A stretch of DNA of 64,000 nucleotides from assembly GCA_963745075.1 (NCBI GenBank), contig CAVUWV010000008.1:128001-192000 (forward strand), read 5' to 3'. Positions 1 through 64,000 of the stretch are shown one piece after another. Source of the DNA: Candidatus Hydrogenedentota bacterium (GTDB lineage Bacteria; Hydrogenedentota; Hydrogenedentia; Hydrogenedentales; SLHB01). The position numbers and the translations under genes are program-made. How positions within the stretch are numbered: the first letter of the stretch is position 1; every line of letters begins with the position of its first letter. A model generated the notes under the pieces. The model saw only the letters and a list, made by a program, of their open reading frames with translations. It ran no database searches and was not told the origin of the DNA.

Positions 1-55
1 TCTCCAGGGGTTCAAAGAGAAACGGTTAAAGGAGACACGTACGTCTTTCATCAGT

Positions 56-460
56 ATGCCACCCTACTTCGCTACAGAGAAAGAGAGTGTACTGGTCATT
101 TCGATGACCACGCGTGGCGTGGTAGCGCGTGCTGCGGTGAAATGCGGATACGCCGTCACGACCGTTCGCGACGTACCGGAGTCGGTTGACTGCCTGCGCA
201 AACGCAAATATCGGGCCGTGCTCGTCGATTTGGACGCGTCGGACCTGGATCCGCTCGAACTCGTGCTGAACGTGCGCGATTTCGATGCCGCCGTTCCCAT
301 CGTGGTGATGGCCTCGCTCTGGGACGCCGCAAACATAACGTCTCTGGGAACGCAACCCAGAACCATGCTGGTCGCCAAGTCCGACAACGTCGCGGACCTA
401 TCGCGCGACCTCGCCCGCTTGCCGCTCCTGGAAGCTGCTACCGGGCAAGCCGCTCCATAG
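56..460 (+). CDS. Stand-alone atypical response-regulator receiver (CheY-like) protein
   Basis: Receiver-like pattern VLVIS...GYAVTT...YRAVLVDLD...PLELV...VPIVVMAS...LVAK; the N-terminal acidic pair is absent. Confidence 0.6.
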   Translation: MPPYFATEKESVLVISMTTRGVVARAAVKCGYAVTTVRDVPESVDCLRKRKYRAVLVDLDASDLDPLELVLNVRDFDAAVPIVVMASLWDAANITSLGTQPRTMLVAKSDNVADLSRDLARLPLLEAATGQAAP

Positions 461-508
461 CGCCGCACGGAAGATTGGCGAAACAACTCAACGGAAGGAT
501 TTTGACTT

Positions 509-645
509 ATGGCTTTAGTTATCGAATGCCCGCACTGCCATGCGAAACTGAAAGCGCCAGACGACGCCCTTGGCAAACAGGGCAAATGCCCGGAATGCCA
601 GGGCACCGTTCGCGTGCCGGCGAAACGTCCCTCGGAGACGCAATA

Positions 646-646
<1 letters not shown>
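509..646 (+). CDS. 45-aa zinc-ribbon microprotein (CPHC-x16-CPEC), absent from the ORF track
   Basis: Manual translation MALVIECPHCHAKLKAPDDALGKQGKCPECQGTVRVPAKRPSETQ*; GGAAGGA just upstream; stop TAG overlaps the ectA GTG. Confidence 0.8.
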
Positions 647-2557
<1,911 letters not shown>

Positions 2558-2558
2558 C

Positions 2559-2990
2559 ATGATCGTTCGAACAGTCAGCGATTTGCAGGGCACGGACCGC
2601 GAGGTCCATGCGCCGACCTGGGTGAGCCGCCGATTCCTTCTCCGGAAAGACGGCATGGGGTTCTCCTTTCACGAAACCATTATTTATGCCGGGACGGAAA
2701 CCTACATGTGGTACCGGAATCATCTGGAGTCGGTGTACTGCGTGGAGGGCGAAGGCGAAATCGAGGAGGTTGCGAACGGCACGAGACACGCGATCGCGCC
2801 CGGTACGATGTACGCCCTCGATCGGCACGATAAGCATATTCTGCGCGCCAAGACCGATCTGCGTCTTATGTGCGTGTTCAATCCGCCGTGCACAGGCAAA
2901 GAGGTACACGACGAAGAAGGAGTGTATCCGTTGATTCAGGAAGACGAGGAAGAGCTGGCCGTGGAATCCATCGCGGCCGCGGAGCGCTAA
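2559..2990 (+). CDS. ectC: Ectoine synthase
   Basis: MIVR start, [22 protein letters not shown]...EVHDEEGVY cupin motifs. Confidence 0.97.
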
Positions 2991-3003
2991 AACGATCTAG
3001 AGG

Positions 3004-3945
3004 ATGGGAGCCATGCAAGACCTATATCCAACCCGATCGACCGATGGATTCTCGCTCATGGAGCGGCAGGATCCGGTTGTATACAGTCACAACGGCGGCG
3101 CGGTGGGTCCGCTCACGCGCGCGCAACTCGAACAGTACGACCGCGACGGATTTTTGTTTTTGGAGAATTTCTTCGCGCCGGACGAAGTCGAGGCCATGCA
3201 GAAGGAGTTGCACGCCCTGCGTCGGTCCGATGACGTGGCCGAGAAAGGCTGCGCGATCATCGAGCCCACGAGCGCGGAGGTGCGCTCCGTGTTCGACGTG
3301 ACGCGCTTGAGCCACTTGTTTTGGATGCTGTCACGGGACAGCCGTCTCGTGGACATGATCCGGCAGTTGCTGGACGACGATCTCTACATCCACCAGTCCC
3401 GCATCAATTACAAGCCGGGGTTTCAAGGCAAAGAATTTTATTGGCACTCCGATTTTGAAACGTGGCACGCGGAAGACGGGATGCCGCGGATGCGCGCCGT
3501 GAGTTGTTCGATCGCGTTGACGGAGAACAACGAGCACAACGGCCCCTTGATGGTGATTCCGGGATCGCACAAGCACTTCGTGTCCTGTGGGGGAAAGACG
3601 CCGAAGGATCACTACAAGGACTCGCTGCGGAAGCAAGAGTACGGTGTGCCGGACAACACGAGCCTTCAGACCTTGGCCGACCGCGGCGGCATTGTGGCTC
3701 CGAAGGGCCCGGCGGGGTCGCTGCTGTTGTTCGAGTGCAACACCATGCACGGGTCGAACAGCAACATCTCGCCGCACCCCCGGAGCAATGTGTTTCTCGT
3801 GTACAACGCCGTTACCAACGCGTTGGTGGATCCGTTCCAGGCGGACCAGCCGCGTCCGGAGTTTGTGGCGTCCCACGACTTCTCGCCCATCACGCCGGTC
3901 GACAGCGGATCGGTGGTAGCGAACATGGAGGCCATCCAGGCCTGA
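3004..3945 (+). CDS. ectD: Ectoine hydroxylase
   Basis: EctD signature FYWHSDFETWHAEDGMP and HGSNSNISPHPRSN; alternative start at 3013. Confidence 0.97.
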   Translation: MGAMQDLYPTRSTDGFSLMERQDPVVYSHNGGAVGPLTRAQLEQYDRDGFLFLENFFAPDEVEAMQKELHALRRSDDVAEKGCAIIEPTSAEVRSVFDVTRLSHLFWMLSRDSRLVDMIRQLLDDDLYIHQSRINYKPGFQGKEFYWHSDFETWHAEDGMPRMRAVSCSIALTENNEHNGPLMVIPGSHKHFVSCGGKTPKDHYKDSLRKQEYGVPDNTSLQTLADRGGIVAPKGPAGSLLLFECNTMHGSNSNISPHPRSNVFLVYNAVTNALVDPFQADQPRPEFVASHDFSPITPVDSGSVVANMEAIQA

Positions 3946-3978
3946 GCCAAGGGGCGACGCGCCCCGGAGATTCGAACG

Positions 3979-4890
3979 ATGAAACAACGCATAATCCGGC
4001 GGCTGTCGCGTGCGGCGGCCGCCTGTTTTTTGATTGGCGCTCTGGTGTCGGCTTGCGGCGGTCCGGGCGGCGGTTCCGCAGGGCCGGCCAACGAGTCCAC
4101 GCTGGACCGCATCAAGCGCACGGGCACGATCCGCGTCGGGTATGCCAACGAAGCGCCTTACGCGTACATCGATGGGGCCACCGGGGAATTGACGGGCGAA
4201 GCGCCGGAGATTCTTCGGGTAGTCATGGATCGGATGGGCGTGGACAAGGTGGAAGGCGTGCTTACCGAATTCGGGTCGTTGATACCGGGTCTGAAAGCGA
4301 AACGCTTCGACGCGATCGCGGCCGGCATGTACATTACGCCAGAGCGCTGCCAACAGATCGATTTTTCGAATCCGGATTACACCATCGGAGAAGCGTTCAT
4401 CGTGAAAAAGGGCAATCCCCTGGACTTGCACAGCTACGACGACATCGCCAAGCACCCGTCGGCCAAACTGGGCGTGGTCGCGGGCACGGTGGAGCGGGGC
4501 TACGCGCGGGGTACGGGGATTGCGGACGACCGGGTCATCGTGTTTCCCGATCCACCCAGCGCGCTCGCGGGTGTCGTGGCCGGCCGGGTCGACGCGTACG
4601 CGGGAACGAGCCTGACCATTCAGGATCTTATGAATAAATCCAGCAACGATGATTTGGAACGCGCGGACCCCTTTACGGATCCCACGATCGACGGGAAGAC
4701 CGTGCGCGGTTACGGGGCGTTCGGGTTTCGCAAGGGCGACGACACTTTTCGCGAGGCGTTTAATGATGAACTCGCGAAGTTCATCGGGACGCCGGAACAT
4801 CTGAAGCTCGTGAAGCCCTTCGGGTTCACGGAAAACGAACTGCCGGGTGGCAAAACGGCAGCAGAACTCTGCGGCGGGGCGGATTCGTGA
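3979..4890 (+). CDS. ehuB: Ectoine/hydroxyectoine ABC transporter substrate-binding lipoprotein
   Basis: Lipobox LVSAC; GYANEAPYAY, FGSLIPGL, AAGMYITPERC; operon context. Confidence 0.92.
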   Translation: MKQRIIRRLSRAAAACFLIGALVSACGGPGGGSAGPANESTLDRIKRTGTIRVGYANEAPYAYIDGATGELTGEAPEILRVVMDRMGVDKVEGVLTEFGSLIPGLKAKRFDAIAAGMYITPERCQQIDFSNPDYTIGEAFIVKKGNPLDLHSYDDIAKHPSAKLGVVAGTVERGYARGTGIADDRVIVFPDPPSALAGVVAGRVDAYAGTSLTIQDLMNKSSNDDLERADPFTDPTIDGKTVRGYGAFGFRKGDDTFREAFNDELAKFIGTPEHLKLVKPFGFTENELPGGKTAAELCGGADS

Positions 4891-4901
4891 TGTATTCAGC
4901 C

Positions 4902-5053
4902 GTCATCCTGAGCGTCAGCGAAGGATCTCATCACATTTGCGCATCCCGCTTCGATCCCGATCCCGATTTCGAGAGTAATGCAGGTCGCAACCATACTCGA
5001 CTGTTCTCGCCGCCAACAACTCCGCCCGCAGCGTGGTCCGCGCTCAGGATGAT
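4902..5053. repeat. REP-like inverted doublet, GTCATCCTGAGCG family
   Basis: Left arm GTCATCCTGAGCGTCAGCGAAGGATCTC (4902-4929); inverted partial arm CGCTCAGGATGAT (5041-5053); lies between ehuB and ehuC. Confidence 0.7.
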
Positions 5054-5110
5054 GTGCGCAGATATTCGCTGGAACAGTTTCGCAGCGTTAGCGATCCGGA
5101 GGATGTAGCC

Positions 5111-5773
5111 ATGCCTCCACCCCTGGACTTGCTGCCAGCCCTGTTGGGTGGGCTCTGGGTGACCCTCGGGCTGACCGCGGGCGGCGCGTGCGTGGCCTTT
5201 GTCGCGGCGTGGCTGTCTGGATTGGGGCGACTAAGCCACGTGCTCCCAATCCGGTGGTTGTCCATTGCATATATCGAGACGTTTCGGGGGACGTCGGCCC
5301 TGGTTCAGTTGTATTGGTTCTACTTCGCGCTGCCGCTGATCGGCGTCAGCCTGTCCGCGATGACGACGGGCATCCTGGTGCTCGGGCTCAACATCGGCAG
5401 TTACGGAGGCGAAGTGGTGCGCGGTGCGATCCAGGCGGTGCCCAAGGGGCAGCATGAGGCGTCGACGGCGTTGAATATGTCGCCGCTGCAAGGGCTTTGG
5501 CTGGTGACCGTGCCGCAAGCGGCCATCGCCATGCTGCCGCCGGCGGGCAACTTGTTGATCGAGTTGTTGAAGAGCACGGCGCTGGTGTCGCTGATCACGC
5601 TGAGCGATTTGACGTTTCGCGGACAACTTCTTCGCGCGGAAACGTTACGCACGACGGAAGTCTTCGGCCTGTTGCTCGCGATTTATTTTGCGATTGCGCT
5701 CGTGTTTACGTTTTTCGTGCGTTTGCTGGAGCGACGGCTCACGCGGGGACGGCAGTTGGAGGTGTCCCATTGA
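5111..5773 (+). CDS. ehuC: Ectoine ABC transporter permease
   Basis: FRGTSALVQLYW and EVVRGAIQAVPKGQ polar-amino-acid permease motifs. Confidence 0.9.
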   Translation: MPPPLDLLPALLGGLWVTLGLTAGGACVAFVAAWLSGLGRLSHVLPIRWLSIAYIETFRGTSALVQLYWFYFALPLIGVSLSAMTTGILVLGLNIGSYGGEVVRGAIQAVPKGQHEASTALNMSPLQGLWLVTVPQAAIAMLPPAGNLLIELLKSTALVSLITLSDLTFRGQLLRAETLRTTEVFGLLLAIYFAIALVFTFFVRLLERRLTRGRQLEVSH

Positions 5774-6435
5774 ATTTTGATTGGCATTTTACGTGGGAGA
5801 TTATGCCCGATTTGTTGCGGGGCCTTGTCGTGACGGTGGAAGCCACGGTGATAGGCACGTTTCTCGCTGCGCTGCTGGGTCTGGTGTGGGCCATGGCGAG
5901 ACGGAGCAAACGGCGCGCAATCACGTGGCCCGTCGGTACTCTTGTTGAATTCATTCGCAGCACACCGGTGCTGGTGCAGATCTACTTTCTTTTTTACGTG
6001 CTGCCGGGTTTCGGCGTCAGCATGACGCCATTGATGACGGGCATTATCGCGCTCGGGATTCACTACAGTTGTTACATGTCCGAAGTGTATCGCGCGGGGA
6101 TCGAAGGCGTGCAGCGGGGCCAGTGGGAAGCGGCGACCGCACTGAACCTCAGCCGGAAACAAACGTGGCTCAAGGTCATTCTGCCGCAGGCGATACCGCC
6201 GGTCGTGCCGGCCCTTGGGAACTACTTCGTGGCCATGTTCAAAGATACACCGATGCTTTCCGCCATTACTGTGCTTGAATTGTTGCAGTCCGCAAAGATC
6301 GTGGGATCCGAAACGTTCCGTTATCTCGAGCCCTTGACGCTGGCGGGGATCTTCTTCCTGGTTTGCAGTTTGGCGGCGGCGGCGCTCATTCGCTGGACGG
6401 AACGGAAACTGCACGTACAAGGAGCGCGCACGTGA
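5770..6435 (+). CDS. ehuD: Ectoine ABC transporter permease
   Basis: [11 protein letters not shown] and [21 protein letters not shown] start overlaps the ehuC stop. Confidence 0.9.
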
Positions 6436-7208
6436 GCGAACAACCCATCGTACGGCTCAACGATATCGTGAAGTCCTACGGCGACGTGCACGTACTCCGC
6501 AGGCTTAACCTCGACGTTGCGCCGAAAGAGAAGGTGTCCATTATCGGACCCAGTGGCTCGGGCAAGTCGACCTTGCTGCGGCTCCTGATGACGCTGGAGA
6601 AGCCGACCTCGGGCGAGATCGAGATCGACGGGGATTCCTTGTGGCACATGCAACGGAACGGGAGCACGGTGCCCGCGAATCGGAAGCACGTGCGCGCGGT
6701 GCGGGGCAAAGTAGGCATGGTGTTCCAGCATTTCAATTTGTTCCCGCACATGACCGTTTTTCACAACGTGACCGTCGCGCCGCGGCATGTATTGAAAGTG
6801 CCCAAAGCGGAGGCCGAACGGCACGCGCGCGAGTTGCTCGACAAGGTCGGTCTGGCGGACAAGGTCGACACGTACCCTGGGCAACTTTCCGGCGGGCAAA
6901 AGCAACGGGTGGCGATCGCGCGCGCGCTCGCGTTGCAGCCGAAAGTGATGTTGTTCGATGAGGTGACGTCGGCCCTCGATCCGGAACTTGTGGGCGAGGT
7001 GTTGACGGTGCTGCGGGACTTGGCGCATCAGGACGACACGACGATGATCCTGGTCACGCATGAGATGCGGTTCGCGCAGGAGATTTCCGACCGCGTGGTG
7101 TTCATCGACCACGGCAACATCGTGGAAGAGGGCAGCCCCGACCGCATCTTCACCGAGCCCGCCGAGGACCGCACGCGCGAGTTCTTACGGGCTGTTCTTG
7201 AAGCATAA
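6432..7208 (+). CDS. ehuA: Ectoine ABC transporter ATP-binding subunit
   Basis: Walker [30 protein letters not shown]. Confidence 0.92.
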
Positions 7209-7236
7209 AGAGCAAAAGCTTTAGCAACGAAATCTA

Positions 7237-7398
7237 AATATCCCCCTTGACCCCTCTCAAAGGGGGAGTTATCCGCAACGCTTCGCGTTGCGTTCTGGTT
7301 TGGCAGAGACCACGACGCCACGGGTGCGACAATGCCTTTCCCCATCGACGGCGCTGGATACGATTTGCCCTTTGGAGGGGATCAAGGGGGATTGTTCT
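7237..7398. repeat. REP-like inverted doublet, family A copy 1 (degenerate)
   Basis: ATATCCCCCTTGACCCCTCTCAAAGGGGGAG ... CCCTTTGGAGGGGATCAAGGGGGATTGTT. Confidence 0.85.
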
Positions 7399-7493
7399 TA
7401 CGAACCGCAATGCCGGGCGCGAAGGCGTTGCGACGGGATATTTGAAGGCTTGCCCGGTTTCAGGGCGCATCGGAATGCAGGGAGGAACGCGCT

Positions 7494-8237
7494 ATGAGTG
7501 AACTTCTGAAAGAACATTACACACGGCTTGCCGATAAGTACGATGACTTCTTGTACTATTCGCCGAAGTTTGTGCGGACGTTGACGACGAAGATGGTCGA
7601 CAAGCTGCAACTCGAACCCGACGACGTGTTGCTCGACCTCGCCTGTGGGACGGGCATGTATTCAGTGGATATCTTGAAGCAGGTGCCGCTGAAACATCCA
7701 GTGCAGGCGGTGGACCCGTTCGCAGAGATGCTGGCCGCCATTCCCGAGGACTGCGGGCTCGCGCCGATCTGTATGGATGCGCTCGCGTATTGCGCCAATC
7801 ACAATGGATATACGAAGGCGTTCATGAAGGAAGCGGTGCATCACGTCGACGACAAGGCGCGACTGTTCGCGGACGTATACGCCAACCTGCCCAAAGGCGG
7901 GGCGTTTTTACTCGTTCACGTGCCGCCCACGATTCAGTATCCGCTTTTCGACGCGGCCCTGAAACGCGCTCTCGACTGGCATGCCTGCCCGAACGAACTG
8001 CAGGACCTCCTGCACGACGCGGGGTTCGAGGTCGAACGGGACGGGCTGGACTATCCCCACTCCATTCCGAAGATCAAATACTTCGCCATGGTGGAATCCT
8101 GCTACATGACGCTTCTGTCGTCGTTCTCCGACGACGAACTCGCCGCGGGCCTGGAAGAAATGGAAGCGCGGTACGACGGCACGGAAACGCTGGAGTTTGT
8201 CGACCACTTCGATTACATCACTGCACGGAAGCGGTAG
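7494..8237 (+). CDS. Class I SAM-dependent methyltransferase
   Basis: Motif I LLDLACGTG; KEAVHH; RBS GGAGG. Confidence 0.85.
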   Translation: MSELLKEHYTRLADKYDDFLYYSPKFVRTLTTKMVDKLQLEPDDVLLDLACGTGMYSVDILKQVPLKHPVQAVDPFAEMLAAIPEDCGLAPICMDALAYCANHNGYTKAFMKEAVHHVDDKARLFADVYANLPKGGAFLLVHVPPTIQYPLFDAALKRALDWHACPNELQDLLHDAGFEVERDGLDYPHSIPKIKYFAMVESCYMTLLSSFSDDELAAGLEEMEARYDGTETLEFVDHFDYITARKR

Positions 8238-8321
8238 ACGATCCGAATCGGTCAGTCCGCTTCAGCGAAATCGACACGTTGACGGCTCGCCATTGGGGCT
8301 GTCGCGGAATCGTAAAAATCA

Positions 8322-8344
8322 ACGCGGCTGGAAGCCGCGTCTAC
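8322..8344 (-). repeat. GTAG-type REP palindrome
   Basis: Reverse complement reads GTAGACGCGGCTTCCAGCCGCGT; a GTAGACG remnant faces it at 8234-8240. Confidence 0.6.
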
Positions 8345-8445
8345 TCTTCGGGTCCATTTCGTTTGGAGGTGCGCGTTGGTGGTAGTATTCGCTGAACGGC
8401 AGAATCGATCGTAGCGGTCCCTGAGCGTAATGAGGAGAACATCAC

Positions 8446-8853
8446 ATGAGTATTTCATTTGACCGTCATTCCACCGTACTTCATGGCGTCACCGTGGCAT
8501 TCGCGGCGGATTCGGGCGGAGCATCGGGTAGTGGAAGTTCGGATACCGTTTTCGTTGTAGCCGAGATTGAAGTGAGGCCGGGCACGCGCGGGGAATTTGC
8601 CGAAATTTTCAAGAACAACGTGCCGAACGTGCATGCAGAAGACGGTTGCATCATGTACGAGCCCGTCGTCGACCGGGATACGGTCGTCGGCGCGCAGGCG
8701 CCGTTGCGGGACAACGTCATGACGGTGATGGAGAAATGGGCCAGTCTCGACGCCCTAAAAGCGCATATGCAAGCGCCGCACATGAACGCGTACAACGAAC
8801 AGGTCAAAGACCTGGTGACGGGGGTGACGATTCGGGTGATGCAGTCGGCGTGA
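8446..8853 (+). CDS. ABM-family (putative quinol monooxygenase) protein
   Basis: VHAEDGCIMYEP and EKWASLDALKAHMQAPHM; true start uncertain. Confidence 0.85.
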   Translation: MSISFDRHSTVLHGVTVAFAADSGGASGSGSSDTVFVVAEIEVRPGTRGEFAEIFKNNVPNVHAEDGCIMYEPVVDRDTVVGAQAPLRDNVMTVMEKWASLDALKAHMQAPHMNAYNEQVKDLVTGVTIRVMQSA

Positions 8854-9337
8854 GGGGAAGTATGAATTACGAATTGAGCGTTAGCTCCGGAATTCTCACA
8901 CGCACCAAACGTCGAATCTGTGACCCCAAACCGCCCTGGAGTTTCGCGTGCCGACCCGCGCTACTTGAGGTCGATAGCTTCGGCGCAGATGCGGTGGGCT
9001 TCTTCCGGCGCGGACCTACACGGACAGACACGGACGGTCGCGGGCTTGAGGGCTGGGGCTCTCGGCCTGGCGCGTGATTCGGGGGCTGGGGGGCACGACT
9101 TCAGTGGATGGGCGCTGTCGGCGGGTGCGGGGGCTTTTGGCGGCGTGGGCGGTCGGATTTTACGTTGCTTGGGGGGCGTTTTTTGCGTCTGAAACGGGGG
9201 AATGGTATGCTTTGACGGCATTTTACCCGCCTGGTTCCAGTCTGCTTTCCCTGTGCAAGCACTGCGGTTGGGCGGTATGACGCGTTGCACGGTTGTCGGC
9301 GCGTGCCGGGACCACGCTGCGGGCGTGGGAGTTGCCA

Positions 9338-10048
9338 GTGTCGCAAGAGCGTTCGGAAGCCATTGTGATTCGGGCCGTGGACTTCAGCGAGACGAGCCGG
9401 ATCGTGACGTTCCTGAGTCCCGACCGGGGCAAATTGGCCTGTATGGCGGCCGGTGTGCGGCGTCCCAAGAGCCAATTGGCGGGTATGCTGGACACCTTCA
9501 ACCGGCTGGAAGTGGTCTATTACTGGAAAGACGGCCGGAGCGTGCAGAAGCTGGGCGAGGCGACGCTGCTCGACGGGTTCAGCGCTTTGAAGGCGGACCT
9601 GGAAAAGGGCGCGTACGCGGCGTTCCCCCTGGAATTCGCGTATAAGGCGGCCCAGGAGAACGAGCCGTCCGGGGAGTTGTACGAGACACTGCTTTCCGGG
9701 TTGGAAGGCATGCGGGCGTGGCCGGGTCCGGCTCGGGTTCATGCCGCGTGGCAGGTCGTCCAGTTGTTGCGCGTGGCCGGGTTCGATCCGGATCTGAACG
9801 GCGACACAGACGGCAAACGCAGCGTCGGTTTTTCCTTCGATGGCGGCGTGGTGTCGTCCGGTGAACGGGCGGACCGGTCGCTTCGTGTGGAAGACCTGGA
9901 CCGGTTGCGGCTTCTGGCCGCTGCCCGCGACCGGTGCCCGGAGGTAGACGACTCGCCGGAGGTTTTCGAGGCCGTGTGCGGCTATGTAACCCGGCAACTG
10001 GAGAGTGAATTTCGCAGTCTGCGCGTGATCGCGCAGTTGTTTCCGTAA
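9338..10048 (+). CDS. recO: DNA repair protein RecO
   Basis: AIVIRAVDFSETSRIVTFLSPDRGKL...GVRRPKS OB-fold start. Confidence 0.88.
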   Translation: MSQERSEAIVIRAVDFSETSRIVTFLSPDRGKLACMAAGVRRPKSQLAGMLDTFNRLEVVYYWKDGRSVQKLGEATLLDGFSALKADLEKGAYAAFPLEFAYKAAQENEPSGELYETLLSGLEGMRAWPGPARVHAAWQVVQLLRVAGFDPDLNGDTDGKRSVGFSFDGGVVSSGERADRSLRVEDLDRLRLLAAARDRCPEVDDSPEVFEAVCGYVTRQLESEFRSLRVIAQLFP

Positions 10049-10081
10049 ACGCATCGCGCAGGACTGAGTATCGATATACCC

Positions 10082-11900
<1,819 letters not shown>

Positions 11901-11946
11901 CTGCGTGTCAACGCGATGGTCAGCCGTACTGTTTTGAAGAATTGCA

Positions 11947-12117
11947 GAAGAACATCCCCCTTAAGCCCCCTTCAAAGGGGGAATCGTTCGCAACGCTTTG
12001 CGTTGTGTCTGAAACGGTCAGCGAATGACCTCGACGTGTTTTCATTGCCGTCGCGCATTTCGAAAGACTCGGAAGCGCCCATTTCCCCCAATGAAGGGGG
12101 ATCAAGGGGGATGTTCC
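11947..12117. repeat. REP-like inverted doublet, family A copy 2
   Basis: GAAGAACATCCCCCTTAAGCCCCCTTCAAAGGGGGAA ... TTCCCCCAATGAAGGGGGATCAAGGGGGATGTTC; lies between lepA and lepB. Confidence 0.9.
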
Positions 12118-12172
12118 TCGATCCGGTCACCTTAGCGGAGGTGTAACCATACTAGTGGGAAACCGATCTAAA

Positions 12173-13594
12173 ATGAGCTATTCGAAACGCCATACCATTC
12201 GACCGCGCGTCGCCCCCGCCTCCACCGGCCTGGGCCAGGGAATCGCGCAGACCATTCAAACCATCACCGGCCCGTGGACCTGGGAGAACCTGTTCAGTTG
12301 GGTGAAGCTCATCCTGCTGGTGCTCACGATCTGGTGGTTGTTTATTCAACCGTTCCGTATTCCGAGCGGTTCCATGGAACCGACGCTGCACGGCGATCCG
12401 GGTTTCTTCACGGGCGACCGGGTTTTTGTGAATAAACTGATTTACGGGCCGCGCATTCCCTTCATGAACAAGCGCATCTTTCGAATGGGCGAGCCGAAGC
12501 GATGGGACATCGTCGTCTTCCGGTCGGTCGAGCCTGAAGATCCGCGCAAGATTCTGATCAAACGCATCGTCGGCCTTCCGGGCGAGCGGATCCACATCTA
12601 CGACGGCAAGATCTACGTGAACGGTGTGCCTCAGGAATTGCCCGCGAACATGCCGGACGTTTACTACATCGGCGAGATGCCGCCGCCGGAAGAGAAAGAG
12701 GCGGAGATCGTCGCCGAGCATCCGGATGACCTCCAGGCGGAAAACGACAAATGGAACGAGCGGTACAACGAGTGGAAAATGCTGGGGCCGTCACGGTTGC
12801 GCTACGGCGTGCTCGAGGATGAGCAGTATTCCGTCATCCCCCCGGATCACTACCTCATGCTGGGCGACAACAGCCCACATAGCCTGGACGGCCGCTTCTT
12901 CGGCTGGGTCCCGCGCGATCGCATTCTGGGCCGGGCGTTCTGCGTGTGGTGGCCCATTGGGCACCGGAAAGACTTGAGCGGATTTACGAAGACCGTATCG
13001 GGTATGGCGCTGCTCATCGGGATTCCGGGTCTACTCATCGGCTACGAGATATGCCGCGCCTTTTTCTTCTTGCCGTGGCGAATGCGCGGGAACGCCTTGG
13101 GGAAACGCGCGTCCAAGGGCGAACGCGTGTTAATCAATCGCGCGCGGTTCGGCATCCGGCTGCCCCTCCTCGGGATTCCGATTTATCGGGGACGCGCGCC
13201 GGCGTCGGGCGAGTGCGTGGCGTTTACGGTGTCCGTGGAAGTTCCCGGCGGGGCGACCATGCCGGACTTGGCATTCGGCACGGTTCTGGGCGTTCCGGGA
13301 GACACCGTCACCATTGAAGACGGGACCATCGTTGTAAACGGAACTTCGACGGGCCGGGCGGCACAGCGTGATGGAGCTTCCGAAAGCAGCAGCGCCAAGG
13401 GCAAGACAAAGTGGCCGCCCAAGAAGACGTCGACGGTTCCCGAGGACCAGTACCTGGTGCTAGCGGACGACGCGTCGAGCGGTCCCGACACGCGCACGGT
13501 GGGTTGGGTGCCGAAGGAGTCGCTGGTCGGCACGGTATCGACGGTCTGGTGGCCGCCGCACAAGATTCGTTTGGTCGCGAAGAACGAGGCGTGA
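12173..13594 (+). CDS. lepB: Signal peptidase I with a second, degenerate S26 domain
   Basis: IPSGSMEPTL, IKRIVGLPGE, GDNSPHSLDGRFFGWVP; follows lepA; C-terminal half repeats the fold motifs. Confidence 0.92.
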   Translation: MSYSKRHTIRPRVAPASTGLGQGIAQTIQTITGPWTWENLFSWVKLILLVLTIWWLFIQPFRIPSGSMEPTLHGDPGFFTGDRVFVNKLIYGPRIPFMNKRIFRMGEPKRWDIVVFRSVEPEDPRKILIKRIVGLPGERIHIYDGKIYVNGVPQELPANMPDVYYIGEMPPPEEKEAEIVAEHPDDLQAENDKWNERYNEWKMLGPSRLRYGVLEDEQYSVIPPDHYLMLGDNSPHSLDGRFFGWVPRDRILGRAFCVWWPIGHRKDLSGFTKTVSGMALLIGIPGLLIGYEICRAFFFLPWRMRGNALGKRASKGERVLINRARFGIRLPLLGIPIYRGRAPASGECVAFTVSVEVPGGATMPDLAFGTVLGVPGDTVTIEDGTIVVNGTSTGRAAQRDGASESSSAKGKTKWPPKKTSTVPEDQYLVLADDASSGPDTRTVGWVPKESLVGTVSTVWWPPHKIRLVAKNEA

Positions 13595-13635
13595 GCGCGC
13601 AACGGCGTGCGAACCCACATTTGGAGTGACGCGCG

Positions 13636-13773
13636 TGGCGGGTTGGAAAACCCGCCCTACAGTTCCTCGGTTGGGAAAGATTGGCCGACAGTGCCAGGGA
13701 CAGCAGAGACATCAAAGACAACAGGGACACGCGACACACCCACAAGGCCGCAGAAGTCGCTGGTGTCCCTGGG
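13636..13773. repeat. Composite intergenic repeat: GTAG-type REP plus 9-mer tandem
   Basis: TGGCGGGTTGGAAAACCCGCCCTACA (13636-13661); GGACAGCAG AGACATCAA AGACAACAG GGACAC (from 13698); inverted GTCGCTGGT GTCCCTGGG (13756-13773). Confidence 0.7.
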
Positions 13774-13808
13774 TTGACCCGTTCGTGGGTTTTCCGGAAT
13801 TGCCGCTT

Positions 13809-14908
13809 ATGACCGGTCTGTACATTCACATTCCCTATTGCCGGACGATCTGTCCGTATTGTGATTTCGTCAAACGGCCAACCAAGGGCGCCGTTCCGGA
13901 TGCGTTTACTCACGCCCTTTGTGATGAGATGACGCGGTACGAGGGGGACCGCGATGTCGAAAGCGTGTTCTTCGGCGGGGGACGCCGTCGCTGGTTGCGC
14001 CGGCGTCGTTGGAACGCATATTCGAGGTGATGGGCGAGAAGTTTCGTCTTACCGAGGACCCGGAGATCACGCTTGAAGCCAACCCGGATGACGTAACGCC
14101 GGGACTACTTACTGCATGGCAGGCACTGGGGATCAATCGCATCAGTCTGGGCGTGCAGAGTTTTGACGATATGACCTTGCGGTACCTCGGACGGAGACAC
14201 GACGCGGATGGCGCACGCCGGGCCTGCGGGCTTGTAGCGGAACACTTTGACTCGTGGAACATGGACCTCATGTTCGGCGGGCGTCCGGTGGACGCGTATC
14301 CGGCGACGCTGACGGAATGCGGGAGCTTCGCGCCGCCTCATGTTTCATCGTACGGGTTGACGTACGAGGCGGGCACGCCTTTCGGGAAGCGTGCGGACGA
14401 GGCGGTTGACGACGACACCTACCTGACGTTGTATACGCAGACCGTGGAAAGGTTGCGCCCGTTAGAGCGGTACGAGGTATCCAATTTCGCGCGGCCCGGA
14501 TTTGCGTGCCGCCACAACCTGCGTTATTGGCACAACGACACCTACGCCGGGTTCGGCCCCGGCGCGTACTCCTTTCTCGACGGAGTCCGGGCGCGTAACC
14601 ATGTGAAGCTGGAAGCATACCTCGCCGAACCCGGTGGCAAGACGGAGGCGTTGGCGTTGAGCGAACGCGAAATCCGGCTGGAAACGGTCATTCAGTATTT
14701 GCGTCTCGCGGACGGGTTGCCACGAAGCGTGTACGTGGAACGGTTCGGCAATTCGGTGGATGAAGACTTTGGGGACGCGCTGCAAAAGCTCGCGGAGCGG
14801 GGATTGATCGAAGATACCGGCGACGTCATTCGGCCCACGGCGCGGGGATTCGAGCTGAACAACGAGATCGGTCTGGCGCTGGTCGAAGTCCCCACCAGCG
14901 CACGGTAG
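13809..14908 (+). CDS. hemW: Radical SAM heme chaperone HemW/HemN-like (frameshift in a G run near 13977-13981)
   Basis: LYIHIPYCRTICPYCDF; the expected FFGGGTPS is one G short; EITLEANP, RISLGVQSF, YEVSNFA, HNLRYW. Confidence 0.9.
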
Positions 14909-14914
14909 AGGCGG

Positions 14915-16243
14915 CTACGACAGGGGCGTGACGGACATCCCGTCCTGCAACTCGTTCTTGGGTTCGGCGACGATGGTCTGGCCGGCGGTAAGACCGGAAC
15001 CGATGGCGGCCCAGTCGTCGTTCTTGAGCGTGATTTCAACCGGCGTGAGTTTTGCCTCGCCGCCGTTGACGACGAACACGGCCCAGCCATCGTCGTTGCG
15101 GAAGGTGGCGCGCTCGGGCACGGCGACGGCGTCGGCGACTTCGTCGGTGATGATGCGCACGTCCACGCTGGTGCCGGGCCGCAACTGCACCTTGCCGTTG
15201 TCGAAGCTGATGATGGTCTTGACGCGCTGCTGTTCGATGCCGAGCGACGAGATTTTTTTGAAGCCCGCGGGATAGATCCGGTCCACCTTGCCCATGATGA
15301 CTTCGTCGTTCAGGGCTTTGCCCGTGATCTCGACGGCGTCTCCGGGATCGACGCGACCGACCTCTTCGGACAACACGTCGCACTCGATCTCGATGGTGCT
15401 CATATTGCCGATGCGCAAGAGGGGTGAACCGGCGGCCAGCACGCGGCTGTCGTCGACAAACTTCTCCAAGATTACGCCGTCCACCGGTGACTTGATGGTT
15501 GCTTTTTCCAAGTCGTCCTGGAGTTGGTTCAACTTGGTTTCGAGGTTTTCGATTTCCGCTTGGTAGACTTGCCGCATGAACTCATTGTCGTCGATGGAAC
15601 CGCGGAGCCGTTCCGAAGCCAGGTTCGCCATTTCGCGTCCCTTTTGATTGGCCTTTTCGGCGAGGGTGGCGCGCTCGAGGTTCTCGCGGGCATTCATGTA
15701 CGCGCGGTTCGCGTCGTCATATTGGGACTGACTGACGGCGCCGGCGTCGCGAAGGGCCTTAATGCGGTTGTACTCGCGTTCGGCGTCATTAAAATTGTTT
15801 TGCGCGATATCCCGTTCCTTACGGGCGATATTCTGACGGTCCAATTCCTGTTTCACACGCAGCTCTGCGGACTTCAGTTCTTCGGGCTTGGGCTTTTCGA
15901 CGTCGACACTGGTGATGCGCGCTTTTGCCTGTTCGATCATCGCGTTGACGCCGGCGAGTTGCTGTTTCAGCGCGTAGGTGTCGATAGTCGCCACGCAATC
16001 GCCCTTGGCGACGGCCGCACCTTCCTTCAACGCAATCTTGTTCACCGTTCCCGAGATGGGCATGTCGATAAGGATATCGTCATCGAGCCGGGTCTTGGCG
16101 TCCTCGGAGATGTAGGCGCGCACGGTGCGCGTTTCGGCTTGGGCCATTTCGACAGGAAGCGGCCCTTCCCGCATGGCGAGCCAAACCAGAACGATGACTG
16201 CCAGCACGCCTATCGCCAGGAAGATTCGGCGTCGCGTAATCAC
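14915..16243 (-). CDS. HlyD/MacA-like periplasmic adaptor (membrane fusion protein)
   Basis: N-terminal TM, coiled coil, IKSPVDGVIL, ISSLGIEQQRV. Confidence 0.9.
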   Translation of the reverse strand: MITRRRIFLAIGVLAVIVLVWLAMREGPLPVEMAQAETRTVRAYISEDAKTRLDDDILIDMPISGTVNKIALKEGAAVAKGDCVATIDTYALKQQLAGVNAMIEQAKARITSVDVEKPKPEELKSAELRVKQELDRQNIARKERDIAQNNFNDAEREYNRIKALRDAGAVSQSQYDDANRAYMNARENLERATLAEKANQKGREMANLASERLRGSIDDNEFMRQVYQAEIENLETKLNQLQDDLEKATIKSPVDGVILEKFVDDSRVLAAGSPLLRIGNMSTIEIECDVLSEEVGRVDPGDAVEITGKALNDEVIMGKVDRIYPAGFKKISSLGIEQQRVKTIISFDNGKVQLRPGTSVDVRIITDEVADAVAVPERATFRNDDGWAVFVVNGGEAKLTPVEITLKNDDWAAIGSGLTAGQTIVAEPKNELQDGMSVTPLS

Positions 16244-16244
16244 G

Positions 16245-18617
16245 TTACTCCCGCTCCTTCAGTACTTCGACCATGTCCAGCCGCTTGATTTTCTGTCGTA
16301 CCGCGAGGTTCGCCAACACGACAAAGACAAATGACAACGCTGTCGCAACAACAAACGTCTCGTTGTCAATATGAAACGGCAACCGGTACAAATCCGTATC
16401 GTACGCCCCAACAATGAGCCAGCATACCCCGATTCCGAAGGGAATTCCCAGGATAAGGCCGATGATGCACAAGGCAAAATTCTCGTGGTAGAGGATGCGG
16501 CCGACTTCCTGCGCGGAAAATCCGAGCACGCGCAACGAGGCCAGTTCCCGTTGCCGTTCGGCCAGGGATACGGTGGTGATGTTGTAGATGATGGCGAAGG
16601 CGATGACTGCCGCGAACAGGACAATCATCGAATTCATGATCTGCGTGCTTTGTTCCAGCGTGTCTTCGAGTCCCTTCAGCGATTCGGATTTGATCTCGAC
16701 GGCCGCCACGCCGGGCACGTCTTTGAGCTGCTTGTTCAGTTCCTCTTCCTGACCGCGGACGGTGCGCAACAAGACGGCGTTGACCGCGAAGGGCTCGTCC
16801 AGCACGCGGCTCAGTGCGTCGATGTTCATGTACGCCGACGAACCGAGATACTGCTGGACGACCTTGCTGACCGCGATACGTTTTTCTTTCGTGACGCGTC
16901 CCATAAGCGGCTTGAGGGTCAGCACGTCGCCCACGTGAACGCCTAGATCCCGGGCCAGCCGGTCGGACAACACCAGGCCGTCCTCGCCCACGCTGACCGG
17001 TTGCTGTTTGGTATTTAACAGGCGTTGCAGTCGCGCGCCTTCGGGTAATCCGATGATTACGACGTCTTTGGCACGCCAGGCGGATTTGATTTCAAATGGG
17101 TATTGCAACACGGGTTCGGCGTAGCGCACGTTGTCAAAACGCGAGGCTTCGTAAAAGGCGTCCTTGCCGCGTTCCGACTCGAAATCCACTTTTACGTCTT
17201 CGCGCTGCACTTCCTTGAACTGGAATTGAAGCATGTAGTCCATGGAATCCAGCATGAAGAATCCCATGATGAGAAGGCCGGAAGACACCATGACGCCGAA
17301 GGCGTTCAGCGCGGCGCGGAAGGCGTTGCGCGACATGTTGCGCACGATCATCTTCCACGTGAACGAGAGGCTGCGCCACAGGAGGCCGAAGCGTTCGATC
17401 CAGGTTCGGTGGGCGTATTTTGGCGCTTCGGGACGCATGGATTCGGCGGGCTGAATGCGGGCAGCGTGAATCGCCGCGGTCAAGGCGCCCGCCACGGAAA
17501 ATACGATGCCGATACCAAAGGAGCGCGCGAGCACGTCGGGATACACGCGGGAACGTAACAAGGGGAAATCGTAATATTCGACGTACATACGGATCATGGC
17601 TCCGGCCAGCCACTGGCCGACCGCAAACCCGCCGAGGCACCCGATAGCGCCCAGCACGAGCGCGTACTTGATGTAATATAAGGCGACGGCGAAACTCGAG
17701 TACCCGTAGGCTTTCAGGAGGCCGATTTCCGTGCGTTCCTTGCGCACCATGCGGTTCAGGAGCACGAGCAGGATCAGCGCCGCGATGCCCTGGAACAAGC
17801 CGGGAATGATCTTCGCCGTCGTGGCCAGCCCCGTGATCTCGTCGGACAGGAAACGATTGGAGATCTGGTCTTCCCGTTTTACCTTGGCGAAGACACCGTA
17901 GGGATCGAGAATGTCGTTGGCCTTGTCCAGGAGCGCATCCAGGTCCTCGGATTTTTCCACGGTGCCGATAACGTCGTTGCAGGCCTCGTTCATGTCGAAA
18001 GCCGTTTCCGCGAAGTCCTGCGGCACCCAGAGAATGCCGAAGCGTTCGAAGTTCGGCACAAGTTCCTGGACCGTGCGAATAGTGTAGACGTATTCGGGGG
18101 ACAACGCCGTGCCCACGATGCGCAACGTGTGTTTCTTGTTGTCGATGGACGCCTTGATGTAGTCGCCGATGTGGAGGTGGTTCAGCCGCGCGAAACGTTG
18201 GCTGACGATGACTTCGTTTTGTTTGCCCTCGGAGAAGTAGCGGCCTTCCATGATGCAAATGTCGTTGAGCACGTCCTCCTCGCGGTTGGGCATGGAGATG
18301 ATGCGGCCGATGCGCGGTTCGTCCTCGCCTTCGAGGTCGAGATTGACGTCTTTGACGATGCGGCCGCGGACTTGCCGCACGCCGGGCAGCGATTCGATTT
18401 TGAAGAGGGCCGTCAAGGGCGCGCGTTCGAGCTGGATCTCAAAGTCGGCCAGCCGGTACTGGCTGTAATACGTGTCACGCGTGAGCACGAGGTTGCTGTG
18501 GGCCGAGGCAATGGCGATGTAACACGCCGTCCCGCAGAGCACCACCATGGCCACGGCGATGGATTGACCCCGCGACCACCAGAGCGTGCGAATAAGCTTC
18601 TTGTTTAGGACGTTCAT
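16245..18617 (-). CDS. FtsX/MacB-like ABC transporter permease (two repeats)
   Basis: ERTEIGLLKAYGYS and ERQRELASLRVLGFS motifs; multiple TM segments. Confidence 0.9.
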   Translation of the reverse strand: MNVLNKKLIRTLWWSRGQSIAVAMVVLCGTACYIAIASAHSNLVLTRDTYYSQYRLADFEIQLERAPLTALFKIESLPGVRQVRGRIVKDVNLDLEGEDEPRIGRIISMPNREEDVLNDICIMEGRYFSEGKQNEVIVSQRFARLNHLHIGDYIKASIDNKKHTLRIVGTALSPEYVYTIRTVQELVPNFERFGILWVPQDFAETAFDMNEACNDVIGTVEKSEDLDALLDKANDILDPYGVFAKVKREDQISNRFLSDEITGLATTAKIIPGLFQGIAALILLVLLNRMVRKERTEIGLLKAYGYSSFAVALYYIKYALVLGAIGCLGGFAVGQWLAGAMIRMYVEYYDFPLLRSRVYPDVLARSFGIGIVFSVAGALTAAIHAARIQPAESMRPEAPKYAHRTWIERFGLLWRSLSFTWKMIVRNMSRNAFRAALNAFGVMVSSGLLIMGFFMLDSMDYMLQFQFKEVQREDVKVDFESERGKDAFYEASRFDNVRYAEPVLQYPFEIKSAWRAKDVVIIGLPEGARLQRLLNTKQQPVSVGEDGLVLSDRLARDLGVHVGDVLTLKPLMGRVTKEKRIAVSKVVQQYLGSSAYMNIDALSRVLDEPFAVNAVLLRTVRGQEEELNKQLKDVPGVAAVEIKSESLKGLEDTLEQSTQIMNSMIVLFAAVIAFAIIYNITTVSLAERQRELASLRVLGFSAQEVGRILYHENFALCIIGLILGIPFGIGVCWLIVGAYDTDLYRLPFHIDNETFVVATALSFVFVVLANLAVRQKIKRLDMVEVLKERE

Positions 18618-18690
18618 ACCGTCTTCTGTGCGCCGATTGCGTATGATTATTCACAATGTAGGATGCAGGTTTGTTCGCCTTCTCAACGCC

Positions 18691-18853
18691 GAAGAACATC
18701 CCCCTTGATCCCCCTTCAAAGGGGGAAATTACGCGCAACGCTTTGCGTTGCGTCGAAACGAACCGGGACCTTGTTCAGGAGCTTGCACTGCAATACGTAC
18801 CTTGACCAATTGTTGGGCAACTCCCCCTTTGAAGGGGGATCAAGGGGGATGTT
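18691..18853. repeat. REP-like inverted doublet, family A copy 3
   Basis: GAAGAACATCCCCCTTGATCCCCCTTCAAAGGGGGAA ... CTCCCCCTTTGAAGGGGGATCAAGGGGGATGTT. Confidence 0.92.
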
Positions 18854-18915
18854 GTCTCACGCGAGCGCATAAAATGGGTGTACCTCTCGTGTACCTCTTG
18901 TCGCTTTCATTTGTA

Positions 18916-19656
18916 TTACCACTCCAATTCGTCGGCGGATTTGGGCGAATCGTTCACCGTGATGTCGCGGACGCGGCCGTCCACCATTCGCACCACGCGA
19001 TGGGACATGGCGCCAATCGCAGCGTTGTGGGTGATGACGATGACCGTGGTCCCCATGTCACGATTGACGTTGCTGAGCACGTCGAGCACGACCTTGCCCG
19101 TCGTGAAATCGAGGGCGCCGGTCGGTTCGTCGCAGAGGAGGATTTCCGGCTGTTTTGCGACCGCCCGCGCAATGGCTACGCGTTGCTGTTCGCCCCCGGA
19201 AAGCTGGGACGGGAAATGGTCGCGCCGCTCGGTGAGGTTGACCAGCTTGAGCGCCTCCGCGGCGGGCATGGGCTCGTTCGAGATCTCGGTAGCCATTTCG
19301 ACGTTTTCTTCCGCCGTGAGGTTCGGCATGAGGTTGTAAAACTGGAAGACGAACCCGATGTGGTGACGCCGGTACTGGGTAAGTTGCGACTCACCGTAGG
19401 CCGTGAGGTCGTCGTCCCGGAACCAGACTTGGCCGGCCGACGCCGTGTCGATCCCGCCGATGATGTTTAACAGCGTGCTCTTTCCCGAACCGCTCGGCCC
19501 GAGGATGACGAGGAATTCGCCTTCGTAGACTTCGAGGGTCACCTCCCGCAGCGCGGACACGGTGACTTCCCCCATCTGGTAGTCTTTCTTCACCCCTTCG
19601 ACGCGAAAGACCACCGGCGGGCGGGCATCCAACTTCTCTACCGCCTGCGCGCACAT
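18916..19656 (-). CDS. LolD/MacB-type ABC ATP-binding protein
   Basis: [33 protein letters not shown]. Confidence 0.93.
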
Positions 19657-19693
19657 AGGGTTAGCCTACCACAGGAGGGACGGATGGCACACC

Positions 19694-20497
19694 TCAACGG
19701 CCCAATTGCTTCGCACCTTCGGCCCGATAGATGGCCCGGCAGATGGCGTCGCGATATTGTAGGCTGGCGTCGTTCACGTCGCGTTCGAACTTCTCGCCCG
19801 TGATGGCAAGCCAATAGAGTTCATCCAGGTGCTCGGACGAGTCCGTGCGGGCTTGCAGTTCATATGCTGCCGCAAATCGCAGCTCCGTATTGCAGTTCTC
19901 CGGACCCGCGGCTTGAAGTATTTCTGCGTCAGACATTGCCGCGACTTTTTCCATCCGTGCGTTCCACTCGGCTGTTCCAGAAATATTCTTTGTTGCATGC
20001 TCAGCGACAAGGGGATCGTCTTTGAAGTACTCAATCTCCTTGGAGACATCGTAGAGGACGGTCCAGTAGCCTTCCGAAGGCGGCGGGGGCAACTTCCAAT
20101 TGGTGCAACTGGCAAAGACAATGAGTGCAAATTTAACAGGACACGCGTATATGCAGCCGAACGCACTTTCTTGCTCCATGCTAGACGTGAACCGGTTCAG
20201 GATGTCCATGATAGGCGGTACGAGCGATGTGTCTTTCGTGTACGCGGCGAGATAGAACAGCGTATTCAACCGTTCCAGGTCCAAGGGCGCATCGCGGTAA
20301 AGCGACAGGGATTCTTTAAGAAACGGGACGAACCGTTTGGGGTCCGCGACAAACGCCTCGAACGCTACCCGTTGCTGCGGTATCTCCGCCGAAGCCAACA
20401 GCGGGTCCAAGACTGCCCCGGGCTCTCGCGGCTCCAGAGCCGCAGCCGCGACTGAGACCGTCGCGAGGATCGCAGCAATCCAGCCAGACCAGCGCAT
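19694..20497 (-). CDS. Hypothetical secreted alpha-helical protein
   Basis: Signal-peptide-like MRWSGWIAAILATVSVAAAA; open frame with no recognised domain. Confidence 0.65.
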   Translation of the reverse strand: MRWSGWIAAILATVSVAAAALEPREPGAVLDPLLASAEIPQQRVAFEAFVADPKRFVPFLKESLSLYRDAPLDLERLNTLFYLAAYTKDTSLVPPIMDILNRFTSSMEQESAFGCIYACPVKFALIVFASCTNWKLPPPPSEGYWTVLYDVSKEIEYFKDDPLVAEHATKNISGTAEWNARMEKVAAMSDAEILQAAGPENCNTELRFAAAYELQARTDSSEHLDELYWLAITGEKFERDVNDASLQYRDAICRAIYRAEGAKQLGR

Positions 20498-20696
20498 ACG
20501 AACATCCTCCGTGCAAACCTTACTCAGTACCATACCACGGGGTGCAGGGATGGTTTCATTCGCACAAAGTTTGGGGCGTTCGTTCCGTGCGGTCACGCCT
20601 TGGCGTGACTGTGTGCTTTTGGCGTACAGACCGGGTAGATTGGTTACCGATTGGCCCGGAATCAGTGTTCGCACCTTTACCGTGAAAGGACTGTAC

Positions 20697-22907
20697 ATGT
20701 CTTTCAGTACGCGCATGCTAATTGGGATCTTCCTGATTGCGGCCGTTCCGGCTGCCCTGGCGGATGAGGTCGATGTAAATACGCTGCCCCTCTTCGACAA
20801 GGACGTGATAACCGTACGGGCGGATTGGTTGGTGAAGGACGTTAAGGCCAGGACGGAGGTGTATCGCACGGAGACTGACAAGGAGATCGTCCTGTCGAAC
20901 GGGTTGATTGCGCGGACGTTTCGGGTGGCGCCGAACGGGGCGACGGTCGGGTTCGACAACTTGATGACGGGGGAGGCGCTGCTGCGCGGGGTGAAGCCGG
21001 AGGCGCGCGTCACGGTGAACGGGACGGAGCCGAAGGTCGGCGGTTTGGCCGGGCAGAAGAACTACGCCTATCTGACGCCGGAATGGATCGACGGGCTGAC
21101 CAATGACCCGGCGGCGCTGCAATTCGTGGATTTTGCGGTGTCGCCGACGGACGCGCCGTTTCCGTGGGAACGGGTTAGGTATGCGGAAGACCGGCCGTGG
21201 CCGCCGCCCGGCAAACGGCTGACCTTGCGCTTCCAATCCCCTGCGGATGCACCGGCGGGAGTCGCGGTGGACGTCCACTACGAGATGTACGACGGGATCC
21301 CGCTGCTGGCGAAGTGGCTGACGATTCAAAACGCGGGCAGTACTGACGTTGTGCTGGACACGTTCACGAGTGAAGTACTGGCCGCTGTCGAGATGTCTTC
21401 CGTGGTTGACGGCCAGCCGGTCGAATATGCGACGCCGAACATCCAAGTGGTCACCGACTACATGTTCGGCGGGGACAGCGAGCAGCGGTTCGGCGTGGCG
21501 GTGCATTGGGTCGCCGATCCCGATTACGCGACGCAGGTCAACTACGCACGCCAGTCTACGGTGCTGCTCGAAAGCCGGCCGCCCATCGGTCCGGGCGTCA
21601 CGCTGAAACCGGGCGAGGATTTTGAGACCTACCGGACCTACGAACTGGTCTTCGACGCCACGGATCGGGAGCGCAACGGCCTCGCGACGCGGCGCATGTT
21701 CCGCACGATCGCGCCGTGGACGACCGAGAATCCCATCATGATGCACATGCGGAACGCCGAGCCGGAAGCGGTGCGAAACGGGATCGACCAGTGCGCCGCC
21801 GTGGGATTCGAGATGATCATTCTGTCGTTCGGCAGCGGGTTCGACATCGAGAACGAGGACCCCGCGTATCTGGCGCAACTGAAGGAACTGGCGGACTACG
21901 CGCACAGCAAGGGCATCGAGATCGGCGGCTACTCGCTGCTGGCGTCGCGCAGCATCGGGCCGGAGACGGACGTGGTCAATCCCGAGACGGGCAAACCGGG
22001 CGGGTTCGCACGGTTCGGCAACTCGCCGTGCCTGTGCAGCGCGTGGGGGCAGGACTACTTCCGGAAGTTGTACGCGTTTTACGAGAAGACCGGCTTCGAG
22101 ATGCTCGAACACGACGGCAGCTATCCCGGCGACGTGTGTGCTTCGACCAGCCATCCCGGCCACAGCGGCCTGGACGATTCGCAGTACCGGCAATGGAAGA
22201 CCATCACGGATTTCTACAACTGGTGCCGGGGGCGCGGCGTCTTCCTCAACGTGCCCGACGAGTATTTCCTGAACGGCTCCAACAAGACGGGCATGGGCTA
22301 CCGCGAGACGAACTGGTCTTTGCCGCGGGCGGAGCAGGTGATCCATGCGCGCCAGAACATTTACGACGGCACCTGGGAGAAGACGCCGAGCATGGGGTGG
22401 ATGTTCGTCCCGCTGACCGAATACCAGGGGGGCGGCGCGGCGGCGACCATCGAACCGTTGGCGGAGCATCTCGACGTCTACGAGGCCCACATGGCGAACC
22501 TGTTCGGTACCGGCGTGCAGGCCTGTTATCGCGGGCCGCGCCTTTACGATACGGACGAGACGAAGGCGACGGTGAAGCAAGTGGGTCGATTTCTACAAGC
22601 AGCACCGGGCCATTCTCGACTCCGACATCATCCACGTGCGCCGTGCCGACGGCCGCGATATCGACTGCATGATGAGCGTCAACCCCCGGCTCCAGGAACG
22701 AGCCCTGGCCATGGTCTTCAACCCGCTCCAGGAACGCGTGAAACGGAAGCTCACGCTTCCCCTGTACTACACCGGCCTAACCGACACCGCCACCGTCCGC
22801 GAGCGGGATGGTCAACCAAGACCCACCAACTCGCACGCGACTACAGCATCACCGTCGACGTTGAGATGGAGCCGCAGAGCGTGACGTGGTTTGTCATTGA
22901 GGAGTGA
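20697..22907 (+). CDS. Secreted alpha-galactosidase-like (GH36/clan-D-like) glycoside hydrolase; two compensating frameshifts near 22580 and 22818
   Basis: Signal peptide; GFEMIILSFGSG, EHDGSYPGD, GMGYRETNWSLPR; protein-like frame WVDFYKQHRAILDSDIIH...DGRD between the shifts. Confidence 0.7.
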   Translation: MSFSTRMLIGIFLIAAVPAALADEVDVNTLPLFDKDVITVRADWLVKDVKARTEVYRTETDKEIVLSNGLIARTFRVAPNGATVGFDNLMTGEALLRGVKPEARVTVNGTEPKVGGLAGQKNYAYLTPEWIDGLTNDPAALQFVDFAVSPTDAPFPWERVRYAEDRPWPPPGKRLTLRFQSPADAPAGVAVDVHYEMYDGIPLLAKWLTIQNAGSTDVVLDTFTSEVLAAVEMSSVVDGQPVEYATPNIQVVTDYMFGGDSEQRFGVAVHWVADPDYATQVNYARQSTVLLESRPPIGPGVTLKPGEDFETYRTYELVFDATDRERNGLATRRMFRTIAPWTTENPIMMHMRNAEPEAVRNGIDQCAAVGFEMIILSFGSGFDIENEDPAYLAQLKELADYAHSKGIEIGGYSLLASRSIGPETDVVNPETGKPGGFARFGNSPCLCSAWGQDYFRKLYAFYEKTGFEMLEHDGSYPGDVCASTSHPGHSGLDDSQYRQWKTITDFYNWCRGRGVFLNVPDEYFLNGSNKTGMGYRETNWSLPRAEQVIHARQNIYDGTWEKTPSMGWMFVPLTEYQGGGAAATIEPLAEHLDVYEAHMANLFGTGVQACYRGPRLYDTDETKATVKQVGRFLQAAPGHSRLRHHPRAPCRRPRYRLHDERQPPAPGTSPGHGLQPAPGTRETEAHASPVLHRPNRHRHRPRAGWSTKTHQLARDYSITVDVEMEPQSVTWFVIEE

Positions 22908-22970
22908 GCGCCGAGGGGGCATACACGGTCCCACACGGACGGACACGGACTTGCACCTGAAGGGATACCA

Positions 22971-23123
22971 AAGGAGGGCGGGTTTTCTAACCCGCCAGCG
23001 AATGCTTACCCGGAGAGCGAAGCCGTCGCCTTCGAAGAAGTCTATCCTGAGCGATCTGCAGCCGGGTTAGCGCTGGGACCAACGGGATCTTTGGCATGGC
23101 GGGTAGGAATACCCGCCCTCCTT
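22971..23123. repeat. GTAG/GGAG-type REP inverted doublet
   Basis: AAGGAGGGCGGGTTTTCTAACCCGCCA ... TGGCGGGTAGGAATACCCGCCCTCCTT; same family as 13636-13661. Confidence 0.8.
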
Positions 23124-23250
23124 TTATGCCCGTCATGCTACATCGCGTCTTCTTCAACAACGCCCAGATTTCTTCGTCGGGTTTGTACGATTTCGGCAAC
23201 AAGGGTATCGTAATTCCTTGCGGACTCCTTGAACGTGCGCGGAGTACCAG

Positions 23251-23829
23251 TTGATGCCACAAATGGATCGGAAAGTCGAGTATACGAAACTACTGCTCCG
23301 GGTCTGCGATGCGCACCGGGAGTTTCAAGCGGACTGGCGGAAGTACCGACCGTCGCACAGCGCATCCGAAACGTACAGGCTCGCGCATGATACCTATTAT
23401 GCCCGAGAGAAGGCAGTGGCCGACCTTTTCCAGCGTCTAGCTGCAACTGATAACGCGTTCCTGCGCGGCGAAGCCGAGGCCATCGACGAAGTCTTGGACT
23501 TCCTGGAGATCGACATCCCCGCATTTCGCGCGGGATACGTGAGGGAATGGTACTACCGCCGGTTGAAACGACTTCCGCTATCGGAGGGCCAGACCAACCG
23601 AATCAAGAACCTCGGCATGGCCCTGCTCACACAGCCGGACTATCGCCGGGAATGGACGGAATTGGCCCGTCTACTCATACGGGTGGCGGATGAGGACCTG
23701 ATCGCTAGCTTAGCGAAGCTGATTCAATCGGACGCGAGCCAATTCGTTCAACGCAGAGCGCGCCTCGTGCTCGAGCGGATTCTGAACCAGCGGCACGAAT
23801 TAAAGGCCTTCACCAAAAATTACGCTTGA
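23251..23829 (+). CDS. Hypothetical helical protein
   Basis: 192-aa ORF containing FLEIDIPAFRAGYVREW and RREWTELARL; start may be the ATG near 23263. Confidence 0.7.
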   Translation: MMPQMDRKVEYTKLLLRVCDAHREFQADWRKYRPSHSASETYRLAHDTYYAREKAVADLFQRLAATDNAFLRGEAEAIDEVLDFLEIDIPAFRAGYVREWYYRRLKRLPLSEGQTNRIKNLGMALLTQPDYRREWTELARLLIRVADEDLIASLAKLIQSDASQFVQRRARLVLERILNQRHELKAFTKNYA

Positions 23830-23848
23830 GCCGTGGGCTTCGAAATGA

Positions 23849-24676
23849 CTATCGAAAGCACGCCAGGAATTCCTGCACAGCGGCAAAGGCCTGAATCTCC
23901 GCATCTGATTTGCCACCGAGGAAGTGACCATAGCGAACCGGGCCATCGTGGGCAGGGCTCTCGAAGTTTCCCTGTAGTGACTCGATGGCATTCGTGAACG
24001 CATTCGCACCACGTTCCTCATCGGTTACCATGGCAGCCACACGTTGCGGACCGTCTGCTACCCATTGCAGCACGTATACGAGATCGTGCGCGTCCTTCGG
24101 CTCTCGCCTCCGGTCGAACGCGAGCGCCTTGAGTACAACGAATGGGACGGGCCGGCAAACGCGGAGCGTCGTCTTGAGGATTCCACCGCGGAGCGCGCGG
24201 CCTTTCAAAGTCACCAATTGCGGATCGGCAAGCGCCAGTCCCAACCCATCCACTTGGATGGCGCTCAGTTGGTGCTCTACTGCGCGCACGACTTCGGGAG
24301 GTCCATCGTATCGAGTCGTGAGGAAGTCGACGATGACCGGACCCGCGTCGTCTTCCATGACGAACGAGTGCCGTTGTTCGTTTCCCCTTGCGTTCGTGCC
24401 TGGGCGTAAACCAGCGTGTTCCAACGTCTCGCGTATCCCTGCGTACGCGCGGACATCTGCAGCCACAAGACTCACGGCGAGGTCGACGTTCAGCGTTCCA
24501 CAATACGGCGGCACACGATCGCTGATCTGCGGTACGAGATACCTTGGCGCCAAACCGCCGACCAAAACCAAATGATCGTGGTAGTCCGTCAAGCGGCTCC
24601 ATATTTCCAGCAGAACCTGCTCAACGCGTTCCGTTCGCGAGATCGTGTAGCCGGCAATATCGGCGGGCTTTGACAT
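23849..24676 (-). CDS. Putative nucleotidyltransferase toxin (AbiEii/MenT-like)
   Basis: LVLVGGLA...GTLNVDLAV, VDFL, LKALAF...R.EPKDAHDL; coupled to the upstream AbiEi-like gene. Confidence 0.75.
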   Translation of the reverse strand: MSKPADIAGYTISRTERVEQVLLEIWSRLTDYHDHLVLVGGLAPRYLVPQISDRVPPYCGTLNVDLAVSLVAADVRAYAGIRETLEHAGLRPGTNARGNEQRHSFVMEDDAGPVIVDFLTTRYDGPPEVVRAVEHQLSAIQVDGLGLALADPQLVTLKGRALRGGILKTTLRVCRPVPFVVLKALAFDRRREPKDAHDLVYVLQWVADGPQRVAAMVTDEERGANAFTNAIESLQGNFESPAHDGPVRYGHFLGGKSDAEIQAFAAVQEFLACFR

Positions 24677-25724
24677 CAGCCAGTCATCCGTGCGAAGTCC
24701 AGGTGCATTTGGCGGAGCGCATCGGCTTGTTCGAAGGCGCGGCCCGGCATTCGACTCAGATCGAGATAGAGTTGGGCATCCGAGACAATGTTGCCGCGAG
24801 TGGATTGCGTAACGAACTGAAAAACTCCGTCATCGTGAGCCGCGAGAAGGACAACATTGCCCGACTTGTCCACTTGAAATACGGTGTCGGAATCCGTGAG
24901 TGGTTTCGAAACGTACGCCATATAGGTTTCCGGGATCGCGTATGGCGCCCGGAGATACGCTCCGGTCCAACCGGTCCAGGCAAACTCCACTCCCGAGGTG
25001 TGTAATGCTTGGTGAAGTTTCTCAATGCCCTCATCGTAGGTTCGTGCGTTCATGGCGTAGTAGGTCCGCTTGTGCCGGTCGAATCGATAGTGAGCCCGCC
25101 AATCATCCAACAACTGCTCCGGGTCATCGAGGTACAGTAACTCGAACCGATCGGTGACATACTGCTGCTCGATTAACCGTTTGACTAGCGTGCTCACGTA
25201 ACCGGCACTTAGTTGGGTGACACGAGTAAGCTCGGCGCGGGTCCAATCTTTTTGCGGATAGCCATATAGAAAAGCCCGGACGATCCGGCTCGCTTTGGCC
25301 GTGAAAACGGTTCCAGCGGATGGCTCCGGCGTCTTGCTCGGAACAGGCCGAAAACGTTCGATGTATAGACCGGGCATTTGAAGGTACGCATTTCCTTCGA
25401 AATCAAAGACTCCAACACCTGCCTCTTTACACGCGTCGAGCAAGGACCGGCTAAGGCGTCGGACGCAAAATACCCCATAGAAATCCGGGCTCGCCCTGCG
25501 TGCTTGGCTTTGAGTGCGTATCCAATCTGACGTGGCGCTAGGGCTCCCCGATATTCGATTTGGAGTGTTTTACCAATGTCTGGGAGTTGCAGGTCAAGGT
25601 CTGAAAGGCCGTGCCGTGACAATCGGACAATGCGATCGAACCGGATGTGGGCGTCAGACAGTACGCGGGCGATGGCCTGAAATACCCGATCTTCGGCGTG
25701 CTGTGGCCCGGTCACCGTGCGCAA
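24676..25724 (-). CDS. AbiEi-like antitoxin/transcriptional regulator (DUF2186-like); frameshift near 25495, start uncertain
   Basis: IEYRGALAPRQI in one frame; then CKEAGVGVFDFEGNAYL, wHTH (FTAKASRIVRAFL...ELTRVTQLSAGYVSTLVKRL), GNVVLL, QLYLDL...GRAFEQA. Confidence 0.75.
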
Positions 25725-25756
25725 ACCATCATCTCCCGACTGTGAGTTCAAGATGG

Positions 25757-25806
25757 ATTATACAATATGGGATATCTTTCGGTAAAGAGAACCCATCCAT
25801 ATTGTA
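25757..25806 (-). promoter_or_regulatory. Sigma-70-type promoter overlapped by an inverted-repeat operator
   Basis: Minus strand TTTACC-N18-TATAAT (25786-25757); perfect inverted repeat TACAATATGG (25761-25770)/CCATATTGTA (25797-25806) in an AT-rich patch. Confidence 0.65.
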
Positions 25807-25954
25807 AATTATATTAATCTTTGTTCCGTGATTAGAGCATGAAATGCAAAATGGAGAAATCGATGCTGCAAACATACACAAGTCTATACGTACGTGCGAT
25901 CTTGCGTATGTCAGACGACTTTCACACTCAGGTCGGAATGTGGGCTTGCCCCTT

Positions 25955-27274
25955 CTACAACGCCCAGGATTCGTCTTCGGGTTCGACGACTTTTTCCTGC
26001 TGCTTGATGTAGAAGAGCGGGTCGGCGGTCGGGGGGACATTGGTGATGGGTTCGGCTTCGCCGGTACCGAAGAGGTCGGCGTAGTCGCCGTGGAAGCCGT
26101 CGCAGATTTTGCGGCAGGCGCAGCGTTCGCAGGCCTCGTGGTAGCGGTAACCGGCGTCGTACTTGGCGCGGATCATCGCTTCTTCGCGGTACATTTCGTC
26201 GGAACCGCGGACGGCCTGTTCGACGCGGGCGACGACGTGTTGCGCGCCGAAGACGAAGCGCGCCAGGACGGGTTTCTCCGCCGCGAAGTCGCGGACGCGG
26301 TGGGCGTGGCCCATGATCTGCCGGTCGCGGACGCCCATGCGGAAGGCCGGGACGAGGCCGCCTTCTTTCATGCGCTCCGGCTGCAGGCCGGTCCACATCC
26401 AGCTCTGGTAATCCCACTCGTGGTGGTCGTAGGAGAGCTGCTGGAAGTTGTAGAAATTCTTGCGGTGCCGTTCCTCAGCCATGCAGAGCGGCAGGTACCG
26501 GACGTTGCACTCGATGCCTGCTTCTTCGAGCATGTCCATGGCTTTCGTCAGCATCGGCTTGATGTCGGTGTACTTGGCCACGTTGTCGTGGGTGCGGATG
26601 CCGGTTTCCTGATCTTCAAAGGGGTTGAAGGCGAGGTAGTTCACCGCGTTCGCGCCGTAGTCAATGGCCTTCTGCGCGATGTCCGGAATGATCGGCACCA
26701 CCGGCTTGGACATGGTACAGTTGAACCGGAACGGCACGCCCAGTTCTTTCATGCGCTCGATGGCGGCGATGATCTTGACGTAGGCGCCTTTCTTGCACAC
26801 GACCTCGTCGTGAATGTCGCCGATGCCGTGGAGGCTGCACAGGAAATCGCGGACGCCGGCGTCCCGGAACTTTTCCAGGTTGCCGGGCTTGGCGAGGTGC
26901 AGGCCGTTGGTGATCAACGTGGGATAAAGACCGATGTCGCGGCAGTGCGAAATGAGTTCGAGGATGTGCGGGTAGATCGTCGGTTCGCCGCCCTGGATGT
27001 CGATGGACGTGCACCCGTAGAACTCGCGCAAGGTCGTGCACATCTGCTTGGCCTTGTCGATGTCCATGAAGGGGTGCTCGGGGTGATGGGCGTCGTCGAT
27101 GCGGTTCAGGAAATAGCAGAAGTAGCAGCGCAGATTGCAGGTCTGCCCCAGCCACATGACGGCGCGCTTGGTCAGGACCCGCTTCTTGGTCTTCTTCAGT
27201 TCAACGCCGTTCGCGCCGCGCGGGACGACCTTCGAAATTTCCGGGCTTTCTACTTCAGCAAAATCTGTCGACAT
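25955..27274 (-). CDS. Radical SAM protein with C-terminal SPASM/twitch-like Cys cluster
   Basis: CNLRCYFC, GGEPT, ITNG, LPLC, CERCACRKICDG. Confidence 0.9.
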   Translation of the reverse strand: MSTDFAEVESPEISKVVPRGANGVELKKTKKRVLTKRAVMWLGQTCNLRCYFCYFLNRIDDAHHPEHPFMDIDKAKQMCTTLREFYGCTSIDIQGGEPTIYPHILELISHCRDIGLYPTLITNGLHLAKPGNLEKFRDAGVRDFLCSLHGIGDIHDEVVCKKGAYVKIIAAIERMKELGVPFRFNCTMSKPVVPIIPDIAQKAIDYGANAVNYLAFNPFEDQETGIRTHDNVAKYTDIKPMLTKAMDMLEEAGIECNVRYLPLCMAEERHRKNFYNFQQLSYDHHEWDYQSWMWTGLQPERMKEGGLVPAFRMGVRDRQIMGHAHRVRDFAAEKPVLARFVFGAQHVVARVEQAVRGSDEMYREEAMIRAKYDAGYRYHEACERCACRKICDGFHGDYADLFGTGEAEPITNVPPTADPLFYIKQQEKVVEPEDESWAL

Positions 27275-27417
27275 GGAGACCTCTCCCCTATCAATGAATA
27301 ATTCCGGCTCAGGGTGTTTTACGACTATACCATGGAACGGCCGGTTCGCAGGCCGTTGGCCGCGGACACACCTACCCTTTCCAGCAACACACAAATCAAC
27401 CGGCTTGTTCCACCGGT

Positions 27418-29493
27418 TCAGCCTTCGCGGACCCGCACGCGCCCCGAAAAGAGGAGGTGGCGACCCGGTTCGAACCGGATTCGACCTCCCTCGGCCGTGC
27501 GCAACGCCTGCAGCACCCGAGATGACTGGACGTAATCGGTATTGATCGCCGTCATGCGGAAGGGCGCATCGTCCACAGTAACCTCAAGCATAACAGACGG
27601 TAAGGATTGTGACAAGGCTCTTGCCCAAGTACTTGGTGTGTAATCGTGGTTGGCGTGGCGCCATTCCATGTCGGATCGATCGATGGGCGGGTACTCGCCT
27701 CGTTCGTGGGTCGTTTCCCAGCGGTCGTATTCGGTGGGCAATCCCACGGAAACCTGGTATTCCTGCACCTCGACCGGGTCGGACGCCTCCAGCCAAATGG
27801 TCAATTCGACGCCATCTTCCCGAGGGACGAGGTCCCACTCCTGCAGGTACGGGAAGCGGCGGGAGCGGCCGGTGAGGATCAGGCGGTCTCCTTCGCGCGC
27901 CGCCCCCTCCCAGTGGAGGGTCTGGCTGTCGTTCCAGAAGTCATTGATAAAAAGGGAGTTGTAGATGTGGACGGCATGGGTCAACTCCCGGCCTTTCCAG
28001 TACAAGCGAACCATGCCCCGGTCAAACCGTGCCGTTGTGTCGCCGGACGACACGGTCCGGGCCCGGCGGTAGTCTTCGGCCAAACCGTCGAGCTCTTGGG
28101 TGGTAGCGCCAAGTTTCATGGTCAGGGTGAGTATGGGATGAACCCCGGGTTGAAGCTCCGCCTCGTCCGGAGGGAGGTCGCCACCCGCCTGGAGGGCTCT
28201 GCAACCCACTACGTAGTCGGTGTTTACCCACTTCATTTGGATGCCGTGCCGGGGCGAGTCCAAGTGGAAAAGCATTCCAGGTAGCGTTCCGCCTTCGTCG
28301 CCGGTCACCGCCGCATCCTGGATCTGGGGGTCGGCCCGGTGCATATTGACGAATATGTTCTGGCTGACGGGGATTTCGGGGAACCGGTCGTGCTGATCGC
28401 CGTAGTACCAGTGAGTGTATCCAACGGGCATAAAAAGGTTTACATCGATTACGTTTACCTTAACGGCGCGTTCGACCTCGAAGGCAATTTCCCAGACCAG
28501 TCGGCCGTTTTCAAAATGCAGCTTCCAAACTTGCACGATGGGAAGCTTGGCCATACGGCCCCGGGCGGTGCAACTGCCTTCGTTCCGTTCGACGATTTTC
28601 CAGTCTGCGCTGGTCGAGTAATGAATGTCGCCCATACTAGTCAAGTGAACCTGGAACCCGTTCGGGGCGCTCGCTTCGCGACGATCGTGGAACACGGCGA
28701 GCCGCCCGTTGCTGAAGATGGCTTCGTCCGGCCCTGAGTCCACTTTGTGGATGCCTTTTTTACGGCCCACCAGACGCAGGTAGTAGTCGATGGTGGCCTG
28801 GGCCGAATCGCGGACGATCATGGTCCCGTTGGTGAGCAGGATGACCCGTTCGCACAGGGTGTTGACGATGCTGAGGTCGTGGGACACGAAGACAATGGTC
28901 TTTCCTTCTTCGCGCAACTGGCCGATACGCTCCCGGCAGCGGCGCTGGAACTCTTCGTCGCCGACCGAGAGGACCTCGTCCACGAGAAAGACGTCCGGGT
29001 TCGCATGGACGGCGACCGAGAATCCGAGGCGCACATACATGCCGCTCGAATAGGTTTCGACGGCCTGATCGATGAACTCTTCGATGCCGGAGAACTCAAC
29101 GATAAGGTCGAACACGCGGTCAACGTCGGCGTGGTTCATGCCGAGGATGCGGCCGTTGAGGTAGATGTTTTCCCGTCCGGTCAACAGGGGATGAAACCCC
29201 GCCCCGAGTTCCAGGAGCGACGCGACCTTGCCGTTTACGGTGACACTGCCCCGGGTGGGTGCCGTTACGCCCGCAAGAATCTTTAATAAGGTGCTCTTGC
29301 CCGAACCGTTGGCGCCGATGATACCGACCGATTCGCCGTGATCGACGGTAAAGGAGATATCTTTCAGGGCGTCAAACCGGCCGGCGCGCTTGCCGCGGAT
29401 CCAGTCCCCGATTCCCCCGCGGCCGACGAGCATGCCGCGGCCCCGTTGGGTGGTAAAGGATTTGCCGACGCCTTCCAGTTCGATGAGTGCCAT
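27418..29493 (-). CDS. wzt: Polysaccharide ABC exporter ATPase with a long duplicated C-terminal domain
   Basis: [48 protein letters not shown]. Confidence 0.92.
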   Translation of the reverse strand: MALIELEGVGKSFTTQRGRGMLVGRGGIGDWIRGKRAGRFDALKDISFTVDHGESVGIIGANGSGKSTLLKILAGVTAPTRGSVTVNGKVASLLELGAGFHPLLTGRENIYLNGRILGMNHADVDRVFDLIVEFSGIEEFIDQAVETYSSGMYVRLGFSVAVHANPDVFLVDEVLSVGDEEFQRRCRERIGQLREEGKTIVFVSHDLSIVNTLCERVILLTNGTMIVRDSAQATIDYYLRLVGRKKGIHKVDSGPDEAIFSNGRLAVFHDRREASAPNGFQVHLTSMGDIHYSTSADWKIVERNEGSCTARGRMAKLPIVQVWKLHFENGRLVWEIAFEVERAVKVNVIDVNLFMPVGYTHWYYGDQHDRFPEIPVSQNIFVNMHRADPQIQDAAVTGDEGGTLPGMLFHLDSPRHGIQMKWVNTDYVVGCRALQAGGDLPPDEAELQPGVHPILTLTMKLGATTQELDGLAEDYRRARTVSSGDTTARFDRGMVRLYWKGRELTHAVHIYNSLFINDFWNDSQTLHWEGAAREGDRLILTGRSRRFPYLQEWDLVPREDGVELTIWLEASDPVEVQEYQVSVGLPTEYDRWETTHERGEYPPIDRSDMEWRHANHDYTPSTWARALSQSLPSVMLEVTVDDAPFRMTAINTDYVQSSRVLQALRTAEGGRIRFEPGRHLLFSGRVRVREG

Positions 29494-30362
29494 TACATGT
29501 AATCCGCAAAGACGGGTGCGCCTCGCCGGAACACGATTATTCCGATGACGAAGGAGCCGACCGCCCAAATCACCGGCCAGAACAACAGCGCGGGGTCGGG
29601 CATGGCATTGTCGAGAAAGGCTTGCCGGTACGCGGTGATAAGTCCGACCATGGGATTCGCCATGTAAAGCGTCAGAATCTGGGATCCGTACCAGCCGTGG
29701 CCGGCGGCCCAATGCTGCACGAAGGACAAGGGATAGAACAGAGGGGTGGCGTAGAAGCCCAAGGTCAGCACAACGTCGACCATGTAGGCCACGTCGCGAT
29801 AATAGACATTCAGGGCCGCGCAAAACAGCGAAACGCCGAGTGTGAACATAAACTGAATAACAAAAACAAACGGCAGCCAGAAAACTCCGAGACCAAGCAT
29901 GCCGCCGGAAAACAACTGGATGACCAGCAGCACGACGAATCCGATGGCGAGGTTGACCAGGGCAACGCCCATAGCCGCGATCGGCACCACCTCGCGTGGG
30001 AAATAGACCTTCTTCACGAGGTCATGGTTGCTGAGCAGTGACGTTGTGCAACTACTCAAACTCGTTGCGAAGAACTGCCAGAATATCAGGCCGCACAACA
30101 GCATGACGTAGAAAGGATGGTCGCCGCTCTCACCGGCTCCTTCGATCCTTCCCGGAATGATTACACCGAATACGAAGGTGAGGATTAGCATCAGCATCAA
30201 GGGCTGGAGCACGGCCCACACGAACCCCATGATGGTGTAGCGATAGCGGGCCCGCAGGTCTTTCCAGACCAGATCCCACAACAAACCGCGGCTATGAAGC
30301 AGATCGGGGATGACCCGGTTCAATTCCCATTGCCGCGCACTACTGTACATCGCCTGACTCAT
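29493..30362 (-). CDS. wzm: Polysaccharide ABC exporter permease
   Basis: KDLRARYRYTIMGFVW, KKVYFPRE, YYRDV, FYATPLFYP, NPMV. Confidence 0.92.
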   Translation of the reverse strand: MSQAMYSSARQWELNRVIPDLLHSRGLLWDLVWKDLRARYRYTIMGFVWAVLQPLMLMLILTFVFGVIIPGRIEGAGESGDHPFYVMLLCGLIFWQFFATSLSSCTTSLLSNHDLVKKVYFPREVVPIAAMGVALVNLAIGFVVLLVIQLFSGGMLGLGVFWLPFVFVIQFMFTLGVSLFCAALNVYYRDVAYMVDVVLTLGFYATPLFYPLSFVQHWAAGHGWYGSQILTLYMANPMVGLITAYRQAFLDNAMPDPALLFWPVIWAVGSFVIGIIVFRRGAPVFADYM

Positions 30363-30738
30363 GCGGCGAAATGGTAGCAACGGATGGGGGGGATTGCAAA
30401 GGAGGCTGGAAACCGTGGGCGACCAAGGCCACAAGGAGATCTTCGGGCACCCCGAAGTTTCGTGCCGGGAAACTTCGTTGGACAACGGCGTAGACAGGGA
30501 TTCGGTAGCGGAAGTATGAACTTCAACCGGGGACTTTACACGGCCTGGAGACGCGATGCAGATTGTGGGTGGTGGGCCGTGGTGTAGCGCCTATGTTCTG
30601 ACCGCGCCCCGCGCTCCTCTAGCCTCCGGTCTACGGGACTCCAGTCTCTTTCTCTTGTTTGTCGGAGTTTTGGCCGATAGAATGGTCGATCCTGCGGTGC
30701 GTATCGGTGGGTTCTTACCAAATGGAGAAAATTGTTGT

Positions 30739-32484
30739 ATGGCTGTGCAGTTGACCGCGTATATCGCGGCCGAGACGTTACGAGGTGAGTTGGCCGAGGA
30801 AAACAACCTGGCGGAAGCGGCCGATTTGATGCAATCCTGTCACATCGACCGCGTCGTTCTCGAAGGTTTTCGTTTCGGTAAGGTCGTGTCAGAGGAATGG
30901 TTACGCGCGGTGCGGGACTTTTTCGAGGGCCAGGGTTTCACGACGTTGGGGGGCATCATGCCGCTCTGCGGGGAGGCCTTCGGCAAGCAGGCGGAAGGCG
31001 TCGAGACGCGGCAACCCGTGTTCTGCTATAGCGATATCGAAACCGTCGATGCGCTGGAAGAGGAAGTTCGCAAGCTCGCGCGTCTGTTCAATCAGGTGGT
31101 CATCGACGACGGTTTCTTCACGTCGTGCCGGTGTGCGGAATGCACGCGCGCCTGTGTCGATGGCGATTGGGGGGCCATGCGGCGGCGGTTGTTGGCCGAC
31201 GTTTCGTCACGCTGGGTTCGCGCCGCTCACGAAGAGAACCGGCATGTCCGGATGACCGTGAAGTTTCCCCAGTACTATGACCGGTACCAGCGGTTTGGCT
31301 ACGACGTGATCCGGCTTCCCAAGATCTTTGATGCGGTCTGGCAGGGCACCGAAACGCGGGATCCCGACACGCTCGATTATGGCTACGTCGAGCAGTACCA
31401 GGGCTATTTCAATCTGCGCTGGATGCAGTTGTGCGCGGGAGAAAAGTGCGAGTCCGGATGGTTCGATTTCCTGGACTGCGACGGCCAGTTGTTCTTCGAC
31501 CAGGCCGTTACAACCTGCCTGGGTGCGCCGGACAACATCACGATGTATTGTTACGACAAACAGTTGTTTAATGGGAGCCGGATGGGACGGCTCGTCAAGT
31601 CCCGGGAGGGATTGGAAGCGTTGCGTGCGGCGGCGGTAAAACCGCGCGGCGTCCACGTGATCAAACCGGCGAATTCCAGCGGCGGACGCGACTTGTTCCT
31701 GTTCGACTACCTGGGGATGTTGGGTATCCCCTGCGTGCCGGCCAGGGAAATCTCCACTTCCATGCAGAGCATTATCGTCACGGCCCACGGTATCGAAGAT
31801 CCGGGCGTAGTGGATGCCATCCCCAAAGCCCTGGTCGCAGGCCGCCATGTGATTCTGACCTTCGATGCGCTGTATCGGCTGCGGGACAATTCCGACATTC
31901 TCGAGTTCATGGGGTATCGTCCCGCCGATCTCGTGCGGGCAGGCGCGGCCGTACGCGAATTCGTGATCGGCGGGAAAGCCTATCCCTGTGTTGAATCGTT
32001 CCGGATTCCGGGCGATCTGGCCCCCACCGATGCGGCCGTGCTCGCCTGGGCCGAACTGGATGCGAGCGAGGAGTTTCCCGCGCGCGTGCCGATGGTGACG
32101 GCAAAGTCGTACGCCAGCGGTGGCCGCGCCATCGTGTGGAACCTGGGGACGTTCGGGCACGACGATTTCGACATTCGGGAGCAGTTGAACGTGCCGGTCC
32201 GGTCGGATCTGTTCAACCTGCCCAAGCAAGTCATCGATTTCCTGCGCCAGACCGCGACCGCGCCCTACCGAATGACGATCAATGCGCCCGCGCGGGTGGC
32301 CACGTTTCTTTTCGACCGGCACGTCGCGTTCGTGAACTACGGCGCCGTCCCGGCCGAGGTCGAGGTGTCGGGCCTGGACTGGGTGCCGGAGTCGCTGCAA
32401 TCGGATTCGCCAAAAACCGTGTGCTCGGGGAACGCCCTCTTCCTGGCGACCCGGAGTTACGGGCTGTTGGAATCGAAGCGGTAA
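30739..32484 (+). CDS. Uncharacterised TIM-barrel glycoside-hydrolase-like protein
   Basis: IDDGFFTSCRCAEC Cys cluster, GTETRDP, LFDYLGMLGIP; fold assignment is inference. Confidence 0.55.
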   Translation: MAVQLTAYIAAETLRGELAEENNLAEAADLMQSCHIDRVVLEGFRFGKVVSEEWLRAVRDFFEGQGFTTLGGIMPLCGEAFGKQAEGVETRQPVFCYSDIETVDALEEEVRKLARLFNQVVIDDGFFTSCRCAECTRACVDGDWGAMRRRLLADVSSRWVRAAHEENRHVRMTVKFPQYYDRYQRFGYDVIRLPKIFDAVWQGTETRDPDTLDYGYVEQYQGYFNLRWMQLCAGEKCESGWFDFLDCDGQLFFDQAVTTCLGAPDNITMYCYDKQLFNGSRMGRLVKSREGLEALRAAAVKPRGVHVIKPANSSGGRDLFLFDYLGMLGIPCVPAREISTSMQSIIVTAHGIEDPGVVDAIPKALVAGRHVILTFDALYRLRDNSDILEFMGYRPADLVRAGAAVREFVIGGKAYPCVESFRIPGDLAPTDAAVLAWAELDASEEFPARVPMVTAKSYASGGRAIVWNLGTFGHDDFDIREQLNVPVRSDLFNLPKQVIDFLRQTATAPYRMTINAPARVATFLFDRHVAFVNYGAVPAEVEVSGLDWVPESLQSDSPKTVCSGNALFLATRSYGLLESKR

Positions 32485-32523
32485 CGATCGGCGTATCGCG
32501 GCCAGGAGCAGAAACGAGCAACC

Positions 32524-33549
32524 GTGCGCACTCCACTTCTTGAGTTACTTCGCTGTCCCGAGTGTATGGCTCAAAACGGGTTCGAGTTGCAGGACGCGTC
32601 GTCGAACGAGACGGAGATCTATTCCGGGCACATCGAGTGCCGGCAATGCCGTGCGCGTTTCCCCGTCGTTCAGGGATGTTGCGACTTGTTGCCGCATCCC
32701 TCTGCGGCGGTCGTCCGTGAACGGGAAGCCCAGGCGGGCGCTGAAGCGCGTACCCTCCAGAACGTGGACGGTTACGACGCGCTTGTTCGTGACGACCACG
32801 CCATGCGCGAGTTTATTTTGAGCTTGCCGGGCGGCTATCCCGATACGGCCTTGTTGGCGCCGACGGTGGATTGTGCCGTTGCATCGCTTGGCCTGACGGG
32901 CGGCGAAACCGTACTCGACGTGGGCGCGGGTATGTGTTGGACGACGGCGGCCTTTGCCGCGTGCGGGTGTCGGGCCGTGGCGCTGGATATCTCTACCCTC
33001 TATATGCCGCGCAGCCGTTTCTTCTGTGACGACGGACGGTATTTCGACCGGCTCATCGCCGATATGACTTCATTTCCGGTGGCATCGGGAAGGTTCGATA
33101 TCGTGTTTGCCAATGCCGCGATCCATCACAGCCCGGACTTGGCGAAAACATGGATGGAGATTGCGCGAGTCCTCAAACCCGACGGGCGAGCCATTCTGGT
33201 GAATGAGCCGGTTGCGGGCCGGTTTGAACGGCGCCGCGTTTGTGATTTTGGCAAGGACGAGATTGACGACGGGTTCAACGAAAACATCTACCGCCTTGGT
33301 GAATGGAAACTCGTCATTCAGGACAGCGGTCTGAACCCACGTTTTGAGATCCTTGCCGCGGGGATCGCCGAGAAGGTCAGGGCACGACGTGCCGCAGAGG
33401 CCGGGGCACCGGCGTTCCGGCGTCTGGCGCTGAGGTTGCTTGAGAATCGGGCAACCCGGTTCCTGGCACTGCTGTTGCTCCGGCCGCTCGCGCTGCGTTT
33501 CTACCCGTTCAATGTGGTCATAACGGCTCGGAAGCTGCCTTCGGAATGA
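32524..33549 (+). CDS. SAM methyltransferase with N-terminal Trm112-like zinc ribbon
   Basis: LLELLRCPEC...CRQCRARFPV; VLDVGAGMCW; AIHH; RVLKPDG. Confidence 0.85.
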   Translation: MRTPLLELLRCPECMAQNGFELQDASSNETEIYSGHIECRQCRARFPVVQGCCDLLPHPSAAVVREREAQAGAEARTLQNVDGYDALVRDDHAMREFILSLPGGYPDTALLAPTVDCAVASLGLTGGETVLDVGAGMCWTTAAFAACGCRAVALDISTLYMPRSRFFCDDGRYFDRLIADMTSFPVASGRFDIVFANAAIHHSPDLAKTWMEIARVLKPDGRAILVNEPVAGRFERRRVCDFGKDEIDDGFNENIYRLGEWKLVIQDSGLNPRFEILAAGIAEKVRARRAAEAGAPAFRRLALRLLENRATRFLALLLLRPLALRFYPFNVVITARKLPSE

Positions 33550-33588
33550 GCGGGGAAGCCGGTCTGGGAACGCACACGACGACGTACC

Positions 33589-33621
33589 GAGGGGCGAGCC
33601 ATCCGTGCTCGCCCCTCTTTT
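33589..33621 (+). terminator. Rho-independent terminator
   Basis: 11-bp stem GAGGGGCGAGC/GCTCGCCCCTC followed by TTTT, between convergent genes. Confidence 0.7.
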
Positions 33622-33672
33622 CGGCTAATTGAAACTGGTTCCCGTTGCGCCCCGGCTGGGGGACAAACCGGC

Positions 33673-34567
33673 TTACTGCGATGCCTTCGGCTCCATTGCT
33701 TGCGCGGCCGCGGCATCCTTCGGGGTCATGACCGATGCAAAGTTTGGTTCGTCGTCCGCGGGACCTTCACCCATGGCCCAGCGAATGGCGTCCACGACGT
33801 GCTGTTGAAAGGTAGGGTTGTCCCAGAACGTCTTCGCGGTGGCCCATGGCGTTATAGAAGACGCGGCCCTTTCCGTACGCGCTGCACCAGATGACGGGAT
33901 AGGCGGGCACTTGGTATTTTTCCTGGTTGTCCCGTTCCGCACCGGGATCCATCAGCGCCAGCACGTGGATGGAGTCGGTGTTGAAATTGTGGAAGAGGTA
34001 CCATTCGTCCTTAATGTTCCACTCCTTGGGCAGGTCCGCGACGGCGGGGTGGCTGGGGTCGACCACTTTGACCGTTCCCTCGAATTGGGCGCCGTGGGTC
34101 CGGAATTCACCGCCGAGCATCGTGAGGTATGGGGTGACCGGGCCGCCGTCCGGGGTGTGAAACGTATCCGATGCACAGTGAAAGCCGACGAACCCGCCGC
34201 CATTGCCGATCCACGCGAGCAGATCGTCCACGCCGCTGGACTTCATGGGTGGCTGTTTGTCGTTCCCTTCCGTGGTGAGATCGCCGGTGGTGTAAAAGAC
34301 GACGACCTTATACTTGGCCAGATTTTCCGCGTTGATGAGGCTGGCGTCTTTCGTGCACAGAATGCTGATGCCCAACCGGCTGGTCAAGCCCTGGAGGACG
34401 TTATCCACGTAGCTGACCTTGTTGGCATCCCACTTGATGCAACTGTGTTCGTACCCGGACGATTTGCTCAAAAACATGCCGCAGTCACTCCCTTCGTCTT
34501 GCGCCGCCGACGCAGTCAAGACACCGGTTGCCAGCAACACCGCTCCAAAGACTTGAATCCATCGCAT
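33673..34567 (-). CDS. Secreted ThuA-like domain protein (frameshift near 33828)
   Basis: GGGFVGFHCASDT, DEWY, YGKGRVFYNAMGHRE, then WDNPTFQQHVVDAIRWAMG in another frame. Confidence 0.85.
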
Positions 34568-35091
34568 ACCAGAGATTCCTTATAGGGTAGGTAGATTAGG
34601 GATCTTGCACTTCCGGTAAGCCTACCGCTCGACCGGCGTGTCAGTCAAAACGTCACGCGTTCGACATCAACCTCGTGCACATCGTTCCTTCTCGCAATCC
34701 CGGAACTCTCACACGCACAACACACCTACCGTGTAACTTCCCCGCGCACTTCAATTTCCAACTACGACCACGGTCTTTCGATTTGACAACGTGCGGGTGA
34801 GAATTCCTCAACCGTGAGCCCTGAGTTTTTCTCGGGAGCACTTCTTGCCGCGCCCAACGGTATCGGTCCGCAAGTCGACACTCTTGGGCGGTAAGAAATG
34901 CGTACTATCCAGCGTACCGTATTGAAATGGGCCATCCGAAGCCGTACTATGCTCAACGTTGTCGGTCACAGAATTTGACTTGCTCGCCGGTTGCTTCCGA
35001 ATTTTTAGGGAACTCTTCGGAGTGTCTCGGATTCAGCAGTATCGCGGACGTGCCGGCATGGGCGGAAGGGGGCGCGCGCCCGGCGTATGCA

Positions 35092-37158
35092 ATGACCAAC
35101 GCTGAATTGTCGAAAGAGTCGACCCCAAGCGACGCGGTCACCAGAATCCGGCGTGTCGTATTGGGCGCATTGGCCTTGGCGGCCTTTTGCGAACTCAGCG
35201 CGAAATTCGGTCACCAGTTCGGAATTCTCAGCGCGCCGACCGCCGACCTCGCTTCGGTTGCCGCCGTGTTTTCACTGGGTCTTTCGGGGCTTTACGCCCT
35301 GCACCGCGTCTATCGCTCCCGAACGATTACGCTGACGGTATTTACGGGTCTCATGCTTTTGTTCCTGTCCCAAGCCGTCGAAATTGCCGGTGACACGAAT
35401 TTCGCAGGGCTCGGCGACCTCCATATCCACGGCGCGGCTGTTTTCAAGATGATCATGAATACGGCCTTCATCGCGGGGCTTGCCGCCGTGCTTACGGCGC
35501 TATACCTTTCCATTTTTGAATCGCTTAAGACGCGTCTCCTTCTGGAACGGGAGCGCTCCGAGGTGTTGCGGGGAATCGAGGAGCGCGAAGGCGCCGAAGA
35601 AGCGTTGCGCGTCAGCCAGAAGCGGCTGCGGACGATTTTCGAAGGTCTTGACGACGCCCTGTTCGTCCACGATTTGGAAGGCCGGATTCTCGACTGCAAT
35701 CGCGCCGCGTGTGAAATGCTGGGGTACGCTCGCGACGAACTGCTTACGATGCGGACCGCCGACTTCGACGCCCCGGGTTTTGCCGATGGTTTCCAGGACC
35801 GCATCGCCCGCCAACTTCGTGACGGCAGCTATCGGTGTGTCGGCGAACTGGTTGCCAAGGGTGGACGGCACATCACGGTGGACATTCATACGACGCGGAT
35901 CGATTTTCAGGGGAACCCGGCCATCCTGGCGCTCAATCGAGACATTTCCGATCGGGTCAAGGCGGACCAGGAACGCCGCCTGATGGAGCAAAAACTGCAA
36001 CACGCGCAGAAGCTCGAGAGCCTCGGCGTATTGGCGGGCGGCATCGCCCACGACTTCAACAATCTCCTCGTCGGCGTGCTCGGGAATGCGAATCTCGCGC
36101 GGCTGCAGGTTCCCGAGGATTCACCGGCCCGCGAAAGCATCCAGCAGGTCGAAACCGCCGCGCAACGGGCCGCAGATTTGGCCAAGCAGATGCTGGCCTA
36201 CTCCGGGCGGGGAAAGATGGTGGTGGAGCTGGTGGATCTTGGGATGCTGGTGGACGAAATGGCCCATCTCCTCGCGGCGTCCATCTCGAAAAACGCCGTG
36301 CTGAAGCTGCGCATTGACGACGACCTGCCCGCCGTGAGCGCCGACCCCACGCAAATCCGCCAAGTGGTGATGAATCTCATTACGAATGCTTCCGACGCCC
36401 TCGGGGTTGCCGAGGGCACCATCGAGCTGACCTCGGGCACTTTGGATGTGGGACCGGACGACACCCTGGAGTCCTACTTCGACGATCGGGTGCTCCCGGG
36501 CCAATATGTATTTGTCGAAGTCGCGGACACGGGAAAGGGGATGGACCGAGATACGCTTGAACGGATATTCGATCCGTTCTTCTCAACCAAGTTCACGGGG
36601 CGTGGTCTGGGTCTGGCGTCCGTTATCGGCATCGTTCAGGGCCATGGCGGCACGATTCAGGTCAGGTCCACGCCGGACGAGGGGAGCGTGTTTCGCGTCC
36701 TTCTTCCCGCGACGGGAAAGTGTGTCCCGCCCGAGGCGGATCGGCCCGTCTTGCAGGTCAGTCCGTGCCAGGCCGGTACGATTCTGGTTGTAGACGACGA
36801 GGACTCGGTGCTTTCCGTGGCCCAGCGGACGCTGGAAATGGTTGGGTACGACGTGATCGCCGCCTCGGACGGTTCCGCCGGGCTCGATGCGTTTCGTGGC
36901 AGCTCCGATTCCATCGCGTTGGTCCTGTTGGACTGGACGATGCCGGGGCTAAGCGGCGAAGAGGCGTTCCGGGAGATTCGCGGCGTTCAACCCGGTGTTC
37001 CCGTAATTCTGTCCAGTGGATACAGCGAAACGGACACCTTAGCCCAGTGCGGGGATTTGGTTCCGGCGGGTTTTCTCCAAAAACCCTATCTGGCGACCGA
37101 GTTGATCGACTTGGTGCAGATGGTGCTGGGAACGAGCGAGGCGGATACGAGAGCTTGA
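35092..37158 (+). CDS. Membrane PAS-domain hybrid sensor histidine kinase
   Basis: TM helices, PAS, H-box AGGIAHDFNNLL, NLITNASDA, DTGKGM, GRGLGL, C-terminal receiver (VVDDE, LLDWTMP). Confidence 0.95.
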   Translation: MTNAELSKESTPSDAVTRIRRVVLGALALAAFCELSAKFGHQFGILSAPTADLASVAAVFSLGLSGLYALHRVYRSRTITLTVFTGLMLLFLSQAVEIAGDTNFAGLGDLHIHGAAVFKMIMNTAFIAGLAAVLTALYLSIFESLKTRLLLERERSEVLRGIEEREGAEEALRVSQKRLRTIFEGLDDALFVHDLEGRILDCNRAACEMLGYARDELLTMRTADFDAPGFADGFQDRIARQLRDGSYRCVGELVAKGGRHITVDIHTTRIDFQGNPAILALNRDISDRVKADQERRLMEQKLQHAQKLESLGVLAGGIAHDFNNLLVGVLGNANLARLQVPEDSPARESIQQVETAAQRAADLAKQMLAYSGRGKMVVELVDLGMLVDEMAHLLAASISKNAVLKLRIDDDLPAVSADPTQIRQVVMNLITNASDALGVAEGTIELTSGTLDVGPDDTLESYFDDRVLPGQYVFVEVADTGKGMDRDTLERIFDPFFSTKFTGRGLGLASVIGIVQGHGGTIQVRSTPDEGSVFRVLLPATGKCVPPEADRPVLQVSPCQAGTILVVDDEDSVLSVAQRTLEMVGYDVIAASDGSAGLDAFRGSSDSIALVLLDWTMPGLSGEEAFREIRGVQPGVPVILSSGYSETDTLAQCGDLVPAGFLQKPYLATELIDLVQMVLGTSEADTRA

Positions 37159-37274
37159 GGCGGCGGGAGGGGAGAGGATTTCCGACGCGGTTTCGCCTCA
37201 GTAGAGGATCGGTTACTGGATTCGCGTGGATCTCGAATTTGAGATCTCAGATACCCGAATGTCGAGAGATCGGG

Positions 37275-38150
37275 TTAGCAGGCGCCGCCGGCGGCCATGG
37301 CGCCGATCAACCCGCGTTGCTTGTCCAGGCGTGACTCAATGCCCGCGATGAAGTTCGGATCCACGTCCAAATGCTGGGCCACCACGGGTGATATTTCGCT
37401 CGAGACTTCTGCGTTCATGGCGCGGATTCCCACGCGGTTGCAGATGGCATCGGCGAGGTGGGTGGCATGGGTGAGGACATGCTTGGGCGGGGCCGCTTCG
37501 GGGGTGTGATGGTGGGCGATACTGATGACGAGATCCTCCGGCAGTTCCCAACGTTCGGCCAGCCACGCGCCGATGTCGCAATGGGTATGTCCGTCCATGA
37601 TTTCGCGTTCAGCGTCGATGACGGACACATTGTCTTCCAGTACGAGACGCGCAATCGGCGCTACCGCTTCGGGAAAATACTGGACGACGACGGCTTTGCC
37701 GATGTCGTGCAGGAGGCCCGCGATGTGGGCGCCGCTGATATCGGGCCGGCTGGCACGGTAATGGCTTTCCAGACAGCCGGCGACCACCGAACACGCCAGA
37801 CTGTGCCGCCACAACATGTGCAATGCCCGGCTGCTTTCCCGGTCCCGCCCGAACAGGTTGATGACGGAGATGGCCAAGGCCAGCCGCTCGACCTCATCGA
37901 AACCCAGAATCACCACCGCGTCCGGAATGCTGCCGATTTGACGATGGAACCCGTAGTAGCTGGAATTCACCGTGCCGAGGATTTTCATCGTCAAGGCGGG
38001 ATCGGCGGTAATCTCGGCGGCAAGGTCCAGCGCCGTGGTGGATTCATCCTGGACGACGGAGAGAATTCGGACGAGTGTAGAAGGAAGGGTAGCGAGTTCA
38101 TCGAGTGCAAAGACCCGCTCGCGGACATCGGAAACACACCCCTGTGTCAT
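37275..38150 (-). CDS. HDOD domain protein
   Basis: LATLP, DPALTMKIL..VNSSYYG, WRHSL, GLLHDIGK, HCDIGAWLAERWELP. Confidence 0.93.
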   Translation of the reverse strand: MTQGCVSDVRERVFALDELATLPSTLVRILSVVQDESTTALDLAAEITADPALTMKILGTVNSSYYGFHRQIGSIPDAVVILGFDEVERLALAISVINLFGRDRESSRALHMLWRHSLACSVVAGCLESHYRASRPDISGAHIAGLLHDIGKAVVVQYFPEAVAPIARLVLEDNVSVIDAEREIMDGHTHCDIGAWLAERWELPEDLVISIAHHHTPEAAPPKHVLTHATHLADAICNRVGIRAMNAEVSSEISPVVAQHLDVDPNFIAGIESRLDKQRGLIGAMAAGGAC

Positions 38151-38374
38151 GGTCTTCTCAACTCCCCGACTCGTTCTTGACCTGATCAGCGCCAGCGCTT
38201 CCGCAAGTCCGCGCTTAAACTATAGAATAAAACCGTGAACCTGTCAATTGAAAACGCAAGCCCGGACTAAGGTCCAACACGGATCGTATCAGCTGTCTAC
38301 TGTATGATCTGCTTTGTAACTTATTGAAGGTCAGTCGGATAGCTTGGGTTCAGATTGAAGACGACGAGGTCGCC

Positions 38375-40054
38375 ATGAGGGTATTGTCCCACGGGACGCC
38401 GTTTTTTTGCGATTATGCGCCCATTCGTTTATACGATGGGCCGCACGAAATACGCAGCGTTGGAAATTACGCGGACGCCGATTACCGGTACGATCCGATT
38501 TCGGAATCGGCGACGCAGGTTCTTGATCGGATTCGCCGTGACTGGGATCCCGAACTCCTGCTCTGTTGGATGCCCGAGGTTCATCCACCGCCCTTGGGTA
38601 TCGAGCAGGCGCCCATCCCGACGGTGGCGCTCGTGTCCGATTGGAACGTATTCCACGCGATTCTGAAGGTGAATCTCGCCCGCTACGACGTGGCACTCTG
38701 TGACCGCCCCGGCACCGTGGCGTTGGCGAGCGACCTGGTATCGCCGGTTCACCTGTTTCCGCTCTACTCCCAGATCACGCCGATCCATCGCATCTACGAT
38801 CGGCCCAAAGACCTCGATGTTGTCTTTGTCGGCAACCTGAATCATGCGTCCCATCCATTGCGGGCGAAATACCTGGAGCGGCTCGCCAAACTCTCCGACC
38901 GATACCGGATTGTGATTGCGACGGACGTGCAGGGTGAAGCTTATGCCCGATTGTTGAGCCGCGCGCGCATCGTCTTCAACCATTCCATTCGCGGCGAGGT
39001 GAACCTGCGCGTGTTCGAAACGATGGCTTGCGGTTCGGTGGCGTTTCTCGAGGAATCCAATCTGGAAGTGCGGGACTGGTTCGACGTGGAGCGGGAACTG
39101 GTTCTGTACAATTCCGGGAATTTCGAATCGCAAGTCGAATACGTCCTCGCGCATCCGGAAGAGGCAGAATCGATCGCGGCGCGAGGTCATGAAACGGTGC
39201 AGGCCTACGCGGGCGAGCGGCGATTCACGGAACTGATCGATCGGGCCGCAGCACTGCCCAGCGGCGGACGTCCGTTCCGGTCCTTACCGGCCGAGGAGCG
39301 CCTATACCAGGACTTTCTGATGTACGGCTTTTCCCAGTGGAACGTGTACCGGAAGCTCGAAGCGGGATTGCTTCCGCAACTCACGAAGGCGTTGCCGGAG
39401 GATCCGCGCGTCTGGACCGCGCTCGGCCAACATCTGGCGAACGCGTACTCGGGTTCGGTTCCGGAGGAACAACGGCAACAGCGGTATCTGAAGGCCTTCG
39501 TCAAGGCCCATCGTCTCGCGCCGGAGTCCGCTCCGTACGCGTTGAACGCCGCGACCGGTTTTCGCTCGTGCGGGCTCGAATCGCAGGAGGCGGACTATCT
39601 CAATCTGGCGCTGCTGGCCTCGGACCTGAGCGGCGCGGGCCGGATCGTGGGATCGGTGGGGAGCCCTTTTTACGTCCGATGGCACCGTGCGGTGGCGGAA
39701 AAGAACGCGTCGCTGGCTATGCTGCACGCCGAAGCGCGCAATCGTCTTGCGGTCATTCTGGCGCGTCGCGGTGAAGCCGCTCTTGCCGAGGAACACCTTC
39801 GAGAGGCGCGGGCGTTGGACCCGGCCAACCGAGGGGGTGTTTTGCTGCTCGCGGAGATTCAATGGGCGGACGGCCGCCGCGCCGAGGCGATCGAAACGCT
39901 GCGCTCGAGCCTGGCGGATATGCCCATGGACCCGGCGCCGCGGGATCGACTGTGTGCGATGTTGACGGACATCGGATATAAGCAGGAAACACGCATCCTG
40001 GCGGAGGAAACGCTCCGGATTCTGCGGGCCTGTCCGGATTCGCCGCCAGCATAA
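38375..40054 (+). CDS. GT-B glycosyltransferase (CgeB/Glyco_trans_1_2-like) with C-terminal TPRs
   Basis: DVVFVGN, IVFNHSIRGEVNLRVFETMACG, IAARGHE; TPR-like helices at the C-terminus. Confidence 0.82.
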   Translation: MRVLSHGTPFFCDYAPIRLYDGPHEIRSVGNYADADYRYDPISESATQVLDRIRRDWDPELLLCWMPEVHPPPLGIEQAPIPTVALVSDWNVFHAILKVNLARYDVALCDRPGTVALASDLVSPVHLFPLYSQITPIHRIYDRPKDLDVVFVGNLNHASHPLRAKYLERLAKLSDRYRIVIATDVQGEAYARLLSRARIVFNHSIRGEVNLRVFETMACGSVAFLEESNLEVRDWFDVERELVLYNSGNFESQVEYVLAHPEEAESIAARGHETVQAYAGERRFTELIDRAAALPSGGRPFRSLPAEERLYQDFLMYGFSQWNVYRKLEAGLLPQLTKALPEDPRVWTALGQHLANAYSGSVPEEQRQQRYLKAFVKAHRLAPESAPYALNAATGFRSCGLESQEADYLNLALLASDLSGAGRIVGSVGSPFYVRWHRAVAEKNASLAMLHAEARNRLAVILARRGEAALAEEHLREARALDPANRGGVLLLAEIQWADGRRAEAIETLRSSLADMPMDPAPRDRLCAMLTDIGYKQETRILAEETLRILRACPDSPPA

Positions 40055-40174
40055 TCGTTGACGCGTTTGCATTCTTCCGCCAATGGCGTACGAAACACTC
40101 ATTGCGGCGCGTTGCGCGCGCGGCTACTATGGCGGAAGGAAATGTTGCGGGACCTCGACAGCGGGAGCAGTAGC

Positions 40175-41125
40175 ATGAGCGAAGAGGCGGCGAGCGAGCA
40201 TCACGCGGTGCTGGGCCGGATGCGGGAGAATCTCTCGCGGGTCATTCAGGGCAAGGCGGATAACGTGGACGTACTGATTACGGCGTTTATCGCGGGCGGC
40301 TCGGTGCTGATCGAAGACGTGCCGGGGGTGGGCAAGACGACGCTGGCGAAGGCGCTGGCCAAATCCGTCGACGTGACATACCGGCGCATCCAGTTCACGC
40401 CGGACCTTTTGCCGGGCGATATTCTGGGGTCGTCCATCTACAATCCAATGGACGGTACCTTTGTGTTCCGGCGCGGTCCGATCTTCTGTAACGTGCTGCT
40501 GGCGGATGAAATCAACCGGGCATCGCCGCGGACGCAGTCCGCCCTGCTCGAAGCCATGAGCGAGGCCCAGGCGACTATCGAAGGGGAGACCTATTCGCTG
40601 GCAGCGCCGTTTCTTGTCATCGCGACGCAAAACCCGGTGGAATTCCACGGGACGTATCCGTTGCCGGAAGCGCAACTCGACCGTTTTGCAATTTTGTTGA
40701 GTCTGGGTTATCCCGATCCGGACGTGGAAGCGGCGATCTTGTACGCGCAAGCGGAGTCTCATCCCCTTGATTCGTTGCAGCCTGTCACGACGGGTAACAC
40801 GATAGTAGCGATTCAACAAGCGGTGCGGCGCGTGCGGGTCGACGAGAGTCTTTCCAAATACATTGTGGCGATCACGAATCGCACCCGGAGCGACACGCGG
40901 TTCAAACTTGGCGTGAGCCCGCGCGGTTCGCTGATGCTGTTTCGTGCGGCACAGGCGGCGGCGTATCTGGACGGGCGCGACTACACGCTGCCCGACGACG
41001 TGCAGAAACTTGCGCCGCACGTGCTGGCCCATCGCGTGATGCTGACGTCGAAATCCAAATACGGCGGCGTCGACAAGCGCACCGCGATCGAGGAACTGCT
41101 GAAGGACGTGACGGTTCCCACGTAG
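40175..41125 (+). CDS. moxR: MoxR-family AAA+ ATPase
   Basis: EDVPGVGKT, RIQFTPDLLP, DEINRASPRTQSALLEAM, ATQNP, LPEAQLDRF. Confidence 0.95.
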   Translation: MSEEAASEHHAVLGRMRENLSRVIQGKADNVDVLITAFIAGGSVLIEDVPGVGKTTLAKALAKSVDVTYRRIQFTPDLLPGDILGSSIYNPMDGTFVFRRGPIFCNVLLADEINRASPRTQSALLEAMSEAQATIEGETYSLAAPFLVIATQNPVEFHGTYPLPEAQLDRFAILLSLGYPDPDVEAAILYAQAESHPLDSLQPVTTGNTIVAIQQAVRRVRVDESLSKYIVAITNRTRSDTRFKLGVSPRGSLMLFRAAQAAAYLDGRDYTLPDDVQKLAPHVLAHRVMLTSKSKYGGVDKRTAIEELLKDVTVPT

Positions 41126-41166
41126 TGGATAGTGGATTTCGGGTTGGTGATGGCTGAGGTGCCGGC

Positions 41167-42426
41167 ATGAGGATTCCATTCTCGCGGCCGTTTTGGCGGA
41201 ACGTTGTCGAGGCGTGGTACACCACGACGACGCGTGACGGCAAGATACTTGCGGCCGCAATCATCGTGTGCGGGTCGATCTCGTCGTCGTCGCTGGACAT
41301 CCCCGCTTTCAACCTGCTCAGCGGTCTCTGTACGTTCGCCATCGTCGTGTACGGAGCGGCACGCCTGTGCCGTCCCCGGGTGCAACGGGAAGGACCGGTC
41401 CCGGACAAAGCGGTCGCGGGGGCGCGGCTCGCGTTTTCTCACACGCTCGTAAACGGCAGCAAACGCAATGCGTACGACGTGACCGCGGGTTTCCTGCTGC
41501 TACCGGATGAGATTGAATCCGTAGACGAAGCGCCGCTCATCCCGGTGCTGGGACCCGAGGGCAGCGCCACGCTGACCTCGACGCTCCGGCCGTTGCGGCG
41601 CGGGTTGTATCCGTTGCCGGCGCCGCGGGTGTACTCGACGTTTCCGTTTAACGTGTACCGCGTACGCGCCCCCCGGGATCGCGCCCGGCCGCCGAGCACG
41701 CCCCTGCTGGTGTATCCGCATTTCCATGCGCTGTCCGGAATCGACGTGCCGGTGAGCGCGCGGTACCAGCCCGGCGGGATTGCACTGTCGTCGAACGTCG
41801 GCGAATCGCCGGAGTATGTCGGCAACCGGCCGTACCGGCCGGGCGACTCGCGGCGGCATCTCGATTTTCGCGCGTGGGCGCGGCTGGCACAGCCCGTCGT
41901 GCGCGAGTATCAGGAAGAGTATTACTGCCGCATCGCGCTCGTGCTGGACACGTTCGTCCCCGGTGCGCGGAAGCCGCCGGCCCAGGGTTTCCCCGATCTG
42001 GAAGCCGCGGTCAGTCTTACGGCTGCCGTGGCCGACGCCATGGCGCGGGGCGAATACATCATCGACATCTTCGCCGCGGGGCCGGCCCTGCACGTGTTTC
42101 GCGCGGGCCGCCATACAGCGCAATTCGACAGCGTGCTCGAGATTCTGGCGTGTGTGGACGCGTGCCGCACGAATCCCTTCGAGGTGGTGACGCCCGCGCT
42201 TACGGACGAGTTGGCGAATGTCTCGACGGTGATCTGCATGCTCCTCGATTGGGATGCGTCGCGGGAAGCCTTGGTGCGCGCCGCGGCGGACTGCGGATGC
42301 AGCGTGAAGGTCATCGTCCTGCGCGACGGAGAGACCTCCGCATCTTTCGCGCACCTGGCCGACGAGTGCCGCATTACGCAGTACCGTCCCGACAACGTCA
42401 CGAGCGGAAAGATCGAGTCGTTATGA
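41167..42426 (+). CDS. DUF58 protein
   Basis: EYVGNRPYRPGDSRRHLDFRAWAR...VREY; follows moxR. Confidence 0.9.
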   Translation: MRIPFSRPFWRNVVEAWYTTTTRDGKILAAAIIVCGSISSSSLDIPAFNLLSGLCTFAIVVYGAARLCRPRVQREGPVPDKAVAGARLAFSHTLVNGSKRNAYDVTAGFLLLPDEIESVDEAPLIPVLGPEGSATLTSTLRPLRRGLYPLPAPRVYSTFPFNVYRVRAPRDRARPPSTPLLVYPHFHALSGIDVPVSARYQPGGIALSSNVGESPEYVGNRPYRPGDSRRHLDFRAWARLAQPVVREYQEEYYCRIALVLDTFVPGARKPPAQGFPDLEAAVSLTAAVADAMARGEYIIDIFAAGPALHVFRAGRHTAQFDSVLEILACVDACRTNPFEVVTPALTDELANVSTVICMLLDWDASREALVRAAADCGCSVKVIVLRDGETSASFAHLADECRITQYRPDNVTSGKIESL

Positions 42427-44456
42427 GCCGCCGGCGGTATATTGCCCTTGCGATGGTACTGCTGGATACGGGGATTGCCGGTTTCTTTTTCAAGTCCTGG
42501 GTGTTCGCGCCGGCCATCGGGGTCGCCGCAGTCGTGGGCGGGTTGGGGCGGTGGCAACTCGCAGCCAGCCGCACCCGCGACCAACGTCTCGGGCTCGCGC
42601 TGATCGTCGTCGTGGTTCTGGCTTGGCGTTTGTTCGGCGTCGAGGGTGCCGTGGCTTCCGCAGGGTTGCAGGACGGGCTCGGCTTCGCGCTCGCGCAGCT
42701 CTTTCTGGCGGTGCAGGTGTACGAGCTGTTCGTGCGTCGCGAAGGCGGTATTTCGTCGTGGTTTGTGCTGTTCGGGGCCATTGTGATGATTGCCGCCGGG
42801 GACGTGATCGTGGCCGGTTCCTGGGAACGCATTTATAACCTGGCGTACCTTGCCGCATCGCTTGTCTTCGTTACGCTCATCGCGGCGTTCTGGGTGACGG
42901 GACGCAAGACCCGTGCAACCAACGCGCGAACCCGGCGGCCTTGGGGGATTGCATTGGCAACGCTCGCGCTGTCTCTCATCCTGGGCACGTTCCTGGCCGT
43001 TGGGTTGAAGGAGAACCAGCAGGATCTGGATACGTGGTTCGCAAATCTGATTGCGCCGCGGGCCCATGCGAGGGCTCTAGGATTCCCCGATCGGGCCTAC
43101 CTGCACAGCATCGGCGATATCAAAGAACACGATGCCGCGTCGGTGTCACTGCGCATCGTGAGTAAACGCATACCGGGTTATATGAAAGGCCTCGCGTACG
43201 ACCTGTACCGCGACGGGCAGTGGACGCTGTCCGTGCAAGGGCATTCGGTGCAGCCCGAACCGCGCGCTTTGGGGCTCGGCCCTGAACGGGGAATGGAGAC
43301 CTTCGACCTGATCCCCCAACCGCCGCGTGTGGAATCGACGATGAGGGTGTGGCCGGAAGTGAACACCACCGGCGCCTTCTTTACGCCGTACGACGCGGTC
43401 CGGCTGCATGCGCCTTACGAGTCTGTGGTCATGGATGCGCTCGGCAACGTGGGAAGTCCCGACAACAGTGTGCGGGCTCCGTACGAACTCGACGAATCAA
43501 ACGAGCTGCCGACGGAAACGCTTACCAAAGCGGACCGCGCGCGGTATACCGTGCTTCCGGGAAACTTCGACCCGGCCGTGGAACAGCTTGCGGCGGACTT
43601 GTTTGCCAATGCGCCGACCGCGCAAGAGAAGGTCGCGGCGGTCGTGCAGTACTTCCAGGAGAATTACGAATACAGTCTGAAAATATCCGTGCCGAACAAT
43701 GTCGACCCACTCACCTATTTTCTCCTCGAACGTCCGCCGGCGCACTGCGAGTTCTTTGCCTCCGGCGCGGCGATTCTGCTTCGGCTCGGCGGTGTGCCGA
43801 CCCGCTACGTCACCGGTTTCGTTGCGGTGGAACGGAATACCTTCGGCGACTACTGGATCGCGCGCAACCGGGACGCGCACGCCTGGGTCGAAGCGTACGA
43901 TCCGTCGCGCGGCTGGTTTCTCGTCGAAGCCACGGTATCCGACGGCGTGCCCGCGGAAGACGCCGAGCTGGAACCTTCCCGGCTCAGTCAGGCCTGGGAC
44001 TACGCGAAGTTTCTCGTGCGCGAGGTGGTGGCGGCCTACGTGGTCGGCGGGGTTCGGGGCGTGGCCCGTTGGATTGGCGACGCTTTGGTGCGCTTCGGCG
44101 CCGGACTTCTTGCGCCGATACCTGCAACGACGATCGTTCTCCTGGCGATAGCCGTTGTCGTCTGGGAATTCCGGCGCAAACGAAGCGCGCCGGAACGGAT
44201 CGAAGTTGCGTATGTCGCGGAGTTGCGCGCGTTGCTTGCCGAGATGGACCGCTACGTCCAGCGTACGGGGATCGAGCGCGCGCCCCATGAGACCCTGTCG
44301 CACTTCGCCGCGCGTTTGTCCGGCGAAATCGGCAACGCACGCGTTGCCACCGACGTCGCTCAGTGGTACCGCACTTACGCCCGCCTGCGCTTCGGGCCTC
44401 CCCCTTCTTCGGATCAACTGACTACGTTGAGGGAAGCATTGCCCAAGCCACGTTAG
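42423..44456 (+). CDS. Membrane transglutaminase-like protein (TgpA/DUF3488 type)
   Basis: N-terminal TMs; HCEFFAS, GVPTRYVTGF, AHAWVEAY, VEAT. Confidence 0.9.
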   Translation: MSRRRYIALAMVLLDTGIAGFFFKSWVFAPAIGVAAVVGGLGRWQLAASRTRDQRLGLALIVVVVLAWRLFGVEGAVASAGLQDGLGFALAQLFLAVQVYELFVRREGGISSWFVLFGAIVMIAAGDVIVAGSWERIYNLAYLAASLVFVTLIAAFWVTGRKTRATNARTRRPWGIALATLALSLILGTFLAVGLKENQQDLDTWFANLIAPRAHARALGFPDRAYLHSIGDIKEHDAASVSLRIVSKRIPGYMKGLAYDLYRDGQWTLSVQGHSVQPEPRALGLGPERGMETFDLIPQPPRVESTMRVWPEVNTTGAFFTPYDAVRLHAPYESVVMDALGNVGSPDNSVRAPYELDESNELPTETLTKADRARYTVLPGNFDPAVEQLAADLFANAPTAQEKVAAVVQYFQENYEYSLKISVPNNVDPLTYFLLERPPAHCEFFASGAAILLRLGGVPTRYVTGFVAVERNTFGDYWIARNRDAHAWVEAYDPSRGWFLVEATVSDGVPAEDAELEPSRLSQAWDYAKFLVREVVAAYVVGGVRGVARWIGDALVRFGAGLLAPIPATTIVLLAIAVVVWEFRRKRSAPERIEVAYVAELRALLAEMDRYVQRTGIERAPHETLSHFAARLSGEIGNARVATDVAQWYRTYARLRFGPPPSSDQLTTLREALPKPR

Positions 44457-44644
44457 GCACTTGGAACGGTGATAATGCGCGAAGACCCCGTCCCTGACCT
44501 TCCCCGTGAACGGGGACGGAAACGCGTTGCCAACCGCTAGCTAGATCTTCGTGGACTCCTCCCAGGAGTCCACAAGGACAGCAGGGACAGTCCGACGCAG
44601 GGCGAGGTCCCCCATCTGCCCGCGATTTGCTACTATGGTTGCGT

Positions 44645-46573
44645 ATGAGCAGCAGACCGCAGATCACCGCGCACGAACGCATCAACCTTCTGAAGAAACC
44701 CGAGGCGCGCCGGAGCGCGGAGGAGTTTCTCGCGTCGTTCGACTTGGCCAAGGTGCCGGCGTCGCCGGGGTGCTACATCATGCGCGACGAGAAGGATCGC
44801 GTGCTGTACGTGGGCAAGGCCAAGCACCTGCGGTCGCGCGTGCGGGCCTATATCAACGAGAGCGATTCGCGCTACATGGTGAAGTTTCTCATGCGGCGGG
44901 TCGCGCACATCGATTTTTTGTTGACGACAAATGAGAAAGAAGCGCTGCTCCTCGAAAACAATCTCATCAAACAGCACCGTCCGCGCTACAACGTCAATCT
45001 CAAGGACGACAAGACTTACGTCAGTCTGCGCATCAACCTGCCGCACGAATTCCCGCGCATCACCGTAACGCGCAAATTCCGGAAGGACGGGTCCAAGTAT
45101 TTCGGTCCTTATTCGAGCGCGGGCGCCGTGCGGGAGACGATCAAGCAGATTCAGCGGTTGTTTCCGCTGCGCTTGTGTTCGGACAGCGTGCTGCGCAACC
45201 GGACGCGGCCCTGTCTGTATTACCAGATGAACCAGTGCAGCGCGCCCTGCGTGGGCTATATCGATCGCGAAGAATACCGCAAACTCGTCGATCAGGTCAT
45301 CATGGTGCTGGAAGGGCGAAGCGCCGACCTCGAAAAGGAACTGCTGGAGACCATTCAACAGCACGCGGACAACCTCGAATTCGAGAAGGCCGCGGAAGTC
45401 CGCGATCGCGTCTACGCGTTGCGCACGACCCTCGAACGGCAGCGGACCGTACGCGCCCATGCTGAAGGCGACCAGGACGTGTTCGGCATACACACGCAAG
45501 GCCGGTACAGCGAAATTCAGGTACTGTTCATTCGCAACGGAAGAATGACCGGCGGGCGGTCCTTTTCGTTCAACCAGCGCGAAATGCCCATCGAGGAGGT
45601 GCTGAGTTCCTTTCTTCTCCAGTACTATTCGACCGTGTCGCAGGTGCCGTCCGAGATCCTGATCCCCGTCGAAATGGAAGAGAGCGACGTGCTGGCGGAT
45701 ATCCTGAGCGAGCAGCGCGGCGCGAAAGTTTCCGTGCACTGGCCGCAGCGCGGCGAGAAGCGGGCCTTGATTGTCATGTCCGAGCGCAATGCCAAGAATA
45801 ACTTCGAGGAGAAACGGCTCGCGGAACAGGCGAACCGCGACCTCGTCGTAGAACTGAAAGTGAAGCTCCGGCTGCACAAGAATCCGCAGCGCATCGAATG
45901 TTTTGACATTTCGACGATCCAGGGCAACCAGGCGGTCGGCTCGATGGTGACCTTCGAGGGCGGCGTCGCGGCGAAGTCGCGGTATCGCCGGTTTTCGATC
46001 AAGCAGGTCGAAGGCCAGGACGATTTCGGCATGATGCGCGAAGTGCTCCTGCGGCGATTCAAACGGGCCATCGAAGAAAGCGACCTGCCGGATCTCGTGC
46101 TTATCGACGGCGGGAAGGGTCAACTCAATGTGGCGACTGCCGTGTTCAAGGACCTCGGCATCGAAGATCTGGAGGCCGTTGGCATCGCCAAGTCGCGTGC
46201 GACCGGCGACGGTTCGCACTCGCCGGAACGGTTTTTCCTGCCGGGTCGCAAAGACCCCATCATTCTGAAACAGAACTCGCCGGTGGTGTTGTTCCTCGCG
46301 CGGATTCGCGACGAGGCGCACCGGTTCGCAATCACCTATCACCGCAAACGGCGAAGCAAATCGACCCTGAGCACGACGCTGACCGAAATCCCCGGCGTTG
46401 GACCCAAACGGGCGCGGGCGCTCTTGAACGCGTTTGGATCGCTGGCTAAAGTGAAACAGGCCTCGGTCGAGGAAATCGCGGGGGTGGCGGGATTCAATTG
46501 CGCTCTCGCTGCGTCGGTTCGCGAACACCTTGCGGCGTCACCGGACGGCGTAGAACAAAGGGAGGGGTCATGA
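44645..46573 (+). CDS. uvrC: Excinuclease ABC subunit C
   Basis: PGCYIM...YVGKAKHLRSRV GIY-YIG domain, RIECFDIS, DGGKGQL, RDEAHRFAI, HhH IPGVGPKR. Confidence 0.97.
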   Translation: MSSRPQITAHERINLLKKPEARRSAEEFLASFDLAKVPASPGCYIMRDEKDRVLYVGKAKHLRSRVRAYINESDSRYMVKFLMRRVAHIDFLLTTNEKEALLLENNLIKQHRPRYNVNLKDDKTYVSLRINLPHEFPRITVTRKFRKDGSKYFGPYSSAGAVRETIKQIQRLFPLRLCSDSVLRNRTRPCLYYQMNQCSAPCVGYIDREEYRKLVDQVIMVLEGRSADLEKELLETIQQHADNLEFEKAAEVRDRVYALRTTLERQRTVRAHAEGDQDVFGIHTQGRYSEIQVLFIRNGRMTGGRSFSFNQREMPIEEVLSSFLLQYYSTVSQVPSEILIPVEMEESDVLADILSEQRGAKVSVHWPQRGEKRALIVMSERNAKNNFEEKRLAEQANRDLVVELKVKLRLHKNPQRIECFDISTIQGNQAVGSMVTFEGGVAAKSRYRRFSIKQVEGQDDFGMMREVLLRRFKRAIEESDLPDLVLIDGGKGQLNVATAVFKDLGIEDLEAVGIAKSRATGDGSHSPERFFLPGRKDPIILKQNSPVVLFLARIRDEAHRFAITYHRKRRSKSTLSTTLTEIPGVGPKRARALLNAFGSLAKVKQASVEEIAGVAGFNCALAASVREHLAASPDGVEQREGS

Positions 46574-47880
46574 GTCCTGTGTTTGTTGCCATTCTGGTTG
46601 TGCTCGGACTGGTTTTTCTATTCTACGGTTACTTCGTGCTGCTGTTGCTGCGGTACCGCGAGCCGATTCGCGCGGACGAGACATACACCGTTCTCACGGA
46701 AGACCTGTGGCAAATTAAACTGTACCGTTCGCGCCCCGCGAAAGGAAGAGGCGAACCGGTCTTTCTGTGCCACAGCTTGTCGTCGAACCACCTTAATTTC
46801 GAAATCCCCGCGGGCGAATCGCTGGTCGATGTGTTGACGGAGGCGGGCTACGACTGCTGGTCCATCGATACGCGCGCCTGCCGCAGCGCCATTGCGCCGT
46901 CCGGCACGGGCAAACTCAGCGCGACGCTGGACGATATTTTGCTGAAGGATCTCCCCACGGCCCTCGCGTACATCCAAGAAAAGACCGGGTCCAAGCGGGT
47001 GCACTGGATCGGGCATTCGCTGGGCGGCATGCTGCTCTACGCGTACGTGGCGAAGTTTGGTTCAGACCACATCGCCAGTGGGACGACCCTCGGGTCACCG
47101 CCCGGATTCAAGGATATGCAGCTCCCCAATCGCGCCGTGCTTTCTGCGATTGTGCCGTTTACTTTCGGGATCATGTCCTTCTTTTTCCGGGGGTTAATTC
47201 CCTTCGCGACGGTCATTCATCCCAAGAGCAAGCTGGTGCCCATCAATTGGGACAACGTCCATCCCGGACTGAGCAATGCGGAATTGTTCTACGCCGCCGA
47301 GATGCCGATGCCGCGCGTGGGCGGCCAGTTGAACCAGTGGTCGTCGCAGGGCGTGTGGCGCATGTGCGCGGATACGCTCGACGTGCAGGAGCGATTGCCG
47401 GAACTGGACATTCCGCTGTTCGCAATTTATGGCGGCAGCGATCCGCTGGCGACCCGCAAAGCCGGGGAAGCGTTTGTTGCATCGCTGAAGACCAAAGACA
47501 AGAAGATGATCGTGTTGTGCAAGCACGACGGGTATTCCGCGAACTACAGTCATTTGGACCTGGTATTCGCCTTGAACGGCAGGAAGGAAGTTTACGAACC
47601 TGTCGCGGAATGGATTGCGGCCCATCCCATGAAGAGCTGGCGTAGTGGCGGTGCCGCTGCGTCTCGTACCCGCACGCGCCGAAAGCCGACGCCGTCCCGC
47701 GCAAAGGCGGCTGCGAAGAAGCCCGCGGCCAAGTCGACCGCAAAGTCGAAGGCCAAAGCGAAACCGGCGCGGGCCGCTAAAGCTAAGCCCGCATCAAAGA
47801 AGAAGCCGGCCGCGAAGAAGTCTACTGCCAAGCCGAAGGCGAAAAAGAAACCCGCGGCGAAGAAACGTGGAACGCGATAG
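46570..47880 (+). CDS. Alpha/beta hydrolase with N-terminal TM and Lys/Ala/Pro-rich C-terminal tail
   Basis: GHSLGG nucleophile elbow, D (GSDPL), H (YSHLDL); KKPAAKK repeats. Confidence 0.85.
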   Translation: MSPVFVAILVVLGLVFLFYGYFVLLLLRYREPIRADETYTVLTEDLWQIKLYRSRPAKGRGEPVFLCHSLSSNHLNFEIPAGESLVDVLTEAGYDCWSIDTRACRSAIAPSGTGKLSATLDDILLKDLPTALAYIQEKTGSKRVHWIGHSLGGMLLYAYVAKFGSDHIASGTTLGSPPGFKDMQLPNRAVLSAIVPFTFGIMSFFFRGLIPFATVIHPKSKLVPINWDNVHPGLSNAELFYAAEMPMPRVGGQLNQWSSQGVWRMCADTLDVQERLPELDIPLFAIYGGSDPLATRKAGEAFVASLKTKDKKMIVLCKHDGYSANYSHLDLVFALNGRKEVYEPVAEWIAAHPMKSWRSGGAAASRTRTRRKPTPSRAKAAAKKPAAKSTAKSKAKAKPARAAKAKPASKKKPAAKKSTAKPKAKKKPAAKKRGTR

Positions 47881-47947
47881 CCCGATCGGCGTCTAGCGGT
47901 TTCACAGCTGCGGATGCGCGAACAATCTCGGCGAGGGAGGCGAAACG

Positions 47948-49512
47948 ATGAAACGAAATCTCTATGTGGGTTTCGGCAGTGACGTTCGCACTCGGCGCGG
48001 TTGCGCAAGACCCGTGGGAACAGGCGTCGAAGAACGGCGAATTGAACCGGCAATCTTTGCTCCATTGCTGGCGGTTTGTGGAGGGGTGGCTTCAGCACGC
48101 CGATCCCGTCACGGGCTTGATCCCGCGGAACCTGAGCAGCGACTTTTTCTGGAACGCGCGGGACTCGGCGGCGGACAATTACCCTTTCATGGTGCTGTCG
48201 ACATTTTATACCGACCGCGCGATCATTCAACGGCCGCATGAAGGACATGCTGGAGACGGAACAGCGCGTGACCAACCGCGTGGACCGGTTGCCCGACGAT
48301 TTCCTCTTTGCGACCCAGGCGTTTCGTACGCCGGAACCGGATATGGGTACGATCATCTTCGGTGCCAGCGAATACGCCAAGGATGGCCTCACGCCGGTAA
48401 CGGAACTCCTCGGGCCGAGTCCGTGGTCGGAACGCATGTTGGGCTTGCTGGACGATGTCTGGAAGCACGGTGCGGAACAGACTGAAGCGGGTGTGTTGCC
48501 GTCGACTTCCCACGAAGTGTGCGGCGAGATGATGCAGACGCTTTCGCGTATGTATTGGATGACCGGTAACGAGCAATACCGGGATGACGCCTTCGCCATT
48601 GCGGATTATTTCCTCAAGTATCACCTCCCTACCGAGGCGAAGGAGCTGCGCCTGGACGATCACGGCTGCGAAGTCATCGGCGGGTTGTCGGAGGTCTATT
48701 ACCTCGCGGCACACGTCGATCCGGACCGGCGCGAAGCATGGCGTCCGGCCATGCACAAAGTCCTGGACCGTGTCCTCGAAGTGGGCCGCGACGATACGGG
48801 CCTGCTTTACAATCTGGTGAATCCCGTGACCGGCGAGATCAAGTCCGACGAACGGACCGACAACTGGGGCTACAACTACAATGCTTTTCTCGTAGTCGCG
48901 GACCTGGATCAGGAATCGCGGTATCGCGAAGCCGTCGAATTCGTGATGGCCAATATCATTAGAGCCAAGGACTATCCCTGGGAACGGGACGGGGCGGACG
49001 GCATCGCCGATTCGCTTGAGGGTGGATTGAATCTGCTCAACCGCATCCCCGATCCGCAGGCCATCGAGTGGGCGGACTACACGGCCCAGCGCCTTTTCGC
49101 CAAGCAGCGCGACACAGGTGTTATCGAAGGCTGGCACGGCGACGGCAATTTCGCGCGCACGGTGCTCATGTATGGCCTGTGGAAGAGTCGCGGCGCGTAC
49201 GTGCAACCGTGGCGGGCGGACCTCCGTGTCGGGGCCGCGCGGGGGGACAATGGGTCCCTGTATTTCGTCGTGGAATCGGACTGGCCGTGGAAGGGCACGC
49301 TCCACTTCGACCTGCCGCGTCATGCCGAGTACTTGCAGATTCCGTCCGACTATCCCCGGCTGAACCAGTTCCCCGAATGGTTTACCGTGCCCGCCGACGG
49401 CGTGTACGCAACGGACGATGGGGAGATTAGCGCCGCGGACTTGCGTACCGGGATCGAGATTACCGTCGGGCCGGACGCACCATACAAACTGCACATCATT
49501 CCAAGGAGTTGA
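47948..49512 (+). CDS. Secreted hypothetical protein, possibly (alpha/alpha)6 glycosidase-like; frameshifts near 47965 and 48225
   Basis: GGAGG RBS before ATG 47948; continuous protein-like text over three frames (DSAADNYPF, LRLDDHGCE, DTGVIEGWHGDGNFART). Confidence 0.6.
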
Positions 49513-49514
49513 TT

Positions 49515-50422
49515 ATGAATCTGACCCGCCGGGATTTTCTCGCGGCTTCGCTGGCTGCGGGGGTCGCGATTACGTCGCGGTCCGCGGCGTGGGCCGCCGA
49601 AGGGCAGCGCCCACCCGTGTGCGTGTTTTCCAAGCACCTGCAGTTCATTACGGATTACGGCGACCTCGCCCGTACGGCAAAGGATCTCGGCCTGGACGGG
49701 CTGGATCTCACCGTTCGCACGGGCGGCCACGTGCTGCCGGAGAACGCAGCGACCGACTTGCCTCGCGCGGTTGAAGCCATTCGCGCGGAGGGACTCGACG
49801 TTCCCATGATTACGACGGGACTGGACGACGGAACGGACGCCGACGCCAGGCCGATCCTGGAGGCGGCGTCCAAACTGAGGGATTCGCTACGCGCGCGTCG
49901 GCGGATTGCGCTATTCCGACAACGGCGATATCATGAAAGAGCTGGATGGATTCACGCACCAGATGCAATCCCTCGCGGAGCGTATTCGGCGAATACGACA
50001 TGGTCGCGGGGTACCACAACCACTCGGGCGGCACCAACGTCGGCGCCGTCTTGTGGGACCTGTACCACATGATTCGCGCCGTCAACGCGGAGAGCTTCGG
50101 GTCCAATTTCGACGTGGGCCACGCCGCCATCGAAGGCGCCTACGCGGGTTGGCGCATTAACGCGCGGCTGGTGGCGCCGTACGTGAAGATGATGGCTGTC
50201 AAAGATTTTGTGTGGGATGGGGACCGTCCGCGCTGGGTGCCGCTGGGTCAGGGCATCGTGAAGACGACGGAATTCCTGAAGATCTTCCGTGGTGCCGGGT
50301 TCGCCGGCCCGATTTCGGTTCATTTCGAATACAAACCGGAATCTCATGATGGACTGCTGGAGGATATCCGGGCGGCAGTGATCGCAACGCGGGGCTACCT
50401 GCGCGAGGCGGGTTACACCTGA
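49515..50422 (+). CDS. Tat-exported sugar phosphate isomerase/epimerase (AP-endonuclease-2 barrel); frameshifts near 49878 and 49980
   Basis: TRRDFL twin-arginine motif; FSKHLQ, DLTVRTGGHV, YHNHSG, FDVGHA, VKDF, SVHFEY. Confidence 0.8.
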
Positions 50423-50516
50423 CGTCGGGAATACCGGCGCGATTGCAACCATTCCCTCTTTTCAAGCATCGTATTCGCAAGGCTAATCACGTCCGATCGA
50501 TAGCCGGAAAGGACTT

Positions 50517-51059
50517 ATGGATATTCCCTGGGGAGAAATCGGCGCTACGACCTTGACCATAACAGGCTGGTCGCTGTTCGCCGTTGCCGTGCTCGTAGGG
50601 CTGGTTCTGGACCTGCTGGGACTGTTTGGCAACTGGATCATCCTGGGCGCGGTCGTCATCGCGTGGGTGGCGACTGGATTCGAACACTTCGGTTGGGTTG
50701 GCCTGCTATTTATGACGGGCCTCGCGGTTATGGGCGAAGTATTGGAAACGGCCGCCGCAGGCTACGGCGCCGCCAAGTTTGGCGGGGGGCGCGGTACGAT
50801 CATTTCCGCGCTGATCGGGTGCTTCGCGGGCGCCGTTCTCTTTACCCCCCTCATTCCGGTTCCCCTGATTGGGACGGTTATCGGGGCCTGCCTGGGGTCT
50901 TTTCTTGCTGCGGCGCTTTACGAATACATCCAGATGGAGCGCCAAGCCCACCAAGCCCTGTGGACCGGATTCGGCGCGGCCCTCGGCAAGGTGGGCGGCA
51001 TTTTCGCCAAGTTGCTCGTAGGCGTAATTATGCTGGTCATCGCCGCGATGACCTTCTGA
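50517..51059 (+). CDS. DUF456 membrane protein
   Basis: Hydrophobic; GAAKFGGGR, PLIGTVIGACLG..L.E, GAALGK. Confidence 0.85.
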   Translation: MDIPWGEIGATTLTITGWSLFAVAVLVGLVLDLLGLFGNWIILGAVVIAWVATGFEHFGWVGLLFMTGLAVMGEVLETAAAGYGAAKFGGGRGTIISALIGCFAGAVLFTPLIPVPLIGTVIGACLGSFLAAALYEYIQMERQAHQALWTGFGAALGKVGGIFAKLLVGVIMLVIAAMTF

Positions 51060-51245
51060 CCCTGAAAACTGATATACTGCATCCGACGTTTCGCCCTCTC
51101 CCCCGAACCGCATTTTTGTTGTGGCGCATCTCCGTCCGGTGGTTGAAGTTTCCGTTCTCCGTGTGCTAGACTCCCCAGTCTGTCATCAGGGGCGATCTGT
51201 GCCCGTGAGACGAATTCCTGAAAAACGAGAAATCCGGGTTATATC

Positions 51246-52574
51246 GTGTTCGAGTCCTTAAGCAAAAAGCTGGAACGTGCCTTCAAGAACCTTCGCGGTC
51301 AGGGCAAACTGACCGAGAAGAACATGAAGGATGGTCTCCAGGAAATCCGGATGGCGCTGCTCGAGGCCGACGTTAACTATAAGGTCGTCAAGCAGTTCAT
51401 TGCGGACGTGCAGGAGCAGGCCCTCGGGCAGGAGGTCCTGTCGAGCCTGCAACCCGGGCAGGTCCTGGTCAAGATCGTCCACGACGAGTTGATCAAGATC
51501 ATGGGCGGGTCGAATGCCCCGCTCCAGTTAGCTCAGACCCCGCCCACGATCATCATGATGGTCGGGCTCCAAGGGCAAGGCAAGACGACGACGGCCGGAA
51601 AGCTGGCCTTACAGTTGAAGAAACAGGGCCGTCACCCCCTGCTGGTCGGCGCGGACGTGTACCGCCCCGCAGCCATCAAACAGTTGGAGGTGGTCGCGCA
51701 GCAGGCGGGCGTGGAATCGTTCAGCCTGGGCTCGGACGCGGATCCCGTGGACACCTGCGTCATGGCCCGCGGCGAGGCGCAGATGCGCAATTGCGACGTC
51801 ATCATCCTCGACACGGCGGGCCGGCTGCACGTGGACGAGCAGATGATGGGCGAAGTCCGGCGTATCCAGGCGCAGGTGACGCCCCACGAGATTCTGTTCG
51901 TGGCGAACGCCATGACCGGTCAAGACGCGGTGAATTCGGCCAAGCAGTTCCACGAGAATCTGCCGTTGACGGGCGTGATTCTGACGCAGATGGACGGCGA
52001 TGCGCGCGGTGGCGCGGCAATCAGCCTGATTCAAGTTACGGGCTGTCCGATCAAGTTCGTCGGAACGGGCGAGAAACTCGACGCGCTGCAGGCGTTTCAT
52101 CCGCAGCGCATGGCGGACCAGATCCTGGGCATGGGCGACATCGTATCGCTCGTGGAACAGGCCCAGCAGGTAGTCGACCAGGAAAAGGCCCTCGCGTTCC
52201 AGAAGAAGGCGCGCAAGGCCTCGTGGGACCTCGAGGATTTCCTCGAACAGATGCAGCAGATCAAGAAGATGGGCAATCTGGGCGACTTGGTAAAGAAGAT
52301 TCCGGGCATGGCGAAGATGCTGGGCGACCAGGAACTCGACATGGACGAACTGAAATACACGGAAGCCATCATCTACTCGATGACGAAGAAGGAGCGCAAG
52401 AATCCGAAGATCATCAACGGGAGCCGGCGTCTCCGCATCGCCGACGGCAGTGGCACGACCGTGCAGGATATCAACCGCTTGCTGAAAGACTTCGAGAAGA
52501 TGAAGAAGATGATGAAGCAAATGATGAAAGGGGGCGGCAAAGGCCGGCGTATGATGCGTATGCCCGGCATGTAG
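51246..52574 (+). CDS. ffh: Signal recognition particle protein
   Basis: ALLEADVN, GLQGQGKTTT, DTAGRL, DGDARGGAA, Met-rich M domain. Confidence 0.98.
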   Translation: MFESLSKKLERAFKNLRGQGKLTEKNMKDGLQEIRMALLEADVNYKVVKQFIADVQEQALGQEVLSSLQPGQVLVKIVHDELIKIMGGSNAPLQLAQTPPTIIMMVGLQGQGKTTTAGKLALQLKKQGRHPLLVGADVYRPAAIKQLEVVAQQAGVESFSLGSDADPVDTCVMARGEAQMRNCDVIILDTAGRLHVDEQMMGEVRRIQAQVTPHEILFVANAMTGQDAVNSAKQFHENLPLTGVILTQMDGDARGGAAISLIQVTGCPIKFVGTGEKLDALQAFHPQRMADQILGMGDIVSLVEQAQQVVDQEKALAFQKKARKASWDLEDFLEQMQQIKKMGNLGDLVKKIPGMAKMLGDQELDMDELKYTEAIIYSMTKKERKNPKIINGSRRLRIADGSGTTVQDINRLLKDFEKMKKMMKQMMKGGGKGRRMMRMPGM

Positions 52575-52577
52575 GCC

Positions 52578-52749
52578 GAAGAACATCCCCCTTGATCCCC
52601 CTTCAAAGGGGGAATGAAGACGGCAAGCCGCTGGCGTGGAGTGGCCGTCGTCATGGCTTAGAAGTTGAGTGTTCGGATCTCCCTAACCGGGACGCACCGC
52701 GAAGCGGGCGTACGAATTCCCCCTTTGAAGGGGGATCAAGGGGGATGTT
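52578..52749. repeat. REP-like inverted doublet, family A copy 4
   Basis: GAAGAACATCCCCCTTGATCCCCCTTCAAAGGGGGAAT ... ATTCCCCCTTTGAAGGGGGATCAAGGGGGATGTT; lies between ffh and rpsP. Confidence 0.92.
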
Positions 52750-52820
52750 GGCTCAGCAGTTATACGAACGGTGATGGATGCGCCGTAGGGCGCGATAGAC
52801 CCAGGAGAAGAGGAAACGGT

Positions 52821-53138
52821 ATGGCAACAGTGATTCGACTGCAACGCGGCGGGCGTACGCACGCGCCGTATTATCGGGTCGTGGTGATGGACTCGCGTGA
52901 TCGGACGCGGGGCCGCGTCATCGACCAGATCGGCGTGTACCACCCCTGCGCGAACCCGCAGCCCAACGACGAGATCGACACGAAGAAGGCCCTGCGGTGG
53001 CTTGGCGAAGGCGCCAAACCGTCCGACACGGCGCGGAAACTTCTGTCGAAGCACGGTGTGATGGCGGCGTTCGCGGCCGGCAAGAAGCCGGAAGACGTGG
53101 AAGTCGCCCAACCGTCTACTGAAGAAGCGACCTCCTGA
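52821..53138 (+). CDS. rpsP: 30S ribosomal protein S16
   Basis: IRLQRGGRTHAPYYRVVVMDSR, WLGEGAKPSDT. Confidence 0.97.
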   Translation: MATVIRLQRGGRTHAPYYRVVVMDSRDRTRGRVIDQIGVYHPCANPQPNDEIDTKKALRWLGEGAKPSDTARKLLSKHGVMAAFAAGKKPEDVEVAQPSTEEATS

Positions 53139-53154
53139 CGGAGGGCCGGCGCTC

Positions 53155-53394
53155 ATGGCACAGACAAAAGAATTGGTGGAATTCATCGCCAAGAAGCTGG
53201 TCACGCACCCGGAAGACGTGAAAGTACGGGTTATCGAGAACGAAGAAGGCCAGGTTTTGGAGTTGCGGGTGAATCCGGAGGACATGGGCAAGGTCATCGG
53301 CCGGGGCGGCAAGACCGCCAAGGCGATGCGCAGCCTGTTGGCTTCGGCCACGACCAAGAGCAACACGCGGGCGGTCCTCCAGATCGTCGAGTAG
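53155..53394 (+). CDS. khpA: KH-domain RNA-binding protein
   Basis: DMGKVIGRGGKTAKAMR; conserved position after rpsP. Confidence 0.93.
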   Translation: MAQTKELVEFIAKKLVTHPEDVKVRVIENEEGQVLELRVNPEDMGKVIGRGGKTAKAMRSLLASATTKSNTRAVLQIVE

Positions 53395-53406
53395 CGGGGA
53401 GGCACG

Positions 53407-53934
53407 ATGCCCGGCCCGTGGATCCGAATCGGCACCGTCCGAACGGTCAACCCGGCGAGACGGGAACTGCGCGTGGATGCGGATGCAGTTCACGCGTATC
53501 AGTTCGAAGGGTTGGAATGGATCGGCGTCGGGCGTGAGGAAGCGGCTTTGACGCGATGCCGGGTGGACGCCGTTCACCGCCGCGAAAACGAGGCGACGTT
53601 CCGGCTGAGTGCGGGGGTCACTCGGGATTCCGTGGCGGCGATGCGTAAGGCGGGAGTCTACATCGAAGCGGTAGCCCGGAAAGCGCGGCCCGATGGGGAA
53701 TGGCATCCCGCGGAGTTGGTGGGCCTCACCGTGGTGGGGCCGGGCGATACGGTTCTCGGAACCGTCAAGGCGTTGATCGAGACCGGCGCCAACGATGTGG
53801 TTGAAGTGACGAAGCCGGAGGGCGGAAGCTTGCTCCTCCCGGTGATTGAACAGGTAATTGAATCCGTCGACCTGGGAACGGGTCGCGTATACCTGGGCGA
53901 CATTACGCCCTATGCGGTGGACGATGAGGATTGA
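53407..53934 (+). CDS. rimM: Ribosome maturation factor RimM
   Basis: ELVGLTV, TGANDV, LLP; operon position. Confidence 0.9.
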   Translation: MPGPWIRIGTVRTVNPARRELRVDADAVHAYQFEGLEWIGVGREEAALTRCRVDAVHRRENEATFRLSAGVTRDSVAAMRKAGVYIEAVARKARPDGEWHPAELVGLTVVGPGDTVLGTVKALIETGANDVVEVTKPEGGSLLLPVIEQVIESVDLGTGRVYLGDITPYAVDDED

Positions 53935-54676
53935 TGTCCTCACGATTTTCCCGGAGCTGTTTGACGCTCCCTTGAAGGTGAGCCTGCTGGGCAAAGCCGT
54001 CGAGCAGGGCATCCTGACGGTGGCCGTGACCGACATCCGGGATTTCACCAGGGACAAGCACCGCACCGTGGACGACGCGCCTTTCGGCGGCGGCGCCGGC
54101 ATGGTGATGAAGTGCGAACCGCTCTTCGCGGCGGTGGAAAGTTTAGGCGACCGAAACTCGTTGCAGCGCGTGATTCTGCTGTCCCCCCGTGGACGACCGC
54201 TGACGCAAGGCGTCGTGCGTGAACTCGCTGCCGAGCCCGATGCCGTGCTCATCTGCGGCCGCTACGAAGGCGTGGATGAACGCGTCAGCCAGGCGCTCTG
54301 TACGGACGAGATTTCGGTAGGCGACTATGTGTTAAGCGGCGGCGAATTGCCGGCCCTGACCCTCATCGAAGCGGTCAGCCGGATGCTGCCGGGAGTGATT
54401 GGCGATTGGGAGTCCGTCGAGACGGACTCGTTTTACGATGGAATACTGGGTCCGCCCCAGTACACGCGGCCACCGGTCTTTCGAGACCTCGATGTGCCGC
54501 AGGTGCTGCGGGAAGGCAACCATGCGGCGATTCGCCGCTGGCGCCGGAAAGAGGCCCTTCGCGTGACTAAGAAGCGGCGCCCGGATCTGCTCGGGGCGTG
54601 CGGCGAGGGCGATCGCGCGCTCCTCAACGAGATCGAGCAGGAAGAGGCAGGACCGGAAAGGGAGGTCGAGTCGTGA
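53924..54676 (+). CDS. trmD: tRNA (guanine37-N1)-methyltransferase
   Basis: [39 protein letters not shown]. Confidence 0.97.
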
Positions 54677-55065
54677 AAGCGCTTGAAGAACTGAAGCAGG
54701 CACAGAGAAAGCCGGCAGACAAAATTCCCCAATTCAATATCGGTGACACGGTGCGCGTGCATTTCCGTATCGTGGAAGGTGAGAAGGAACGCGTCCAGGT
54801 GTTTGAGGGCGTCGTTATTGGCCGCAAGGGCGGCGAAAGCCCGGACGCCCGGTTCACCGTGCGCCGCGTGGCCTTCGGCGAAGGCGTCGAACGCGTCTTC
54901 CCGCTCCACTCCCCGCGCATCGAGAAGGTCGAAGTGTCGCGCGAAGGCAGCGTGCGCCGTGCGAAACTCTACTATCTGCGCGAGCGGTCCGGTAAAGCCG
55001 CGCGCGTGAAGGCCAAAGAGCGTTCCACGTCGACGAAGACAAAGGCGAAGGCGAAGGCGAAATAG
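54673..55065 (+). CDS. rplS: 50S ribosomal protein L19
   Basis: [38 protein letters not shown]. Confidence 0.97.
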
Positions 55066-55116
55066 TGTCCACGCGGATGCCCGATTGGTAAACCGCGGGC
55101 GACATCATGCTATGCT

Positions 55117-55147
55117 TGGGGCGGACTGGTTCCGCCCCATTTTCTTT
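55117..55147 (+). terminator. Rho-independent terminator after rplS
   Basis: Stem TGGGGCGGA/TCCGCCCCA followed by TTTTCTTT. Confidence 0.75.
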
Positions 55148-55174
55148 GATGCAACTAGCGCTGAGAAACGCCGC

Positions 55175-55298
55175 GGACAACAGAGACAGCAGGGACGATA
55201 TGGACGTTATGGACAAGTTGGACAGCCACGAGACAGACCGTGACGGCTTTCAGAATCCCGTGCGTTGATCCGTCCATATCATCCGTACGGTCCTTAGG
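55175..55298. repeat. 9-mer tandem repeat with inverted partner
   Basis: Six (G/A)GAC-N5 units at 55175-55228; inverted GTCC/ATCC-N5 units at 55272-55298. Confidence 0.75.
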
Positions 55299-55344
55299 AT
55301 TCCTGGCTCGGCCCTCACGTGGAACCTCAGGCATATACGGCTGC

Positions 55345-56139
55345 ATGGAGTATTCGTTGGTGAAACCGACTTTGGAAGACCTTCGGGATGCCATTTCGGC
55401 GGGTCCGCCGTTTGCGGAGGAGTTGCTGGCGGCTCTGAAGTCGGACGAACGGGCGGGTGCGCGGGTCTTGTATGAACGGTGTCTGCGGGACACAGGCCGG
55501 ACCGAAGCCGAGGCCGCGCGGTTGGACGCCATGCTGGAATTTGAAACTGCCGCCCGGAAAAACGGATTCCAGCGGATCGCCGGCGTCGACGAGGCGGGGC
55601 GGGGTCCTCTGGCGGGACCGATCGTCGCCGGGGCCGTTGTTTTGAATGGGCCGGTTTCGGGTTTGAACGATTCGAAGCTATTGACCAAGGCGCAACGGGA
55701 GACCCTGTTCGACGTATTGTACGGCGGGGGCCATGACATCGGCTGCGCCGCGGTGCCGTCAGAAGAGATCGATGCCATGGGTATCCAGGCCGCCAACTAC
55801 ACGGCCATGCTTCGCGCCGTAAATGACTTACGTGAGGCGCCGGACTTCTTGCTGGTGGACGGGTTCGCCATCCCGGGATGCGCCGTGCCCCACGAACGAT
55901 TGGTGAAAGGCGACCGCCGTTCGCAGTCCATCGCCGCAGCGAGTATCATAGCGAAAGTCACGCGCGACCGCGTGATGAATGAGTTGGACGCCGCGTACCC
56001 GGGTTATGGGTTTGCCAGGCACAAGGGGTACGCAACGCGCGAACACCTGGATGCCATCGAGCGGCTGGGGCCGTGCCCCACGCATCGGATGAGCTTCGCC
56101 CCCATCGCCCGCGCCGTGGAGTCGGGCGAGCTGTTCTGA
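55345..56139 (+). CDS. rnhB: Ribonuclease HII
   Basis: GVDEAGRGPLAGP, LNDSK, KGD, SIAAASIIAKVTRD, HKGY. Confidence 0.97.
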   Translation: MEYSLVKPTLEDLRDAISAGPPFAEELLAALKSDERAGARVLYERCLRDTGRTEAEAARLDAMLEFETAARKNGFQRIAGVDEAGRGPLAGPIVAGAVVLNGPVSGLNDSKLLTKAQRETLFDVLYGGGHDIGCAAVPSEEIDAMGIQAANYTAMLRAVNDLREAPDFLLVDGFAIPGCAVPHERLVKGDRRSQSIAAASIIAKVTRDRVMNELDAAYPGYGFARHKGYATREHLDAIERLGPCPTHRMSFAPIARAVESGELF

Positions 56140-56193
56140 CACCGGCATGAGACCTATCGGCGCGGAGCGCGCTTTGCGAAACGAGGAACTACC

Positions 56194-57876
56194 TTGATGC
56201 GACTGATGACGACGATCGTTCTGGCGATTTCGGCGGGTTGTGCCACGGCGCCCAGCGCGGAGCAATTCAGCAACAACTCCGTTTCGCGCGAGGCGGAGGG
56301 ATACAACCACTACCTCGCCGGCGTGTTGTACCAGCGGAACGGGCAATTCGACCAAGCGGCCCAGGAATTCCGCAAAGCGTCGGATCTGTTGCCGGATTCC
56401 ACGCTCTTGAATATCCGCCTCGTGCAGTTCTACATCGACGTGCAGGACTACGAGAACGCCGAGATCATGTGCAAACGCGTGCTCAAACGGGTGCCGGACG
56501 ACGCGAGCCTGTGGATCATCCTGGCCACGCTGTACCAGCAGGAGGACAAGCACGAGGCAGCCGCCGAGGCCATCGAGAAGGCCATGGCCTTGAAGCCGCA
56601 GACGCTGGAAGACTTTGAAGGATTGCTCCGCGTCGGCGAACTGGCCAACGATCGCATCACTACGATCGACGTGCTGCGAAAGCTCTCCGAACTCATCCCC
56701 GATTCCGCGGAAGTGTACCTGCGCTTGGGCATGAGTCTGGCCCGTATCGACAACGGCGAAGACGCGCAGGCCGCCCTCGAAAAGGCGTTGAAGTTGGATC
56801 CATCGATGGTCCAGGCGCGGTCGCTGCTGGGCATCGTGTATCTCGAAGAAGACAAAAACGAGGAAGCCGCCGAGCAGTTCCGCCTGTATCTGGACAAGAT
56901 GCCGGAGGACGACGGCAGCCGCGAGTTTCTGGCGGGCGCCCTGGCTCGAATGGGGCAATACGGCGACGCCGATTCGGAAATCAATACCATTGTCAAAAAC
57001 GGCCATCCGGAACCGATTCAGTATCTCGAACAGGTTTACCTGCTGATCCGGGCCGACCGCGCGGAGGAAGCGACGGCCGTTGTACCGACGAATGACACCC
57101 CGATCCTGGGCACGGTCTTTCGCGCCCTCGCCCGCCGCGCTGCGGGCAAACCCTACCGCCCCTTGTTGGAATCGCTCGATGGCGCGGAAGGCGATCTCGA
57201 TTTCGAATGCACCGAGTATCTCAATGGGCTGCTGTACCTCTTCGGACAAGAGAACGCGGGAGGGTATCTGATCGATGCGCTCACAGCAATGCGCACCGAA
57301 GTTCCCTCGCGGACGCTCGACCTGGTTCAAGCCCGCGCGCTGATGAGCATGGACCGGGATCGGGATGCCGCAGACATCCTGGAAACCGTGGGGGCGCAAG
57401 CGGAGGACGACAAACTGGTCCACTACTATCTGGGGACGGTTTACGAATCGCTGGATCAATACCGCGACGCGGACCGTGAGATGCGGCGGTGCCTCGCGAT
57501 CGATCCCTCCGACGCGGAAACCATGAACAATCTGGCCTACATGTACGCCGAACAGGGGATCAAGCTGGACGAGGCGGAACGCCTGCTAAAGAAGGCCTTG
57601 GAACTTTCGCCGGACAATGGGTTCTACCTCGACAGTCTCGGCTGGGTGTACTTCAAGAAAGGCAAAGCGGACCTCGCGATCGAGTACATCCGCCGCGCGA
57701 TTCTCGCCATGAACCGCGACGACGCGGTGCTCCGGGACCATCTGGGCGATGCCTATATGCTCAAGGGCGACGCCAAGAAAGCCGTGGGGGAATGGGATCG
57801 GGCCCGCCGGCTGGATCCTTCCCTCGAAGGCGTCCAAGACAAGATTGACGCCCACCGGAAAGCCTCGGACCTCTGA
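56194..57876 (+). CDS. TPR-repeat lipoprotein
   Basis: Lipobox ISAGC; many TPRs; NNLAY...YLDSLGWVY...DHLGD. Confidence 0.88.
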   Translation: MMRLMTTIVLAISAGCATAPSAEQFSNNSVSREAEGYNHYLAGVLYQRNGQFDQAAQEFRKASDLLPDSTLLNIRLVQFYIDVQDYENAEIMCKRVLKRVPDDASLWIILATLYQQEDKHEAAAEAIEKAMALKPQTLEDFEGLLRVGELANDRITTIDVLRKLSELIPDSAEVYLRLGMSLARIDNGEDAQAALEKALKLDPSMVQARSLLGIVYLEEDKNEEAAEQFRLYLDKMPEDDGSREFLAGALARMGQYGDADSEINTIVKNGHPEPIQYLEQVYLLIRADRAEEATAVVPTNDTPILGTVFRALARRAAGKPYRPLLESLDGAEGDLDFECTEYLNGLLYLFGQENAGGYLIDALTAMRTEVPSRTLDLVQARALMSMDRDRDAADILETVGAQAEDDKLVHYYLGTVYESLDQYRDADREMRRCLAIDPSDAETMNNLAYMYAEQGIKLDEAERLLKKALELSPDNGFYLDSLGWVYFKKGKADLAIEYIRRAILAMNRDDAVLRDHLGDAYMLKGDAKKAVGEWDRARRLDPSLEGVQDKIDAHRKASDL

Positions 57877-57886
57877 AGGATTCCCG

Positions 57887-60310
57887 CTACCGATTGTTCT
57901 GGGGCGGGGCAAGCACGTAGGACTTGCCACGACGAAGGATCAGGATGTCGTCGGCCTTGGTGAGCGTTACCGTCTGCTCTTGGGGATTGAACTCGCCGGC
58001 CGACCATCCATCGAAGACGTCGTCGCCGACGGAATAGGTGCCGTCTCGCGAACGGCCGTCGGGGAGTATGACGCGAATCGAGAAAACAGCGGGTTTGCCC
58101 GGCGTCGCCATGATGCCGCGCAACTCGACTTGGGGTGCGATCTGCCGCATCAACTCTTCGGACATCCCCGTTTGCGCAGGGGCCGTTCCGCTGGACGCAC
58201 CTTGCGCGACGGATTGCGATGCTTCCTTTTCCCGCCCTTGATCTTCGATCGTAAACTCGCGCTCACGCGTCTTCTCTGGGTCCGCTGACTTCAGCAGCAC
58301 ACGGTACGTGCCCGGTTTCAAGTGATACGTCAGTTTTGCTTGCATGCCCGAGGGAATGGACATCATCTCGTTGCCGGTCATGGGGATTTTGAATTCACGG
58401 CCCGCCGCTTGCACCTTGTCCGGCGGTCCGGCATCAACCCACGACGAATCCCCTATCTTCGTATCGAAGAAGAATTCATAGGCATTTGCCATACTCGAAT
58501 TGGGCGCGAGCACCAACATTCGCGCCCCGTGGTTGACGACGGTAACGGTCGTCTCCACATTTGCGGGGTCGCCTTCGATTGCCTTGGATTCGGCGCGTAT
58601 CACGGGATCTGCGAGACGGTATCCCCCCCAGTCGGTAAAGACCCCGGCGAGCCCAAGCGCCATGACGAGGGCAACCACCGGAAACAACGCCCTTGTGTCG
58701 CGCGACGAGAGAAGCGCCATGGCAGAGGCGGTGCCGATCCCACACATGGCCAGGAGGTAGACAACAATTCCCGTTCGCTGGAGCCAGGGACCGCCCTCTC
58801 GCAGGCGTTCCGCGACAATCCCCATTCCATACTCCGACCCGTGAATGTACACCGCCGACAAAAGACCGGCGAACAGCCATATCGCAGCCAGGAACACCCC
58901 GCGGGCCGCGCGTTGGGGCATGAAAGACACGAGTGCCACGAGAATCGCCGTGACCATCGGAAAGGACACGAGCCAGTGGGCATCCGGTTCCTGGGCGGCC
59001 AGGTTGCGGAATAGGTTTAATGGCGTCGCCTGGCCCGTCACCGGCAAGAACAAGACAAAGAGCATCAGCGCCGCGGATACGAAAGCCACCCAGGATTCTG
59101 CGGGCGTGCGAGACGGCGGCCCCGGTTTCGCAAGTCGGCTGAGGAAGGTGCCACGCAACCGGGGCACTTCTTCCGAGGTATTTGCATTCAACGCGCGGAC
59201 CACCATGACCCGGGCTTTCGCGAGGTCGCTCCGCGCTTTAATGCAACGGCTTTCAATTCCGTTGAATTCGTCGCGATCGATCCGCCCGGCTTTCAATCGT
59301 CCCCGCACGTGATCGAGTTGGGCGTCGAGACCATCCGCGTCGCTCGCGTAGTCTTCGGCCAGTTGCTCCAACCGTTCGCGGCAGAACTGCACGTGAGCCC
59401 GGGCGCGCATGCGTTCTCCGTCCGCTTCAGCCCGGCACTCTTCCACGGATCGCTCGGACATGGCGGCGCCGGTTTTCATCCGTTCGGCTTCGCTCAGTTT
59501 TCGTTCAGCCAAGGCCCGCTCTTCCAGCGCCTCGCGTAGTTCGTCAACGTGCGCGTTCAGCAGGGGTTCGCCGCCGTCCGGCTCCGTGGACAGGCTTACG
59601 CGCGGCAGCGATTTTGGGGTCTGGCTCAAGGGGACGTTCTGATGGCCGCCGGCCACATGCGGATCGTCCACGGCGAGCCATCCGCGAAGATTCGTTTGCC
59701 GCCGTTCAAAGTGATCTCGCTTCTTGCGGAGACGGGTCACCTGCTCCTGGTATTGATCGAAGGCAATCTCGCCCACGCGAACGGCCAGGCTCAGTTCGGC
59801 AATTTTTTCTTGAACGGACGCCAACTCGATGGCCGTCTCCATGAGACGCTGTCGCAGTTCCTCCTCGAGATCGGATTGCAGGTTCTTGATTCGGGTGCGG
59901 TATCCGACCAGTTCCGCGCGATTCGCGTCCTTCTTACCCGAGGTCGGGCCCAGTTCGTCCAGCGCCCGAATCTGCCGGTCCACGGCGGCTTGAAGATTGC
60001 ACAGGAGACGCAACGGTTCGAGCACTTCGAACGGCGCGGTACTCTTCTTGCGCTTCCCGTCGTCGGTATCGGCGGCCGGCGAAACCTCGCGTTCGTCGAT
60101 TGGACGGTGTTTGACCTTACGAAGGAACTCGGGGTGGTCCCGGAGATAGAGTTCGGTGGTGTTGGCCGGTATTTCGTCCGGCCGCGGGATGCGGATCTTC
60201 TGTCGACAGGCCACACATTTTCCGGGGCGCCCGAACATGTCTTCGGACACCTTCATTTTTTGCCCGCAAACGCAGTAAATACGCAGTTGCGCTGCCTCGC
60301 TGCTAGGCAT
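57887..60310 (-). CDS. Hypothetical membrane protein: Zn ribbon, coiled coil, multi-TM region, extracytoplasmic beta domains
   Basis: CVCG-x-CVAC near the N-terminus; long E/R/L/A helical region; about six hydrophobic segments; GGGAGG RBS. Confidence 0.8.
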   Translation of the reverse strand: MPSSEAAQLRIYCVCGQKMKVSEDMFGRPGKCVACRQKIRIPRPDEIPANTTELYLRDHPEFLRKVKHRPIDEREVSPAADTDDGKRKKSTAPFEVLEPLRLLCNLQAAVDRQIRALDELGPTSGKKDANRAELVGYRTRIKNLQSDLEEELRQRLMETAIELASVQEKIAELSLAVRVGEIAFDQYQEQVTRLRKKRDHFERRQTNLRGWLAVDDPHVAGGHQNVPLSQTPKSLPRVSLSTEPDGGEPLLNAHVDELREALEERALAERKLSEAERMKTGAAMSERSVEECRAEADGERMRARAHVQFCRERLEQLAEDYASDADGLDAQLDHVRGRLKAGRIDRDEFNGIESRCIKARSDLAKARVMVVRALNANTSEEVPRLRGTFLSRLAKPGPPSRTPAESWVAFVSAALMLFVLFLPVTGQATPLNLFRNLAAQEPDAHWLVSFPMVTAILVALVSFMPQRAARGVFLAAIWLFAGLLSAVYIHGSEYGMGIVAERLREGGPWLQRTGIVVYLLAMCGIGTASAMALLSSRDTRALFPVVALVMALGLAGVFTDWGGYRLADPVIRAESKAIEGDPANVETTVTVVNHGARMLVLAPNSSMANAYEFFFDTKIGDSSWVDAGPPDKVQAAGREFKIPMTGNEMMSIPSGMQAKLTYHLKPGTYRVLLKSADPEKTREREFTIEDQGREKEASQSVAQGASSGTAPAQTGMSEELMRQIAPQVELRGIMATPGKPAVFSIRVILPDGRSRDGTYSVGDDVFDGWSAGEFNPQEQTVTLTKADDILILRRGKSYVLAPPQNNR

Positions 60311-60690
60311 ACTGGCCTCCCTATACCTTCCCCACTGAAGGGTGCCTGATACACGCAAATGATTGCAAGCTTATCGGATAGCGGAAGTTATCCGCGCTTG
60401 CGATTCCGCCGGATGGGTCCGCGGACGGGAATTGCTGCGGCACGGTGCGGTGTGGGGTGGTTAATTCGACCACACCCGGGCAAGAACGAATCCTGGTCAA
60501 CACTGCCCAAAATCACAAAGGCAACAATTCTTCGTCACATATCTTCGTCACATATTGGTCGGTGGCTGACGAGGTCTCGTCGCTTTGACAGGTTTTTGCC
60601 GGTTCAACGCGCAGTTCGCCGGAATGGCCAGAAACGCATAAACGCAACAGACAAAGTAGTTTACAAAGAAGATGATGGCAAACCTCATGT

Positions 60691-60706
60691 TGGCACAACC
60701 ATTGCG
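60691..60706 (+). promoter_or_regulatory. Sigma-54 (-24/-12) promoter
   Basis: TGGCAC-AACCA-TTGCG with exact GG-N10-GC spacing; intergenic, AT-rich tract and repeated motifs upstream. Confidence 0.75.
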
Positions 60707-60716
60707 TTATTCTGAT

Positions 60717-61260
60717 CGTCTCGCTTAGAAGACGGAAAAGCACGGTCCCAGCAAGACCCCCGGATCCCCAGCCGGGGGTTCTTGCTGTCCGGAGCACGAG
60801 TTCACACTGCTGCTCGGACTTGGGGGGCGCACCAATCGGAGGGGAGCGTCCGCACTCCGCGGAAGAGGAACGGACATTGAAGCGGGGAATCGACTGCGTG
60901 GTTTCCTTCGCTGACCAGTCGTGGTTCACCCGGCAACCCCGTGCTGCCTACAACGAGGATTGTCGAACGAGTCGTTAGCAGCACGGACCGAGAGCACCGT
61001 GTCCTGATAACGAGTGGGCGTGCTGGCCAGCTCGGGCCAGGCGCGTCGCAGCACGGGGTTGAGGGTGAATCCGTTCGAATGCGTCGCACTTCCCAATCGC
61101 ACCATTTCCTTCCCCGGCGTTTCTCCCCACGCACCCAGTTTCCAACGCGAGTTCGGGTGCTGAACCCTGAAACAAATCTGAATTTTCGACTGGGAATGTG
61201 ACCAAGACGTGGGATGAGCCGACGCGTTCAAGGGCCGTACGAACCGCCCCGGCACCGGCC
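60717..61260 (+). ncRNA. Candidate structured non-coding RNA or long leader (family unassigned)
   Basis: No credible CDS; consecutive hairpins and a perfect 14-bp helix (60934-60947/61048-61061); starts at the predicted sigma-54 +1. Confidence 0.45.
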
Positions 61261-61361
61261 GCGCTCCAGGGCCTGACGTTGCCTGTGTGACTCCGACCCG
61301 ATACAATGACAGCGGGCTGCGCGGTGGCCCCGCAAAACACGTGTGAAGGCAGGAGGGCGTT

Positions 61362-61856
61362 ATGAACGCGATCGAATCTTTGATGGAGGGGTTTACCCAT
61401 GAATCGGCGGCGACCCGAAAGATCCTGGAGCGGGTGCCGGAGGAACATTTCGGCTGGAAACCCCACGAGAAATCGATGACCTTGGGGCGGCTCGCCTCAC
61501 ATGTCGCCGAGAATGCACAATGGGCGCCGTGGATTCTGACGATGGACGAATTCGTGGTGGAAGAAGGCAGCTACACGCCTTTCGACGCGAAGGATAGGGA
61601 CGACTTGTTGGCCACATTCGATCGCCATGTTAAAGAGGCCCAAAAGGCCTTCGAGGGCGCCGATGAAAGCTCACTCGAAAAGACCTGGCGGATGAAGTGG
61701 GGCGGCGCGGTCGTGGTCGACATGCCCCGGGCAGCGGTCTTGAACATGTTCCTTCTCGGCCATTTGATCCATCATCGCGGGCAGCTTACGGTGTACTTGC
61801 GGATGAAGGATGTGCCGCTCCCGCAACTGTACGGTCCCACCGCCGACGAGCGGTAG
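61362..61856 (+). CDS. DinB-family protein
   Basis: WKPHEKSMTLGRLASH, HLIHHRGQLTVYLRM...P.LYGP; AGGAGG RBS. Confidence 0.92.
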   Translation: MNAIESLMEGFTHESAATRKILERVPEEHFGWKPHEKSMTLGRLASHVAENAQWAPWILTMDEFVVEEGSYTPFDAKDRDDLLATFDRHVKEAQKAFEGADESSLEKTWRMKWGGAVVVDMPRAAVLNMFLLGHLIHHRGQLTVYLRMKDVPLPQLYGPTADER

Positions 61857-61909
61857 CCGAACACGCGACAAACATTCAGATCTACCGGGCAATGGGGTAG
61901 TTACACGAT

Positions 61910-62383
61910 ATGGCCTTGGAAATTGAGCGAAAGTTTCTCGTGAAACCCGACGCATGGCAACCGCCGGAGCGGTTCAAGAAGTGCAAACAGGGGTACCTCG
62001 CGGTGGGTCCGCCGGTGGCGGTTCGTGTGCGGATCATGGACGGGGTCGGCACGTTGAACGTCAAGACCGCGACCATCGATATTTCGCGCATGGAGTTCGA
62101 ATACGAAATCCCGGTGGAAGACGCGGAGGAACTCCTGCAAGAGGCCTGTCTGGGCCGGATTGTCGAGAAGACCCGATATTACGAAGACCACGCCGGCCGG
62201 CGTTGGGAAGTCGACGTTTTCGAAGGCGCTAACAACGGATTGATCGTGGCCGAGTTGGAATTGGAAAGTCCGAACCAGGAGTTCGAGAAACCGCCTTGGG
62301 TGGGTGAGGAAGTCTCGGGGGATCCGCGCTATCTGAATTCGCGCCTCTGTCTCAATCCCTATACTGCGTGGGCGAAACGATGA
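61910..62383 (+). CDS. CYTH-domain protein (triphosphate tunnel metalloenzyme)
   Basis: EIERKFL, QGYL, EFEYEIP, WEVDVF.G.N.GL..AELEL. Confidence 0.93.
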   Translation: MALEIERKFLVKPDAWQPPERFKKCKQGYLAVGPPVAVRVRIMDGVGTLNVKTATIDISRMEFEYEIPVEDAEELLQEACLGRIVEKTRYYEDHAGRRWEVDVFEGANNGLIVAELELESPNQEFEKPPWVGEEVSGDPRYLNSRLCLNPYTAWAKR

Positions 62384-63858
62384 GTACCGCCGGCGCCGTC
62401 GAAATAGCCATCGAATCCATCAACTTCTACATGCGCAACGTTCGGATGCGGCTGCCGTTTCGTTACGGTAAGGCCTGCCTGGTCGCCGCGCCGCTCTTTC
62501 ATGTGCGGCTGGTGGCGCGAAACGCGCACGGCGCGACGGCGTGCGGCGTCAGCGCCGACATGCTTCCCCCGAAATGGTTTGACAAGACGCCGGATACGGC
62601 GTACCGGCGCAACATCAGCGATCTCATTCTCGCGGCGAAGACCGGCGCGCAGGCCTACCGCGACGTTGGCGCGCAACTGCACACGCCGTTTGCGCTGTGG
62701 CAGGAAGCCTCCGACGTGACGATGGAAGCGGCATCGCTGGTCGGACTGAACGGGCTGACCGGCAGTTTTGGTTCCTCGATTATCGAGCGGGCGCTCTTGG
62801 ACGCGACGGGGAAATTGCTGGATATGGATTTTCACACGATGCTCCACAAGAACGTACTGGACGTCGACCCCGGCGCAATCCACGAGGAATTGCAGGGACG
62901 TTCGCTCACCGACAGCATTGCGCGGGAACCCGGTCGCAGCGTATTTGTCCGGCATACCGTGGGTCTTGGCGATCCCATCCGTGACGTGGACATTGCACCG
63001 GCTGATGGGTTGAATGATGGAATTCCACAAAGCCTGGAATCCTGGATTCGCGACGCGGGCGTCCGCTATTTCAAGATCAAAGTATGTGCCGATCTGGAAA
63101 CGGATTCCGTGCGGCTCAAGGCCATCGCGTCCTTGCTGAACGAAGCGTTGCCGGGAGACTATTCCATTACGCTCGATGGCAACGAACAGTTCCCGAGCTG
63201 CGACGCGCTCGAATCCTGGTACGCCGCCATCGAAGACGACAGCGATCTGCGCAGTCTCCTCGAACGGGTCCTTTTTATCGAACAACCCATCGAACGCAGC
63301 GCGGCACTGTCACCGGATGGCGCACACGGGTTAGACCTCGCCGTCGATCTGCCCCCCGTAATCATCGATGAATCCGACGACGCCCTCGACTCCTTCAAGC
63401 GTGCCGTCGCGCTGGGCTATTGCGGCGTGAGTGTGAAAAACTGCAAGGGCGTCTTCAAAGGACTGCTGAACAAGATGCTCGTCGATTACTACAACGGCGC
63501 CGAAGAGCACGGATACTTGTTGTCCGGCGAAGACCTGTGCAACCAGCCCATCGTGCCGCTTCAGCAGGACCTGTGCACACTCAGCGTGCTGGGGCTTACG
63601 CACGCGGAACGCAACGGCCATCAATATTGTGGCACGCTGGACCACGTGTCGCCGCGGGAATTGGACGGTTGCCTCGACGTGCACGGGAAATTGTACGAAC
63701 CGTTCCGGGACAGCGCGCGGCTGCAGATTCGCGGCGGCCAAATCGACCTGCGATCCCTTGCCCAGCCCGGTTTCGGTATTGGGATCGAAACCGATTTCGA
63801 ACACATGACGCCGCTGGCGGACTGGGAGTACGAGTCACTCGGAATCGACGAAGGGTAA
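62380..63858 (+). CDS. Enolase-superfamily (mandelate racemase/muconate lactonising-like) protein
   Basis: FKIKV (KxK), LDGNE, IEQP, IIDES metal-ligand motifs. Confidence 0.75.
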   Translation: MSTAGAVEIAIESINFYMRNVRMRLPFRYGKACLVAAPLFHVRLVARNAHGATACGVSADMLPPKWFDKTPDTAYRRNISDLILAAKTGAQAYRDVGAQLHTPFALWQEASDVTMEAASLVGLNGLTGSFGSSIIERALLDATGKLLDMDFHTMLHKNVLDVDPGAIHEELQGRSLTDSIAREPGRSVFVRHTVGLGDPIRDVDIAPADGLNDGIPQSLESWIRDAGVRYFKIKVCADLETDSVRLKAIASLLNEALPGDYSITLDGNEQFPSCDALESWYAAIEDDSDLRSLLERVLFIEQPIERSAALSPDGAHGLDLAVDLPPVIIDESDDALDSFKRAVALGYCGVSVKNCKGVFKGLLNKMLVDYYNGAEEHGYLLSGEDLCNQPIVPLQQDLCTLSVLGLTHAERNGHQYCGTLDHVSPRELDGCLDVHGKLYEPFRDSARLQIRGGQIDLRSLAQPGFGIGIETDFEHMTPLADWEYESLGIDEG

Positions 63859-63869
63859 CGTGGCGCGCG

Positions 63870-64000
63870 ATGGACGACGAGGCCCGCATACGCGTCGGCA
63901 CGGCTGGGTGGTCCTACGACGACTGGAAAGGGGTTGTATACCCCACTGACATGCCGCGTTCCGTTCATCCGCTTTCCTACCTGTCAAAATTCATGGATAC
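63870..64000 (+). CDS. DUF72 protein, 5' part (runs off the window)
   Basis: Manual translation MDDEARIRVGTAGWSYDDWKGVVYP. Confidence 0.85.
   Translation, partial: MDDEARIRVGTAGWSYDDWKGVVYPTDMPRSVHPLSYLSKFMD

Follow-up and report, generated by a model that had tools for sequence, protein, structure and literature searches.

The window analysed here is a stretch of 64,000 nucleotides from a Candidatus Hydrogenedentota genome (G000; the other Hydrogenedentota genomes compared with it include G001-G005), and within it lies a gap of approximately 640 nt between a predicted promoter and the next gene. The sigma-54 (-24/-12) promoter TGGCAC-N5-TTGC was identified on the plus strand at 60691-60705, with a predicted +1 at approximately 60717, and a DinB-family gene (PF05163, E 1e-12) occupies 61362-61856 on the plus strand, both as the first-pass annotation of this DNA had placed them. 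The gap is made up of 3 unlike parts, namely a predicted small RNA (sRNA) gene at 60717 to ~60790, the remnant of a dead gene at 60824-61096, and a spacer at 61097-61270. Divergent from the sRNA, a hypothetical gene of ~810 aa was identified on the minus strand at 57887-60310 and lies beside the sRNA in 22 of 33 loci (18/26 plus 4/7). No family was found for its product in Pfam above the cut-off, NCBIfam, or Atlas; the protein has an N-terminal CxCG motif, coiled coils, and membrane segments and is restricted to Hydrogenedentota in Atlas (a 55-member cluster), and its gene may share an enhancer region with the sRNA.

The whole region is single-copy in the 6.8-Mb genome, and the locus had no plasmid or phage match, which rules out a MITE/REP or other mobile repeat. 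Rfam 15 covariance models gave no match at gathering score over 60200-61800 (best E 0.93) and none in 7 homologous loci, so the element matches no known Rfam family; 6S RNA was also discarded as an identity, with no RF00013 match at the locus and the 6S RNA of the genome sitting on a different contig. None of the 5 small ORFs in the gap had a Pfam match. The first-pass annotation had described the gap as folding almost end to end, and over 60717-61361 (645 nt, 20 shuffles) the fold z was -2.0, slightly beyond the shuffled sequences. By segment, folding beyond chance was confined to 60717-60790 (z -3.9) and 60922-61072 (z -7.2), with 60791-60921 (+0.3), 61073-61270 (+0.06), and 61271-61361 (+1.6) at the shuffled level. 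The helices that had been read by eye were all complementary, and most had mean pairing probabilities of 0.76-1.0 in the ensemble of 60717-61361, with GCACCC/GGGTGC at 0.6, but 60848-52/60871-75 and 61090-99/61187-96 fell to 0.01 and 0.0. The last of these had been likened to a helix in relatives, a comparison that we dropped, the helix being unpopulated in G000 and the arms in relatives being dispersed repeats.

The spacer (61097-61270) lies outside the conserved element, with ~60% gapped identity, a z of 0.06, and a single copy in G000. In G003 and G005, the DNA before dinB (L004:1245-1500 in G003) holds 2 dispersed repeat families with 59 and 54 matches per genome (E<=0.1), one a tandem unit of ~31 nt and the other an arm of ~40 nt in inverted pairs ~120 bp apart; both are REP/MITE-like and rare in G000-G002. 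A sigma-70-like dinB promoter, TTGCCT-17-TACAAT, was the only match of the promoter scan (61279-61307, plus strand), and the block around it is conserved in G003-G005, with 61271-61345 identical at 87 of 88 positions between G003 and G005. TGTGA/TGTGAC repeats flank the -10 box on both sides and may form an operator.

The sRNA is predicted on the plus strand (60717-60790, ~75 nt) from the family alignment, the pair counts, and its fold. It has a weak 5' hairpin at 60717-60734, a strong G-C 3' hairpin at 60750-60786 with a C-rich loop at 60764-60771 and a U-poor tail downstream in G000, and a near-invariant linker, GCACGGTCCC at 60740-60749 on the plus strand (GCACRGYCYC in the family), which is a candidate seed and contains 7 of the 13 invariant columns of a 23-sequence alignment. 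Conservation begins at the predicted +1 (60717) and stops at the hairpin tail, with 72 of 74 bases identical to G003/G005, and in relatives that were detected by searching 61 genomes at the DNA level and by scanning for the exact motif, only the promoter and ~75 nt are shared, usually followed by a T-run.

Counting as members the covariance-model matches that also carry a 3' hairpin and, at constant spacing, a sigma-54 box, we identified the family in 33 of the 135 genomes of the phylum that were searched, spanning 17 genera and 3 families with one copy each. Box and hairpin were both present in 26 of the 30 best covariance-model loci and in 7 of 20 weaker loci; 4 of the best loci had no strict box, one of which (G053) passes a relaxed test, and among the weaker loci 12 had no box and G108 had box and motif without the hairpin. 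Matches in G011 and on 2 other contigs were rejected as chance similarity in coding DNA. Independently of the covariance model, the promoter-plus-motif pattern was found in 30/135 genomes, 27 of them in the organism's own family. Metagenome scans returned 0 and 5 loci, with 3 true members and none carrying the remnant, and no member was found in viral contigs.

Compensatory pairs were identified in both hairpins, with 83.7% of cells paired under the corrected structure and a covariation of 0.253 against 0.135 for shuffled and 0.03-0.13 for slid controls; these pair counts lean toward structure because the family alignment was fitted to the model. In the first covariance model, the 3' hairpin was offset by one column, so the matches of this model rest mostly on sequence; some alignment rows were shifted as well. 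RNAalifold on a MAFFT alignment of the family recovered only 6 pairs. The 3' hairpin occurs in all members, and the U-run after it is clear in most and weak in G000 and some others. The tails of the 4 genomes that carry the remnant are among the U-poorest, and U-poor tails also occur in G016, G024, and the g8 genomes, hence are not unique to the remnant clade. Judged from these comparisons, the sRNA gene at 60717 to ~60790 is almost certainly real, and its conservation in 33 genomes strongly supports the short sRNA that the first-pass annotation had offered as an alternative to a single large RNA. We regard the family with high confidence as a new sigma-54 sRNA family of an ordinary kind.

The exact TGGCAC-N5-TTGC box occurs in 38 copies in the genome and is weak evidence on its own. 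Its constant distance from the RNA in 33 genomes, found with a search model from which the box was absent, points to a sigma-54 promoter at 60691-60705 that is real, as first claimed. The genome encodes RpoN and 28 strong sigma-54 activator domains; the nearest activator gene lies ~69 kb from the sRNA in G000, and none is adjacent. Upstream of the promoter, we identified a predicted upstream activating sequence (60546-60601) of conserved tandem 16-bp dyads with TGAC-type half sites and a 6-nt spacer at ~60567-60582 and ~60586-60601, along with a third, weaker dyad at ~60546-60561, all on the plus strand. TTGAC was present in 20 of 25 sRNA upstream windows against 3.9 in shuffled sequence (these counts omit G003, a near duplicate of G004), and the dyads with 6-nt spacers repeat ~19-22 bp apart. 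An enhancer matrix trained without this locus ranked the sRNA promoter first among 434 sigma-54-like boxes of the genome. Sites of this kind 80-160 bp upstream, together with RpoN and activators in the genome, are in keeping with the class of sigma-54-dependent sRNAs. Between the dyads and the promoter, 60630-60680 is A-tract-rich and AT-rich in most relatives, a possible IHF bend site.

Ranks 3 and 4 of the 434 boxes went to a PilC-like gene and a pilin gene. The sRNA activator may be related to a pilin regulator, as pilus genes follow in the enhancer-matrix ranking, and the half sites are the same; the dyad spacer differs in length, with 5 nt in 19/21 pilin promoters and, among 25 sRNA promoters, 6 nt in 11 and 5 nt in 1. 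The next-best matches of the matrix include a sigma-54-like box at G000 C11 ~141410 (+) with no called gene for 800 bp, possibly a second sRNA, and a box upstream of the PilC-like gene at C21 ~162323 (-). Across the family, pilin promoters (loci L117, L121-L149) carry a strongly conserved dyad, TGACA-N5-TGTCR at ~-124 (19/21 against 0.2 shuffled), which is likely a PilR-type site. In G000, a sigma-54 box precedes each of 3 nearly identical type IV pilin-like genes, at C21 ~93168 (-), C30 ~46829 (+), and C15 ~148569 (+), and the pilin leaders contain a short hairpin preceded by a TTGA..GGAAT motif. PilR acts at pilA promoters according to the available part of PMC6211767.

The gap had been called apparently non-coding, and blastx evidence of a decayed protein gene had been named as counting against that description. 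The description holds for the DNA as it is today and fails for its origin, as blastx, tblastn, and profile searches identified 60824-61096 (minus strand) as the 3' end of a GH65_C-bearing putative glycoside hydrolase gene of ~700 aa. The remnant matched the C-terminus of this gene family with E 4e-11 in blastx, as the sole tblastn match in the genome (E 1e-6), with a protein profile (E 3e-9), and as the sole genome-wide nhmmer match (E 4e-12), and profiles also confirmed it in G004/G005. Weak matches to 60960-61075 in other genomes were all within minus-strand genes of one family. The assignment is firm for 60962-61096 (45 codons) and weaker out to 60824. By sequence similarity, 60824-61096 descends from a minus-strand protein gene, and a live protein gene was rejected, with frame breaks that differ by lineage and with identity at every codon position well away from the 0.45 that live genes show. 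The frame is broken at ~60961 in G000 and elsewhere, by a stop and a 2-nt insertion, in G003-G005.

The intact gene was matched in 29 of 53 other family genomes, G003-G005 not among them and G000 having the fragment only, and Pfam PF03633 (GH65_C) was found on the C-terminus of intact homologues. Two relatives, G013 and G028, have the intact gene in convergent orientation, its end lying just past the sRNA. The neighbour protein of G000 and G003-G005 is 72% identical among these 4 genomes against 60% to G001/G002, which marks the remnant as a trait that arose within a single clade, its carriers being closer to each other than to G001/G002, which keep the gene elsewhere. The ~700-aa family (L074:5197-7389 (-), L080-L091) is uncharacterised, with a GH65_C match at the C-terminus only; the intact gene in G002 adjoins another large putative glycosidase gene, and the G001 copy carries 2 interrupting stops.

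The core of the remnant is identical between G000 and G003/G005 at 125 of 162 positions (77%), against 41-43% at four-fold sites and 45-47% at third positions of the 4 flanking genes. Identities by codon position in the core were 0.9/0.74/0.81-0.83, and for the remnant against G004/G005 they were 0.92/0.67/0.81-0.83, with no codon pattern (P 2e-7); compared with 12 intact genes, the same 45 codons gave a normal coding pattern with the third position at 0.36-0.49 (the set omits L081, whose alignment spans just 9 codons). A second branch, independent of the first, is that between G003 and G005, on which 156 of 161 domain positions were kept compared with 578/808 four-fold sites, 215/253 positions of the adjacent spacer, and 233/287 of the upstream intergenic DNA (domain tests P 5e-5 and 4e-7). 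A short block on the plus strand at 60835-60870 was identical at 33 of 36 positions to G003/G004 and at 30 of 31 between G003 and G005, and its fold was not convincingly conserved. The remnant is very probably under constraint, and on these alignments the constraint is neither neutral nor codon-shaped.

The folded conserved domain lies at 60909-61072 on the plus strand, antisense to the dead gene, where the helix 60925-60947/61048-61069 closes a multibranch loop with no U-run after it. All 3 distinct versions of the domain have an MFE of -84.6 to -87.7 kcal/mol, a stability that none of 300 simulated versions carrying 33 random substitutions retained and that 2 of 400 GC-matched intergenic windows reached. 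The antisense strand of intact genes gave z values of +0.2 to -1.5, with one at -3.0, compared with -6.5 for the remnant, and substitutions favour unpaired sites (P 0.008 against G004 and 0.09 against G005). With only 3 distinct versions, 2 double-sided changes were found in 58 pairs, and the covariation term was positive (unfavourable). We thus find a clade-specific folded relic of a dead convergent gene whose constraint is well supported and whose role we can only infer.

We propose that the locus encodes a sigma-54 pairing sRNA that, in one clade of 4 genomes, likely reads through into an exapted antisense domain, a proposal that we judge equally prone to stand or to fall. The conserved sigma-54 promoter with its tandem enhancer-like dyads would drive the ~75-nt sRNA, an enhancer-binding activator would turn it on upon some signal, and the linker and C-rich loop would pair with G-rich mRNA sites independently of Hfq. 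Ancestrally, the sRNA would have faced the glycoside hydrolase gene; most of that gene would then have been deleted, and the read-through RNA would have gained the long helix, which was kept. Transcription in the clade likely passes the U-poor hairpin into the opposite strand of the dead gene, of which the last ~270 bases are conserved and strongly folded, and the antisense domain would most likely protect the 3' end or direct its processing by nucleases, and thereby control how much short RNA there is or how it matures. Because the constraint is at the nucleotide level and the fold is conserved, a form of ~355 nt in the clade is the likeliest reading of the multibranch domain (60925-61069). 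Taken by itself, the part in which the remnant acts as a plus-strand extension of the sRNA falls just short of an even chance. More tentative and rather doubtful as a whole is the fuller history, in which an ancient sRNA with a sigma-54 promoter ceased to end in a U-run, was transcribed onward into the antisense strand of the convergent gene as that gene was dying, and acquired there ~280 nt of once-coding sequence that became fixed as a new structured RNA domain, so that a 75-nt regulator became an RNA of ~355 nt with a new processing or binding function.

The remnant might instead be a separate minus-strand RNA from the 3' end of the dead gene's mRNA, OxyS-like, that terminates at the hairpin common to both RNAs and serves the short sRNA as an antisense partner in cis. 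Such an RNA would fit a remnant that is exactly the gene's 3' end, as do 34 of 62 such overlaps in Enterobacterales that lie at 3' ends on the coding strand in the available part of PMC8825220, and a weak terminator-like site was identified on the minus strand at 60758-60744. The minus strand folds too (z -3.9 to -4.3), but strand preference, although modest, is for the plus strand (z -7.2; alifold -81.4 against -68.8 for the minus strand), on which the domain changes comprise 7 of wobble type and 1 A-C break compared with 5 and 3 on the minus strand. The promoter scan, further, found no promoter on the minus strand, and the DNA where one would sit is unconserved, and we consider this RNA unlikely.

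It is also improbable, in our view, that the short RNA ends at ~60790, with the remnant retained for insulation or for a function at the DNA level (protein sites, a cruciform, or a block to read-through into dinB), or that the remnant is a recently exchanged or slowly decaying pseudogene with an inverted repeat from template switching. Intergenic DNA in general is better conserved than four-fold sites (81-85% against 71.5%, G003 against G005), inverted repeats fold on both strands, and there is little true covariation; yet the constraint was found on 2 independent branches and exceeds that of adjacent intergenic DNA, and the remnant is single-copy without a plasmid or phage match. An exchange would, moreover, have to be confined to this gap, because both flanking genes are saturated at four-fold sites.

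Turning to the short RNA itself, it is somewhat probable that it acts as a pairing regulator. The C-rich loop may have the anti-Shine-Dalgarno role suggested for it in the first-pass annotation, for which the target scans yielded no support. Seed complements showed no enrichment across 5266 predicted start regions that had been roughly called, and 2 candidate targets were rejected, an aldolase-like gene whose pairing was not conserved in 5/5 orthologues and a pilin leader whose pairing was confined to G000 (the pattern in 1/54 genomes), with a shuffle P of 0.04-0.05 in G000 and 0.06-1.0 elsewhere (five g4 leaders not scored). That no pairing target was found is in line with the short RNA being a protein decoy, for CsrA or a linker-recognising protein, for example. 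CsrA is encoded in 5/5 genomes and Hfq was found in none of 6, and a GGA precedes the linker in many members. Csr/Rsm sponges, however, carry many loop-exposed GGA motifs, and here a single commonly conserved GGA was identified, absent in several members, so that the CsrB/RsmZ sponge class was set aside; the invariant part is the linker and not the GGA, and we hold a decoy to be quite improbable.

Finally, one ncRNA of ~640 nt or a sigma-54 leader controlling dinB, the readings first put forward, is very improbable even with helices that exist as read, a U-poor tail that permits read-through, and dinB on the same strand, because the spacer (61097-61270) is unconserved, folds as by chance, and is filled with repeats in relatives, dinB has its own conserved promoter, 29 of 33 family members have none of what follows the hairpin in G000, and the sRNA in other genomes is followed by unrelated or convergent genes.

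Our literature search found no relevant description of regulatory or non-coding RNA in Hydrogenedentes/Hydrogenedentota, a statement on which supplementary RNA motif tables could bear, and the short sRNA would thus be a regulatory RNA family with a defined promoter, enhancer, and candidate seed in a phylum for which none was found described. The remnant is an example, open to dating, of a coding sequence that died and has since been maintained at the nucleotide level, with a fold gained on the way, and relatives with the intact gene show the earlier state. Our searches on pseudogene exaptation into sRNAs turned up no case of antisense extension. If the read-through proposal is true, the lengthening of an sRNA with antisense sequence from a convergent neighbour would add a route by which large structured RNAs form and could account for the origin of some orphan ones.

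Among known systems, Qrr1-5 of Vibrio (LuxO/sigma-54) and NfeR1 (NtrC) are short sRNAs that end in a terminator and are induced by an activator of the NtrC type, and Qrr needs Hfq. The sRNA described here has no Rfam similarity to them, and Hfq was not found in its hosts. Closer in several respects is Pxr of Myxococcus xanthus, which, in the available parts of PMC5684412 and PMC10217877, likewise has a sigma-54 promoter with an upstream enhancer region in an Hfq-less host, and also a conserved 5' part and a variable 3' stem-loop; its longer forms, Pxr-XL and -L, are processed to the short form. Pxr, as described there, has 3 stem-loops, lies beside pxrR/pxrK, and is myxobacterial, whereas the sRNA here has 2 hairpins, neighbours a hypothetical gene and DinB, and belongs to Hydrogenedentota, so membership in Pxr was rejected on layout and host. 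As a model of processing and of an antisense partner, likened here by description, CJnc190/CJnc180 of Campylobacter jejuni combine an Hfq-less host, an sRNA matured by RNase III, and a cis-antisense RNA, and are not sigma-54-dependent in the available part of PMC8687705. OxyS, STnc240, and EcsR2 are sRNAs born from decayed protein genes (PMC8825220), and in the portion of that report available to us, a fragment of the lost gene, typically its 3' end, was kept as non-coding, as in the remnant. Those RNAs lie on the coding strand and take the place of the gene, whereas the remnant folds better in antisense, and what it would lengthen is an sRNA that is older, independent, and encoded by a convergent neighbour.
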